The position numbers and the translations under genes are program-made. DNA of 64,000 nucleotides, from the NCBI GenBank assembly GCA_951406725.2, contig OX597814.1, positions 222,580,001-222,644,000 on the forward strand, given 5' to 3'. This DNA comes from Octopus vulgaris (Eukaryota). Shown piece after piece: positions 1 through 64,000 of the stretch (the first letter of the stretch is position 1; the number at the start of each line of letters is the position of its first letter). Below the pieces are notes generated by a model. The model was not told the DNA's origin. It saw only the letters and a list, made by a program, of their open reading frames with translations, and made no database searches.

Positions 1-712
1 TTTCAATCGTATGAATATAAGCCCCTTTCATAAACATATAAATGTGGACCATTGCAAAATAGAGATCCATATGTAAAATCCTCAATTCTTTCACTTTCCT
101 AAGATGTTGATTTACACATCATTTTGTTTTCTAATTTAATTTTTAAACGTACTAACTTTTGAAAATGAATTGATATATCTTTAATATATTGTGTTATGTA
201 TTTCGTCGAAGGTTTGTAAATACACACCTACATCCTTCATATTTTGTAACCTTTTCAGCATAGCATAGTTGTATGTATTGGTCCTTGCGGCCATTAAAAA
301 AAAATTAGTATCACTATTATTATTTAATGTTGACATCCAAACATTAGACGCGTACAGAATCGACGTGTGTATATTTCTAAATTGTTTAAAAAACACAACT
401 TAATAATATAATAACATAATTCCTTATTGTTTACACTTGCTCTTCATAAGTGTGAATACGTTTTTCACTGAAGCTTTTTCACTACGTTGATCAGTTATTA
501 TATATATATATATATATAATTCTACGAGATACCACCATGCTGAAAATAGTAACCATGATCTGACTCTAAAACCACCATAATTGGCCATATATCCACCGTA
601 GATACCCTAATTTATAATTTTAATAATTATTACCTTTGAAGGTTATTTTTTCCATGCTGACCACTTGATAAAATCGTTATATTATTTTTAAATTAACGAT
701 CATATCCTTATA

Positions 713-776
<64 letters not shown>

Positions 777-1065
777 TTCCATTGATGAATGTTATATCAT
801 AGCGTACTCTACAACGCGATTACACAATAGTTTAATAGTTTGTTTCCTTACGATTATTTTTAAACCTAAGATGTACATTGGTAGGTTTTATGAATCATAG
901 CATTTATATCCATATACAATCATCAACTCTCATAAAGTATACCCACTAATACTTACAATCTAATTCTTGAACTCAGACGCATATTCACTTTGCCGCAATA
1001 TTTCTCTAGCGATTCAAATGTATTTATATGTACATAAATAGACACATGTACACAATCAAGTTTGC

Positions 1066-1119
<54 letters not shown>

Positions 1120-1753
1120 ACACACACAAACACACACCAAATATACATAATACATACATATATATTTCTATCTTTGCAATGTTTCTTACTGAAATTAGAT
1201 TTTCTTTCGCGTTAGGTAGATAGAATGGAGGAGTGAAAATAAATAAGAGGAAGAGAAGAGAATGACAGAGTGAAAGACAAACTTTCACACTCATATATTC
1301 AGTCCAGCAGCGCAAAATACTTCATTGGCAGAAATTCAAAGTCTGATAGCGAGCAGATATGAACAAAAACGAGAAAGCTGGCAAGCGAAAACATCGGAAT
1401 GGGGAAGAAAAAGCAAACAAGCAATAACTCGTGTTCACTATATACGGTAAAATTAATATATGTAAATATTTGGGATCTCACGATTGAATATATTGGAAAA
1501 ATGAAAATAATTTTCTTTAGTTGATTTATCTATCTCCGAGTACCTGCGAAATTTCCGATTAATTCATCTTTTTTAAGAGATGTTCTATATCTGTGTGTGT
1601 GTATGTGTGTATGTGTGTGTGTGAGTGTGTATGTATGTCTGTGTAAATATGCACATATATGTATATACATATATATACATTTATATGTGTGAATATACAC
1701 ACACATATATATATGTATATGTAAATATACGCATATATATATAAATATACATA

Positions 1754-1806
<53 letters not shown>

Positions 1807-2287
1807 AGAATGATGGGCAAATAAATACAAATGGACAGACTGAGGAGTGAAGGCGAGAGAAAGAGAGAAAGAGTGAGAGAGAGAGAGACAGGAGAGACAT
1901 TTAGATATTTTAGGTATATTGTTTATATAAAATATAGATATATATATTCATATATCACTGAAAGTGTTTGTGTGTGTGTGTGTGTGTATGTGTGTGTGTT
2001 TGCGTGTGTGTGTGTGTGTGCGTACGTATATTGAATTGGGCTGCGGGGAATTTGTGGTTCGTCCATTCGGCGAACATCTGACAAGGCATTAAGTTACTGA
2101 TGGTACTCGAATGTAAGCTGGGAATTTATAAGTCCCAGCGAAGCCAAATGGGAGACGGAATTTGATATCGAAAGGACCAAAACTTCCCAAAACTGCATGA
2201 TGATCCATTCCAGAAAATATTTGTGATGTAGTCTGTCAAACAGCAAATCAGGTACTGTCGGAGAATATCGAGGAATATCGGGGCATA

Positions 2288-2453
2288 TTAATTAACGAAT
2301 GAATGACAGAATTATAGGAGTTAGGTAATTATATTTCTTAGCATACAGACTTCCAACTAAGAAAGACTTTCAACTGAGTGTACATATATCATACACTCAG
2401 CTCGGGGTAGGGTACTATTTATAAAAGTGATTAACATCTCCTTTTCATCATCA

Positions 2454-2535
<82 letters not shown>

Positions 2536-2678
2536 TAACTTTTATAAATAGTACCCTACCCCGAGCTGAGTGTATGATATATGTACACTCAATTGAAAGT
2601 CTTACTTAGTTGAAAGTCTGTATGCTAAGAAATATAATTACCTAACTCCTATAATTCTGTCATTCATTCATTAATTAA
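2288..2678. repeat. 141-bp inverted repeat around (AAT)n
   Basis: 2288-2428 is the reverse complement of 2538-2678 with about 4 mismatches; spacer contains (AAT)n at 2460-2534. Confidence 0.95.
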
Positions 2679-2680
2679 TT

Positions 2681-3907
2681 CCCAGAGCGCAAGGAGGTCG
2701 AGGCCTGATCCAATTTGAACTAGCTTACAAAACAACCACAATTGGACTGGCCAAATATCTTGAAATAACGAATGACTGGATGCTAAAGCTCGTGGAAAAT
2801 CACGAGAGACGGAAGAAGCTTCATTCTATCATAAAGGAAAGCAAAAAAATTGCTATTGATCTCGTGCAGGATACACAAACTGAACAACCCGAGGGAAGTA
2901 CGGCAAATATTGATGCAAAGAAGGTGAAAATAATGGCAACAAAAAAAGCGCACGAGCAATTGGCTGATAGGTGGGAGGAGAAACCTCTGCACGGCAAATA
3001 TGTGGCCCGTAGCAAACAAGCTGATGTTTACCAGAAGCAAACCCATCAGTGGCTATGGAGCTCAGGGCTAAAAGCAGAGAGCGAAGGTTTCATCCTGGCT
3101 GCTCAAGATCAAAGCCTATTAACCCGGAACTACCAGGCCAATGTGATGAAAAATGGAGCAGACCCAAAATGCCGATTCTGCAACGACATGATTGAAAAAG
3201 TGGACCACCTAATCTCTGGATGTAAAGTCTTAGCACCAGTGGAATATAAATTAAGACATGACAGAGTTGGCCAATATCTACACTGGCTAATAAGTCGGCA
3301 TTACAATATCAAAACTGCCGACAAGTGGTATAATCACCAGCCTGAAGCTGTAACTGAAGGAGAAAATGTAACCATTCTGTGGAACTTTCCAGTACATACA
3401 GATCCGAACAATCAAGGCCAATAAACCAGATATTGTTGTGAAAGACCAAAGCAATAAAGTTTTCTTATTGATCGACATGAGCATCCCCTGTGATCATAAT
3501 ATCTCAGCGAAAGAGTTTGACAAGCTCAGAAAATATAAAGACCTACTCATTGAAATTGAGAATTTGTGGCATCTCAAGGCGGTTACAATACCAGTGATCG
3601 TAGGAGCACTATGAATGATCAAGAAGGGAACCGAAAATTATATGAGAATGATCCCTGGCTTACCATCCCTGCAAGAAGTGCAAAAGATTGTCTTAACTGG
3701 TACATCACACGTATTGAGAAGAGCATTGTCGATGTGAGAACTATTACTACCCATGTATTTTAATTTAACATTAAAAAAAATTTTAAATGAACGAACTAGT
3801 GTGTTTAGTTTAATGGCCTACCAATGTATACTATGAGTTTCTTTGCCCTAGGAGTCGGGAAGACACTCGGCAAGAAATGGAAGCAACTTTGAAAGAAGAA
3901 AAAAAAG
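2681..3907 (+). mobile_element. 5'-truncated non-LTR retrotransposon with restriction-like endonuclease (R4/Dong-like), pseudogenised
   Basis: Translation gives post-RT motif PRAQGGRGL, CCHC knuckle CRFCNDMIEKVDHLISGC, RHDRV, then after a 1-nt insertion near 3404 KPDIVVKD..LIDMSIP..KEFDKLRKYKDL (PD-(D/E)xK RLE). One internal stop; ORF ends TGA at about 3737; short 3'UTR runs into (AAT)n, the known target type of Dong elements. Confidence 0.9.
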
Positions 3908-3912
3908 ATAAC

Positions 3913-3954
<42 letters not shown>

Positions 3955-3991
3955 ACTACTACTAATAATAATAATAATAATAATAATAATC

Positions 3992-4062
<71 letters not shown>
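3908..4062. repeat. (AAT)n microsatellite, 3' flank of the RLE LINE
   Basis: Direct reading. Confidence 0.98.
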
Positions 4063-4063
<1 letters not shown>

Positions 4064-4383
4064 GGCGCAGGAGTTGTCTGGTAAGAAACTTGCTTGACAA
4101 CGATATATATATATATATACATATATATACATGGGTGGGTGTATTTGTGTGTGTATGTGTAGGTGTCTATGTGTATCAGTGTTTGTCCCCAACATCACTT
4201 CACAACTGGTGTTGGTGTGTTTACGTCCCCATAACTAAGCGGTCCGGCAAAAAAATCGATAGAATAGAATAAGTACTAGGCTTACAAAGAGTAAGTCCTA
4301 TGGTCGATTCGTTCAACTAAATGCGGTCCTCCATCATGACCGCAGTGAAATGACTGAAACAGGTAAAAGAAAAGAATAAAAGA
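4063..4383 (+). mobile_element. SINE family A, internally deleted copy
   Basis: Head aggcgcaggag..ggtaag joined to the internal TA/TG tract and the 3' half ending cagtgaaatgactgaaacaggtaaaag; homologous to 15567-15988. Confidence 0.8.
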
Positions 4384-4394
4384 AGAAGAAGAAT

Positions 4395-4425
<31 letters not shown>

Positions 4426-4446
4426 AAGAAGAAGAAGAAGAAGAAG

Positions 4447-4478
<32 letters not shown>

Positions 4479-4559
4479 AAACAAAAACAACAACAACAGT
4501 AACAACAACAATGATAATTTCAAATGTTGGTACTAAGGATGAGATGATTACATCTGCCA

Positions 4560-4670
4560 TAGTGACCTTGAGAGGATGAAAAACGACGTCTAACCCAGCG
4601 GAATTTTAACTGAGAATGTAAGCAGGTCAAAGAAATGCCGCTGAGTATTTTCTCCGGCGTGCTAACGATT
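4560..4670 (-). mobile_element. SINE family B, diverged fragment
   Basis: cggcgtgctaacgatt and gcggaattttaactgagaa match the family B head on the - strand. Confidence 0.55.
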
Positions 4671-4825
4671 AATAATAATCGTTTGGATTGAGTGATGAGT
4701 GTGTTTGTCCACATAATACTTACATATCCAGGTAGACTCAATTTAGAAGATATTTAACCAAGATTACGTGGAACGGAATTTGGTACCATATGATACCAAA
4801 GCAATTATCTTTCCCTCACGACTAA

Positions 4826-5247
4826 GTATTTACTCTTTACTCTTTTACTTGTTTCAGTCATTTGACTGCGGCCATGCTGGAGCACCGCCTTTAATCGTTC
4901 AAATCGACCCCGGGACTTATTCATTGTAAGCCCAGTACTTATTCTATCGGTCTCTTTTGCCGAACCGCTAAGTGACGGGCACGTAAACACACCAGCTTCG
5001 GTTGTCAAGCAATGCTAGGGGGACAAACACAAACACACAAGCACACACACGCATATATATATATATATATATATACATATATACGACGGGCTTCTTTCAG
5101 TTTCCGTCTACCAAATCCACTCACAAGGCATTGGTCGGCTCGGGGCTATAGCAGAAGACACTTGCCCAAGGTGCCACGCAGTGGGACTGAACCCGGAACC
5201 ATGTGGTTGGTAAACAAGCTACTTACCACACAGCCACTCCTGCGCCT
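4826..5247 (-). mobile_element. SINE family A, full length (tRNA-derived)
   Basis: Near-identical reverse complement of 15567-15988; A-box-like TGGCTGTGTGG, B-box-like GGTTCAGTCCC, (TAAAAGAG)n tail. Confidence 0.92.
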
Positions 5248-5744
5248 TGTGCAATTTATTATTAACTCCACCTTCGCAAGGGCAGATGTGTTATTTTCAG
5301 TCGTGTTTGTTGGTTTGTTTGGCTGGATGGATTCGAATGTAATTTTCAGGGATGTTTGGCCTCGTGACTGAATAGATTTTGGAGTCGATCCAATCTCGGA
5401 CAAGGATTTTGAATTATTTTTCCGTGTGTTTTTACTCAAATTTTGAGAGCGTTCAGGTTCATTTTTAGTATTCTCATTTGTGAGGGCAGTCGGGGTTATT
5501 TCTGGTTAATCGTTGAGAGGACGATGGTGTTGCCTTGGCGCAGGTTTGCGCTCTCTGAGCGCTCTTGTTGTATTTCTATTTTCAGAATTATACCTCTATG
5601 GAAGTCGCGAACTGCAAATGCGTAGGTAACAAATAGTTTATAACCTGACTGTCGCTTGTGCTAAAACTATTTGTAGTAAGTAGCACCTATGAATTTCAGT
5701 TCGAAGTTTTCAATGGTATGATTATGAAAAAAAAGGGAGCCAAA

Positions 5745-6144
5745 ATTCATTTCTGCTCTAAGCACAGGGCCCGAAATCGTTGGGGAGGGGGCCAGTCGGC
5801 TAGATCGACCCCAGTATGCAAGTGGTACTTAAGTTATCGACACCGAAAGGATGCAAAGCAAAGTCGACCTAGGCGGAATTTGAAATCAGAACGTGAAGAC
5901 AGACGAAATACCTATTTCTTTACTACCCACAAGGGGCTAAACACAGAGAGGACAAACAAGGACAGACAAACGGATTAAGTCGATTAGATCGATCCCAGTG
6001 CGTAACTGGTACTTATCTAATCAACCCCGAAAGGATGAAAGGCAAAGTCGACCTCGACGGAAATTGAACTCAGCCGAAACGGTAGACGAAATACTGCTAA
6101 GCATTTCGCCCGGCGTGCTAACGTTTCTGCCAGATCGCCACCTT
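5745..6144 (-). mobile_element. SINE family B, head plus 2 tandem units
   Basis: Head aaggtggcgatctggcagaaacgttagcacgccgggcg; unit starts near 6094 and 5911 (period about 183 bp). Confidence 0.88.
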
Positions 6145-9104
6145 AATAAAAAGGAAGCCAATATCAAATTGTTTAAATACTGGTTAAGCCGTGGATGTAC
6201 GAGTTTCGGCCTTCCTATACACAGTACCGTGTTCGATTTTACTTCACAGGCTCTGAGTAAATGTGCACTAATTTGGATTCAGTTTCAGCAGTCAGCCCAA
6301 GCAATTGTCCTGATGATAATTTAGACTTTATTGATCTCTCATCAATTTAGCTGCTACTAGGTGGCATTTAATACCACAATGTATTCCTGGCAGGGCTGGA
6401 ATATTAGTTTGTGACAAGCAGTTCCTTTAACTGTACTAAATCTTGGTCGTTTCAATTCATTGAGAATTTTCGGTAGTATTTTAAATTGCGTAACTTGTTT
6501 TCCTTCGGTTTTGTTAGTTCAGCAATGTTTATTCAAATTAATCAAATTTATTGTGCAATTTACAATGGACTGAGATCAAGCTTACATTTTTGAAAGGTCT
6601 TTTGTTTTATCTGCTCACAGCGATTTAACGTGTGATTTTGCTAAGCCAAATTAATATTCTTTAGTTTTCCCTCTCGTAATACGAATTCACAGGGACTTCT
6701 TAACTTGACAACAGGAAAATTCTGCTTCATAGTAATGACATAATTCTATTGGTGTCGCATAATAACCGCCATTAATAGTAGCAGAGAAACTCCTGGATAT
6801 ATTATTACAGTATTATATAATTGAATAAATAACGTTCATATATTTTATAAGATTCTGATTGTATGTGTGTGTTGTGTCTGTTTGAAGTATCTTGTACTAT
6901 GTACTCAAACATACACTGTAAGTTATTATCGTAAACATTAATATAATTTGTCATCTGATTTCGTTGTATTATAGTAGAATTGTATCGATCATTTAATAAA
7001 ATCAAAACTATAAACAGATTCCTTTGTTCTTTAATGTATATATATATATATATATATATACAGAGAAAGGAAGAGAGAGATACTTATACATAATTATGCT
7101 TGTAAGTATGAATGTGTGCGTATGTGCTTACTTATGCATACACGTATCCTTTATATGTGCATATATAAATATGTAAGTATGTGCCTGAAAGTCTGAGTTT
7201 GGGTTAATGTGTTTGAAAATATATACGCACAGTGTAACTTCTACGTTTCTATCTTCAAACGCTCTAGATGAATTCACAAATAGTTTTAATAAAATGAATA
7301 AGGAATAATAAACATTTCTTTCTATTCTGTGCATGTTTAAACATAATATATTTCTTGTTGACATTATGTATTGTAATTATGAATATATCAGTTACTAGTT
7401 GCTTTGCGTTCTATAAGCATCGATAAATAAGCTCGAATAAATGATATGTAGGCAATAAAGAATTGCTGCTTCATAATATAAAATGATGCATATTAGAATG
7501 AATGGTTTTGGGTCAAACATATGGTGATATGTCAATACGTACGATTGTGTATATATATGTCTGTGTTTGTGTGCGTGTGTGCGTATGTGTGTGTGCGTGT
7601 GTGTGTTTGTGTTTCACTATTGCTTTGTTCATTACTTTGGACTTCTAAGCGAAATTAAATTCAGCGAAAAGAGAAATAGATCGAACTACGTTTTGTCCAT
7701 TATTATATTTACTGCTTTTAATTCAACATTAAAGTACAAAATGCTTATAGAGCTAACGATTTTCAAAATGTTATTCAAACAATTTCCTCTGAATTCATCC
7801 AGAACTTATCTTCCTTTTGCACATGTTATCTGCACCTAAGTAGGCGCTGGCGCAGAGTTGGTGCCAAAAATATGTAGTATTACTTCCATCTAACTTTGTG
7901 GTACATTCATCACTTTTCTTATAACAGAACTTTAAAAGCCTTGGGAATATAAGCCCTGGGAATGAAATTTGCTTGATGGAAACTGCGTGACCAGTTTTTT
8001 TTTCTTATATGCTCGACTTAATTATTTACCCTTCTCAATACCACCACGTGATATTTTAGTGCCTTTTGAGGATTCCTTTCAACTGCAAGAATTCGTTGCA
8101 CGTCTTCAGTCTGGAGATAAGTTCATCCCTTCTCCTACTCAATTTTAAGCGGGGCAAAAATTAAGTTACTTCCCTCACTACTCGTTTGACTAGTCGATGG
8201 GAGTGTGCAATTCGTAGCCCTAATTAGTGACAGTGACGTGCACTGCTTTAGTAGTTATTGACAAATTGCTCAACCTCTCTATATAGTTCATCGTACTATT
8301 CTAATGATATGCTGATTTGTTGTTCTACGTGATACTGATCGAATGAGCGCTGCAATAGCAAAAAAAGGTTCTGTCTCATAGGATTCCGATAAAAAAACAC
8401 GCACTGTCGAATCGCCTTCGATAAGCAATAAACACAATAATTCTTAATTATATTTAATTGAACAGAACAACGATAGCAACGAGCATATCAAATTTTATCA
8501 AGATTAAAATAGAAATATAAAAATAAAGAACAATGCAAACAAAATCTTTATGATAAAGATGATTCTAAATTAAGAATTCCAGTTCAACAATTCTATATTA
8601 AAAGTCTTTCAGACAGATTAGAATGTACTTCTATTACATGATTTATATTTAGTGGTTTACTTCTGAGTATTTTGATGATGATTATACGTGTTTATGTTTT
8701 GGATGTCAATGTTCTAGCTTTGATTATATTTCTCTATCAGCAGACGGATATTTTCTTCCATCTTCCCGTCCAAATATGATAAGCTCATCCTTGGAGGCAC
8801 GAGTACTGAAGTAATATATTGATGATAAAGAATTTACATAATATTAAATTCTTTTCTTCCCGGTGTTTTATTCAATGTCGGACAAATTTGTTTTGCATTA
8901 TATCTCTTGAATTCCAGTAAGAGTGTAATCGAATCTGCATTTTTAATGCACTTTCGGAAAGATAAGGTTATAAAAATATACTCATATGAACATACAACCG
9001 TAGGTGTTTGAATACTTGCTAAGTAGTCAATATAAAATTTGCATAACCAGTTTTTATATAAAAGAATATCGGCATAGCCACACACACATATATATATCTA
9101 TATC

Positions 9105-9450
<346 letters not shown>

Positions 9451-9856
9451 ACATTATATATACATATATATATATATATTTAAAGAACAACTTTCGATCG
9501 CAAATGACCGTGAGATTGCACCTTCCCTCCGCGGCACAATTATATATATCATTATTCCTCTCTTCCTGTTTTCGATTTGATCTTACAAATACATTCCCTA
9601 CTTTTAGGCCACTTTAAATAAAACCCTTGATACAATAGCACTGTGTACAAGCTCTATACTTAGGAATGACCAATTTTAGATACTATTGGATTATACTCAC
9701 ACGGTATTGCAATATTATATGTATACCATTCTGCCTAAATAATGGATCTACAAATGTAATATCCCTGCAAATATCACATCTCTTTTCATTCCTCCACTTC
9801 ACTCTCTATTTCCTTTCTTACCTACAGTAACTATTGCTTGACTACTTTTTCACACC

Positions 9857-9904
9857 GTCTCCGAAGAAGGGATATATTAAATACCCTGGAAACAGCTGTA
9901 AGAC
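9857..9904 (+). ncRNA. Type I hammerhead ribozyme motif (core variant CCGAAGA)
   Basis: GTCT-CCGAAGA-AGGG(atatattaaata)CCCT-G-GAAA-C-AGCT-GTA-AGAC; stem I GTCT/AGAC, palindromic loop III. Confidence 0.7.
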
Positions 9905-10144
9905 CTTCTATTTAGAAATGTTCTAAAATCATCACAGCCTTGGTTTTTTTTATTTCATTCTGAAAAAAAATTATATATATATAACATCCAAATTTCCTCA
10001 TTTTACATTCTACATTGAGAGAAGAAAGAGATGGACGCTTCAATTCTATGCTGCTGCCGCATTATGTCGTACGCGAATGAGAGGATTTGCATCCCCAACC
10101 AAGAATTTTTGATGTAACACATGTCCTTGTGGAAGCAGTTGTGC

Positions 10145-10222
10145 GCGGCTGAAGAAGGCCACAGACATACATTATGCATTGTTATAAATCTGTCTAATAA
10201 AGGCCCGAAACATATGTACCGC
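10145..10222 (+). ncRNA. Type I hammerhead ribozyme, long stem II
   Basis: GCGG-CTGAAGA-A-GGCC...GGCC-C-GAAA-C-ATAT-GTA-CCGC; intact core, stem I GCGG/CCGC, GUA cleavage triplet. Confidence 0.85.
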
Positions 10223-10253
10223 TGAATCCTTCGCATTATGTTTTTATTTTGAT

Positions 10254-10322
<69 letters not shown>

Positions 10323-10383
10323 GTATGTATAACGAAAAAGTCAAGGTAGAACATGCTAAAATAATTTTATCATACAAAACACT

Positions 10384-10423
10384 TTAGTATTGGTTTCAGT
10401 CATTGAGAGTTTTTGGACTCTAA
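10384..10423 (-). ncRNA. Probable decayed hammerhead (core lost)
   Basis: - strand TTAG-AGTC(...)GACT-GAAAC-CAATA-CTAA; stems I and II and GAAAC are retained, CUGANGA is missing. Confidence 0.3.
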
Positions 10424-10582
10424 GTATGGAAAACAATTAAAGTTTGGAAAAATTAAATGAAATTTTTTTTTAAAAGAATATTTGCAAAGTATTCAAATAC
10501 AAGGGGCAATTTCCTGGCTTCTGCTTGTCTCTGTCTCTCTTGTTTACTCTTGTGGGTTCGAGGTTGTTGTGAATTCTTGGCA

Positions 10583-10966
10583 GAGAAGAAGAAGAAGAAG
10601 AAGAAGAAGAAGAAGAAGAAGAAGAAGAAGAAGGAGGAGGAGGAAGAAGAAGAAGAAGAAGGAGAAGAAGAAGAAGAAGAAGAAGAAGGAGAAGAAGGAG
10701 AAGAAGAAGAAGAAGAAGGAGAAGAAGAAGGAGAAGGAGAAGAAGAAGAAGAAGAAGAAGAAGAAGAAGAAGGAGACGGAGAAGGAGAAGAAGAAGAAGA
10801 AGAAGAAGAAGAAGAAGGAGAAGAAGGAGGAGAAGAAGAAGAAGAAGAAGGAGAAGGAGAAGAAGAAGAAGAAGAAGAAGAAGAAGAAGAAGGAGAAGTA
10901 GAAGGAGAAGGAGAAGAAGAACAAGAACAAGAACAAGAACAACAACAACAAGAACAAGAACAAGAA
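10583..10966. repeat. Compound (GAA/GGA/CAA)n purine-rich microsatellite
   Basis: Direct reading; source of the spurious poly-K/E/S/F ORFs. Confidence 0.97.
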
Positions 10967-10971
10967 TGTGG

Positions 10972-11346
10972 GAGTGGTATGATGGTGGTAGGATGATAGA
11001 CGCTCAAGTGCGCTGAAAGTGACTTGTTGTGAATGGTAGTAGTGATTGAATTCTTGAGATAAATCTCTTTTGAATGTATTGTTTTTAATATTTGCACAGG
11101 TGTTATTCTAAATAGCGGTAGTAGTAAAGTAAGGAATGAAGCGGCAGAGAGGAAGACGAAGAAGGAGAGGAGAAAGAATAATAAAAGAATGCGTGAGTGG
11201 TATGATACTTGTAGGTTGTTAAATGGTCAAGTGACCTAAAAGTGACTCGTTGTGGATTATAGCAGTGATTGGGACTGTTTTTAATGAATTCATCGGTATC
11301 TCTTTTGAAGGTATCATTTTTAATATTTACGTGTGTGTTATTCTAA
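10972..11346. repeat. Diverged tandem duplication, period about 225 bp
   Basis: gagtggtatgat..tcaagtg..aaagtgact..atctcttttgaa..tttttaatattt..gtgttattctaa occurs at about 10972-11110 and 11195-11346. Confidence 0.75.
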
Positions 11347-11422
11347 GGTCGTTGTGGATATTTAAAAAAAACGGCGGGAACTTAGTTGCCATCCGAATAT
11401 ATATATATATATATATTCGTAT

Positions 11423-11484
11423 GCACCTGATGAAAAAGTACAACGTATGATGCCCCTAATGAGCTTTTGAAAGAGCTGTAGTAC
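11423..11484 (+). ncRNA. Degenerate type I hammerhead
   Basis: GCAC-CTGATGA-AAAAG...CTTTT-GAAA-G-AGCT-GTA-GTAC; one mismatch each in stems I and III. Confidence 0.6.
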
Positions 11485-12358
11485 TCGATCAACTCCTCGG
11501 TCTTTTTCATTACAGATTATCGTATCATCAGCAATATTTGTCGCTTTCGAAATGGCTGAATGAAGCTAATACCATCGTGATGAAAGACTGACTGAAACAC
11601 AGAGATAACATTAAGCACACGAACTATTCACAGTAACACAATAACTGGCAGTAACTCTTCTGTACTAATTCACTTTCAATAGTATCAAACACTCTCAACA
11701 ATTATCGTAACGCGATTTCAATATTATAACATTCAAACTCCCTCACTAAATAAAATTTATTCGTAAAAAAAATCAACTAAACAGATTTCGTCATTTTCGT
11801 CTATACACAACTGCTGACATCCAGCGATGCAACTAAAAGTCAGCTCCCCAAATTAATAGTCAAATACAGCCTCCGGTAATCAGCAATCAGCTTCAACTAT
11901 CACTGGGCACTACATTCAACAACCAGAAATCTAACTTAGTGAACATAACTTAGTGTAATTGTGATGTTCCCTGGTAGGCATTTCACCTAATTTAATTTAC
12001 TAGTATACCAGAACCTGGATCATACATTACTCATTGATGTTACTACCTCATGGTGTTGTGTAGATCTGGCTACAATTAACACACTTTCCGCACAACTAAC
12101 TTATTAATTTGATTATTTTCCTAATCCCCTTAATGACACACTAGATCCTAAATCGTACGAGCCATGTTTTATATTTCCTTTTTCTACAGGCCCAACGATC
12201 TTAAACGTAGATATATGAGCGTGCGCATGCATATTCGTGCGGATGAATTTGTATCTCTATAATTACAAATAGAAGATCGTTAACTTGCGAATATTTTTTT
12301 GTCGCACGATTTCTTATTTCTGGCATTACATTTAATTAAATTTCATATATATTTTGTG

Positions 12359-12397
<39 letters not shown>

Positions 12398-12623
12398 GTG
12401 TATTTACAATTATACTTCATATTTTAGCACTACTTTAATATCATACGATTATATTCGCTTGTAAATATTTATTCTCAAATGTTTATGTACTTGTAGTTAT
12501 ATTCTATTCCCTTACTCTCATGTAGATTACATACTGGTATATTAGAATATGTGTATATCGAAGAGGGTATATATATATATATATATATAAGTTCAGCAAC
12601 AATATATATAAGTTCAGCAATAA

Positions 12624-12709
12624 TTGGCTGAAGAGCACTCAGCATCTTAAATCTGCTGTAATACTTGCAACTTTTAATAAAATGTTGTAATGCGAAACAA
12701 TTGTACCAA
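12624..12709 (+). ncRNA. Type I hammerhead ribozyme, long stem II
   Basis: TTGG-CTGAAGA-GCA...TGC-GAAA-C-AATT-GTA-CCAA; fully canonical core. Confidence 0.9.
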
Positions 12710-12790
12710 ATTAGCGGAGTCATTCTTGTTGCTTATTTTTGATTACATGTATATATATATACGAGAAAGAAGCAACAAGAATGGATTAGT

Positions 12791-12881
12791 TTTTAGTACA
12801 ATTGTTTCATACAAAGACAGGCTTTATTACAAGTTGCAAAAATTGCAGCAGATAAAAGTGTCCCGTACTCATCAGCTAAAA
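12791..12881 (-). ncRNA. Type I hammerhead ribozyme, long stem II
   Basis: - strand TTTTAG-CTGATGA-GTACGGGACA...TGTCTTTGTAT-GAAA-C-AATT-GTA-CTAAAA; 6-bp stem I. Confidence 0.9.
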
Positions 12882-13404
12882 TACATTTGAGTTCTCCAGA
12901 CATCTTAGTGGGTGAGGTTATACTCATGAAATATTGGAGATAGTTCCATTAGAGGCAGATATAGGTTGTAAACAGTTTTCCAAAGTTCCTTAATGATGAT
13001 GCACAGTCTTATCACAGATTTTTAAAAACTTATTAGTTTCGAAGAGAAGATGAATCAATCCATAGTGTAGATTTTAAATTTAAAAGGCCTGGTTCATGGC
13101 CCAAACTTCCGGGTTCTTATACACATATTAGGAAAACTGAAGGACCGCTGCAATACGTGTTTGAACCTGAGAGCGGAATAACGTTGAATAAAATCATAAT
13201 TAACTCATCCCCCTGTATTTTCTCCTACCCAAACCCTGGAACATTTCAACACCCTTCGGTATTCGACTACTGTTTTTCCCACCTTATTTTCCACTTATGT
13301 GATCACCTGTATATATACATATATATATATATATTTATACACGCATACAATAATATAAATAATATATATGCGTATATACAAACGCATATGTACATACTCA
13401 CATC

Positions 13405-13447
<43 letters not shown>

Positions 13448-13456
13448 GTTTAAATA

Positions 13457-13512
13457 TTTGTTGTGCAAGATTTTTTATTGGCTAAACTGGCAATATGACC
13501 ATTCCAAAATAT

Positions 13513-13519
<7 letters not shown>
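13457..13519. mobile_element. Internal-deletion derivative of the palindromic element at 49126-49591
   Basis: tttgttgtgcaagattttttat joined to tggctaaactggcaa.atgaccattcc.aaatataacaata, i.e. both termini of that element. Confidence 0.85.
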
Positions 13520-13586
<67 letters not shown>

Positions 13587-14304
13587 AGACATATACATTT
13601 ATATTTGACTGCATGTTTTTTTGTGTGTATAGTAATAGATATATACTGAGTGCATCTACTCAGATTTTGGTGGATCTTGTGTATCCATGTGTGTTTTCAT
13701 ACAAGTAACCTAGTGCCATTACCTTATTTATAATTTTTTTTCTTTTTACATTTTCCACTTCCTTCATCTATATTTTTCTTTAGACGATCCTCTATGACTC
13801 ATTTATTTATCGCAAACAATTAACATCCCATCTTTCGGCGCGCCGGTTGCCCCTTATTGACACCACATATACACTAATGAGATTATTATCAACTTCAGCC
13901 ACTGCAATAATTAGTTTGCTGATACCTTAAGGAAACTGCTATATATCTTGCTAAGGTAATTGGTGAGTAGGGCACGCCATTAGTTCTTCACCGATTCCAA
14001 TCTCCATTCATACTTTGTTTATTCTGGCTGCTAGTCAGGCAGACTTTTGCATTCTCCATTACAGCGGACTCCTTTGAATTAAACGGTGGTATGTACCTGG
14101 TGTAATAGACACCAGGCAGCGACAATACATTCGTAATGTTACTCAAAATGCACCATGGTTTTCCTGACGCAGGCTCGAATATTACTGACAGGACGTCATT
14201 TCGATCTTGAAATACGTACATACATACTTACATAATACATATATATATACATACATGCGTATATGCATACATACATACATACATAAATACATACATACAT
14301 ACAT

Positions 14305-14637
14305 CTGAGACCCCCTTCGGTCACACACAGACCATGGGATTGCACCTAGAAATTTACCCTCCCAGACACAAGTCCGGGCAAGGTTGTAAGACCAGCAGTC
14401 GCCCATGCATACTGGCCTTCCCTCTCCACGCCACCAGTGTTATCCAAGGGAATGGCAACGGCCGATACAGATTGGCACCTGTGACGTCGCATCTCATTTC
14501 TACAGCTGAGTGAACTGGAGCAACGTGAAATAAAGTGTCTGGCTCAAGAACACAACACGCAGCACCGTCCGGGATTGGAGCTCATAACCTCACGATCGTA
14601 AGCTCGACGCTCTAACCACTGAACCATTCACCTTCAC
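14305..14637 (-). mobile_element. SINE family C (tRNA-derived)
   Basis: - strand head gtgaaggtgaatggttcagtggttagagcgtcgagcttacgatcgtgagg..ctccaatcccgg (A and B boxes); flanked by (TACA)n. Confidence 0.85.
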
Positions 14638-14818
14638 ACATACATGCATGTATACATACACACTTCATACATACTTCATACATACAAACATACATACATA
14701 CATACATACATATATACATACATACATACATACATACATACATACATACATGCATACATACATACATACATACATACATGCATACATACATACATACATA
14801 CATACATACATACATACA

Positions 14819-14852
<34 letters not shown>

Positions 14853-14995
14853 CATACATACATACATACATACATACATACATACAAACATACATACATA
14901 CATACATACATACATACATACATACATACATACATACATACATACATACATACATACATACATACATACATACATACATACATACATACATACAT
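14638..14995. repeat. (TACA)n tetranucleotide array
   Basis: Direct reading. Confidence 0.98.
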
Positions 14996-15566
14996 GCACT
15001 CAGGAATGAGAGCGACAACATCTTCAGAGTTGGAGAACTATTGTACTGTTACTGTGGCTATACAAGTGACTCGTACGACCGAAAGAAGCTTGAAGGAGAA
15101 GCAGTCATCATAACAACAAAAAGCAATGCCTGGATACATATCCTGTAAATTAGAGGGCAATAATATCTTTGTCAAGAAGAGTAGCTCCGCCTGGACATTT
15201 ATATCTATCATCATAGTTGCATCACGTTATGTACCGACAAATTTTCACAAAAACATAGAAACATTTGGTTTCACAGAGTAAGAGTAATGGAAACTGCCGC
15301 GAATTCTTCTAATCCATTCTATTAGTGGCACATTGCAGATTTGTAAGACATTCAAGACATTCTCCATGTGAGATTCTTATGCGAATATATGCACATAATT
15401 GGGTGTATGTGCCGACAGTTCATCCAACCTCACCAACTCAACCACTTATTTACGAACACCGCGAACTTTCTTCGCTCAAAATGTCTAGTTGCTTTGTCAG
15501 CAACCAGCTTGAACTCTTTCAAGAACTTGATTAAACTCACAGAAAATCATACACACATGTGCATAT

Positions 15567-15737
15567 AGGCGCAGGAGTGGCTGTGTGGTAAGTAGCTTAC
15601 TAACCAACCACATGGTTCCGGGTTCAGTCCCACTGCGTGGTACCTTGGGCAGGTGTCTTCTACTATAGCCTCGGGCCGACCAATGCCTTGTGAGTGGATT
15701 TGGTAGACGGAAACTGAAAGAAGCCTGTCGTATATAT

Positions 15738-15777
<40 letters not shown>

Positions 15778-15988
15778 TTGTGTGTCTGTGTTTGTCCCCC
15801 TAGCATTGCTTGACAACCGATGCTGGTGTGTTTACGTCCCTGTCGCTTAGCGGTTCGGCAAAAGAGACCGATAGAATAAGTACTGGGCTTACAAAGAATA
15901 AGTCCCGGGGTCGATTTCCTCGACTAAAGGCGGTGCTCCAGCATGGCCGCAGTCAAATGACTGAAACAAGTAAAAGAGTAAAAGAGTA
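15567..15988 (+). mobile_element. SINE family A, full length
   Basis: tRNA-like head, internal TA/TG microsatellite, 3' hairpin cagtca-aa-tgactg and gtaaaaga repeats. Confidence 0.92.
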
Positions 15989-17363
15989 TACTTATATACA
16001 TACAGGGAGAAATATAAGCGCTGAGAAGCAAAGACAGACAGGAAGTTAGTCAGAATTAAACGGAATAAGAGACGAAGCGTTTGAACTCTATGACAACAAG
16101 GAATCTCCGTTCATTTGGCTGAAACTCATTAAGAAACTTTTCTCCTCCAAATCTTCTTTTGTTTTATATCTCAAGTAAAGTATATTATGAACTGTTTACC
16201 AAATAAATGCTTCTTTTATTTACAATATTTTATTTGTACTAGCGTTGTTTTTCTATCTTAGTTTCTCATTTTGTTAGAAGAACTCTGTGGAACATAAAGT
16301 GGTTGAAGATAAAGATGCACGTCCCACCCCTGAACAGCTGCAGAGAAGCAGTAAAATTTCCGATTATCGAAAAGCATTATTTAACAGAAATAATAAAAGA
16401 AAGAATATACAAATCCGAAAATAATAGCAAATTAAAATTTCAAGCCTCCTTTCTGAAGAAAACAAATTATGAAAAAAAAGTAAACCATGAAGCAAGATAA
16501 AAAGAAAAAAAGAAGAAAAGAAAAGAATGAGAAAAAGGAGAAGAGAGAACAGAAAAATATCTAAAATTGAGTCTGAAAATTACATTCACAGAATTTTAAA
16601 TCAATTTAAATTGAGAGTGTAAGAGGCATAAAGGGAGACACACAGATAATCAGAGATAGAGAAGCAAACAAAGAGTGGAGCAGAGAGAGAAAAAAAGGGA
16701 AGAGACAAGGAGAGAGAATCAGTTTTTAATATTAAGTTGATATAGATTTTTAAGAGTTCGTATTTATTTTGATTATCACGTAAGTTTAAGAAAAATGTAT
16801 AAAAGATATTGTTAAAATTGCTAGTATGAATTTATTCACTAGTAAATCATTGTGCAAGTTGCTGAAATATGCTGCAATTAATTCAATGGAATTGAACTAA
16901 TTTAGGTAGTAGATAATGAGCGGCAACATGGTTGCGGATATACGAAGTTCACTTTACAATTATTTGGTTACTGGATCGGTTCCACAGAGCTGAAAATTAG
17001 ATTAATACGTTCTGTCATAGATTCATGTTAAACAATGTGTAAGTCTTTATATAATTCTTGGATATACACCGTGAAAGAATTTAAAAATCAGGAAAAGATA
17101 GCTACTGAAATCCCAGGTGGGATTTGTTCTGCATCAAGTTATATTGTTCAATAATCACTTTCGCCATGAGAAATAATGTGAATAGGTGTTTTTCCTGCTG
17201 GAACAGATATGAGGCAACCAACGCGTTATACTCTGAAAAACGTTATTAATAAGGCAATGTATACACACATACATACATATATATGTGTGTGTGCGCGTTT
17301 GTGTGTGTGCGTGTGCATACATATCTGTATATATGTATGTATATTTATGTATATGTAAGTGTA

Positions 17364-17409
<46 letters not shown>

Positions 17410-17467
17410 CATATTTGTATGTATAAATGTATATATATATGTGTGTATGTATATATATATATATATG

Positions 17468-17530
<63 letters not shown>

Positions 17531-17879
17531 AATATGTGTGTATGTAATTGAAAAAGTTGCAGTCAACAAGGAGTACGGTTGGATATTTATTTGCAATGAT
17601 TAAAATTGTTTCTACGCAACGTAGTTCTCCAGGCTTGTAGGTAGTTGGTTATGCAACTGTTTTCCTGCGTTATGGGATTTAGGTGTGATCCCTCAGGCGA
17701 TCTATAAATATTGTTCTCCGTAAATTCAAAATTCTCGGTTTCAAGAACATCGAATCTGTCTGTCGTGGTCTGGAGTTAATAGTAGCCACTGAAAGTCTGA
17801 AGATATTTGATAAACTGCTATGAATGTAACTTAACCGTACATGTATATATGTATATGTGTGTGAATATATATATATATA

Positions 17880-17924
<45 letters not shown>

Positions 17925-17932
<8 letters not shown>

Positions 17933-17989
17933 CAATAATCAGAATAGGTGCTTTTCCTGCTGGAATAGATATGAGGCAACCAACGCGTT
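17925..17989 (+). repeat. Local direct copy of about 17143-17227 at the end of a (TA)n tract
   Basis: atattgttcaataatca|gaataggtg.ttttcctgctggaa.agatatgaggcaaccaacgcgtt at both sites; the second lacks about 22 bp. Confidence 0.85.
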
Positions 17990-19415
17990 TGTGTATGTGC
18001 ATGTCTATCAGTACATGATCTATATTCTACTGATGTTCTAAATTTGTGATTAAAATTCGACATACTGGTGGTCTTAAGAACTTATTTATTTTGCATTCTG
18101 AGCCCACCTCACTAAGGCCTAAACATCCTCCTCTTAAATCACGACTGTCATAAGCTTTTAACTCCTGTTTCGCAATTGAATGTAAGGATCCTTAATTGCA
18201 ATTTATAATTTATAATATTATAACCAAAATAATAACTTATAACAAACAATATATGGAATGTTAAATTCCCCTTGGTAAATTCCAGTACTAATCTTATGAG
18301 GCTTCTGCACTGGCTAGGAACTGATTTTCCTCATGAACAGCCAATTGGAGACAGATAAGTATTCTACCATTAATCCCCACCTAACACATTGCTTTTCTCT
18401 TCATAGAATCTAAAGTAAGAGGGAGATAAGTAAAATATATATTATGTAGATTGAAGCCTCATATAGAAATAAACGAATAAAAATATACTCATTTCGCTTA
18501 TATGATTTTGCAATAGAGAGAGAGAAAGACAGAAAGGTCTAAGTGGAGCACCCATCAAGGCTTTAATTCACTTGTTCCGCTAACTGACACTGTATTTGTT
18601 GTAAACAGCCTTATAATATCAACAACACTTATAAATTTGATTTTCCTGTAAGAAGAATACAATTACCTATTAGCAAAATATAATATACCTTTGTACATCT
18701 ACAAATATTTCACGTTCAGGTATTTTATTTGGACATTATCAAATAATTTAGCTCTCTCTGTATAAAATAACTATATGCGAATCTTTGAATATACATGCGT
18801 TATGATGCAATTTAGAATTGTCAACATCACTAACAGAACTGAGATTTCTTGAACTAATAGGTTCTTCAAATTAGCTTTGAAGAAACTATGAACCACATAA
18901 CTAATATACTTGGCAGTGGCTTACAAAATTACGCTGAGAATTTTCTTGTTTTCACCTTCATGAAAAGATCATCAAATGCATGAAGCAAAGAAACTTACAA
19001 GTGCTGAGAAGGTTAATTTTGTACACCCTTTTATTCTTTTCATGTATGTATTTTTTTTCGTTTCTGGTTTCTTCTGTCAAGTGCATATTGCAGATAAATA
19101 ATTGCTTTCTGCTTTTACATCCAGTTTAACAACGGATTATACTACATTGTTAAAGTTTTTTGCTTGTTATATATATATATATTCGATCTATTTCGCAGTT
19201 TTTACATAATAGCGCACACAGGCGTGGGTGCGCGCGCACACACGAATAGACACACACACACACACACGATCACATAAGTATACATATTTGTAAATGTTTG
19301 TGTGAATTCTGAATGTACGAATATTTAAAACTCGCTTGATGATAATGTTGTTTCCCTTCTCGAACTTAAAATGTTATGCAGAGAAAATTGGGAGAACCAT
19401 GCAGATTATAGTTTA

Positions 19416-19588
<173 letters not shown>

Positions 19589-20273
19589 TATAGATATGGC
19601 GTTCAATGAATTGAGGAGTTGTATCTGAGATAGTTCCGATTTCATACTCGGATAGTGCATTAATGGTAAGGCTTGATCTGTGGATTATACTTGCTCTGGG
19701 CGTTAAACAAGCTTAATTAGCGTGGATACTGCGTGAAGACAATAAAGACACAGACATAGTAATTTACTAGGAATCACCCCAGGAAACGTTTTAAGAGAAA
19801 TGGGACAAATCTGTTGCAGAATGTAGATAATGTTACTTTAACCCTCTAAACGAAGAATATGGTTAATGTCCAATATTTATGTGTGAGAGAAGAAAAATCT
19901 ACGCTTTACGACGAAAATCGAAAGCGAGAAATACGCGTTTATTTCTGTGTCTCGTTTAGAGGCACATGTAAAGATGCATATATCACAACATTTTTGACAG
20001 GGGCGAGGTGACTTATGTGTGCGGTGGAGGGTGCGTGTGTGCTCGCGCGCACGTGCATGTGTGTGAGCGCGTGCATGTATGTGTGCGTATGTGTGTGTGT
20101 CTGTGTCAAAACTCTGTGTCTGCGCGCGTGTACGCTACAATCTTACGGTATTTATACGTTCAGCATGATAGACTGATGGCTATTTTAATTTCGTGGTGGT
20201 TTCTGAAGCTTTGAATAGTTCCACAATGTCAGTGAATGTGATGTTTGTTGTTTCCTATATATTGAGGCAAAAC

Positions 20274-20333
<60 letters not shown>

Positions 20334-21129
20334 TATATATTAAAATTAAATATTGACTGCAAATTTAAACAAGTTATGTTGGATGCCCTCATAGCGATTA
20401 CAGTTGTATTGAAATTTTTCTCTAGCGATTGTTATTTATTTCATTTAAATAAGGTGACTATTGATACACTACAGCCAACGAAATGATCACTTTCAGTTAA
20501 TCATCTAGTAATTTAATCTGACATATAAAGTAGTTATATACCCCATTATTTCAATATTTACATCGCAATATATTTTATTATGCAATTATGCTTGTTGTCT
20601 GAAACATTTATTCAACGAACTGAAAGAGTGGTCTAAAGACAACCTTACTGAAATTCATGCTAAATATAATAAATCTTTGTTTTATCCTTTATTTCTTGCT
20701 TATATTTGTATTGATTTGCTATTAATAGCCATACATTTAGCTGTAATTTGATATATATTCTTAATTTATCTGATTAAATCATATAACCATAAGTTTATAT
20801 TAGGGTTAGGGTTTTCAAAAATTACTTACCGTTATTGCAGTTAAATATTCAGAGATATAATGAGTTTTATAGTTTAGATAAAATGTTTATTGAATACTAT
20901 TTTCTGACAGTATAACCAGTAAAATAAAGACCTTCATCTTCATTATTTCAAATCTAAATACCTAGAATCTGATTATATCAAACAGACAGTTACATACGAA
21001 CTACAAAAACTTCAACCAAATGTATTCCACTCATAACTCAGTCAACGAGAAAGAAGATATTAGATCTTCAAGTATGAAATTTACAGAAAAGAAAAAGAAG
21101 TTTTCTAATATTTGATAAATACAAGGAAT

Positions 21130-22115
21130 AGTTTTATTCATCAAACTGTCAATAAACTTTTGCCATTTTAGCGGTAGTTTGTCCAGCCCTGAACTTTAAA
21201 AGCAATCTAGAATAATAAAATCTTGGAAGGCCTGTTTTACAGCATCGTCGGAATTATATTTTTTTGTTTTTTTTCCTTTCAAAAAGTTATACAAATTTTG
21301 GAAGAAGTGGTAGTCAGTGGGGGCAAAATTAGGTGAGTATTGTGGATGATGGAGAACTTCCAAATCCAACACCTGTAGTTTCGTCAATGTTGTTTTTGCG
21401 ATGTGTAGCCTGGCGTCGTCTTGAAATAAAATAGGAGTGCATCTGTTGACTAATCGAAGATGTATCTTTTGTAGGTTTCTGCATCATTTGATCCAGTTCG
21501 CTGCAGTATACTTCGGCCGTGATTGATGTGCCAGATTTAATAAAATCATAATGGATCACAACTACGCAAGGCCACCATCAGCTTCTTTTAATGAATTTGG
21601 CTTTTTGGACTACTTTGGTGGCTGTTATTTGTCCAAACATTGAACTGAACGTTTACGGTTATTGCATTGGATCCATTTTGCTTCACTTGTTACAATTCGA
21701 TTAAAAATTGTTTCATGCTTGTGACAAGAAACAAGCATAATACAGGCTTCCAAACGTTGCTGATTCTGATTTTCATTGACTTCATGTGGAACCTACTTAT
21801 CCAACTTATTCACTTTACCGATTTGTATCAGGTGAGTCAATATTGTTTGCTTTCTAACACCAAACAATAACTATAATTCACGGGCACTTGAGAAGGATCT
21901 AAATCGACGGTGGCTTTCAGTTCGACATTTCCCTTTGTTTCTGGTCGACTGCGTTGTTCATTTGTGAGGTCAAAGTTACCATAACGAAATTATGCAAACC
22001 AATTTGATACTGTCTGTAATAACAATAGAATGAAATACTCCATTAATATTCTGATCTGTCTGTGATGCTGTATTTCCCCCAAAAGAACTCATATTTCAAA
22101 AGTGTACGAATTTCC
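21130..22115 (-). pseudogene. mariner-type transposase remnant
   Basis: Frameshifted pieces: TVSNWFA*FRYGNFDLTNEQRSRPE (HTH region), IHYDFIKSGTSITAEVYC, ILFQDDARLH (LHDNARPH-like) and HPQYSPNFAPTDYHFF (YSPDLAPSD-like). Confidence 0.88.
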
Positions 22116-22276
22116 CTCTCATCCATCTCTAAATAAAAATAGCAAAACACGATTTATGTATACATACGTATACATACATACATACATACATACATACATA
22201 CATACATACATACATACATACATACATACATACATGCATACATATATACATACATGCATACATATATACATACATG

Positions 22277-22323
<47 letters not shown>

Positions 22324-22386
22324 GGGAGTAAACACGGCAACGGGAAACTCAGAGTAACAGGTTTTGTTGAATTTTCTGCTGATTTA

Positions 22387-22421
<35 letters not shown>

Positions 22422-22429
22422 ACTTTGAT

Positions 22430-23095
22430 AACTTTCATCGGTTTCGGCCAGTATACACCCAGGCCAGCTCTAACTTAATAGCACCATCTGGTGAAGTTTT
22501 TAGTCATAAATTCGGTAGAATGGCCCATTCTAGCAAAGAGTTATTATTGTTGGAGACATATCCGGGTGTAGGAGGTTGGTCCGGGATTTTTTGGAGAAAT
22601 TTGTCCAGTGAAATTTTGAATTTTATGGGATCCGTTTCCGTTCTGACGTATTTTGGTATGGTATTAAAGAGAGCCGGACCAGTTGAGGTAAAGTAATGGT
22701 GAAGTGATGTTGCTATGTGTCCTCAGTTCAATTTTTATAGTGGGCGGATAGCACGGGGGCCAAGTATTGGATGGAATTTAGAATGTATGCCAACATCATT
22801 TGTGAAATATTGATGGAACATGTTCCAGTTCATACGAATGATGTAGAGTACCCGGTGGCGTTGGAGAGAGTATAGATTGATTGCCTCTCATGCCGTCAAT
22901 CTTTCTTGTTATTGACGTGTGAAGTGCTTCCACTTTCATAATGAGTTGCTTTAAATATGGAGACCACAGTGGGCAATAGTACTCAAGCTGGGGTCGGGCA
23001 AAAGAAGAGTAGAGAAGGATTACGGTGCGCGCATCTCTTGACCGGGAAGTTCTCAGAATCCAGGAGCTCATCTTGCGGGCGAAGTCAACCTTGCT
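22430..23095 (-). mobile_element. 3' fragment of CR1-group LINE (RT C-terminus and tail)
   Basis: LLYSSFARPQLEYYCPLWSPYLKQLIMKVEAL..ITRKIDGM, later GPALFNTIP; flanked by (TA)n. Confidence 0.85.
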
Positions 23096-23214
23096 GTTTA
23101 CGTGGGAATATGCAAATATATATATATACACTAGATAGATATATATGTATGTACTATGTATGCATGTATATATATATATATATATATATATATGTTTGTG
23201 TGGTGCGTGTGTGT

Positions 23215-23265
<51 letters not shown>

Positions 23266-23322
23266 ATAGATCGCTACCCACTAAACCTTTACTATTTTCT
23301 CTCACTGATTCTTTCTGTGTTC

Positions 23323-23358
23323 CTTTCTGTTGAGGAGCGTAGGCTCGAAACGTAAAAG
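23323..23358 (+). ncRNA. Minimal hammerhead motif (core variant CTGTTGA)
   Basis: CTTT-CTGTTGA-G-GAGC-gtag-GCTC-GAAA-C-GTA-AAAG, within an insert of about 190 bp between (TG)n and (TA)n. Confidence 0.65.
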
Positions 23359-23451
23359 ACTTTCTCACTTCCCGAGCGTTAAACTAATGCATCTATTTGT
23401 TGTTTACACATCCGTCTTCGTCTTTTTGGGGTTTTTTTTCTAAATTCTCAC

Positions 23452-23483
<32 letters not shown>

Positions 23484-23941
23484 CCTATTTATGTTGTTTT
23501 TGTGTGTGTTTTTGTGCTGTGTGTGTGTGTGTGTATGTGTGTGTGTGCCTGTTTGTGTTGTTTTTGTGTGTGTTTTGTACTCGTGTGCGTGTATGTGCTT
23601 GTGTGCGTGTGTGTGTGCGCGTAGTTATGTGATTGTGTGTGTTTATCTGTTTGAGTTCGAATACTAAGAAATTAAAATAAATTTAAATATCTGCTGCATT
23701 GCTGTTAATAATCAATTTGCATGTCATGATGATATACATATCTAGATAGATCTATATCTTATTCAATTAATTTTAATAGCAGTCATATAGAGTGACGAGT
23801 TACCGTCTGCAGGCAAGTAGATCATTTTTGATAAAACATTAGTTAGATTTTTATCAATTAATCAATTAAGCAATTTGCTGAACGTGTCAATTGACAAATC
23901 GAAGTTTCTTGAATTAGTATAATACTATTCATCATCACACC

Positions 23942-24012
<71 letters not shown>

Positions 24013-24017
24013 TATTA

Positions 24018-24050
<33 letters not shown>

Positions 24051-25406
24051 TCATTTCAGTTTGTTTATGTTAATTTCATGGAAGTATTTTTGCAAACTTT
24101 ATGAGTCACGACATTTGTCAAGTTATTAAAACTAATAATAATGTATAAGACTAAGAAAAGAGTAAATTTAATTATCATGCCATTTCTATAAATAGTGCAT
24201 ACCTTAATTATTTGTACATATTCCATCACTTGTGATCTGTTTTCTCTTTTTAATTTTCAGTACAATGAGTGCACGAAAATTTTGATGCACAATCTTCTGT
24301 GTCTTTTCAAGATTTTGTTATGTTTAGAAATGGGGGTAATTATTAAGCTTACTATCAATTGTAAATGATTAGTTTAATGCTCTCAAAACTATTAAGATGT
24401 AATGCGAACTTTCAATAACATATTGAGAGAAATCTACAAAATTTATGATATTTTAAAAACATGATATCCATTCGTGTTGGGAAATTTGTTAGGAAATAAA
24501 AAGAAAATAAGATTATACATAATGACTGCAATTCTCTCAAATAAACTCAGAATTGAAAAACGAAATAAAGAATGACTGAAGATCGAAATAGTAGCATAAA
24601 ATATCTTTGTTATTGAATTTGTTATACATTTAAAGTGTTTCGAAGGATTTTATATGTTGCGATATATCTATTACTGAGGGATATCTTTTTTATGAAAATA
24701 TCTATCGTCAATCTGGAGAGCAACCTGATATAAATAATTACGAATAACACAACCTCATACTTACGGCGGAAGCGTACCATGAATATTTTGATAAATGAAA
24801 TAGTGTGGACACACCTGCTGTTGATAGGAACACAAATGAATTAGGTACTTGTAAATACGTAAGTCTACACTATCAGCTTTTATAGTTCGACGGACAATTT
24901 TAAAAATCTAATATCATAGTTTGTAAAAGCTTATGAATTACCAGCTAAAAATGTCAAGAAGTCCAAGAAATCAATTTGAACGTAGTATACCGATTGGTGT
25001 GAAGTTGTGTGCGAATATGATAACAGTTAAAGTCATGCAGTTTATCTCATTAGATCTCCTCTTCAACCTAATGTAGTCTTTAACCGTACTTGCCGATCAT
25101 AAAACGTCGGATACGTGTAAAACTCGAACCCCTACGGAAATTCGTTGCACTTCGAAGCAGGAGCCTGTTAACTGAGATCTCTCTAGCTTTACTGGTGATT
25201 CGATTGCATTGTTTTATTTTAACATTCATATTGATGATTTATGGGCCAGTCTTCTGTTTCTAGCCTAGCTTAACATAAAGCAAATGTATGATATACGTCA
25301 CGAATACATACATAAGGATAAATGCGAAGAGACAGGCAAAGATGAAGAGAAACAGACACAAAAAGTGAGAAAGAAAGAAAGAAACACAGAAAGTGATAGA
25401 TAGACA

Positions 25407-25454
<48 letters not shown>

Positions 25455-25914
25455 GTAGAAAGAAACAGAGATATATCAAGAGACACTGAGTTGGAGAAAT
25501 AAGACAGTTTGGCCTTAATTATTCTAGGTTTGTGTTCATAAAGCATATAAAGAGAACATTCTGAAATGTTTATCTATAGCATGTACGTTGTTGATCCAAA
25601 ATAGAAAACAGAAGCTCTCGAAATAGCTTGGAAAATTAAGGGTCAAAGTCAGTGTAAATATGAAAAGTTTGCTTCAAGCAGGAAATACTCTCCCTCCCAC
25701 ACTTTCTCCAAATATCCCCCTTTTCTATTCTCCGTCTATATAGATATTTATACAGATATATATACATCTGCAGCATAAATAAGTGAGTGTAGCTACCAGC
25801 TCCTATAGAATAAACCTACGCATTCTATCGGTCTCTCTCTCTCTCTCAATAACTCTGTATCCAAACAAACATTCATACCTCCCTACAAACATACACAAAC
25901 ACAGACACACACAG

Positions 25915-25963
<49 letters not shown>

Positions 25964-26099
25964 CATACTGCGTATATATTATACATATGTATATATATAT
26001 ATGTATATTTATAAATAGAGAGATAGATAGATGATAGATAGATATACAAGTAGGTAGGTAGATAGATAGACAGACAGACAGACAGAAAGACAGACAGAC

Positions 26100-26226
<127 letters not shown>

Positions 26227-26373
26227 CAGTCGAATAAAGATTAGTTGGTGGTAATCTGGTACCGGAGAAAAGGTACAGAGTTATCTACCGAGAATCTCTA
26301 TATGTATATATATATATACACACACGCCCACACACCTCATATGTGTGTGTCTATTTCTATACACACATACACG

Positions 26374-26418
<45 letters not shown>

Positions 26419-27156
26419 GTACATACACAAACATACATACAGACACGCGCGAACATATTACATTTCGTAGTTTCACATATTCGGTTGCGTTTTGCGACGT
26501 AAATCTCTCATTTAATAGATTTTCATTAATTTTTATATTTGTAACCCGAAGCTTTTATTGTGGCATCCTTTAATTTTTTGCGTTTATCGCTTATTCTGCT
26601 GATAGCAATGATGTGTTGCATATGCATCTCTTTCCTCAAGTATCAAGTATGATAATGTTGCGTAAATAATTCCTTGTGATCCCAGAAAGGATCACACGTT
26701 GGTAACAAGATAAAACGAAATTCAATTTTCACATCTATTTCGTGACAAATGACGAAGTCACGGATGGCTGCCCCCAAGGAGTAACTACTGATATATAGCA
26801 CTGTGAATGACATGCTGAATGGTCGAAGCTATTTATTAATGATAAGGAGTATAGAATATTCTTGACGAATGACCTGAAGTGCTTAGAACTACAGATAATG
26901 GAATTATCAAATATCTATGGTGAATTCATCTCATTCTACTGCCACGCAGCACACACACACACACACACACATACACACACCACATACACATATACACATA
27001 CACATATTAGTGTACATTTATACACATGTATATGGTTACATGAAATATTGAGGTGTTTCATATAAGTGATATATTGCGCATTTTTACAGTGAAAATAAAA
27101 TGCGTACCATATGCATATACACACACATACATGGACGCCTGTGTAAGTGTATCAAT

Positions 27157-27162
27157 ATATAT

Positions 27163-27240
<78 letters not shown>

Positions 27241-27277
27241 GGATGGATGGATGGATGGATGGATGGATGGATGGATT

Positions 27278-27359
<82 letters not shown>

Positions 27360-27423
27360 TAGAGAGATAGAGAGATAGATAGATAGATAGAGAGGTAGAT
27401 ATGTAGCTAGCTAGCTAGCTAGC

Positions 27424-27521
<98 letters not shown>

Positions 27522-27522
27522 T
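27157..27522. repeat. Compound (GATA)/(GGAT)/(GACA)/(GCTA)n array
   Basis: Direct reading. Confidence 0.97.
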
Positions 27523-28249
27523 GATTCTTTATTAGCTACACAGGGCTGGACACAGACGGGACAAATTACAAAGTAGAGCTTTTCTTTTGGGGGAGAAAAA
27601 AAAAAGATAGATGGATAGATAGATACCTACATACATTCATGCATACATACATACATACATACATACATACATACATACATACATACATACATACATACAT
27701 ACATACATACATACATGCATACATATATAAATACATACATACACACATACATACGTATATATGTGCGTACATGCATATACAAAGAAATGACATTACGATG
27801 AAATGGAAAGGAATTCAGAGAGAAACAGAGTGTGTTTAAAGCATATTCTTTTCAATACATAGAAATCATTGTCATAAATATTCGAGTTTACTCTGAAACC
27901 TGAGATTACAAGAAAAATGACGACTGAATCTTCCCTTAGAAAACTTTTGGTCATAAAAAGAAAGGAAAACACAATAATCAGATATAGATTCGCAACTGTT
28001 TATTAAAAGATTCGCAGTGCAACAGGGTCGTACACATTTCAGTTTCAGATTCTTAATTTCTTTTTTTTTTTGTGACTATGGGCCGCGAACAGAGGACGCA
28101 GACGGTGCAGAGGATGCACTTGCACACCTAAACTTTTGTGGTGGATCTGGGGGTGTGGAAATTTCAATATTGCACACCAACATACCTTTCTCAGGCTTAG
28201 TGTTCAAAAATTGATCTGTATTCCTCTGAATACTACAAGTCACCATTCA

Positions 28250-30880
28250 TCCTCATTGACATCATCTTCTACTGGTACTAAACTTACCATAACTAAGCAA
28301 TAGCAACAACAAGACCAGCATTTGCAGTTACTCTTCAATGCTAGAACAACTGATGACCTATTAAACTCCACAATCAAGAACCCTTCACAGTGTAGCTATC
28401 CACTTCTTCAACCCCTGAATACCATAACTGGTCCATCATCATCACCGTCATCAAGTTCTACTGTTATTACCCTTTCCACAACTAAATTATAGCAACAATG
28501 ACAAGATCAGCCTTTTAAGTCACTCATCAATACTAGAACAATAGATGACCTATTAAACAACAGTCTCTAGCTCTTCTCCACAGAGCAGCCGCTGAAACTC
28601 TTCTCAGAATAACACAAGAGGTCCATCACCACCATTGTTATCCTATTCTAGTGTACTATAATTACCACTGCTACTACTTCAATTAATGAAGAACCACCCC
28701 TTACTTCACCCTCCACCTGAATCTGAATGTATACCTGACAGCTCCATGATAAATCTGCCAACTGTAAATAAAAGAAAATTATGAACACAGGAAACCCCCC
28801 TCCAAATATGCCGCTATTCTTAACGCGTGAGACAATGCATGTGCAGTGATTGTAACTTTACCCATTTCTGGGGACAAAGCTCACAATTCGTACAAGAAAT
28901 ACCAGCTAACGCCAAACCACACATTATCACCACTACCACCATCACTAAATGGTAAATCACACTTAATAGCTTCTACCACATGTAACCCGGAATCCTATAA
29001 TCTGTTGCTATCCCCAACTCAAAGGACTATGTCTAATGTATGACTGTACTTTCACTCATCTTCCAGAGACTTGATGCATGATCCCCCCAACCACCTTCAG
29101 ATCCACAGTAGAAACATCCCTTACAGTAGCAGACTTTTATCGAAACCAAGAAGTCACTCAGATATCTACTGGATACAATACTAAAATCGACAACCAGAAA
29201 CCACATAAATATAACCAAATTCAACAGTGCAACCATACCAACTCCAAACAACAACCCCTGCCAAAACAAGAAAATTATTTATTAGCGATGATGAATCTGG
29301 CAAAAGAAATAAAAAGAACTTCTAGCTCTTGTGCGGCACCAGCCAATGCTACTACCTCAGGAGACAACCACATCATTTCTGTCATTAACCCACAATCTCA
29401 ACTCAATCTCAATGTCGAATGTACAAGGACTTTCACACTTCCCAAATCGTACAAAAGTATCATATTTTTGAGACCTTGCACAACGAGAGAGATTTGAACA
29501 GCGAGAAAATCCAATATCTGTAGCACCAAGTGGAACACATCTGACCCCAGACATATTGGATGTGGAAGCACCTGTTAGGTTATACACTACTCAGAACCTA
29601 CTACAGAATATGGAAACAAGGAAAAATAGCGAGCTTAATCCAAGAAGACCTGGCAACAAATGTCTCCCTCTCCCACTCCAACACAGTGAGCGTTATAATG
29701 AATGTGATTGACTCTGATTTGATCAGAAGCATTACCTACTGTCTTCTTGATGTAGCCTACGGCGGAGATCACTTCAAAGATGCTTTGCTGCTCATAAGTC
29801 AAACTTCAAATGAAGCCAACCCACAGGCCAATGTACTTTTAGCAGGAGAATTTAATTTTCCTAGTCTCAGCTCGCCTGAGGGCTATATCCAACTTGAAAT
29901 TAAACAACTGAATAGGAAAGATATGAATGCCCTTCTCGATACCACTAAAAATTTCCTGATGCAACAAATCATTACCCGCCCAACCAGGTGAATGTTACAT
30001 ACTCGATCTAGTTTTTACCACCAATACAGATTTCACTCACAATGTTCGGATCATTCCCACAGCTATTTCCAACTACAACATTATACAAGTATTAAGGAGA
30101 TCAACTCACAAATAACATTAAACAACTCGCACAACTCTTTCATCCCCAGAACTCAACTGCAGAGGCACATCCTGCATCTGGACCATCTGGCTTAGATGCA
30201 GAGTTTCAATAATCACCCAGTCATACTTCTTAAAATGTGCAAAACCAGCCTTGTGGAGCCATTAAAGATACTATTTCAAAAGTTGATACATATCAGCGAA
30301 TTCCCAGAACTATTGAAAGAGACAATAGTAACACCTATAGGTTTGCAGCTAAAAATTAGTATTGTTTCTCTCAGATCTCACACATCTAAAATTATCAAAT
30401 GAATTTTTCGAAATAGAATTACTACATACCATGAGAAAAACAGCCACATAAATTCTATAAACCTTCGTGACAAGAGAACCAATAGTTAGGCAAACTGTGT
30501 GGAAAACCTGAGATCTGAACAAGTTAGAATACTGCTCAAAGCTTTGATCTCCTAACTCAACCGGTGTCATAGAAGAAACTGAAGGGTTACGAAGAACGTT
30601 CACCAGTAACCTATCTTTGGTTAAAAGCTTTACCTACTGCGAATATCGGAAATTGTTGCGATTCTACTATATTGAATGCTGTTCCAAATTTCAACATTAG
30701 AGGGAATTTTAACGCACGAATTGTTAGACACTTATCAGCTTCCAAATATACTACCGTTGAAATCACACGCAAAACTATGTATAGTAAGAGTCTATTTAGA
30801 GGTCCTTAACTGTTCAATTACCTGCCTAAAGTAGTCAAAATATCATAGGAACCTTTACTGAAACATTAAAAAAACATTTA
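28250..30880 (+). mobile_element. Decayed, internally deleted CR1-group LINE (ORF1, APE and RT remnants)
   Basis: CCCH-like ICRY..C..DCNFTH and C..LKGLC..DCTFTH; APE motifs THLTPDILD, LLAGEFNFPS, QIITRPTR..ILDLVFT; RT start ILLKMCKTSLVEPLKILF..IVTPI..VSLRSHTSK. Left boundary approximate; about 190-bp tandem duplication near 28290-28560. Confidence 0.8.
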
Positions 30881-31249
30881 GGTAACGTGAGGGGTACGCA
30901 AATAAAGTTCCAGTTTCATTATTACGGCTGCCGTTTAATGTATCTGAATAGTGAGTCAGATTTTCGGGGTTGCATCATAGTTATACCGATGTAATGTGGG
31001 ATAAATATAATTATAATATCAGGATAGAATTTATAACTATTTGATACATCGCTACGTCTGTTTCCACAGATCAGATGATTTTGACATCAGAGTCGGTATC
31101 TTTGTGGATATGTGTGTGCATGTATGTATATATATATATGCTGATATAACTATGAATGTGCGTGTGTATTTATGTACGTATGTATACGTTTTTCTATATT
31201 TATTAATCATTTTAATATTTGTGTAAACGATATTATTATTTCATAGCGG

Positions 31250-31450
31250 TAAGGCAGCGATCTGGCAAAAACTTGAGCTCGCGCGGTATTTCGTCTGTTC
31301 TTATGTTCTAAGTTCAAATTCCACCGAGGCCAACTTTGCCTTTCACCCTTTGGGCGTCGATGTATTAAGTACCAGTGAAACACTTCAGTTGCTGCAATCG
31401 ATTTACCCTCTCACCTACAATTACTGGCCTTGTGCCAAAATCTGAAACTA
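31250..31450 (+). mobile_element. SINE family B, diverged single unit
   Basis: aaggcagcgatctggcaaaa..gtatttcgtctg..agttcaaattccaccgagg. Confidence 0.8.
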
Positions 31451-31451
31451 T

Positions 31452-31881
31452 AGGCGCAGGAGCGGCTGTATGGCAAGTAACTTGCTTACCAACTACATGG
31501 TTCCAGGTTCAGTCTCACTGCGTGGCACCTTGTGCAAGTGTCTTCTACTATAGCCTCGGGCCGACCAAAGCCTTGTGAGTGGATTTGGTAGACAGAAACT
31601 GAAAGAAGCCCGTCGTATATATGTATATACGTATATGTATATATGTATATGTATATATATATGTGTGTGTATGCGTCTGTGTTTGTCCCCCTTCCTACAT
31701 CACTTGACAACCGATGCTGGTGTGTTTACGTCACCGTAACTTAGCGGTTTGGCAAAGAGACCGATAAAATAAGTACTAGGCTTCCAAAGAATAAATCCAG
31801 GGGTCGATTCGCTCGACTAAAGGCGGTGCTGCAGCATGGCCGTAGTCAAATTACTGAAACAAGTAAAAGAGTAAAGGAGTA
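31452..31881 (+). mobile_element. SINE family A, full length, abutting a family B copy
   Basis: Homologous to 15567-15988. Confidence 0.9.
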
Positions 31882-32306
31882 TCTTTTATAGTGCTAATAG
31901 TAAAGAGTAAGATTGAATGAATGGTGGTGAATATAAAAGTGAGAGAGATTTGAGGCTAGAACGAAAACATTGTTGTATATCTTGTGTTCCCATTTTGATA
32001 TTTATTTGATGGCAGTGGTGGTGCATAGCGTGTTTATATGTGCCGTCGCGCGCTTGCTTCAGTGTCTGTATACGCGTGTGTCTCTGCATAAACCAGTAAA
32101 AGTTGTTGCCAGAATTATAGTTTGCTAGGAGAAATATATAATTTAATGAAACGCATAGAGAGGAATAACAAGAGTATTATATTGAGCGAAGTGAAACAGA
32201 AAATATTGCGGAATATACAGAACGAAGAGGAAAATGCGGAGGATAAACAAAAACATATACACACCTAAAATAAAGCGAATATCTTTAAGCACAAACAAAA
32301 ACAATC

Positions 32307-32346
<40 letters not shown>

Positions 32347-32574
32347 GCGCAAACATGCACAAATTTATACTGGTACGTATATGTGCGTGTACGCGTGCGT
32401 AAAATATGCATAAATGTGGAGGATTTCAGAAAAAACAAAGATGGAGAAACAGATATAATGCATAATAGAGAAGATCAAGCAATTAAAGGATTCAGCGATA
32501 GGAGAACGGTAAGAAGAAAGAGAGAAAGAGAAATGACAGAAAGGGATTCAACGAGCTAAAAATGACTGACATAG

Positions 32575-32638
<64 letters not shown>

Positions 32639-33399
32639 ACACAAGGTGGAGTCTAGTAGAACATACAGGTATAGTCAAAAGATCAGTCATATGTTTGAAT
32701 TTTTATTATAAAGAAATTTTCAATACTGGGTATATAGAAGGTGGATAGACGGCATTTAAAATTGAAAGTATGACATTTTATGAGGGCTTTTTAATAGACA
32801 AGTATGTGTACTTACATAAACATTGAGAATAGAATAAGATGAGGAAGAAATGATGACGACGAGGGAGAGGAATATGTAGAAGAAAGAGAAGAAGAAGAAG
32901 AAGAAGAAGAAGAAGAAGAAGAAGAAGAAGGAGAAGAAGAAGAAGGAGAAGAAGAAGAAGAAGAAGAAGAAGAAGAAGAAGAAGAAGAAGAAGAAGAAGA
33001 AGAAGAAGAAGGAGAAGAAGAAGAAGAAGAAGGATAACAATAATGACAATGACATCAATAATGATGATATTGATGTGAAAAATGACATATGTAGATGAAA
33101 TAATGCAATATCACGGACCAAAAATGGCATCGTTAAGATGACTTGAATGCAAAATATTAAAATTAATAATTATACCTCGTTTTCTTAATCTGATAATAAA
33201 ATATTAATAAGCACCAAATTAGTTTTTAAACCGAAAGCTTGCTTGGATCATTATTTTAACATTAACAAATATGTTAATTATTGCAAACCTTTAATAGCTC
33301 TGAGTTATTACAGCGCAAATTCTCAGGTCTTTGTTGCATATACGTATGTATGTATTTATATAAACATATGTAAATATATTTGCACATATAGAAATATAT

Positions 33400-33634
<235 letters not shown>

Positions 33635-33653
33635 AATATATATATTTTATTAA

Positions 33654-33784
33654 CACAAGGTGATTCCAAAAGTCGCCATACACAAGAACAATTTACTTTA
33701 TTTATAAGAAACAATTTTTTTATTTAAGTATTTCTTATAAAAAATATATCTTTCCTATGTATGGTGACTTTGAATCACCCTGTG
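33654..33784. mobile_element. About 130-bp MITE with Tc1/mariner-like TIRs
   Basis: cacaaggtgattccaaaagtcgccatac ... gtatggtgactttgaatcaccctgtg, followed by TA; inner pair ttataagaaa/tttcttataa. Confidence 0.7.
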
Positions 33785-33785
33785 T

Positions 33786-33902
<117 letters not shown>

Positions 33903-34358
33903 GTGTGTGATATATGCATCTATGCATACAGAAAACACACACACATACGGCTACGATTGAATATACTTCGCTATTATAGTGAAATATTTTAGTGAAAATA
34001 ATCACATGTAAAGCGATAACTCATATTTGCATACATGTGTTTGCGCATGAGCGACAGTGTAAGAGCGTAATATCTTATATGGACTGTGCTTATATGTGAG
34101 CATAAAATATTCTTCAAGACTTTGCTCTGGGAATTTTATTAGTTTTCATTGATATGCTACCATAGCAGTTGATGCTAAAACGATAGAAATAGTTTAATAA
34201 CGGCGCCAGTGTCCTATATTATGTGGATTCTTTCAATATTCTAAGTAAAAATACAGCAGAATTTGATTAACCTTTGCCACCATAATGAAGCATAAGAGAA
34301 CTTTCAAATAGGAAATATGTTGAATACAATAATTCTTGCGACTTTACAATTTTTATTA

Positions 34359-34773
34359 AGACGCAGGTATGAGTACGTGGCTAAGAAGATCGCTTTGGAA
34401 CATCGTTTTTCTTCGGCTTAGACCCACTGCGCAGCGTTTCAGAAATTGTCATATACTATGACCCCGGACCGACCAAAGCGTTGTGGGAGAATTTTGTGGA
34501 CGGAAACTATGTAGAAAACCGTTGCATATGTATGTGTTTATGTGTGTGTGTGACAGTCTTTTTGCTTGTGTTTGCCCACCACTATCACCACCGATTGATA
34601 ATCGGTGTTGCTTTGTTTGCAACACAACGACATAGTGGTTCAGTGTTAGACAACGATTAAATATGCACCAAATCTAAAAATGAAAATAAATACTGTTTTC
34701 GATTTGCTCGACTAAGACCTTGCACGTGGTGCACCAGCATGGATGCAGTTCAATGACTGAAACAAGTAAAAGA
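34359..34773 (+). mobile_element. SINE family A, old diverged copy
   Basis: Collinear motifs ccgaccaaagc.ttgtg, gacggaaact, ccagcatgg, aatgactgaaacaagtaaaag. Confidence 0.75.
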
Positions 34774-34870
34774 GGACAAAATGCAAGCAGCTGTAGTGAG
34801 AAGTGGTTTGATATACTTCATCGAAAATAAAACATGGTGTGTCCTTTTACTTTATAATGTTCAATCCTTT

Positions 34871-35452
34871 AAGGCGGCGAGCTGGCAGAAACGTTAGCAC
34901 GCCGGGCGGAATGCTTAGCCGTAATCTGTCTGCCGTTACGTTCTGAGTTCAAATTCCACCGAGGTCGACTTTGCTTTCATCCTTTCGGGGTCGATAAATT
35001 AAATACCAGTTACGTACTGGAGTCAATATAATTGACTTAATTCGTTTGTCTCTCCCTTTTTTGTCCTCTCTGTGTTTAGCCCCTTGTGGGTAGTAAAGAA
35101 ATAGGTATTTCTTCTGCCGCTACGTTCTGAGTTCAAATTCCGCCGAGGTCGACCTTGCCTTTCATTCTTTCGGGGTCGATAAATGAAGTACCAGTTTCGC
35201 ACTGGGTTAGATATAATCCACTTAATCCGTTTGTCTGTCCTTGTTTGTCCTCTCTATGTTTATCCCCTTGTGGCTAGTAAAGAAATAGGTATTTCGTCTG
35301 TCTTTACGTTCTGAATTCAAATTCCGCGAGGTTGACTTTGCCTTTCATCCTTTCGGGGTCGATAAATTAAGTACCACTTTCGTACTGGGGTCGATTTAAT
35401 CGACTGGTCCCTACAAAAAATTTCAGGCCTTCTGCCTAGAGTAGAAAAGAAT
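34871..35452 (+). mobile_element. SINE family B, head plus 3 tandem units
   Basis: Unit starts at 34921, 35105 and 35289 (period 184); flanked by TSD-like ttcaatc(c/a)tttaag. Confidence 0.9.
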
Positions 35453-36616
35453 TTTCAATCATTTAAGTGTCTTCTTTATATTCTCCATTCGTCAATTTAT
35501 ATTCAACTGGTAAATCCTGTATCAATGTCACCATCATCAAAACAACGTGGTGGGACATTTCAGTATCAAAGTTATAAATGCTTTTTATACCTTACTACAG
35601 AAACATAGAGAATTCTAAGAAAGGTTAGACTCAGAATAAATGAGGCATGATCACTCTTTCTTCATTGAAAACCTCAAATTAATTATTTGGACTTTGATTT
35701 CTCTACAATTTAAACTAAGTTGTATTAATATACGGAGACTTTTCAATGCAATATATTGATTTCTGTCGAGTGCTGAGGTTGTGGCTTGTCAAAAGAAATC
35801 AATCATAATTAAAACGTTGAATATAGAAAGAAATTCTGTATATTATTGGGTCTCTCCCCACACTCTTTCTCTCTGTCTGGTATAGCTTTCTGATATATAT
35901 AAAAGTGACTTATATGTAATTATAAGCTTACGTAATAGACATACGACCACGGCAAATTTAAATATCTCAACGTAGTTTGAAAAAAAGGGACGAACATCTG
36001 CAATTGATTTTCGACTCTAATTGTCGTCGCATCTATGATGTTTACATGACTTAACCAAACCGAAAGTAACTAACAGTCAAACCGTCTATATACACAATCC
36101 AGTGGGTTCAGAGAAATGGAGCCACTAACTCGCATACTATGTTTAACACATTTTTAGCATCAGCGGTCTGTCAAGAGAGATCCAAGAATTTAGGTACGTT
36201 ATATGAACATGCATATATATGTGTAAATATATTTGCATATATACTCATTTTGTATATGGTGGGTAGCCTTCGAAAGTTCGATGATTATCATTCATTGTTC
36301 GATAAACATAATCAACGGCCCCTCAATAAAAGGGTGTTGGTGTTGGTCAGTTCCACAGACACATTTACCCTTAACATAATTCTAACTTTCAACCTACATA
36401 ACACACTAAATAACAAAGGTACACTTCTTTTCAATTACAGATACAACCCAATCACCTGTGCAATTTAACTTACAAGGTATGTTCAATTCGAGGCTATAGA
36501 AAATGAGATTTGCCCAAGAGATCACAAAGTAGATGTGAACCCTGGGCCGCGTAGGAGCTTCGATCATTCAGTTGTACACTACCTTATAATCTTACATCGC
36601 TGTCTATCTCTCCATT

Positions 36617-36659
<43 letters not shown>

Positions 36660-38660
36660 CCATGTGTGCATGTGTGTGTTTGTGCGTATGCGTGTGTGAG
36701 TGCATGCACGTGTATATGTATATATAAATGTATACGTATTTCTATATATATATGCGTACATATAAATGGATAGATAGCTAGACATATATGCATATATATG
36801 TGCGCGCGCGCGCGCGCGTGTGTGTGTCTGTGTGTATGTTTGTGTGTGTATGTGTGTAAAAATTATGGCCATGTATGTTTGTTTTTCAATGAATTTGCAT
36901 TTCAAACATATTTCAATAAATATATCTTTTTTTGTGCCTTGATATTTTAAGGGTCAAATTTCTGGGGAATCAACTTAAATATTCGATTTAAATCTGTTAC
37001 AGCTTAAATTGTATAAATTCCACATTTACTTCTTGTTATTATTATCAGTACTTTTCACGCTTTCGATTTTCTATCAGTTATTTTTTCGTTCGAGTAACTC
37101 TGATCGAGCAGACCCATGATAAAAATATTCTACCCGTGACAATTGCATTTCCTTTCTTATTTGTTAGACATAGCAGTTTTACGACTAGTTTAATGTGATA
37201 TGTTACTTCAGGTGTAATCCTTAATGCGACATTGAATTAGATACCATTTTGACAGAAACCATTAGCATTTCTCTCTTTCTTTCTAACGGTTTTGCTACAT
37301 CACAGAAAGGAAATTACTTATTAATTTTTGCTCTTTTTATTTGGTTGCAAGCATTACTATAGTTAGCATAGGAATTAATACAGTATTGATTATGTCTTGT
37401 TTTCCAAATACTGATGTAACTTTTGTAATCGCTGTTGTTTCTGCTATTTCTGTAGTTTTTCAGTCATTGCTGCTTTCTATATTACAGCTTTCCAACTTTA
37501 CGGTGTTCCTCTTATTTATTCGACTTCCATTTTCTTTTATTCAAACGAACGCATTGCAGAATCTCTTAAATATTTGATTCTCATCAAAAGGGAAGAAAAA
37601 ATGCCCTAAATTCTTTCTAATCCTTTAAATCGCTTTGATCATTATATTTACGTTAGTGACGGTGGGAGTGAAAACGACACAAAGGAGATTAAGTGGCTTA
37701 AAATATCTGACGTGTTTTTGTATACACACATGCGCACACAGACATAACACTCACACTGTGATTGCTACATCTACCATAGATTCTTATAGTGATATTTACC
37801 ATTGAAACAACAATACCCACACTAATAATTCTAGTTGCGCTCATTTTCGATTTCCTATATTGGAAAATATCTTGAGAAATTTTAGAGGAAAAGAAATGAG
37901 AAATTCTAAAATTGATGAGTTTTATTAAAGTAAATAACAACCGTATTGTAGCCTCTGTTTATTTGGTAGTTGTGTTGGCATTCACCTGAAGCGATTGCAA
38001 CAAGAAAATAAACAGTATGAAGAACAGAAGCAAAACTTGGTGATGTCAGACATGCGACACGGGATTTTTAGCCACTCGTGATTCTGAAAGTGGACACCAA
38101 GCGACAAGTAATTATCGATTCATGAATTGATCGAACAGATCTACGTTTACAGCTGCCCTCCTTACACTTCACGTTTCGCTGAAGAGGTTCTGCAGTAATT
38201 GCACTGTGAATGAGTTTGCAACGATGACGACGGGTTGTGTGTCCAACCCAACAGTCAACACTTCGTGGTAAATTTCCAAAGTTGGTACCACTTACTCCAG
38301 TTTCTGATAGTCGCTGTGTGTTCTGTATTAACCCAATAATATTCACTGCCATCAGCACGAGCTAAACGAGCCGTGTGGTTTCTGATTACTTGGCAGGATA
38401 TTCAGTAATTAAAATTACTTTCTAATTGATTTAACCCAAATTTCGTACATTTTCGGATGAACAAGAAACAGAATAGAGGGATACTCATGAGCTCTCACAA
38501 GAATAAGGAAAAAGCAAGAAGCTCGACATTTTTCAACCAACATTCTTTTACATGGGTATTCCTCAAGATTTTTATTCAGTAAGATCGCAATATGTCTAAT
38601 CAATTAGAGAAAAATATTATTGTGATTCATACTTGTGTTAGTAAGGTGCTATTCTTAGCC

Positions 38661-38804
38661 CGAGTTCGACTTTGCCTTTCATCCTTTCGGGGTCGATAAA
38701 TTAAGTACCAGTTACGCACTGGAGTCGATATAATCGACTTAATACCTATGTCTGTCCTTGTTTGTCCCCTCTGTGTATAGCCCCTTGTGGGTAATAAAAA
38801 AATA
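38661..38804 (+). mobile_element. SINE family B, 5'-truncated, with 13-bp TSD
   Basis: GCTATTCTTAGCC at 38648-38660 and 38805-38817. Confidence 0.9.
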
Positions 38805-40790
38805 GCTATTCTTAGCCATTGTATGTGTACATGCAAACATAGTGAAAACTATTTGTTTATGTTTACATGCATATGTGTTTGTGTGTGTGTATTCGCGTAA
38901 CTGCGCGTATATGTGTTTGAGGGTCCTTGAGTGTATGAGTGCGTATGTGTGTGTGCGTGTGTATGTGTAGGTAGCTTGTGTCGTTCCACATTGCAACCAG
39001 ATACAGGACTATTTTTACGCCAGTATCATAATGCTATCATGCATTTGTAAGAATGTAAACGTTACTTAGGATCTAATAATACTGATTTAAGATGTGATGA
39101 ATGATAATATCCCTTGTATTTCTACAAAGATAATAAAGGTACCACCGAATGTGTACCGTACATGGATCAATAGATTACAATAAGTTTTTCTTAAATAAAA
39201 TATTGTCGTTAACAATTTACGTTAGAATGCGATTCTAAATGACTTGGAAGTACTGAGCAAATATTTAACACCGAATATTTTTTTCGCTTTTACCTCCAGC
39301 CGGTTGATAAGGTGATTACTTTTGGATAAAGTGTTACTTTATAGTACAATAGGTTAGATATTGCTGTGTTTTCTGCTCAACGACATGTTTCTGTTTAAAA
39401 TTTATGCTCCATACAATATCACTGCATAACAATGCTAAACTTTTACACAAATATACACTAAATTGTTATGAAGTATGTATCCTTTAATTCGTTTCGTAAA
39501 TAAATGATTTGTAGCTATGTAATTTCTTAAACGTAATATGTTGAATAGAACTCGTAAAAGAATATGGTTGAATAAGCAAATGATAACCCCTTCTGCATGC
39601 AAAACAATTGTTTTTATCACTAGTTGTACATAACTATCAAAGCGTGACGTTTTAGGCTTGCTTTGTTTCCTGATTGGAAATATTGTAATTATACTACAGG
39701 TCATGAATCTGGATCAGTTCCTACTCCGAACAGCACACGAAATTCCTTTCCTTCTGCATGAACCTATTCGAGCTGACTCCACTCTGTGAATGCTATTGAT
39801 ATAAAGGGACTCAGTCCAGTTTCTTTACTCACAATCCGATTTCTTCATCTTTAAAATTTAAAATACATTTTCACGTACGAAAAAAGTCAACCATAATGTA
39901 CTTGAGGAATAGTAAAGGCTTACAAAAGTGTTAGAATACCAGTCTTAGCACATTTAATTCCTTATCCCAATATCTCGTGTACACATGAAATCTGTATTGA
40001 ATTTCCTTTTCATGTCTCCTGAGTAGATGAAGGACACGTTTGTGGAGTAAAACAACATCAATAAGTTACTGGGTTTTTTATTGTGCTGATAGTAAAAGAA
40101 AGAATACGAACGGTGACGGCGAAATATGTTTCTTTGGGAATGGGACAAAATGTGAACACTGAACTGCAGAAATCTCAAGAACAAAACAAACATGTAAAAT
40201 AACTTACAAAATTTATTCTTACGTTAGACTTTCCAAAATTCTCCATAACTAACATACATAAATACATCAATTTGTTGGGAATATACCAAACACTTGCATT
40301 CACTTTATTGATGTGTGTGTGTGTGTGCTTTCAGGAATTTTACGAGTATTCGACGATGAATGAGTAAGTTCGTCTAGTGTGTGTTTTGTTATATACATTT
40401 TTTCGACTTCAATACGGTGTAATTCCCGAGATCTCTGCAGTTCCGAGTTCACATTTAGTCCCATTCCCCCAAAAAATACCTTTCGACATCACCATCAGTA
40501 TCATTGCAATTCCTATCAACACAAGAAAAACCAGTAACCTATTAAAGTTGTATTACATATCTTTTGTCCCTCCCAACTAATTCATGCGGAATCTTACGCT
40601 TAATCGGCCACTTGTCACATCTAATTTGGTTTAATTATTTTTCACATGGTGTGTCAGGTCACGGGAAGCACGTATCAATTATGCAGATGTCAAGAATTTC
40701 CTTTTAAATAACATAAAAGGACTTACGCTTTCCCTAACCCACTCCTTCCCTTGTCTGACAGACACACGCCCACACTGATGTGTGCTTATG

Positions 40791-40824
<34 letters not shown>

Positions 40825-41115
40825 CATGATATTTGTAGACAAACCAATCCCATATATGCACATATGTATACATTCATATATATGTATATATGTATGTATA
40901 TATATATATATGCATATATACACATCCACGAATACACATTTATATGCATATATATATAGATATGTATATACATATATATACATATATATATATACATATA
41001 TATACATATATATATAGTCAATCCAGGCAAGAACAAGCAAGAAAAACAACAACGCGAGGACGTGAAACAAGTAATGTGTTATTGGACGTTCAGGAAAGGA
41101 AAGAAAAGAAACAGA

Positions 41116-41150
41116 ATTTCACGTTTCGAGCGGAGCTCTTCATCAGAAAT
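41116..41150 (-). ncRNA. Minimal hammerhead motif (GUG triplet, likely inactive)
   Basis: - strand ATTT-CTGATGA-A-GAGC-tcc-GCTC-GAAA-C-GTG-AAAT, in an insert of about 200 bp (41017-41212) between (TA)n and (CA)n. Confidence 0.75.
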
Positions 41151-41321
41151 ATTGAAAAAGTTCAAAGAAGGGAAGACGGAGAAAGAAAATTGCCAACAGT
41201 ACACACGCGGTCACACACACACACACACGCGCGCGCGCGCACACACACTCACGCACACACACATACACACACATATATGCATATATATATATACATATAC
41301 ATACATACACATACATCATAT

Positions 41322-41355
<34 letters not shown>

Positions 41356-41405
41356 GTCATTTATGCATGTATGCATGTTTCTATCTATCTATCTATCTAT
41401 CTATC

Positions 41406-41472
<67 letters not shown>

Positions 41473-42699
41473 ACACACACGCACATTTTTCTCGTGTTGC
41501 ATTTAAGTCAGAGTAAAGATTTAGCTACTTTGCTTGGCGAGTACTACTTCTTGTATTTTTCCTGATATAGTCACTTTCATTATTGTATTCTTTCTTTTTA
41601 TTTCTAAAGTAGTTGTTAGTATCTATTCTGGAGTATGTTACAAATTACTTTCCCAGGCTATTCTTTTCATTTCCTTGGTTTATTAGTGTTTGGTGATAGT
41701 TGTAATTGCCGCAGTCGTTATTTGACCATATCAAGGGGTTACAAAAGAACATTTACTCAAGCGTCTCAATATATGAATAAGAAGAATGAGTATATAGATT
41801 TTCATGTTGACTACTAGTACGGTATGGAACTTATGTCCGAACCAATCACTTTATAATTTATAAACGAGTGGCTGTGAGAACTACATTACAACAGTGTGTT
41901 TCCTGTCTCCGAAGAAATCAAAATGAGATATTGACTTTTTCTATAAAAAGATTTACTTAACTTTAGCTGGAAAACTGTAAAAAATATTAGTGAATTTCGC
42001 TATTGAGAGTGCAGTATAATAAAAGGAAAGAATACTATTGTATCACTATTGTTCACCTGAGCACGAATCATTTATCATTTTGCAAGAAAAATGCTATAAT
42101 ATTCGTGAATCGTTACTGGGCTGTCGGGATTAAGAGCTTTTGCAAATACAACCGAATATGATTGCCCTCACTATGTCAGTATCACAGAGACTTTTGTTCA
42201 GTGACTTTTTTCTCTGAAAGCTATATTAGCGACAACTATTGCCTTCAATACAACTGCGCTTTATTTTTTGTTTAAAATTAACACTTTTCAATGCCGACTG
42301 TATAACAAACTTGGACTCTCTGGAACATTGTTATTCATAATATTTCACCAACCTTGAATATATTTGGTTTAAGATCTTCCACCATCAGGACACAACAACC
42401 CAGTTAATTAATTGCGCAAAGCAATGTAATTTATGTTTGACAGAGGTCTTGTATCTCAAACAACTCTCCTCTAGTATTAAAATGAAAAAGGAATTGATAA
42501 ATAATACACGGATGATATGTAATCCGGTTAGTGAGTGGGAGGGGGAGAGAGAGAGAGACGTGGGAAAGGAACATGCAAGACAAAAAGAGCTTAGCGTGAA
42601 GGGAACAGAAATAATGAGACAATGCAGTGGACAAGAAGCGGATGGGATAAGGTCCCTTAAATATGCTAGAAATTTCACTGTAGAATAAAAGAGAACTAC

Positions 42700-43100
42700 A
42701 AATGTTGCTGCATAAATGAGTTCATAATTTTAGGAATGTGTAAGCATGTATCGAAAATATATATGTTAATAAATATCCTTAAATATGTGAATGATTTAGG
42801 GTGCTGGGATAGAAAGGATTAAGTTCATTGAGCTGTAAAAGACACCTGTAGTGATAAGTTTTGTGGTGATAATCAGATATTGTTTCTATAATTTATATCA
42901 ATGTAACTGGAATTTGAAAAAGTTTAGGTTGAAGTGCTTAGGAAATATCAGAATTATGGATATTTTAAGAATTAGTTTTTAACAACAGTACGCAGATTAC
43001 ATCTTCTATTCTGGTTTCTAAATGTTCTCGATTTTTTAAAATCTTCACATGATTGTTGAAGCCATTAACATTTTTCGTTAATAATTATTTTAACGTCACT
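42700..43100 (-). mobile_element. Possible very decayed L1/Tx1-like endonuclease fragment
   Basis: LLTKNVNGFNNHVK followed by DVICV resembles the APE N-terminus (NVNGL..DIICLQET); many stops. Confidence 0.3.
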
Positions 43101-43613
43101 CCAAGGAAATTTTTAGAGAGGAAATAATTCAGCATACTGTAGTTCAACGTCTGGCTTACCTACGATTCTTTACGTACTAAGTCATGGTTCTGGTGTTGCA
43201 AGTAGGGGGTGTATTATACCTCATATTTCTGCGCCAGCTTTTAGGATTGCTTATCGAAATATCTAATCATTCAATCCACTAATTTTTCTTTTTTTTTTAT
43301 TACTTTGCTACAGTATGAGAACAGCATATAAATGATGGCCTAATTGCATGCATACGAACTATTAATCGGCAAAGCTATGGAATGGAAAAATTTATCAGAA
43401 AGTGTTGAACACATTAGATACAGAAAATTCAGTAATAGTAGAAGTTTAAACCCGTCACATATACACCTACGTGCATATACACAAGTACACATATACAAAC
43501 ATACATAAATGCATACATATATGTATACATAGTTGCTCGCACATAGGCACACACACATATACATCATTGTGTATGCATATATGTATATGTATATGCTATG
43601 TGTGTATGTATGC

Positions 43614-43651
<38 letters not shown>

Positions 43652-44429
43652 GTATACAATGATTCATATACAGGTATTACATGGAAGGAGGTATTTGATC
43701 AAAAAGAAGAATACAGTTACGGTTTCATTAAAGTCAGGAAGGACGACGATATATGTACTCAATAAAATCTTATATGACTGCGTGTACATGGAATGTTTTG
43801 TGAGTTGTATAGTTTGAACTAGTAACTGCTTGTATTTTTCACCTAAAGTGAACTAATAGTAGAAAACATAAAGACCGTAAGAGATTTGAACTATGTAGAC
43901 GATTGTTACTAAATTCCGACAAAGTTTTCATTTCCTGTTTCTCCTATGAAAGATCTGCAAGCTCCACTGTAACGATATATTTAATTAAGTTTTCGGTATT
44001 TTCAGCTACTTCCTTTAAGAAAATAGTGAGTAAAGCTATCTGCAACTTCATCAAAGACATCATCCTCAGTCGTCTCTAGCGATTATTATGTAGCCCTTCA
44101 GGGTAGAGGAAAGGGTGAAATTTGAGCAATTAAGTATAATTCTGTTTTTCTGTAATGAAGTTGCATAGCTTGAAGAAAACATCTGAGTCAATAAAGAATA
44201 CATAATTCGGACATGTCCGCAGACTTAGACACAGTACCTTCCTTCTTATCGTTCAGTTTTTACCTCGAACTGACTTAATTAGCAGCTAAGATCTGATATA
44301 ATTCAATTTGTGGACCCGGTCACGCGCACGCATTTATACAAGCTGCAACAATACACATGAACATACATATACGTGTATATGGGTCTATGAATATGCATTT
44401 TTGTGAGTCAATCCTATAGTTCCTTAACA

Positions 44430-44470
<41 letters not shown>

Positions 44471-45337
44471 AGATCTATTCTACTCTCTCTTTATTTTGTA
44501 TGCCTACCCTTCACTTTCATTTCCATATCTTTACCTTCCTTCGAGAAATTCAACTCATTATTGTCCGTCAGCCTAATAGTTTTTATACATATTTCCCTGC
44601 TTTTTATGCTCTCCCTTCTCACTCGTTTCCTTGTATTTTACTCCAGTCTTCTCCATCATTTTCTTTCAGTCTCTCCTTTCTTTCGAAATATTTTCTAATA
44701 ACATTTTCTGGTTTTCTTTGAATATTTCTTTATACTCATTCCAATGGTATTCCCGACAAAATCTTTCATATTTCTCTCTATGCAATATTTATTTTATATA
44801 TAATATATTCAGAAATCTTTCCAATTTCCTATATAATTCTCTATGCTTTCCTTCACATTGTAATATATTTGGCATATATATCATTTGATGTCATGTGTAT
44901 TTATCCAGTTTAATTATCTGTTAGCATCAATAAGCTTCGTATTGTACAGACGTACAACGAAAAGCAATTGTTAAAAATGAATACGTCTCAGCATAGATTA
45001 ATAATAAAGTAAATATTGGGTAACGATGAAATTATTCAAACCACTATTTTCACGTTTCGCACACGAGCGTATACAAATACAGGTATACACACATTCACAT
45101 TCAGGCTCACGCATATTTACACAAAAGTACAACACACAAATGCACATATGTAAAATTACCTTTATGTATATATCATGGCCTAATTAATGAGTGTGTTGAA
45201 AACTTCTGTTTGGATCTCGATTTACATAAACTCAACAACAGAGCCATAGAATATAAATCATAGAATTGTAAAAGAAAGAAAGAATTGTTAGAACGCAGAC
45301 GGAATATGTCAAACTAAATGAAAAATCATTTTATAAG

Positions 45338-45745
45338 ATTCTTTTACTTGTTTCAGTTATTTGACTACGGTCATGCTGGAGCACCACTTTTAATCTAACA
45401 AATCGGTCCCAGGACTCATTCTTTCGAAGCCTGGTACTTCTTGTATTGGTATATTGTGCTGAACCGCTAAGTTATAGGAACGCCAACACACCAACATCTA
45501 TTGTCAAGCGATGGTGGGTGGACAAACGCAGTCATACACACAAATACACACATACACACACTCACACAAACACACATACACATATATACGACAGACTTCT
45601 TTCCGTTTCCGCCTACCAAATCCACTCACATGCCTTTGGTCGGCTCGAGGCTATAGTAGAAGAAAGTGGCCCAAGGTTCCACGTCGTGAGACTGAACCCA
45701 GAACCATGTCGATGGGAAGCAAGCTTCTCATCACACAACCACATA
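45338..45745 (-). mobile_element. SINE family A, diverged
   Basis: Collinear with 4826-5247. Confidence 0.85.
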
Positions 45746-47216
45746 CATATATCTATCCATCCATCCAACCGCATTCTTAAGAGCGCACGTGCCTATGTAT
45801 TTGTATGTATATATGTATTTATCTATCTATTTAGCTATCTATCCATCTAACTACCTATATCCGTTTGTCAGTCAATCTATCAATTTATCTATATATACAC
45901 ACACACATATATACATACATATAGGTGAGTATGTCTGTGTGTGTGTGTGTGCGTGTGTGCGCGTCCGTATATATGTATGAGCGCACTTAATTGAGCACAT
46001 TTTGTGCGATTATTTCAGCTGCGTCCCTCCTCTCCTCACCTCTCTTTTCCGGTATTTTCCTTCAAATTATATTATTTGCGCCGCGTCTATCACCTTACCT
46101 TCATTCTATTTGTCAATTAATCTTTGATATATCTTCTTCCTGTCTTCATGCATCCTGTTTATTGCACTGACGTAATAAACTAGGTATATTTTTCTGTTAC
46201 TACTTTTTTAAATATATTTTATTGCTTTTCCTTGAAGAATGTATTGAAGTATATTCAATGCCTTTATTTTTTAAGTACATATTGACCAAAATGCCAAATA
46301 TAGCCAGTCCTCTAATTTGTTCTAAGACATTTGTAAGGTGGAAATGTACGTTTAATGGCATTTGTTTTGATGGTAGAAGAGAAGTTTTCTTTAAAATCAT
46401 CTGTGATTTGTTTAACACATTGTCATCGCCATGTGTAAAACGGGATGAAAGTTTGTAAGAATCCTGTCACGGATTATATCATCCTGAATTTTCTTCACCG
46501 GAAAGTTTCGAAACGGGTTTTGAATTAGCCGATGCTGTTATTCTCCAAAATTTGAAACCTTGTGCTAATGCTATAAATCAATACAATTCAAACCCAAAAG
46601 ATGATCTTGATACGAAAAATTCTACAGACATGACTTAGATAACGTCAAAGAATAAAGTGATACGATAGTTGATTCACTGGCTAAAAAAAAACTGATTGGC
46701 ACGTGAGTGATTGAAAGAAAATCTTATTAGTTAGTGTGAATCGTTCCAATTTTGTATTTATTGCATGGTTCTTTGATATATGAATGCAATATTCCCTCAT
46801 TATATATCAACATTATGCAACTACTGCATTTCAAGAAAAAGGGCCATTGGATCAGTTATAAATTGCAGCATAAGGATGTTTATATGTAGATTTTATACTT
46901 CTATTTAATTTTGTTGTTGTTGTATATAATGGAGAGTATGGTCACCTTGTTTTCCCAATATTTTTTATCCAATATATTTTCTAATATATTGGTTTTCTGC
47001 AAATAGACAATTTTGCTGGTTTGTATTGACTATTATATTCGAGTTTGATATTTTAAGCAGTGAATTCGCATTCGTTTCTCTCGTTTATTTCTTAGCGTAA
47101 ATTGTTTCATCATCGTTTGCTTATTTTTTTTCTTTTGCTTTATCTCACCTTCTTAGTTTATTGTATCTGTCCTCCAACAGGAAAAGAGTATAAGTGCTTG
47201 AAACAATCTCACGTGA

Positions 47217-47331
47217 AAGGTGTGGGCTCGTACTTGTCGTAGACCCACAACCAACTAACTCTAAAAACAAACAGCCTTAAAACTACTGTCGTAAAACAGA
47301 ACATAATTACCAAATCTTGCATTTCATGACG

Positions 47332-47407
<76 letters not shown>

Positions 47408-47519
47408 AACGTCATGAAATGCAAGATGTGGTAATTATGTTCTGTTTTACGACAGTAGTTTTAAGGCTGTTTGTTTTTAGAGTTAGTTGGTTGTGGGTCT
47501 ACGACAAGTACGAGCCCAC

Positions 47520-47524
<5 letters not shown>
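47217..47524. repeat. 308-bp near-perfect palindrome centred on (TA)n
   Basis: About 117-bp unique arms with 1 mismatch around (CT)n(TA)n(AG)n; followed directly by another (TA)n. Confidence 0.97.
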
Positions 47525-47585
<61 letters not shown>

Positions 47586-47938
47586 TGCATCTCTGTCATC
47601 TTATCATCACACATATGAAACTCATTAACATCTCATTACGAATCACAAAGTCAACTTGCAGAATATAGCCAAAAGATATGTGTTTGCATTTGAAAAGGCC
47701 TATTACATTTCCTTGCATCTACCTAGATATGCGTGTTTGCGCCTGTGTGTGTGCGTATGCCTGTACGTGTGCATGCGAGTGTATATAGATGTGTATATAT
47801 ATATATACATATATATATATGTGTGTGTGTATATCTGTATAAATGCTTATAACTATGCATAATCACATATTTGTATATAAAGATATATGCATACATATCA
47901 GTATGATGGTAAGGATATATATATATATATATATATAT

Positions 47939-47993
<55 letters not shown>

Positions 47994-48206
47994 ATATACA
48001 CGCGCATATAATATGAAATTATAAAAATTATAGATAATTCATCTTTAATCGAATTCACGAGCACATAAAAGAACGCATACAAAGAAAGAGGGATATTCAA
48101 AATAATAACAATCCAAAATGGCTTTCTGTGTATTCCCACAATGTATAAACAGAAATAAACCTATCAAGCACATTTTTTCTCCTTTCAACAACGCCTACAA
48201 ATACCG

Positions 48207-48237
<31 letters not shown>

Positions 48238-48645
48238 TGACACATACACACGTGCACATACACAGAAGCACCCCATCATCGTCTTTGTATATACACATAC
48301 ATACACTATCTATTATGATTATCACCCAAATCCTGTTAGTTTATATGAATATAACCGTATTGATTTACATAAAACTCTGGCGGTGACGGAATCCATCTAG
48401 ACTATTATTTTACTATTTAGACATTCTATTACCAGGGAAGGCAATTTTATGTTTCATATCTCTAGGATCAATAAATTTATAAAGTATGTATCCGAGGTGA
48501 ACAAATGTGGGATATAAAGTGATCCACAAACAAAGCTACCACCCAAACAATATTAGATACACGATATACTTTGATGTTAATTTACATAAAATTTGAACTT
48601 TGACCACACACACTCTTTGAGATTAATACACACAACACACACACG

Positions 48646-48676
<31 letters not shown>

Positions 48677-49095
48677 CATGTGTGTTTGTGTGTTTTTGAG
48701 TATGTGTGTGTTTGAGTGCGTGTGTGTGTGTATGTAATTTGTATCAGTTGACAATTTGCTTATTGAGTCCCCGGATTATCTTTAAACTCGTGTTATTTTA
48801 GGGAGACAAAGGACGAATTTTCCTGATTGTAAAACTATGGTTCCATTCCTGGACTGGTCTTTATGTGTTGTGCGCCTGAACAAAAGTAAGAAGAAAAAAA
48901 GACATTTCACTTCACGTTGTTTCAGATTAGCCATTAATAATCCTGCGAAAGATCAGCGTTCCATCCAATGGGTGGGGGGATTATATATGCTTATAAATTA
49001 TATATGTCTTATAAACCTATGGCTCGAAGAACTGTTCATTCTTTGACCCTTCTGAATGTTTATTTATCTATCTATCTGTGTGTGTGTGGCGGAAG

Positions 49096-49125
<30 letters not shown>

Positions 49126-49126
<1 letters not shown>

Positions 49127-49583
49127 TTGTTGTGCAAGATTTTTTATGTAAAGTCGTGTGTTGAAACAGATATTGTTATATTTCGGAATGGTCATTTTGC
49201 CAGTTTAGCCAATAAAAACACACGCACTATATATTTGGTGTTACTTGCTTCAGTGTTATTTATTTTTTACATTAATCTTAATCTTATTTCGGCCAGAGTT
49301 CTTTCATCACATTCCTGTGACCGCATCAGTGGTCCTTTGTTTTCTTCTTACTTATTTGTGTCTCTCCTTACTAACCGTCAGCCATTTTGTAAGGAGAGAC
49401 ACTTATAAGTAAGAAGAAAACAAAGGACCACTGATGCGGTCACAGGAGTATGACGAAAGAACTCTGGCCGAAATAAGATTGTGATTAATGTAAAAAATAA
49501 ATAACACTGAAGCAAAGTAACACCAAATATATAGTGCGTGTGTTTTTATTGGCTAAACTGGCAAAATGACCATTCCGAAATAT

Positions 49584-49591
<8 letters not shown>
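49126..49591. mobile_element. Palindromic element in (TA)n, like inverted Penelope pLTRs, with an HHR-like motif in each arm
   Basis: Arms 49170-49371 and 49389-49591, 17-nt loop, 44-bp one-sided extension; CCA-CTGATGC-G-GTCA..TGAC-GAAA-G-AA-CTC-TGG at 49425-49469 (+) and 49291-49335 (-). Confidence 0.8.
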
Positions 49592-49640
<49 letters not shown>

Positions 49641-49782
49641 TATGTATGTTTGTATGTATGTATGTATGCATGTATGTAAGGATGGATGGATGGATGGATG
49701 GATGGATGGATATAAATATCAGGTCACTTGTGACTTTCATATGTTTACGGCCGTTCCGCAACGTCTTTCGTAGTGTTAATTG

Positions 49783-49973
49783 TTCCTCCACCATCGCTTG
49801 ACAACCGATGTTGCTATGTTTACTTCCTCGTAATCTAGTGGTTCGGTGAAGGAGACTGATAGAATAATTACCAGTCTTACAAACAGTAAGTCCTGGGGTA
49901 GATTTTTTACTCAAAGGCAATGCTCCAGCATGGCCGCAGTCAAAATTACTGGAACCTATAAAAGAATAAAAGA
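49783..49973 (+). mobile_element. SINE family A, 3' half
   Basis: gcttgacaaccgatg..gatagaataa..tgctccagcatggccgcagtcaaa. Confidence 0.8.
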
Positions 49974-50534
49974 GCATGTGAACGCGCATGCGTGCGTGTG
50001 TTATGCCCAATCATACCATTTTTCAGGCTATTTTTTCATTGAATGTGTACTACGGCGTTATGTGTACGTGAATTATAAGATAGAAGTAGTAGAATCATTA
50101 ACGGTAATCTGAGTGCCTTGCAGCAATTATCCCGATTCCCTACTCTCTTAATTGACATTGTATTGAGTCCCAACATTTGCAGTTCATCCTCAAGAGTTTA
50201 AACCAATACATTTTGAGACAATGGCTTGTTGGAAATTTTGGGGCCTTAGACGAGCTGTTCTCCGAAATGTATTCCAGTATCCTATCTTGTAATTGCAACG
50301 CCTTTGACACTTGAGCAAGACAGTATTACGCTTGACTTCTCTTTGTGCAAAATGGAAGGCGCGGAGTGGAAGCTCTTGCATGTATAGGCACCTGTTGGAC
50401 TTCATCAAAAATTTTGGCCACGTAGATGTTTGAGAAAATTATATTCCATAATTCCATAATTATATAGTCAAACATATCTATAAAGCACAACAAAAGTCAT
50501 TGTGCATGCATGTATATATATATATATATATATA

Positions 50535-51040
50535 CTAGCAGTATCGCCCGGCGTTGCTCGGGTTTGTAAGGGAAATAACTATATAAGCATTTTTAGAGAG
50601 TTACTTCCCTTATAAATTCGGGCTTTCTTAGCCATTTTTGTTTTGGTGTCTTCAAGCCATGAAGTCGTTGTTCTAAAAGAACGCTGGTTTCCTTCACAAC
50701 GCATTACGACGTTGATTTCTTTACACTCCCTTCCCCACAGCTTCACGAGGGAGGGAAGAATGGGGAGAAGCAAACAGGTGCAGGTGTGAGCGTGGACGCC
50801 AACTCCGCCGCCATCGACATACGATGCATTTTATGCATTAAAATGGAATAAAAAATGATGTTAAATTATTTTTAAAATCGTAGACTCATCGTTGACGCGC
50901 GCTAATAGTCAGACGGGCTCGATATGAATCACGACTATAAGATACCCGAATTTGGTTAAACTGCACGCAAAATGTGGGAGGAGTTAGGAATCTAAATCGA
51001 AGGGGACAGACACTCACACAACTAGAGTTTTATATATATA
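50535..51040 (-). mobile_element. Non-autonomous Helitron
   Basis: - strand begins TATATATAAAA..tgtgagtgtctgtc and ends with hairpin CCCGAGC-aac-GCCGGG plus CTAG, followed by T; inserted in (TA)n. Confidence 0.8.
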
Positions 51041-51274
51041 TATATATACACGCACACACGCACACAAAAACACACACAGACACACAGAGACACACACACA
51101 CACACACCTCCACAGAATGATCATAGAAAGTGTGACCCCAAATGACATTTGCCAGGCCAACCTATGCACAACACACACTCAGTGACATTGAAATGGACAG
51201 CCAAAGTTCTTATAAAACCACAGGGGGTCCAGCAGACCAACGGAAATAACACTTCTTCACTCTCAGATATAAAT

Positions 51275-51352
<78 letters not shown>

Positions 51353-51548
51353 TTTCTCTCTGTCTCACTTCCTCCTCACCCACTACTACGAAACTATAAA
51401 AAGGTTCAAACTACCCACAACTGATTTGATTTGAAAACCCACTAGAATGGGAGCAAGCGCTAATCCGAATGATATGATATATATGTAAAAAATGTAATAT
51501 ATAAATAAATATCTACAAATATGAACCATCTGATCTGATTACCTCAAT

Positions 51549-51654
<106 letters not shown>

Positions 51655-52372
51655 TGAATGTATGTATGGTGTGTATGTTTGTCAGTATCAGTGTGTGTGT
51701 GTGTGTGTGTGTATGTATATACCTCTATATGTTCTTTCCATTCTGCTTATATTTTCGACACACTCAAGGTAGTAGATAAATATACAGCTCAGCTGGGTTA
51801 CTATAATGAAAATGGCGCCATCGAATTAAACTTTTAAAAAATTATGAAAACACAAATAAAAGCAGAAGTGAAAAAAATATAATGAAGCAGACGGAATTGA
51901 GAAAACAATGAAATGAAATAAAACAAAACTTTTGAGACATCATTTACTTGGACAAACAACAAAACCAATCAATTGTACGTTTCCTAATTCCCCAAGATAA
52001 AGATAGAAATTCCAATATAATAGACTAGAGTGAGGTCAAATCTTAAAGTTCAATATAAGCAAGAAATACTCTTAGTAGAAGACAGCAATGAGAAATAAAT
52101 AAATTGAAGGCGACAAATTTCTGACCTGATGGGAAAAGATATTTTCAATTTATGTACATCTGTTTCTGGTGTCTCTACCACCATTTCACTTAACCTATCT
52201 TTCGGTTTTTCCCTCATTTCTCTATCTATCGGCGTGTCTATCTAAGCATTCAATAATTTTATCTATTTCTTTATCAATTCCTAACACCATATGCACATAC
52301 ACTGAGTATATATATATATATAATCGTGTATGTGTGTGTGTAGATAGATATATATATATATATAATCGTGTA

Positions 52373-52439
<67 letters not shown>

Positions 52440-52791
52440 GTATATGTAGATACGTATATATGTATTCATATGTATGTGTGCGTGTATGTATGTATATGTA
52501 TATACATGCACAGAACGAGAGAGAGTTATTATCTGTGTGACTGTATATATGTATACGTACATTTAGTTGTTTTATATGTATGTATGGATGGTGTGATAAT
52601 GGAAAAGTGACACACTTAACTTTCAAATGTGACCGTAAGTCTAACAGTGCACATTCTGTTTATTATTCGTTTTTATACACCTGTCAATGAAGTATATATA
52701 CAACGAAACAATTCCTATTCTTTTCTCCTTATTTTGTTTTTTTATTAGCTTTCACCTTGTTCTTCATTATATTGATTATATACATCTAAAG

Positions 52792-53197
52792 AAGGCGGTA
52801 AGCTGGCAGAAACGTTAGCACGCCGGGCGAAATGCGTAACCGTATTTCGTCTGCCGTTACGTTCTGAGTTCAAATTCCGCCGAGGTCGACTTTGCCTTTC
52901 ATCTTTTCGGGGTCGATAAATTAAGTACCAGTTACGCACTGGGGTCGATATAATCGATTTAATCCGTTTGTTTGTCCTTGCTTGTCCCCTCTATGTTTAG
53001 CCCCTTGTGGGTAATAAAGAAATAAGTATTTCGTCTGCGTTACGTTCTTATTTCAAATTCCGCCGAGGTCGACTTTGCCTTTCATCCTTTCAAAGTCGAT
53101 AAAATAAGTACCAGTTACGCACTGGGGTCGATGTAATCGACTTAATGTCCTTGTTTATGCTCTCTATGTTTAGTCCCTTGTGGGCAATAAAGAAATA
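52792..53197 (+). mobile_element. SINE family B, head plus 2 units
   Basis: Unit starts at 52842 and 53026; TSD-like tatatac(a/g)tctaa. Confidence 0.9.
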
Positions 53198-55857
53198 TAT
53201 ACGTCTAATCAAAACTGCGTTACTTGGTGAGATTTACGTATGGAATCCTTGAAATGTTATTAATGGATTTTGTTTATTTTTAGAATACTTATGTTCGTGT
53301 GGTAACTTTCTATAATCAGGGCATAATTTTTTGCGAATTTTATAACAAGGACTTCAGACCTTGGTTTGTCAACCAGTTTATTTATTTATTTATTTCACTT
53401 ATTTATTTAGTAATTTATTATCACTTAGTAATTTATGAGAGATTACTAGGCTCAACAAATTGCTCACGGCACACTATGCAGACATTATCCAGCATATACA
53501 GCAAGCATAATTTGTGTTGCTTTGATAGTTTTTCTTGTCATTTGAGGTTTTAAGCTTAACTGAGCAATGCATTCTACATTATAGCTTCAAGAAGAGCAAT
53601 ATTCTAAAGAAGAAGTGTATGATTCTATGAAACAAATAAAAACTGGAACTTATGAAGAAATTAGAGGTCGATGTTTAGGCAGCAAGCCAATAACTTAAAG
53701 TGTAACAACGGATTATACCAACAGAAATCGTTAAGCAAATTTCATGTGGTGAGTGAAGATGCCGCTTTCTGATAAGACATATAAGAACAAAGAATTCTCA
53801 GAAATGGAAACTTAAGTCTAGAATATTCAGTTGAGTAGCTTTATATAAAACTATTACTTCTACCAAGTCGAATGCTTGGTGAAAACCGTCAACGATGTGC
53901 AGGTAGGATACGATTTTGAAAGAATCAAAGGAGAGGTAATTTTTGCTTCTTTCTTAGCAGAAACATATGTTTGGCTCATGTTCAAATCTTAATATCTAGT
54001 TTTTCTAATCGACATTTATGGGCCATTATGTGATCCAGGAAATATTGATACAATGAACACATTGCCAAGTGAGAGTAGTTCTTAAGGGAAATCCATTGAT
54101 GACTACTTTCGAAAGATCTTATGCTGAAATTTAAACCAAAATGCGAATCTTTTATAATTCTATTAGGAGCACGCTAGGACAAAGTTATGCACACTCGAAG
54201 CTTTCGACGATCGGTTGAAGGAGATAGTAGTTTTTTACAATAAGTGTATTTAAGTATCTAAAACATTAATGCGAACGGAACATCAATGGAGATTAACCTC
54301 ATATACGAACAATATAATCTACATTTATTCTGCAAGCTTGCATTTCATACAAAATAAAGGAAATGACGCACATTCCAAATGACACGACGTGTCTTTGACT
54401 TCAATTATATTACCAGTTGCTTTCGTATGCATATTGCAACATATCGTTATTTAACTTCCGCAAATCTTTTGTAACAAAAATGTTAACATCAAGATAAATC
54501 ATTCACTTTTCTTTTCAGTGTTATATAACATATTCAGATTGCACCATACCACATTATAACACCAACAAAGAACGCATTGACGAAGCATTCAAAAGTTCAC
54601 TCGCTGCACATGTGTAATAAACCAGCAAAATATGTCAACACCACAATGTGATCAACGATCTCGTGACATAATTCCTCAGGTCTTTAATGGAAAGTCTTCA
54701 ACAGATGCATTGATGTATCAGTCACTAAATATAATAAGATTAATATTAGAAATCTCCAGTATCATTACTGTCAACCTTCCCACGTTTTATTTAACCTTTA
54801 CAAGTACAGGAAAATATTAACACTCCATATACTTCGTAATGCGATTATACACCTGCAATGAGAAATTTTTGGCTCAGTGGCAGCAAAACAAATGAATGTC
54901 CTATGGTTTTTGTATTTCATGTTTACTTTTTGCCATCGCTGTCTTACATATATACATAAATTTTGACTTCATTAAACTATTTCTGCATGCATACATATAC
55001 GCAAGAAATAATGGGCTTTTTAGTAGGCAGTCACATCTATTTGAAATAGCCACAAAAATCTCTTAGATTTCAAATGACCATCTTAAACAATTAAAAGATG
55101 CCCTGGCTAGCGATGGTAAAGTGAAAGTACGATGTTGCTCACAAACAAGAAGGAATAAAGAAAAAAGTAGAAACTAATATATAAAATTTAACCGAAGTTG
55201 CTCACTAGGGCTATAGGGAAAAGGATGTAGTCACAAAATATATGAGGGGAAAGGTGTACTTTTATTAGTTATGCCTGGTCGGCTTTGTGAATCGCATTAG
55301 AATGGGCAGTAATATATGGCGCTGAATAATATATAGGGTAAATGACCATAAAGAAACGAAAGACAGATAGCGAAGGAAGAAGATGGCCGGATCGGAAGAG
55401 TGCATATTCATTTTTTGCAATTTATATTTGCTGTGAGACTACTAAGAGAGGTTATTCCAGACGAAAACATTCATTACAAAAACAGGAGGTGGAAAGAAAG
55501 GATTGAATATTACGGCATTTATAAAATTTCCACTTAGTATAAAGATTTTATCTACAGAAATCTTTGTGAAGTTAGAACCATATTCTTGGTTTACCTTTGT
55601 GTCTAGGACACCGAATATCGTAAGATAGTTTTAGTATTTCTCTATATTTTCTAGTTTGTTTCTAGAATATGTGTGGCGCTCCCTTAAAGTTTAATTGTAT
55701 CTTGACAAGTACTGTATGTCTGTGTCACTGGATTCCAAATGGTGCATGGATATTTGTTTTATGTCAACTTTATCAAAGTTGTCCTGAAACCGGAATAATG
55801 TCTCATGCTTGGAAACATTCAGTGACGACGAATTAGGAAAACAGACAGTAAGGCATG

Positions 55858-55949
55858 TTAGACATCTAGGTTTGAATGCGTGTAATGTCGTAGTGGAACT
55901 GTGCACGAGATATCATTAGAAATGTCATCTTTACAGTTTAACAGTGAAC
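55858..55949 (-). CDS. Candidate terminal coding exon (xSLLNCKDDISNDISCTVPLRHYTHSNLDV*)
   Basis: Acceptor ctgcttctgtctgcag|GT, phase-1 frame open for 29 codons to TAA, followed by about 2.5 kb free of microsatellites (UTR-like). No homology recognised. Confidence 0.3.
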
Positions 55950-56942
55950 CTGCAGACAGAAGCAGTAATATAACAGATTCAAATCATGTTTTATTTGTTC
56001 TTGTCAGTTTAGTGGGAAACGAACTCGGTGAGATTTAAAGATCATAGTGGAAGTGTATTTTTACATAAGATGTGCGATTTTAGCTTATTTTAAGTTAAAA
56101 TGATGATTAAAGAAAATTACAGTGTTTTCTGTTTTCACGACCGATGATATTATTTTCGTTGTCAGTGATATTCTTTTTTCTATCTTTCAAATCCCTGCGC
56201 ATCGTAATAGAGCTTCATTATTAGTGTCTGATACGTTGTTAAAAGAGGCTTCGCTCTGCGATATCTTACATAACATGAGAGCGATGTTTTAATAGAATTC
56301 TTCAGATAGCGTGAGGGTAGTTTGAGTCCTTATAGATGTATTGTAGGATTTCCTTAATGTTTTCATATGGATAGTATCCACAAGTTTCTCCATTTAATGT
56401 GATGTCAGAAAATTATCTATACTGAGGTCAGAGTAACGGCCGATTTTGCAATATCTGATTTTTATTTAACAAATGTAACACTAAGAAGATTCAGCCGCAA
56501 TACAACTTTCTTTCCCTGAAGTTAAATCTAAATTGTATCTAAAAGCAACTCTATTCACAAAAATCACCGGAATTGCTTCAAACTTGACGTCAGTGTAAGC
56601 ACAGCCATTTTTCCTTACTTACAAATCACTGTCAAAAGTTGTAGATTTTCTAATTTGCAAAAATCATTTTGACTACTGATTCAGTAATAGAGATGCAGTT
56701 TCTAGCGTAATTCATCATTGTGCGGGACCATGTTCTTGTGTGAGAGTCCATATCCGTGTATCTGTGAGTGTGTATTTGAGTGCACCTCAGATTTATTTAA
56801 ATGACATTCTTAAAAGTTAAAATTTAACGGAATCCAAAATACTAGGAATTATAAAATCTCTACACAATAACAACTGGCTGTACCAACGTTAGTGGGCACT
56901 CGTACATATGCACACAACAGATACACACTCAAGATCATATAT

Positions 56943-57349
56943 TTATTTCTTTATTGCTCAAAGGGACTAAACATAGAAGGGACAAATAAGGACAGATAAA
57001 GGGATTAAGTCGATTACATCAACTCCAGTGTTCAACTGGTACTTATTTAATCGACGCCGAAAGGATGAAAGGTAAAGTCGACCTCGGCGGAATTTGAACT
57101 TAGGACGGCAGAAGTAATACCTATTTCTATTTCTTTACTACCCACAAGGGGCTAAACACAGAGAGGACAAACAAGGACAGACAAACGGATTAAGTCAAAT
57201 ATATCGACCCCAGTGCGTAACTGGTACTTAATTTCTCGACCCCGAAAGGATGACAGGCAAAGTCGACCTCGGCGGAATTTGAACTCAGAACGTAACGGCA
57301 GACGAAATACCGCTAAGCAGTTCTCCTTGCGTGCTAACGATTCTGCCTT
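56943..57349 (-). mobile_element. SINE family B, 2 units
   Basis: Unit starts at 57310 and 57120; TSD actcaagatc(a/g)tatatt. Confidence 0.9.
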
Positions 57350-57788
57350 ACTCAAGATCGTATATTAACAAGCAGAAGAGATACAGAAGTACTTTCAAAT
57401 TTACTCTCTCATATAAGCTACAAATTTAAAATCTTACTCGAGATAATGCATTTAAAATCGACGCAACGATGGTAAAAAATAGATACTGTGTTATGTTTAT
57501 TACATTTCACTGGGGATTGCTATATCGAACACGCATGCTGTTTTAACATGATGCATTTTCTCAGATTGTATTTCTGATTTTTTTCTTAGTGAGTGTGTAC
57601 ATAGCAGGATGCAGAATTTTCTTGGTTTTATGAATAATTAACAGCAGTGGAAGTAAAACAGCAGAAGCATAAACAAATTGCAAAAACATGTAGGAGAAGT
57701 GAATAAGCATCGAATTGAATATCAGTAAAAACATCAGAGCTAAAAATGGTAGAATTGTATGCATCAGCAGAATCATACAAACAGTGCC

Positions 57789-57845
<57 letters not shown>

Positions 57846-58739
57846 TGTTGTTGTTGTTGTTGTTGTTGTTTTTGTAGCAGGAGCAGCAGAAGTCTTGAAA
57901 TATGATATAAATATAGTAACAATAGCAACCTCACACAATGTTCTCCTTTAGAAAGAATGCTATATGTTTTATGAACAAAAATATTAAAAGTCGTAACAGC
58001 ATTATCTTGAACCTGATTTTTCTATTTTCTTTTCACCAAAACTAATTAACAGTACACCAGGTAATCTGGGGTGTTCTAATTTTTTTAAATACAGAATATG
58101 CCTTTTAGAAACCCGACACCGCAACAACTGCCATAAGCCAATGAGGGAGTATACCTGAGAGTAATTGACTTGCTTGAAATCACAGATTAGATATTCTAAT
58201 AAATCCTTGTTGCTTTCAACAAGTGTGGATATATTAGTTACTGCGTTGTGAATATATTTTACACATAATTTTCAAGCTATTAACCGCTCTAAGGCTTTGT
58301 CAGGTATGAGTGAACTATGACTAGTTGTAGAGGTTTCAATATCTAAAACATATCCAGTGCTGTCAGCATAGAAAGTAACGATGAATATCACCAACCTTCC
58401 ACCATGGACATATCCCCATTTGCATTTTGGTTAATGGAATATCCTTCCTTCCGAATTTTGCTATTAATCTTCATAAATGCTTACGTTTCTTTCTGTCACG
58501 GTTATAAAATCAATAGATCAAAACTAGCCGACTCACTACCTTAAATACAATAGCGCATGGTTAATATATTCTCTTATGCTTATAACCTCAGCCTTTCCAC
58601 GAACTAGCAAAACACATACCTTGTGTACGTGTGTTCGATATACTTTATATCCCACGAGATACTTTAACTCATATTGGAATATCTGTCTATATATCTATCT
58701 ATTTATATATATATGTGTGTGCGCATATAATATATATAT

Positions 58740-58950
58740 ATTGCTCACAGTGGGCTGAACATACAGGGGACAAACAAAGAGATTAAGTCGATTACATCGC
58801 CACCAGTGATTAACTGGTACTTATTTAATCGACTCCGAAAGGATAAAAAGCAAAGTCGACCTCGGCGGAATTTGAACTCAGAACGTAACGTCAGATGAAA
58901 TAGGGCTAAGCATTTCGCCCGCCGTGTTAACGTTTCTGCCAGCTCGCCCC
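58740..58950 (-). mobile_element. SINE family B, single unit
   Basis: Head ggcgagctggcagaaacgttaacacggcgggcg on the - strand. Confidence 0.88.
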
Positions 58951-59409
58951 CTATAGAAGCATAGTTTTATATAAATGAAATCCTGTTTGTTCATAAGTTT
59001 GACTAGTCAGAATTCCCATCAAGAATACCAAAACAAACTTAGTATACAGTTTATGTGATGGTAACAGATTTTCGTTCTACTGAAATAGTCGATATCCATT
59101 TGAGTAATAATATATCACATTTCACAGTACCATTCTTGCAACTACTTATATGAATAGTGCAAGATATATTTGTGGTTGCGATAGAAATCTGATTACGCAA
59201 CATCTTTCAGACATATTTTAACTACATTGTGGACATTATATTACATACATTATAAAGAGTCCCACAATTCATCGTGAATTTGATACGAAAATCTTTATGA
59301 AAGCTTTACAGGTGCATGTATTTCTAATTTTCTTTCTAAATGTCATTGTTACTGACGCTCTTTTTAAGATAAAACAAAAATCTTTAGATAATACATTCAG
59401 GAAACCAAA

Positions 59410-59874
59410 GCGAGATATAAGCAGTAGCACTGACCTGTAAAGGACGCGACACTTGGTTGGCAATTATATGTTACCATTCCGTACTGCTACTGTTTATATC
59501 TTGCTCCAAGATTTAATAGAGCTTATTTCTCCTTTTTCGAGATCGGTGACAGTTAATCACTGGAAAAAGCAAATAGCATTTTGCGAGTGAAATGAGTTTT
59601 CATCACCAGCTTATGATTAGCACAGGCTGAGGACAGGTAATCTGTCAGAAATTCAAATCCGTATGTATTACGTAAGGCCAAGGATGGGGTGATGACCTTC
59701 CCTCGCAAATACTAACCGGACACAGAATGTGCATCGTTAGCCAGCTCGAGGATATGTCTTCCTGGGGCTATAAACAACAGTAGCACTGTCCTCTATAGGA
59801 CGCCGCACATAGTTGGCAATTATATGTTACGATTCTGTACTGCTACAGTTTATATCTCGCCCAAAGATTTAATA
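59410..59874. repeat. Pair of about 105-bp direct repeats, each self-complementary
   Basis: 59410-59517 and about 59765-59874 are similar; closing stem gcgagatataagcagtagca/tgctactgtttatatcttgc. Confidence 0.85.
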
Positions 59875-59890
59875 TAACCTATACATGTGT

Positions 59891-59932
<42 letters not shown>

Positions 59933-61751
59933 TGGGATTTTGAGAATCTGTGTGTGTTTCTGTTTATACGTGCATTTATATTTGCAACGTGTGTATGCTT
60001 ATACTTTATATCAGGAGACGCTATTCAATACAAAGGAACCTAATAAATGCTGGAGAAATAAAGATACGAATCGAAAGCAGAGTGAAATGGGAGAAACGAA
60101 AAAAAAGACATAAGAAGTACATCAGAATAAATACACGATGAGGCAGTGGAATTTCTCTATCAAAGGATGGTAAGTCGGTGTATTTGAGGAATTGAGGTTA
60201 TTATTGTTGTCTATCAATTTAAAACTGCTAGTCATAGAAAACAGTTCGAAATAGTAGGGTTTTATTTCCATAGGCTTGTTCCACCGTGTGACCAAAGGAA
60301 TATTTATGCCTTTCCAGTATCCATAATATCTGACAGATAGCAATAATGGAATACAAAATTTAAAAGCTTTTGCGGAAACAAGGCTTGGGCCATTCCTTTA
60401 GTTCGAAACTCAATGTGTACGTTCATTCGTATTCGAAAGAAATTTGCTAATTCCTATTTCCAGCAAGTAACAAGTAACACTCATGCATAAGTAACACTCA
60501 GCATACATGACTGTAAAGCTAGGGACAAAATTATTTCACGTTACACGCAAAACTCTGATGTTTCCCGCGATAATGCATACATGTTTGCCATATCATATTA
60601 TATTATGTAGCTTTATTTTATATATGCAGTTCCAGTGCTTCTAAGATTAAATTCACATGAAATATATTAAGCATATTATATAGAATATCATAATTTCTCT
60701 ACGCATTATTTACATAGAATAGTTATTCAGTACTAAGATAAATATTTCTATTTAAACAGTGGATTTATTATATATTTATGGTTTAAATGTGTTTTCGATT
60801 ATACTGGATGCTGTGTTAAATTATACACCACTCCATGAATAGAACTTCTCTATACATGCTTATATACATGGATATAATATATAATTGAAAGTGTTTAAAT
60901 AAATGTACATAGCCAAATCCTTGTTTTACAGAGTGTTAAATATTTAAAGAAACATTGGCCGTCACCAGCCAACATCTGCGAATCAACATTTTGTTCTAAT
61001 AAAAGAGGCCTGAAGTCCAAAATATTATCAAAACAGAAAGTCAATGGAGGTATGAATGTCATTCTTATTAACCCTTCATCGAATAATATTTTCTCTCTAC
61101 TTAAATACGATTCACCATTTAAATGTTTATAGTCTTAGAAGGTAGATTTGAGGTTAATGCCATACATCTTTCGCTATTGATTTTCTTCAGATAATTTCTT
61201 AAACCTATTTCCTGTTATACACGCATCTGTAAATATTCATTACATACAAACATTCCCACATAGGTACGACCCTACATGTGCACACATACACACAAGCATA
61301 TATGTATGTATGTATATATGTATGCATGCATTCACGTATGTATATGTACGAATTTCAGCGTGAAAGACATCCATTCAAAACACCACAGAATCTGTTACTT
61401 CGTTTAAGAATTTATTACTAGGTGCCACCAGTATCGTCGCACTAACTGACCTGGTCACTGACACGTTTGAAGTGAGATTGTAAATGTACGAGGTCAGAAG
61501 ACTAAACGTGGGCATATTTTCTCATCGGTTGAGATAAATCCTTATTCGCCTTGGACTGAGATATCTCATTCGTATTTTGGTTGTTATGAAGTAGTTTTGT
61601 CGTTCCACTTGTCTGTTAGAGTCAAATGATTTTAAACGTGTCACTTATATCTTTCAAAATATTCCATTTTTTCCCCCACATTTATACGGATTCGAAATGT
61701 AACACAAAATCAATTAAATTTATCTGTAGACTTGAATTTTAAATAACACTT

Positions 61752-61937
61752 TCTAGAGTAGAAAAGAGGCCTGAAATTTGGTAAGTGGGAGCTAGTCAAT
61801 AACGTCGACTCTAGTGATTAACTGGTACTAAATTCGACGACTCCGGTAGATTGAAGACCAAAGTGGAAACTTGAACTCAAAACATAAAGACGCAGCAAAT
61901 TTTGCGAACCATTTTCTCTTGTGGACAGCTCGCCACT
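61752..61937 (-). mobile_element. SINE family B, old copy
   Basis: aggcctgaaattt, aactggtact, ttgaactca, cagctcgcc match family B. Confidence 0.6.
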
Positions 61938-64000
61938 TTCTTATATTTTAGATGATAATAAAGACTAGTTGACAAAATTTAGCTGGGGAATACGTTTGGA
62001 GAAGAGATGGTTGACACAAGTATAGAGAAATAATTTTCACCGGTCACAAAGGCTACCTTCACATTTCAACGTATCCTTTACGTGGAAACCATATCTGCTA
62101 GAAATAGAGCCGAATCTCTCAAATAAAATTCCTGTTCTCTGAAACAAGGGGAGATATATTTAGCCAACTTATTTATGAACAAATGAAGGCTGGACTTTCA
62201 CCGTTGGAATGCCTTTGATCATAGATATTTTCTGTCCGCGCTGACCCGTGACTAACAAGAATAACAAATGCTGCATACCCTTCGGAATCCATGAAGAAAA
62301 TGCATTTGTCCATATTTGATTTTAGAACACGTGAGGCATAGTTATAGAGCAAGTTATTACGTAACATTAACACCAATAGCTTTCTCTTTTTCCTCAATAG
62401 CTTCCCTTACAAAGGAAGAAATTAACTTCTTTGTCTTTTTTGGTTTTGAATATAAATATATTTAACGCAAAATTGCCAACTTTCTTTTATGTTTCATTCT
62501 GAAAATAAAACATAGACATATCGTTGCTCTAACCAGATGTTTTATTGCATACATTTTGCAGAGTTGTTTGTGTAAACCATAGCTATAAATATCAAAATTA
62601 AAGAAAAATAGAGGTCATTGATTACATATTGTTTGGCTACAAAAAAAAATTGGAAGAAGAAATACTATATATTTTCAATCTAGGCGAATCGTGAAGAAAC
62701 CAATGTATTGAAAGATAGATTTTACGTAAGATTAATGATAAGATTAATGTGATACATCATATGAGTAGATTAATGTTCAAAAATTTAATTTATCTGTAGC
62801 GTATCAGAAAGAAATGTTCCATTAGATTTTCCTTTGATGCAACGTCAGATACATAAATGAAACAGAATGCAAATAAAGTTACAGACACTTATTCCTATCA
62901 CACACGTCTCTAATATGATTCATTATCAAATATTTGCTTAAATGTATTTAACGTTATCCTATCATTTACCTACACGTTAAGCCTGTAAGGGATAAAAATC
63001 TCAAGAAAAATGTCAGAAATTCACAGCTACGGTAACTATATCGTTTCACCTATGTTTCTGCTCCTTTCCCTGATAGAGCTTCTTTAAGCATTTTGATTTT
63101 TTCAGCTTAGTCTACGCCTAAATATCATTAAGCTATTTTCTCCTAGCTCGGTCTCTTCCCTTTTTACTATCTATTATTCACAATATGTATGATCGACCCA
63201 ATCATTATAACGCTGACACCGAAGCACTGTCTATTTTTCTACGCTTATATTAAATTCATGTTTCTTTCAACGACATTATAAAAAGATGAAACTATAAAAA
63301 AAAATTTTCTCAGTAAAAACTCCGTGACTCTTTTTCTTCTAATTTTTTTGGTTGGAATACAAAAGATTATAAGAGAGCCTTTAATTGGTCACTTGACATG
63401 CTAAAAATAGCAAAAATCACACACCACTGTTTAAATAGAGAAAACACTTTGGAATATATAGTCCTGTATATTCACAAAGAGATCAGATCCGAACGCCTTT
63501 GATCATGTGTCTGCTCTTTGAAAACTGAATAAAAGCTAAAAAAATGTTAATACAACAAAAGGCTGCAATAATGCCATTTTATTTTATTTTTATAATTCGC
63601 TGAATAGAATAATAAGGATAATAACTTATTGATTAGTTACAGTATATTTATGTGTCAGCTAACTAAATAGATTAATAATAGAAATCTAACAGAAAATATA
63701 TGGAAGGCAATGACTATATTTGTGATGTCTGGAATTTAAACAGCAAGAAAAGGAAGAAAATATTGGAAATAGACTTGTCTGGAAAGCAATCGATTTTACT
63801 CTCTTTCCTGGTAACTTCTTAAATACTATGCCGATCACCGAAAAGTACGAAAAGTATTACAATATTTAAAGAAATATTCTAACGCTGCAGTTTCTCAACG
63901 TCCAGATAATTACTAAAAACCACTATGAAATTGTTTTTAAATAGACTGAGAATACGTTTAACGTAGAGAAAATAGGCCCCATCTGAATAATTGATCTCAA

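What the first reader, a model, noticed from the sequence alone, without database searches (positions are those of the whole stretch)
9857..12881. Cluster of six hammerhead ribozyme motifs in 3 kb, part of a window-wide set of short HHR elements docked at (TA)n
Seen: type I HHR folds at 9857(+), 10145(+), 11423(+), 12624(+) and 12791(-), a decayed one at 10384(-), and others at 23323, 41116 and 49291/49425. Stem I differs in each copy but always pairs (GTCT/AGAC, GCGG/CCGC, TTGG/CCAA, TTTTAG/CTAAAA, CTTT/AAAG, ATTT/AAAT), which looks like covariation. Stem III is tiny with palindromic loops (AGCT, ATAT, AATT or none). Most elements end about 35-120 nt after the cleavage site at a (TA)n tract. 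Known: minimal type I HHRs with palindromic loop III are typical of Penelope-like element pLTRs and metazoan retrozymes, and can cleave as dimers. Inference: several distinct non-autonomous ribozyme retroelement families target TA microsatellites, implying a very large unannotated ribozyme population in this genome.
Basis: partly seen in the sequence, partly recalled or inferred. Interest (0 to 1): 0.88.

Follow-up and report, generated by a model that had tools for sequence, protein, structure and literature searches.

The report
Ribozyme-tipped ends of Penelope-like retrotransposons
The six hammerhead-ribozyme motifs are real, but five of them are the clipped-off tail ends of protein-coding jumping genes of a known group (Penelope-like elements), which likely piled up here because they insert into TA repeats; whether these RNAs cut themselves is untested.

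Summary
Observation largely confirmed; the 'non-autonomous retrozyme' reading is not. Four motifs pass a strict type I hammerhead descriptor (9857+, 10145+, 12624+, 12791-); 10384- and 11423+ are decayed copies. Each belongs to its own dispersed repeat family with fixed 3' ends and ragged 5' ends. In longer copies elsewhere in the genome, five of six families run co-linearly into a GIY-YIG endonuclease ORF. Four are of the Hydra clade; one of these has intact 836-aa RT+endonuclease copies 94-96% identical to the window copy. One is Neptune-like. The sixth (11423) stayed unlinked. An unbiased 0.8-Mb sample gave 29 motifs against 0-1 per shuffle (about 100,000 genome-wide), with 18 of 29 within 150 nt of a downstream (TA)n. 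Hammerheads plus (TA)n insertion are published traits of Hydra-clade elements, including one from Octopus (Craig 2021). Departures: long stem II inserts, 70-155-nt tails, family-wide core variants (U4C, U3-A8, A6U in about 16,000 copies), and a one-short/one-long rule for inverted pairs (26 of 29). This scan noted the same things before on other DNA of this genome. Cleavage is untested.

The parts
9549..9971 (+). Family A: 5'-truncated 3' end of a Hydra-type PLE (older family, about 89% identical to relatives), short end
   Evidence: Extent by blast to L171. 19 of 19 other loci found with the upstream UTR carry the same hammerhead 3' half; 8 of 19 run co-linearly into a GIY-YIG endonuclease
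9857..9904 (+). Type I hammerhead, U4C core (CCGAAGA), stem I GTCT/AGAC, stem III palindrome CAGCTG, predicted cut after 9900
   Evidence: C4 is the family norm
9972..9983 (.). (TA)6 between A and B
9984..10256 (+). Family B: 5'-truncated 3' end of a young Hydra-clade PLE (unit about 4.7 kb, 836-aa RT + GIY-YIG ORF), short end
   Evidence: 99% identical copies; 94-96% identical to the ends of elements with intact ORFs L166, L169, L177; two hammerheads 4675 nt apart in L312
10145..10222 (+). Type I hammerhead, canonical core, 51-nt stem II insert, palindrome CATATG, predicted cut after 10218
10257..10321 (.). (TA)21 plus (TATG)n shared by B and C, tail to tail
10322..11361 (-). Family C: 5'-truncated 3' end of a Neptune-like PLE, interrupted by a (GAA)n expansion at about 10585-10960
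   Evidence: Extent. GIY-YIG with internal CxxC found just upstream in 10 of 10 longer loci chosen for translation, C-X4-CxxC linker in several of them, YLDD RT in L268
10384..10423 (-). Decayed hammerhead; the family reads UUGAAAA (U3-A8 variant) with a CCGG palindrome
11416..11555 (+). Family D: old, decayed hammerhead-bearing end (motif 11423-11484) with part of its tail; no coding partner shown
12590..12619 (-). Inverted remnant of the tip of the family E tail (14 nt, partly duplicated), the vestigial second arm of the insertion
   Evidence: Read by eye against L002, L006, L007
12620..12748 (+). Family E: 3' end of a Hydra-type PLE; hammerhead 12624-12709 with a 59-nt stem II insert, predicted cut after 12705, short end
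   Evidence: L008, L013, L015, L017 co-linear with L172 into the endonuclease, RT with YRDD in L172
12750..12761 (.). (TA)6 shared by E and F, tail to tail
12762..13081 (-). Family F: 3' end of a young Hydra-type PLE related to E; hammerhead 12791-12881 with a 60-nt stem II insert, predicted cut after 12797, short end
   Evidence: 580-aa RT-thumb to endonuclease frame in L175, with L086 and L087 co-linear into it

Best explanation
The motifs are the hammerhead-bearing 3' repeats (pseudo-LTRs) of endonuclease-coding Penelope-like retrotransposons, shown for five of six families, and they were likely left here as 5'-truncated dead copies by repeated insertion into the same TA microsatellites. 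Shown: fixed 3' ends, ragged 5' ends, co-linearity with RT/GIY-YIG ORFs, TA flanks, two alternative 3' ends, and head-to-head pairs with one end of each kind. Inferred: an active tandem copy is transcribed from a promoter in its upstream pseudo-LTR; its RT-endonuclease nicks (TA)n and primes reverse transcription at two internal sites 35-70 nt and 95-230 nt past the hammerhead cut site; synthesis usually stops after 0.1-1 kb, so most insertions keep little more than the hammerhead. Because (TA)n is palindromic and survives on both flanks, later elements of other families would insert in either orientation, giving tail-to-tail neighbours and clusters. The copies span the cut site, so the template must be uncut tandem RNA or a re-ligated circle. 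The ribozyme probably cuts slowly, as a dimer through its palindromic stem III or with help from the element's protein.
For: Family B: five intact 836-aa ORFs with DKT, YRDD, CxCX5C, GIY-YIG, CxxC-E and N-CxH; 150 of 150 scored endonuclease hits at 81-100% identity among 19,445 first-look candidates. Families A, E, F: co-linear ladders into Hydra-type endonucleases. Family C: Neptune-type endonuclease and RT. Two 3' ends per family, and 26 of 29 within-locus head-to-head pairs have one short and one tailed arm (22 of 22 in B, E, F; 4 of 6 in A; 0 of 1 in C). In L167 the tail runs straight into the ORF, ATG 197 nt after the cut site. TA enrichment. Literature: Hydra clade traits and Hydra-1_Obim; two RT start sites explain the tail, uncut RNA is the main substrate and the ribozyme is protein-assisted in an Anolis PLE; dimer model.
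Against: Family D (11423) could not be tied to an ORF: 25 loci examined, shared sequence ends about 500 nt upstream of the motif, and two endonuclease fragments 1.6-2 kb upstream were not co-linear. A short copy could come from a short non-coding template rather than by truncation, and this cannot be excluded copy by copy. Clade calls rest on diagnostic motifs and a by-eye comparison with the published Octopus family, not on a tree. The 5' boundaries of 7 near-full-length B copies do not fall on the cut site (0 of 7), so no genomic mark of cleavage was seen. The hammerhead fold equals the minimum-energy fold only for B; it is 3-7 kcal/mol higher for A, E and F.
Confidence: 0.92

Rival explanations
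1. The motifs are independent non-autonomous retrozyme families (short non-coding units, copied through circular RNA by a PLE enzyme).
For: Most copies are short and non-coding. Family D has no coding partner so far. Earlier, unchecked notes of this scan report true 359-nt and 485-nt tandem retrozymes elsewhere in this genome.
Against: Five of six families extend co-linearly into RT/endonuclease ORFs. 5' ends form ladders, not a boundary. No regular 150-450-bp arrays were seen in the loci of A, B, C, E, F.
Confidence: 0.05
2. The elements are PLE ends as described, but the hammerheads no longer cut in vivo and are kept as a folded signal for the element's protein or are drifting, which would explain family-wide core changes (U4C, A6U, A9C).
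For: U4C is the norm in family A. A6U in 96 of the first 100 listed of 16,568 exact matches of the 23323 family. U4C and A6C lower activity in vitro (Perreault 2011 passages). Ribozyme mutants did not change insertion in vitro for the Anolis PLE. No 5' boundary at the cut site.
Against: Constraints follow hammerhead chemistry: position 7 varies freely while flanking core letters hold; U3-A8 covariation recurs (5 of 29 sampled motifs); 26 of 29 have C15.2-G16.2, which the descriptor did not require.
Confidence: 0.3
3. The motifs are chance matches in AT-rich, repeat-rich DNA.
For: The core is short. A relaxed search gave 3 extra loci in the window with poor stems. No hammerhead family appeared among the best 150 of 332 Rfam matches listed.
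Against: 3 against a mean of 0.05 in window shuffles; 29 against 0-1 in 8 shuffles of 0.8 Mb; GAAACANNTGTA occurs 69,066 times against 16,305 for the reversed control; fixed position at PLE 3' ends.
Confidence: 0.01

Closest known systems
Hydra clade of C-terminal endonuclease PLEs, including Hydra-1_Obim of Octopus bimaculoides (Craig et al. 2021, PMC8557442; abstract, passages, section 11, supplement parts 1, 2, 52 and a term search of the supplement)
   Same: RT then GIY-YIG; DKT; CxCX5C linker; no CCHH; CxxC and CxH around the conserved E and N; type I hammerhead near the 3' end with a GUH site; (TA)n insertion; inverted 5'-truncated copies; optional tail.
   Different: Family B is about 4.7 kb with a 1.7-2 kb 3' UTR (published: generally under 3 kb). 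RWA instead of RWK. Stem II regions of 21-60 nt here (up to 100 in the sample) against short stems with 3-10-nt loops in File S2. Even-length perfect palindromes in stem III. Tails of about 72-155 nt against 30-40 bp. The Hydra-1_Obim hammerhead sequence differs from all six here, so these are other families.
Neptune clade PLEs and minimal PLE hammerheads (Cervera and de la Pena 2014, PMC4209133; parts 1-2 of 4 read, supplements not read)
   Same: Short stem I, extra nucleotide before stem II, palindromic minimal stem III, U3-A8 core variant, opposite-strand pairs 100-700 bp apart, most motifs solo and ascribed to truncated PLEs. Family C and the 23323 family fit here.
   Different: A6U as the norm of a 16,000-copy family was not in the text I read. 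Much higher copy numbers than the 2,000-9,000 per genome given there.
Metazoan non-LTR retrozymes (Cervera and de la Pena 2020, PMC7229834, passages; Li et al. 2026, 10.64898/2026.07.22.740005, parts 1-3 of 5)
   Same: Type I hammerhead, non-coding appearance, PLE ancestry proposed.
   Different: Retrozymes are head-to-tail tandem units of about 150-450 bp; the window copies are solo or inverted and belong to coding elements.
PAc (Poseidon PLE of Anolis; Frangieh et al. 2024, PMC11167929; parts 1-2 of 4)
   Same: Two 3' ends downstream of the hammerhead; tail leads toward the ORF of the next unit and is AC-rich in family B; AT-rich target.
   Different: In PAc the ORF starts inside the hammerhead; in family B the ATG lies 197 nt after the cut site. 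The target here is (TA)n.

Membership tests
Hydra-clade PLE | Single ORF, RT followed by C-terminal GIY-YIG endonuclease | tested here: met
   Family B 836-aa ORF in 5 loci; broken or partial in A, E, F
Hydra-clade PLE | DKG changed to DKT | tested here: met
   IIPADKTGNW in B; not examined in A, E, F
Hydra-clade PLE | N-terminal RWK motif | tested here: inconclusive
   B reads RIRWAAY at that place
Hydra-clade PLE | CxCX5C linker | tested here: met
   CNCRCASEC (B), CNCRIRSKC (E), CKCRIKSRC (F), CNCRPGTI-type (A)
Hydra-clade PLE | No CCHH in the endonuclease; CxxC and CxH beside the conserved E and N | tested here: met
   VIYSCEVS...TYIG with one Cys; CQLCCVE...NKRSEFKPSCIH; like motifs in A, E, F
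Hydra-clade PLE | Type I hammerhead at the 3' end and (TA)n insertion | tested here: met
Hydra-clade PLE | Length generally under 3 kb | tested here: not met
   B unit is 4675 nt cut to cut in L312; the paper gives this as typical, not diagnostic
Hydra-clade PLE | Groups with named Hydra RTs in a tree | not tested
Neptune-clade PLE (family C) | C-terminal GIY-YIG with CCHH and a CX2-5CxxC linker | tested here: met
   CGRPNCGIC linker, LIYALTCSGC...YIGQT, YLDD upstream; all copies seen are broken; no tree
Metazoan non-LTR retrozyme | Head-to-tail tandem units of 150-450 bp, each with a hammerhead | tested here: not met
   Solo or head-to-head copies in A, B, C, E, F; one local tandem in D (L327)
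Metazoan non-LTR retrozyme | No coding partner in cis | tested here: not met
   Five of six families co-linear with ORFs; open for D
Metazoan non-LTR retrozyme | Expressed as linear and circular monomer RNA | not testable with these tools
   No RNA holder listed and only contigs available
Active hammerhead ribozyme | Self-cleavage after NUH as monomer or dimer | not testable with these tools
   Fold and core only

The most novel reading that the evidence does not exclude
This genome holds a recently active radiation of Hydra and Neptune PLEs whose hammerheads have moved away from the textbook form (fixed U4C, A6U and U3-A8 cores; 50-100-nt stem II arms) and may work only with the element's protein. 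Their inverted insertions obey a strict rule, one arm from each of the two RT start sites, which would mean that a dimeric enzyme primes both nicked strands of a TA target in one event. Intact family B copies would be the first testable Hydra-clade enzyme.
Probability: 0.35. Interest if true: 0.55.

Novelty: new member of a known kind. Interest (0 to 1): 0.24.

Why it matters
It explains a striking-looking ribozyme cluster as ordinary retrotransposon debris and warns that solo hammerheads at (TA)n should not be called retrozymes until longer copies are checked. Useful by-products: a genome-wide estimate near 100,000 motifs, 20 of 29 sampled ones with non-canonical cores that standard descriptors miss; intact, near-identical Hydra-clade ORFs that could be expressed to test TA targeting and protein-assisted cleavage; and a clean two-arm signature of the PLE insertion mechanism. 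A 2026 repeat annotation of Octopus vulgaris does not mention ribozymes, hammerheads or the Hydra clade in its main text, so clade-level annotation is probably still missing.

Tried and rejected
the first descriptor (stem II up to 44 nt, perfect pairing) found nothing; it was too tight. Rfam scan listed only microsatellite-driven miRNA noise in the best 150 of 332 matches; repeat finder swamped by microsatellites. Pfam gave 0 families for two pieces of the B ORF. Family C was first linked to Hydra-type ORF pieces in L124 and L269; rejected, because both are separate insertions beyond a TA tract. An endonuclease upstream in L036 differs from the family A one and was not counted. Family D: N-terminal ORF piece in L324/L360 and endonuclease fragments in L361 and L363 are not co-linear with the family. 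Cut site as 5' boundary: 0 of 7 loci that reached the ATG, out of 26 examined. Expression: no RNA holder listed; contigs of 4 runs guessed to be RNA cover most of the stretch with no joints or piled ends and say nothing on cleavage. Lunse et al. 2017 on dimeric PLE hammerheads was not held; I rely on a review's passages (PMC6765202), so long stems or A6U may be described there. Literature searches; none returned a PLE paper with A6U. Supplements of Cervera 2014 were not read and those of the 2026 preprint are closed; both may bear on the core variants.
Full report
Observation. The six motifs are present at the stated coordinates. A canonical type I descriptor with stem II up to 120 nt finds 3 in the window (10149+, 12628+, 12875-) against a mean of 0.05 in 100 block-wise dinucleotide shuffles. 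Allowing three core variants adds 9861+ (U4C) and 23327+ (A6U). 11423 and 10384 are decayed. Compared with relatives, 11423 has mismatches in stems I and III and a shortened stem II insert. The 10384 family reads UUGAAAA with a CCGG palindrome, the U3-A8 variant, and the window copy has lost both.

Scale and TA link. The genome G000 has 2.8 Gb in 227 contigs. Its size, repeat make-up and a full-length Argonauta homologue of the element protein (34% identity) point to an octopus; that is inference. In 80 stretches of 10 kb taken on a fixed grid, the descriptor found 29 motifs (9 canonical, 9 U4C, 6 A6U, 5 U3-A8) against 0-1 in each of 8 shuffles. This gives about 100,000 genome-wide (Poisson 68,000-146,000; bootstrap 63,000-143,500), a lower bound since decayed copies fail. 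The pattern GAAACANNTGTA occurs 69,066 times against 16,305 for the reversed control. 18 of 29 motifs have (TA)4+ within 150 nt downstream, against 16% of random positions (p = 3.5e-8), and 14 of 29 have it within 150 nt upstream. 26 of 29 have C15.2-G16.2, which the descriptor did not ask for. Four hits in 3 kb exceed the 0.11 expected; TA tracts are somewhat denser there (2.75 per kb against 1.74).

Each motif is a family. DNA searches gave 1,058-1,863 first-look candidates for five families and 6 (then 134 with a better query) for 11423. Families B (10145) and F (12791) are young, 99% identical among the best hits. Copies share exact 3' ends and stop at scattered points on the 5' side.

Coding partners. 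For B, inverted pairs 3-5 kb apart enclose RT and endonuclease sequence. An endonuclease search scored 150 matches at 81-100% identity, and five fetched loci hold an intact 836-aa ORF; the window copy matches their ends at 94-96%. The protein has DKT, YRDD, a CxCX5C linker, GIY-YIG without CCHH, and CxxC/CxH around E and N. These are the Hydra-clade diagnostics of Craig et al. 2021; RWK reads RWA. L312 has hammerheads 196 nt before and 4479 nt after the ATG. For E (12624), L008, L013, L015 and L017 are co-linear with L172 from the hammerhead into the endonuclease, and L172 holds RT pieces. For F, L086 and L087 are co-linear with L175 into a 580-aa frame. For A (9857), 19 of 19 other loci found with the upstream UTR carry the hammerhead 3' half and 8 of 19 reach a Hydra-type endonuclease. 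For C (10384), 10 of 10 longer loci chosen for translation show a GIY-YIG with internal CxxC, several with a C-X4-CxxC linker, and L268 has YLDD: Neptune-like. D (11423) shares only about 780 nt among relatives and has no co-linear ORF in 25 loci.

Ends and arms. Each family has a short end and a tailed end, measured from the cut site: B +38/+110, E +38/+137, F +35/+155, A +71/about +228, C +57/about +95. In L167 the B tail continues into the ORF, so it is the start of the next tandem unit. Of 29 distinct within-locus head-to-head pairs, 26 have one short and one tailed arm (B 10 of 10, E 6 of 6, F 6 of 6, A 4 of 6, C 0 of 1); one of the A exceptions shows tail sequence by blast. The window's E copy keeps a 14-nt inverted tail tip at 12590. 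Craig et al. note a tail often at only one end, and Frangieh et al. tie the two ends to two RT start sites.

Mechanism. Shown: truncated PLE ends in TA tracts with two kinds of 3' end. Inferred: target-primed reverse transcription at (TA)n from internal RNA sites, frequent early stop, and re-use of the TA flanks by later families, which gives the tail-to-tail pairs B/C and E/F. Copies span the cut site, so the template is uncut or circular. The 8-nt stem III palindromes form predicted duplexes of -6 to -11 kcal/mol, in line with the dimer model; the monomer hammerhead fold is the lowest-energy fold only for B. No sign of cleavage was found: 0 of 7 near-full-length 5' boundaries lie at the cut site.

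Known or new. Hydra-1_Obim, with (TA)n preference and a listed hammerhead, is in the supplement of Craig et al.. Solo minimal hammerheads as truncated PLEs, opposite-strand pairs and U3-A8 are in Cervera and de la Pena 2014. U4C is known from a viroid. Not found in what I read: stem II inserts of 50-100 nt, tails over 70 nt, and A6U as a family norm. The 23323 family has 16,568 exact matches, U6 in 96 of the first 100 listed, position 7 free, and a Neptune-type endonuclease upstream in one region of 25 loci. The key paper on dimeric PLE hammerheads was not held. Earlier notes of this scan reached the same reading on other windows, including the arm rule and A6U; I had formed my reading before looking, and tested those points on my own loci.

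Verdict. Real feature; new families of a known kind; the non-autonomous retrozyme reading fails for five of six. Interest 0.24.

Noticed in passing
window 23323-23356 (+); genome-wide: Loop-less hammerhead family with CUGUNGA core (A6U): 16,568 exact matches, position 7 free, GUA or GUU site; Neptune-type endonuclease about 1 kb upstream in L354/L355.
   Followed up: partly
window 49126-49588: Head-to-head pair inside (TA)n, one arm with an extra tail. By eye a type I fold CCA-CUGAUGC-G-GUCAC..GUGAC-GAAA-GAAC-UC-UGG with A9C; relatives L314 and L232 keep A9. A fragment of its end and tail also lies at about 13448-13517.
   Followed up: partly
window 41116-41150 (-): Minimal hammerhead with a GUG triplet, shared by L214 and L231; the commonest relatives have a U4C core and GUU.
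   Followed up: partly
L166, L167, L168, L169, L177: Intact 836-aa Hydra-type RT-endonuclease ORFs, near-identical to each other; Pfam gave no family for two pieces of a sister copy.
   Followed up: partly
L233:8309-8390; L217:6801; L226:100: Further families with 57-100-nt stem II inserts and 6-nt palindromes in the random sample.
   Followed up: no
window 47287-47455: Long inverted repeat centred on (CT)n(TA)n(GA)n; source of spurious Rfam miRNA hits.
   Followed up: no
window 10585-10960: Large (GAA)n/(GGA)n expansion inside the family C 3' UTR; relatives have a shorter or different microsatellite at this place.
   Followed up: partly
window 2675-3424 (+): 249-aa open frame that looks like the C-terminal part of a LINE ORF2 (recalled resemblance, untested).
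   Followed up: no
window 56091-56288 (-): Weak match (E 3e-5) to a Hydra-type RT thumb, probably another old PLE relic.
   Followed up: no

What the first reader, a model, noticed from the sequence alone, without database searches (positions are those of the whole stretch)
9868..12828. Poly(A) signal nested inside hammerhead stem/loop II at canonical distance from the cleavage site
Seen: ATTAAA at 9876-9881 (19 nt before predicted cleavage after 9900), AATAAA at 10196-10201 (17 nt), AATAAA at 12676-12681 (24 nt) and AATAAA on - at 12823-12828 (26 nt). All lie within the stem II insert, and U/GU-rich tracts follow (ttatgtttttattttg, ttcttgttgcttattttt, tggtttttttt). Known: CPSF cleaves about 10-30 nt after AAUAAA with a downstream GU/U element. 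Inference: a combined 3'-processing module in which self-cleavage and polyadenylation compete for the same site, or the HHR fold masks the signal. Caveat: AT-rich DNA yields these hexamers by chance, and two of the four copies are related.
Basis: partly seen in the sequence, partly recalled or inferred. Interest (0 to 1): 0.72.

Follow-up and report, generated by a model that had tools for sequence, protein, structure and literature searches.

The report
Poly(A)-like signal inside retroelement hammerheads
The four motifs are hammerhead-type (predicted self-cutting) RNA motifs in the tail ends of a known group of jumping genes; one large lineage keeps an AATAAA/ATTAAA word inside the motif, likely the element's own transcript-end signal, but most families place it elsewhere or lack it, so a dedicated ribozyme-plus-poly(A) switch is unlikely.

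Summary
The four hammerhead-like motifs and hexamers are at the stated places. Each is the 3' end of a 5'-truncated Penelope-like retroelement of the Hydra clade (RWK, DKT, CxCx5C, (TA)n targets), whose hammerheads are published; the 40-68 nt stem II (14,582 genome matches) is not in the published table. Across families the position is not conserved: 2 of 31 families carry AWTAAA in stem II 10-30 nt before the cut (1.4 expected), 7 carry it after the cut, 22 neither. Inside the lineage of copies 3/4 it is held: 19 of 22 subfamilies, toggling AATAAA/ATTAAA, against 5-7 under neutral simulation, without consistent pairing. Best reading (0.5): the element's own poly(A) signal, overlapping the ribozyme in a compact terminal repeat; masking or designed competition is not supported. 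Use in RNA is untested. An unchecked scan note saw a signal 10 nt after the cut in another genome's Penelope-like element.

The parts
9549..9971 (+). Copy 1: 5'-truncated 3' end of an older Hydra-type Penelope-like family (short stem II family), between (TA)n tracts
   Evidence: 89% identical to L204 over 9549-9983; L204, L206, L105 carry a GIY-YIG-type endonuclease fragment upstream of the motif; best genomic hits 88-90% identical
9857..9904 (+). Hammerhead motif 1: stem I 4 bp, core CCGAAGA, 21-nt stem II insert, GAAA-CAGCTG-TA, predicted cut after 9900
   Evidence: close relatives mostly read CCGATGA
9876..9881 (+). ATTAAA in the stem II loop; a private variant of subfamily AATAAA; absent from most sister subfamilies
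   Evidence: 25 cores among the 30 best hits: AATAAA 16, ATTAAA 1 (this copy), none 8; 3 of 10 subfamily representatives
9913..9920 (+). Decayed copy of a TATAAATG word that this family keeps 13-20 nt after the cut (TATA-like or variant poly(A) signal), followed by the U/GU tract at 9941-9951
   Evidence: TATAAA in 20 of 25 relatives; coordinates
9983..10255 (+). Copy 2: 3' end of a young Hydra-type family (B), inserted in the (TA)n tract at the end of copy 1
   Evidence: 94-95% identical to terminal repeats of full-length L183 (repeat-ORF-repeat, 4,684-nt unit)
10145..10222 (+). Hammerhead motif 2: 51-nt stem II insert with TATAAA at 10183-10188 and AATAAA at 10196-10201, GAAA-CATATG-TA, predicted cut after 10218
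   Evidence: AATAAA predicted unpaired in an 8-nt bulge
10236..10251 (+). U-rich tract just before the element's end
11427..11480 (+). Fifth, degenerate hammerhead-like core (broken stem III palindrome, 2-bp stem I), no hexamer
   Evidence: its 5 genomic relatives showed no core
12620..12745 (+). Copy 3: short 3' end of lineage C, with hammerhead motif 12624-12709 (59-nt insert, AATAAA 12676-12681, cut after 12705) and U/GU tract 12723-12740
   Evidence: (87% to L134/L135)
12746..12761 (.). (TA)n-type tract shared by copies 3 and 4 (tail to tail)
12762..13081 (-). Copy 4: 3' end of a young lineage C family, with hammerhead motif 12881-12791 (60-nt insert, AATAAA 12828-12823, cut after 12797), U/GU tract 12781-12764, end 35 nt after the cut
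   Evidence: 98% identical to the 3' end of full-length L062/L061; best hits 99-100% identical; ends

Best explanation
The four motifs are type I hammerhead-like motifs in the terminal repeats (pLTRs) of 5'-truncated Hydra-clade Penelope-like retrotransposons, and the hexamer is likely the element's own poly(A) signal, which lies inside an expanded stem II in some lineages and after the cut in others rather than being part of the ribozyme. Shown: element identity, tandem repeat-ORF-repeat layout, (TA)n insertion, two fixed 3' ends without A-tails, constraint on AATAAA/ATTAAA in lineage C, shifting position between families. Inferred: a transcript from the upstream repeat would be cut and polyadenylated in the downstream repeat, about 20 nt after the hexamer (the CA of GAAACA in copy 4), with the U/GU tract as downstream element; this mRNA would lack the ribozyme's last strand. 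New copies would come from read-through, uncut RNA, since they extend 35 or about 150 nt past the cut. The ribozyme would need a dimer (palindromic stem III) and would act rarely or late. The overlap is likely a by-product of a compact repeat.
For: Element: L062 and L183 are repeat-ORF-repeat units of 4,659 and 4,684 nt with YRDD, RWK/RWA, DKT, CxCx5C, GIY-YIG-like, CxxC and CxH motifs, the Hydra diagnostics of PMC8557442 section 11. Constraint: lineage C was sampled with a pattern that does not name the hexamer (6,831 matches); 70 of 75 copies and 19 of 22 subfamilies (mean identity 63%) keep AWTAAA 20-26 nt before the cut; the 3 others read GATAAA, AGTAAA, ATTACA, recalled as known variant signals; 7 AATAAA and 12 ATTAAA, with at least two switches on the tree; neutral simulation keeps 4.7-6.7 of 22, P at most 0.005; no consensus helix covers the hexamer. 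TATAAA never appears at that place in the 22. Floating position: hexamer ends at -24, -17, +12, +9 (AGTAAA), +25, +16 in different families; 4,709 inside versus 4,324 after the cut; none of the 26 published Hydra rows has it in stem II, 5 have it before the core and 2 just after the cut (read by eye). In full-length L183 the stem II word is the only AATAAA in a 1,978-nt 3' UTR. Copies end at fixed points in (TA)n with 0 A-tails in 43 + 14 copies, in line with internal initiation on unprocessed RNA shown for a lizard element (PMC11167929).
Against: No RNA end data. 22 of 31 families have no AWTAAA in either place; over insert plus 70 nt the excess is small (9.8 versus 6.2) and the antisense word is as common (14.9 versus 12.6). 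Lineage C 3' UTRs hold 9 and 6 upstream AWTAAA, above expectation (4.2, 3.6), and the L062 ORF 13, which could pre-empt the stem II word; the scarcity in L183 is not significant (1 versus 1.4). A second block, TGATGTAAT, is as conserved as the hexamer (partly by my selection pattern), so the insert may be a promoter. Hexamer position did not correlate with the element's end across 11 families (rho about 0). The same word in the upstream repeat would have to be silenced or lie before the start site; unknown. The simulation assumes one rate for all sites and my 20 hand-picked divergent copies were chosen with the sequence in view.
Confidence: 0.5

Rival explanations
1. The A-rich word is a DNA-level promoter element or a binding site for the element's protein, not a poly(A) signal; the long stem II insert would be the pLTR promoter (upstream TGATGYAAT site, AT-rich box, start near the GTA).
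For: pLTRs hold the promoter and start site (PMC2377424; PMC8557442); a TATA box plus Inr was noted in a rotifer pLTR (PMC3846280). The copy 1 family keeps TATAAA after the cut in 20 of 25 relatives; copy 2 has TATAAAT aligned with lineage C's word. TGATGYAAT, recalled as a bZIP-type site, ties with the hexamer for conservation. In L062 the word begins about 31 nt before the A of GTA.
Against: In lineage C the word toggles AATAAA/ATTAAA and is never TATAAA in 22 subfamilies. TATAWAWR is not enriched across families (3.0 versus 2.4). The one mapped Penelope promoter is TATA-less and internal.
Confidence: 0.2
2. One reading: a selected module in which self-cleavage and polyadenylation compete for one site, or the ribozyme fold hides the signal.
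For: In lineages C and B the predicted CPSF window covers GAAAC..GTA, so the two events would exclude each other; constraint in lineage C; 4,709 copies with this layout.
Against: 2 of 31 families, not above chance; 4,324 copies have the word after the cut; 0 of 26 published Hydra rows have it in stem II (by eye); distances 17-26 nt vary; the hexamer is not predicted to be sequestered; such minimal ribozymes cleave poorly and as dimers (PMC4209133), and no RNA-seq reads began or ended at the cut of the lizard element (PMC11167929).
Confidence: 0.12
3. The word has no signal role: it is an AT-rich strand of the long stem II, inherited within a few high-copy lineages.
For: No family-level enrichment; in some subfamilies the AAA can pair with a conserved TTT on the 5' side (pairing up to 0.98); copy 1's family gains and loses it freely.
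Against: Retention far above neutral simulation and no consensus helix; pairing ranges 0.04-0.98 while the word stays; switches fall between the two canonical forms.
Confidence: 0.15

Closest known systems
Hydra-clade Penelope-like elements, including Hydra-1_Obim (Craig et al. 2021, PMC8557442; passages, sections 10-11, supplement part 2 of 59 and search hits seen)
   Same: RWK, DKT, CxCx5C linker, C-terminal GIY-YIG with CxxC and CxH, (TA)n targets, canonical hammerhead near the 3' end, U/GU-rich run after the cut in many rows.
   Different: Units here are 4.7 kb with a long low-complexity linker and a 1.6-2 kb 3' UTR (published: generally under 3 kb); stem II inserts of 40-68 nt against about 11-26 nt in the published table; no poly(A) signal discussed in the passages read.
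[quoted passage not shown]
   Same: Type I core, short helix I, palindromic helix III implying dimers, thousands of truncated copies, inverted pairs 100-700 bp apart.
   Different: Helix II there is 6-8 bp; here a long, weakly folded insert carrying conserved sequence blocks; AATAAA occurs 0 times in that paper's text.
Poseidon element PAc of Anolis (Frangieh et al. 2024, PMC11167929; parts 1-2 of 4 read)
   Same: Two internal reverse-transcription starts defining the tail; unprocessed RNA as template.
   Different: Different clade; ORF starts inside stem II there, about 200 nt after the cut here; the two ends lie about 75-115 nt apart here, not 30-40.
Clec2 3' UTR hammerhead (as described in review PMC6765202; passages read)
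   Same: A hammerhead whose cut separates the message from its poly(A) signal; matches the geometry of the families with the word after the cut.
   Different: Host gene, split ribozyme, tested in cells; in the window's copies the word is before the cut.
AATAAA plus GT-rich stretch in retroviral and Metaviridae LTRs (PMC3601003; passages read)
   Same: A terminal repeat carrying promoter, AATAAA and downstream GT-rich element.
   Different: True LTRs with integrase ends; no ribozyme.

Membership tests
Hydra-clade Penelope-like element | Single ORF with RT and C-terminal GIY-YIG-type endonuclease | tested here: met
   YRDD and IY.C...YIG/YLG in L062, L183, L184, L188; by motif only, Pfam and PDB gave no hit
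Hydra-clade Penelope-like element | RWK and DKT motifs, GxKF/Y absent from the N-terminus | tested here: met
   L062 RWK 56, DKT 143; L183 RWA 45, DKT 132 (definition)
Hydra-clade Penelope-like element | CxCx5C linker; CxxC and CxH in the endonuclease | tested here: met
   Lineages B and C; copy 1's family shows CxCx5C in L105 and L206 translations; family A has CxxC and CxH but no CxCx5C
Hydra-clade Penelope-like element | Insertion into (TA)n; tandem and inverted pLTR layout | tested here: met
Hydra-clade Penelope-like element | RT phylogeny with reference Hydra sequences | not tested
   Reference proteins were seen only as text in a supplement
Neptune/Nematis Penelope-like elements | CX2-5CxxC linker | tested here: not met
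   no match in 7 of 7 translations
Type I minimal pLTR hammerhead | Core CUGANGA / GAAA / GUH | tested here: met
   copies 2-4 exact; copy 1 has CCGAAGA
Type I minimal pLTR hammerhead | Short covarying helix I and palindromic helix III | tested here: met
   row +3 (my structure string was entered 3 columns off; the +3 row is the intended helix): 21 of 21 cells paired, 3 of 3 pairs changed on both sides
Type I minimal pLTR hammerhead | Helix II of 6-8 bp closed by G10.1-C11.1 | tested here: inconclusive
   Inserts of 21-60 nt with weak folds (z -1.2 to -1.6); G-C closure in copies 2, 3, G-U in 4, none in 1
Type I minimal pLTR hammerhead | Self-cleavage | not testable with these tools
   needs in vitro assay
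Canonical metazoan poly(A) site | AAUAAA/AUUAAA 10-30 nt before a CA, with U/GU element downstream | tested here: met
   geometry in copies 2-4; copy 1's tract lies 60 nt from the hexamer
Canonical metazoan poly(A) site | Polyadenylated RNA ends at the site | not testable with these tools
   only assembled contigs were offered
Non-LTR retrozyme | Short non-coding tandem repeats with one ribozyme per unit | tested here: not met
   dispersed truncated ends of coding elements (definition)

The most novel reading that the evidence does not exclude
In one lineage of Hydra-type elements (over 6,800 genomic copies) stem II of the hammerhead has expanded into a 3'-processing cassette, so that CPSF cleavage falls inside the ribozyme core: polyadenylation (mRNA), dimer-dependent self-cleavage and read-through (template for reverse transcription) are three mutually exclusive fates of one RNA, giving the pLTR hammerhead a regulatory role.
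Probability: 0.15. Interest if true: 0.7.

Novelty: new variant of a known kind. Interest (0 to 1): 0.33.

Why it matters
The role of pLTR hammerheads is stated as unclear in PMC8557442, and 3'-end formation of canonical Penelope-like transcripts is not mapped in the passages I read. Young, near-identical families with a constrained poly(A)-like word before the cut (B, C) or after it (A) form a natural comparison for asking whether cleavage, polyadenylation and reverse transcription interact. The long stem II also explains why Rfam models miss over 14,000 such motifs in this genome. If the word is a working signal, thousands of truncated copies could act as stray poly(A) sites in host introns.

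Tried and rejected
Rfam at gathering and at E up to 10: no hammerhead family. Pfam and PDB sequence searches with the ORF: nothing. RNA: no RNA holder listed; 24 runs, all contigs, kind guessed. Laid 4 runs on L061:4100-5960 and 4 (2 the same) on L062:1812-3000 (6 of 24 runs in all): contigs bridge hexamer and cut site unbroken, no A-tail among the listed loose ends (9 and 51 more not shown), no splice joint in the 5' UTR; contigs show neither strand nor ends, so this decides nothing. Search for genomic copies ending in an A-tail after the hexamer: 1 hit for lineage C, which is an expanded internal A-run, 0 for B; uninformative on signal use because these elements do not copy from tails. Idea that the hexamer tracks the element's end: failed over 11 families; 39-91 nt in the 6 multi-copy families, post hoc. 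Depletion of upstream hexamers in 3' UTRs: not seen. TATA enrichment across families: not seen. Whole-motif monomer folds are no better than shuffles (z -0.2 to +1.0). Paper searches for the overlap; no listed paper describes a poly(A) signal inside a pLTR hammerhead, but subscription journals are not held, Lunse et al. 2017 was not held, and I opened only one supplement (PMC8557442, 1 part of 59 plus search hits); supplements of PMC4209133 and Repbase notes may mention it.

Full report
Observation. The U/GU tracts are present. Rfam does not see them. The genome G000 holds 14,582 matches with a 40-68 nt insert and 7,763 with a 12-39 nt insert for one class of stem III loop, against 56 and 45 for reversed patterns, and 8,266 versus 520 for other loops. 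Stem I covaries and stem III is palindromic in many different ways, the dimer-type layout described in PMC4209133 (parts 1-2 of 4 read). Cleavage is untested.

What they belong to. Copy 4 is 98% identical to the 3' end of a full element, L062: motif, about 210 nt, a 941-codon stop-free frame, about 1.6 kb of 3' UTR, motif again. Copy 2 matches the repeats of L183. Relatives of copy 1 carry an endonuclease fragment upstream. Copy 3 is a sister subfamily of copy 4. The proteins have RWK/RWA, DKT, YRDD, CxCx5C, a GIY-YIG-like core, CxxC and CxH and lack CX2-5CxxC, the diagnostics of the Hydra clade (PMC8557442 section 11), for which hammerheads and an octopus member are published (supplement). 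Copies end at two fixed points in (TA)n: 33 of 43 near the first end (35 nt after the cut by inspection) and 9 at 151-156 in lineage C; 7 and 6 of 14 in B; none has an A-tail. Copy 2 sits in copy 1's TA tract and copies 3 and 4 share one, which explains the cluster.

Across families. From loci taken mainly from the first matches on contig C1 plus hand-picked representatives, 157 of 187 motifs were kept (30 dropped for stem I under 3 bp or duplicate cores; at least one dropped row, L177, carries AATAAA). At 68% clustering, 2 of 31 families have AWTAAA in stem II 10-30 nt before the cut (sum 2.0, expected 1.39, P=0.41, antisense 2.2); 7 have it within 40 nt after the cut (6.9 versus 3.0, P=0.018, but antisense 10.4); 22 have neither. 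At 62% it is 1 of 19 (P=0.20); at 75%, where lineage C splits, 5 of 40 (P=0.004). Genome-wide, 4,709 matches have it inside (inserts 21-69 nt; the short copy 1 family is excluded by the pattern) and 4,324 after the cut, each roughly a third of the long-insert set. By eye, 0 of 26 published Hydra rows have it in their short stem II, 5 before the core and 2 just after the cut; not tested against background. Copy 1's ATTAAA is a private change from AATAAA (16 of 25 close relatives), and only 3 of 10 subfamilies of that family have the word.

Within lineage C. A pattern without the hexamer gave 6,831 matches. Of 75 sampled copies 70 have AWTAAA 20-26 nt before the cut; of 22 subfamilies (48-85% identical) 19 do, 7 AATAAA and 12 ATTAAA, the rest GATAAA, AGTAAA, ATTACA. 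Seven-column windows over it need 9 parsimony steps against a median of 22; only TGATGTAAT, partly fixed by my pattern, does as well. One-rate neutral simulation on the tree keeps 4.7-6.7 of 22 at matched rates (P at most 0.005). Predicted pairing of the word ranges 0.04-0.98, mean 0.60 against 0.62 elsewhere, and the consensus fold has no helix there. So it is held as sequence, and not masked.

Mechanism. Most likely (0.5) it is the element's poly(A) signal: in copy 4, hexamer, 20 nt, CA of GAAACA, about 21 nt, U/GU tract, element end (the spacing rule is established knowledge). Polyadenylation there would remove the ribozyme's last strand; new copies, which run 35 or 150 nt further, would come from read-through RNA, as shown for a lizard element where unprocessed RNA is the substrate and no reads start or stop at the cut (PMC11167929). 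Against: many upstream hexamers in lineage C UTRs and ORF, no word in most families, no correlation with the element end, and a promoter reading fits the same distances, with TATAAATG kept after the cut in copy 1's family (PMC2377424 and PMC3846280 passages). RNA contigs could not decide (see Tried and rejected).

Known versus new. Hammerheads in Hydra-clade pLTRs are known. Not found in my searches: the very long stem II and a constrained poly(A)-type word within it. Other papers seen: bioRxiv 10.64898/2026.07.22.740005 (part 1 of 5), PMC6765202, PMC3601003, PMC13282606 (passages). An unchecked scan note (e1-9317248) reports a signal 10 nt after the cut in a shark-like genome, agreeing with a floating pLTR signal. 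Verdict: real, new variant of a known kind, interest 0.33; coupled switch 0.12-0.15.

Noticed in passing
window 11427-11480 +: Fifth, degenerate hammerhead-like core directly after a (TA)n run, no hexamer; five distant genomic relatives showed no core.
   Followed up: partly
window 2675-3424 +: Stop-free frame resembling the C-terminal part of a non-LTR retrotransposon ORF (recalled as R4/Dong-like; similar frame in L030).
   Followed up: no
window 34928-35405 and 56944-57292: Tandem arrays of about 184-185 nt units that look like a tRNA-type SINE family.
   Followed up: no
window 10962-11111 and 11185-11346: Diverged direct duplication of about 150 nt, 79-84% alike, next to a 380-nt (AGA)n run.
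   Followed up: no
L061:5340-5548: Two adjacent 104-nt repeats in the 3' UTR of lineage C, partly matching the start of the terminal repeat.
   Followed up: no
L062:2133-2230: Possible 5' UTR intron (CAA/GTAAAT donor-like site, acceptor-like AG just before the ATG); no splice joint in the laid contigs.
   Followed up: partly
L062:2172-4995; L186:1147-2329: Long Asn/Ser-rich low-complexity linker between RT and endonuclease; family A lacks the CxCx5C motif yet ends in (TA)n.
   Followed up: partly
lineage C stem II, e.g. window 12654-12662: TGMTGYAAT block as conserved as the hexamer; also present in L008 and reversed in L024/L028; could be a hairpin, a bZIP-type site or a UGUA element.
   Followed up: partly
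L062:770-1238, L064, L032: Different Hydra-type families are nested in one another's (TA)n ends, as in the window.
   Followed up: partly
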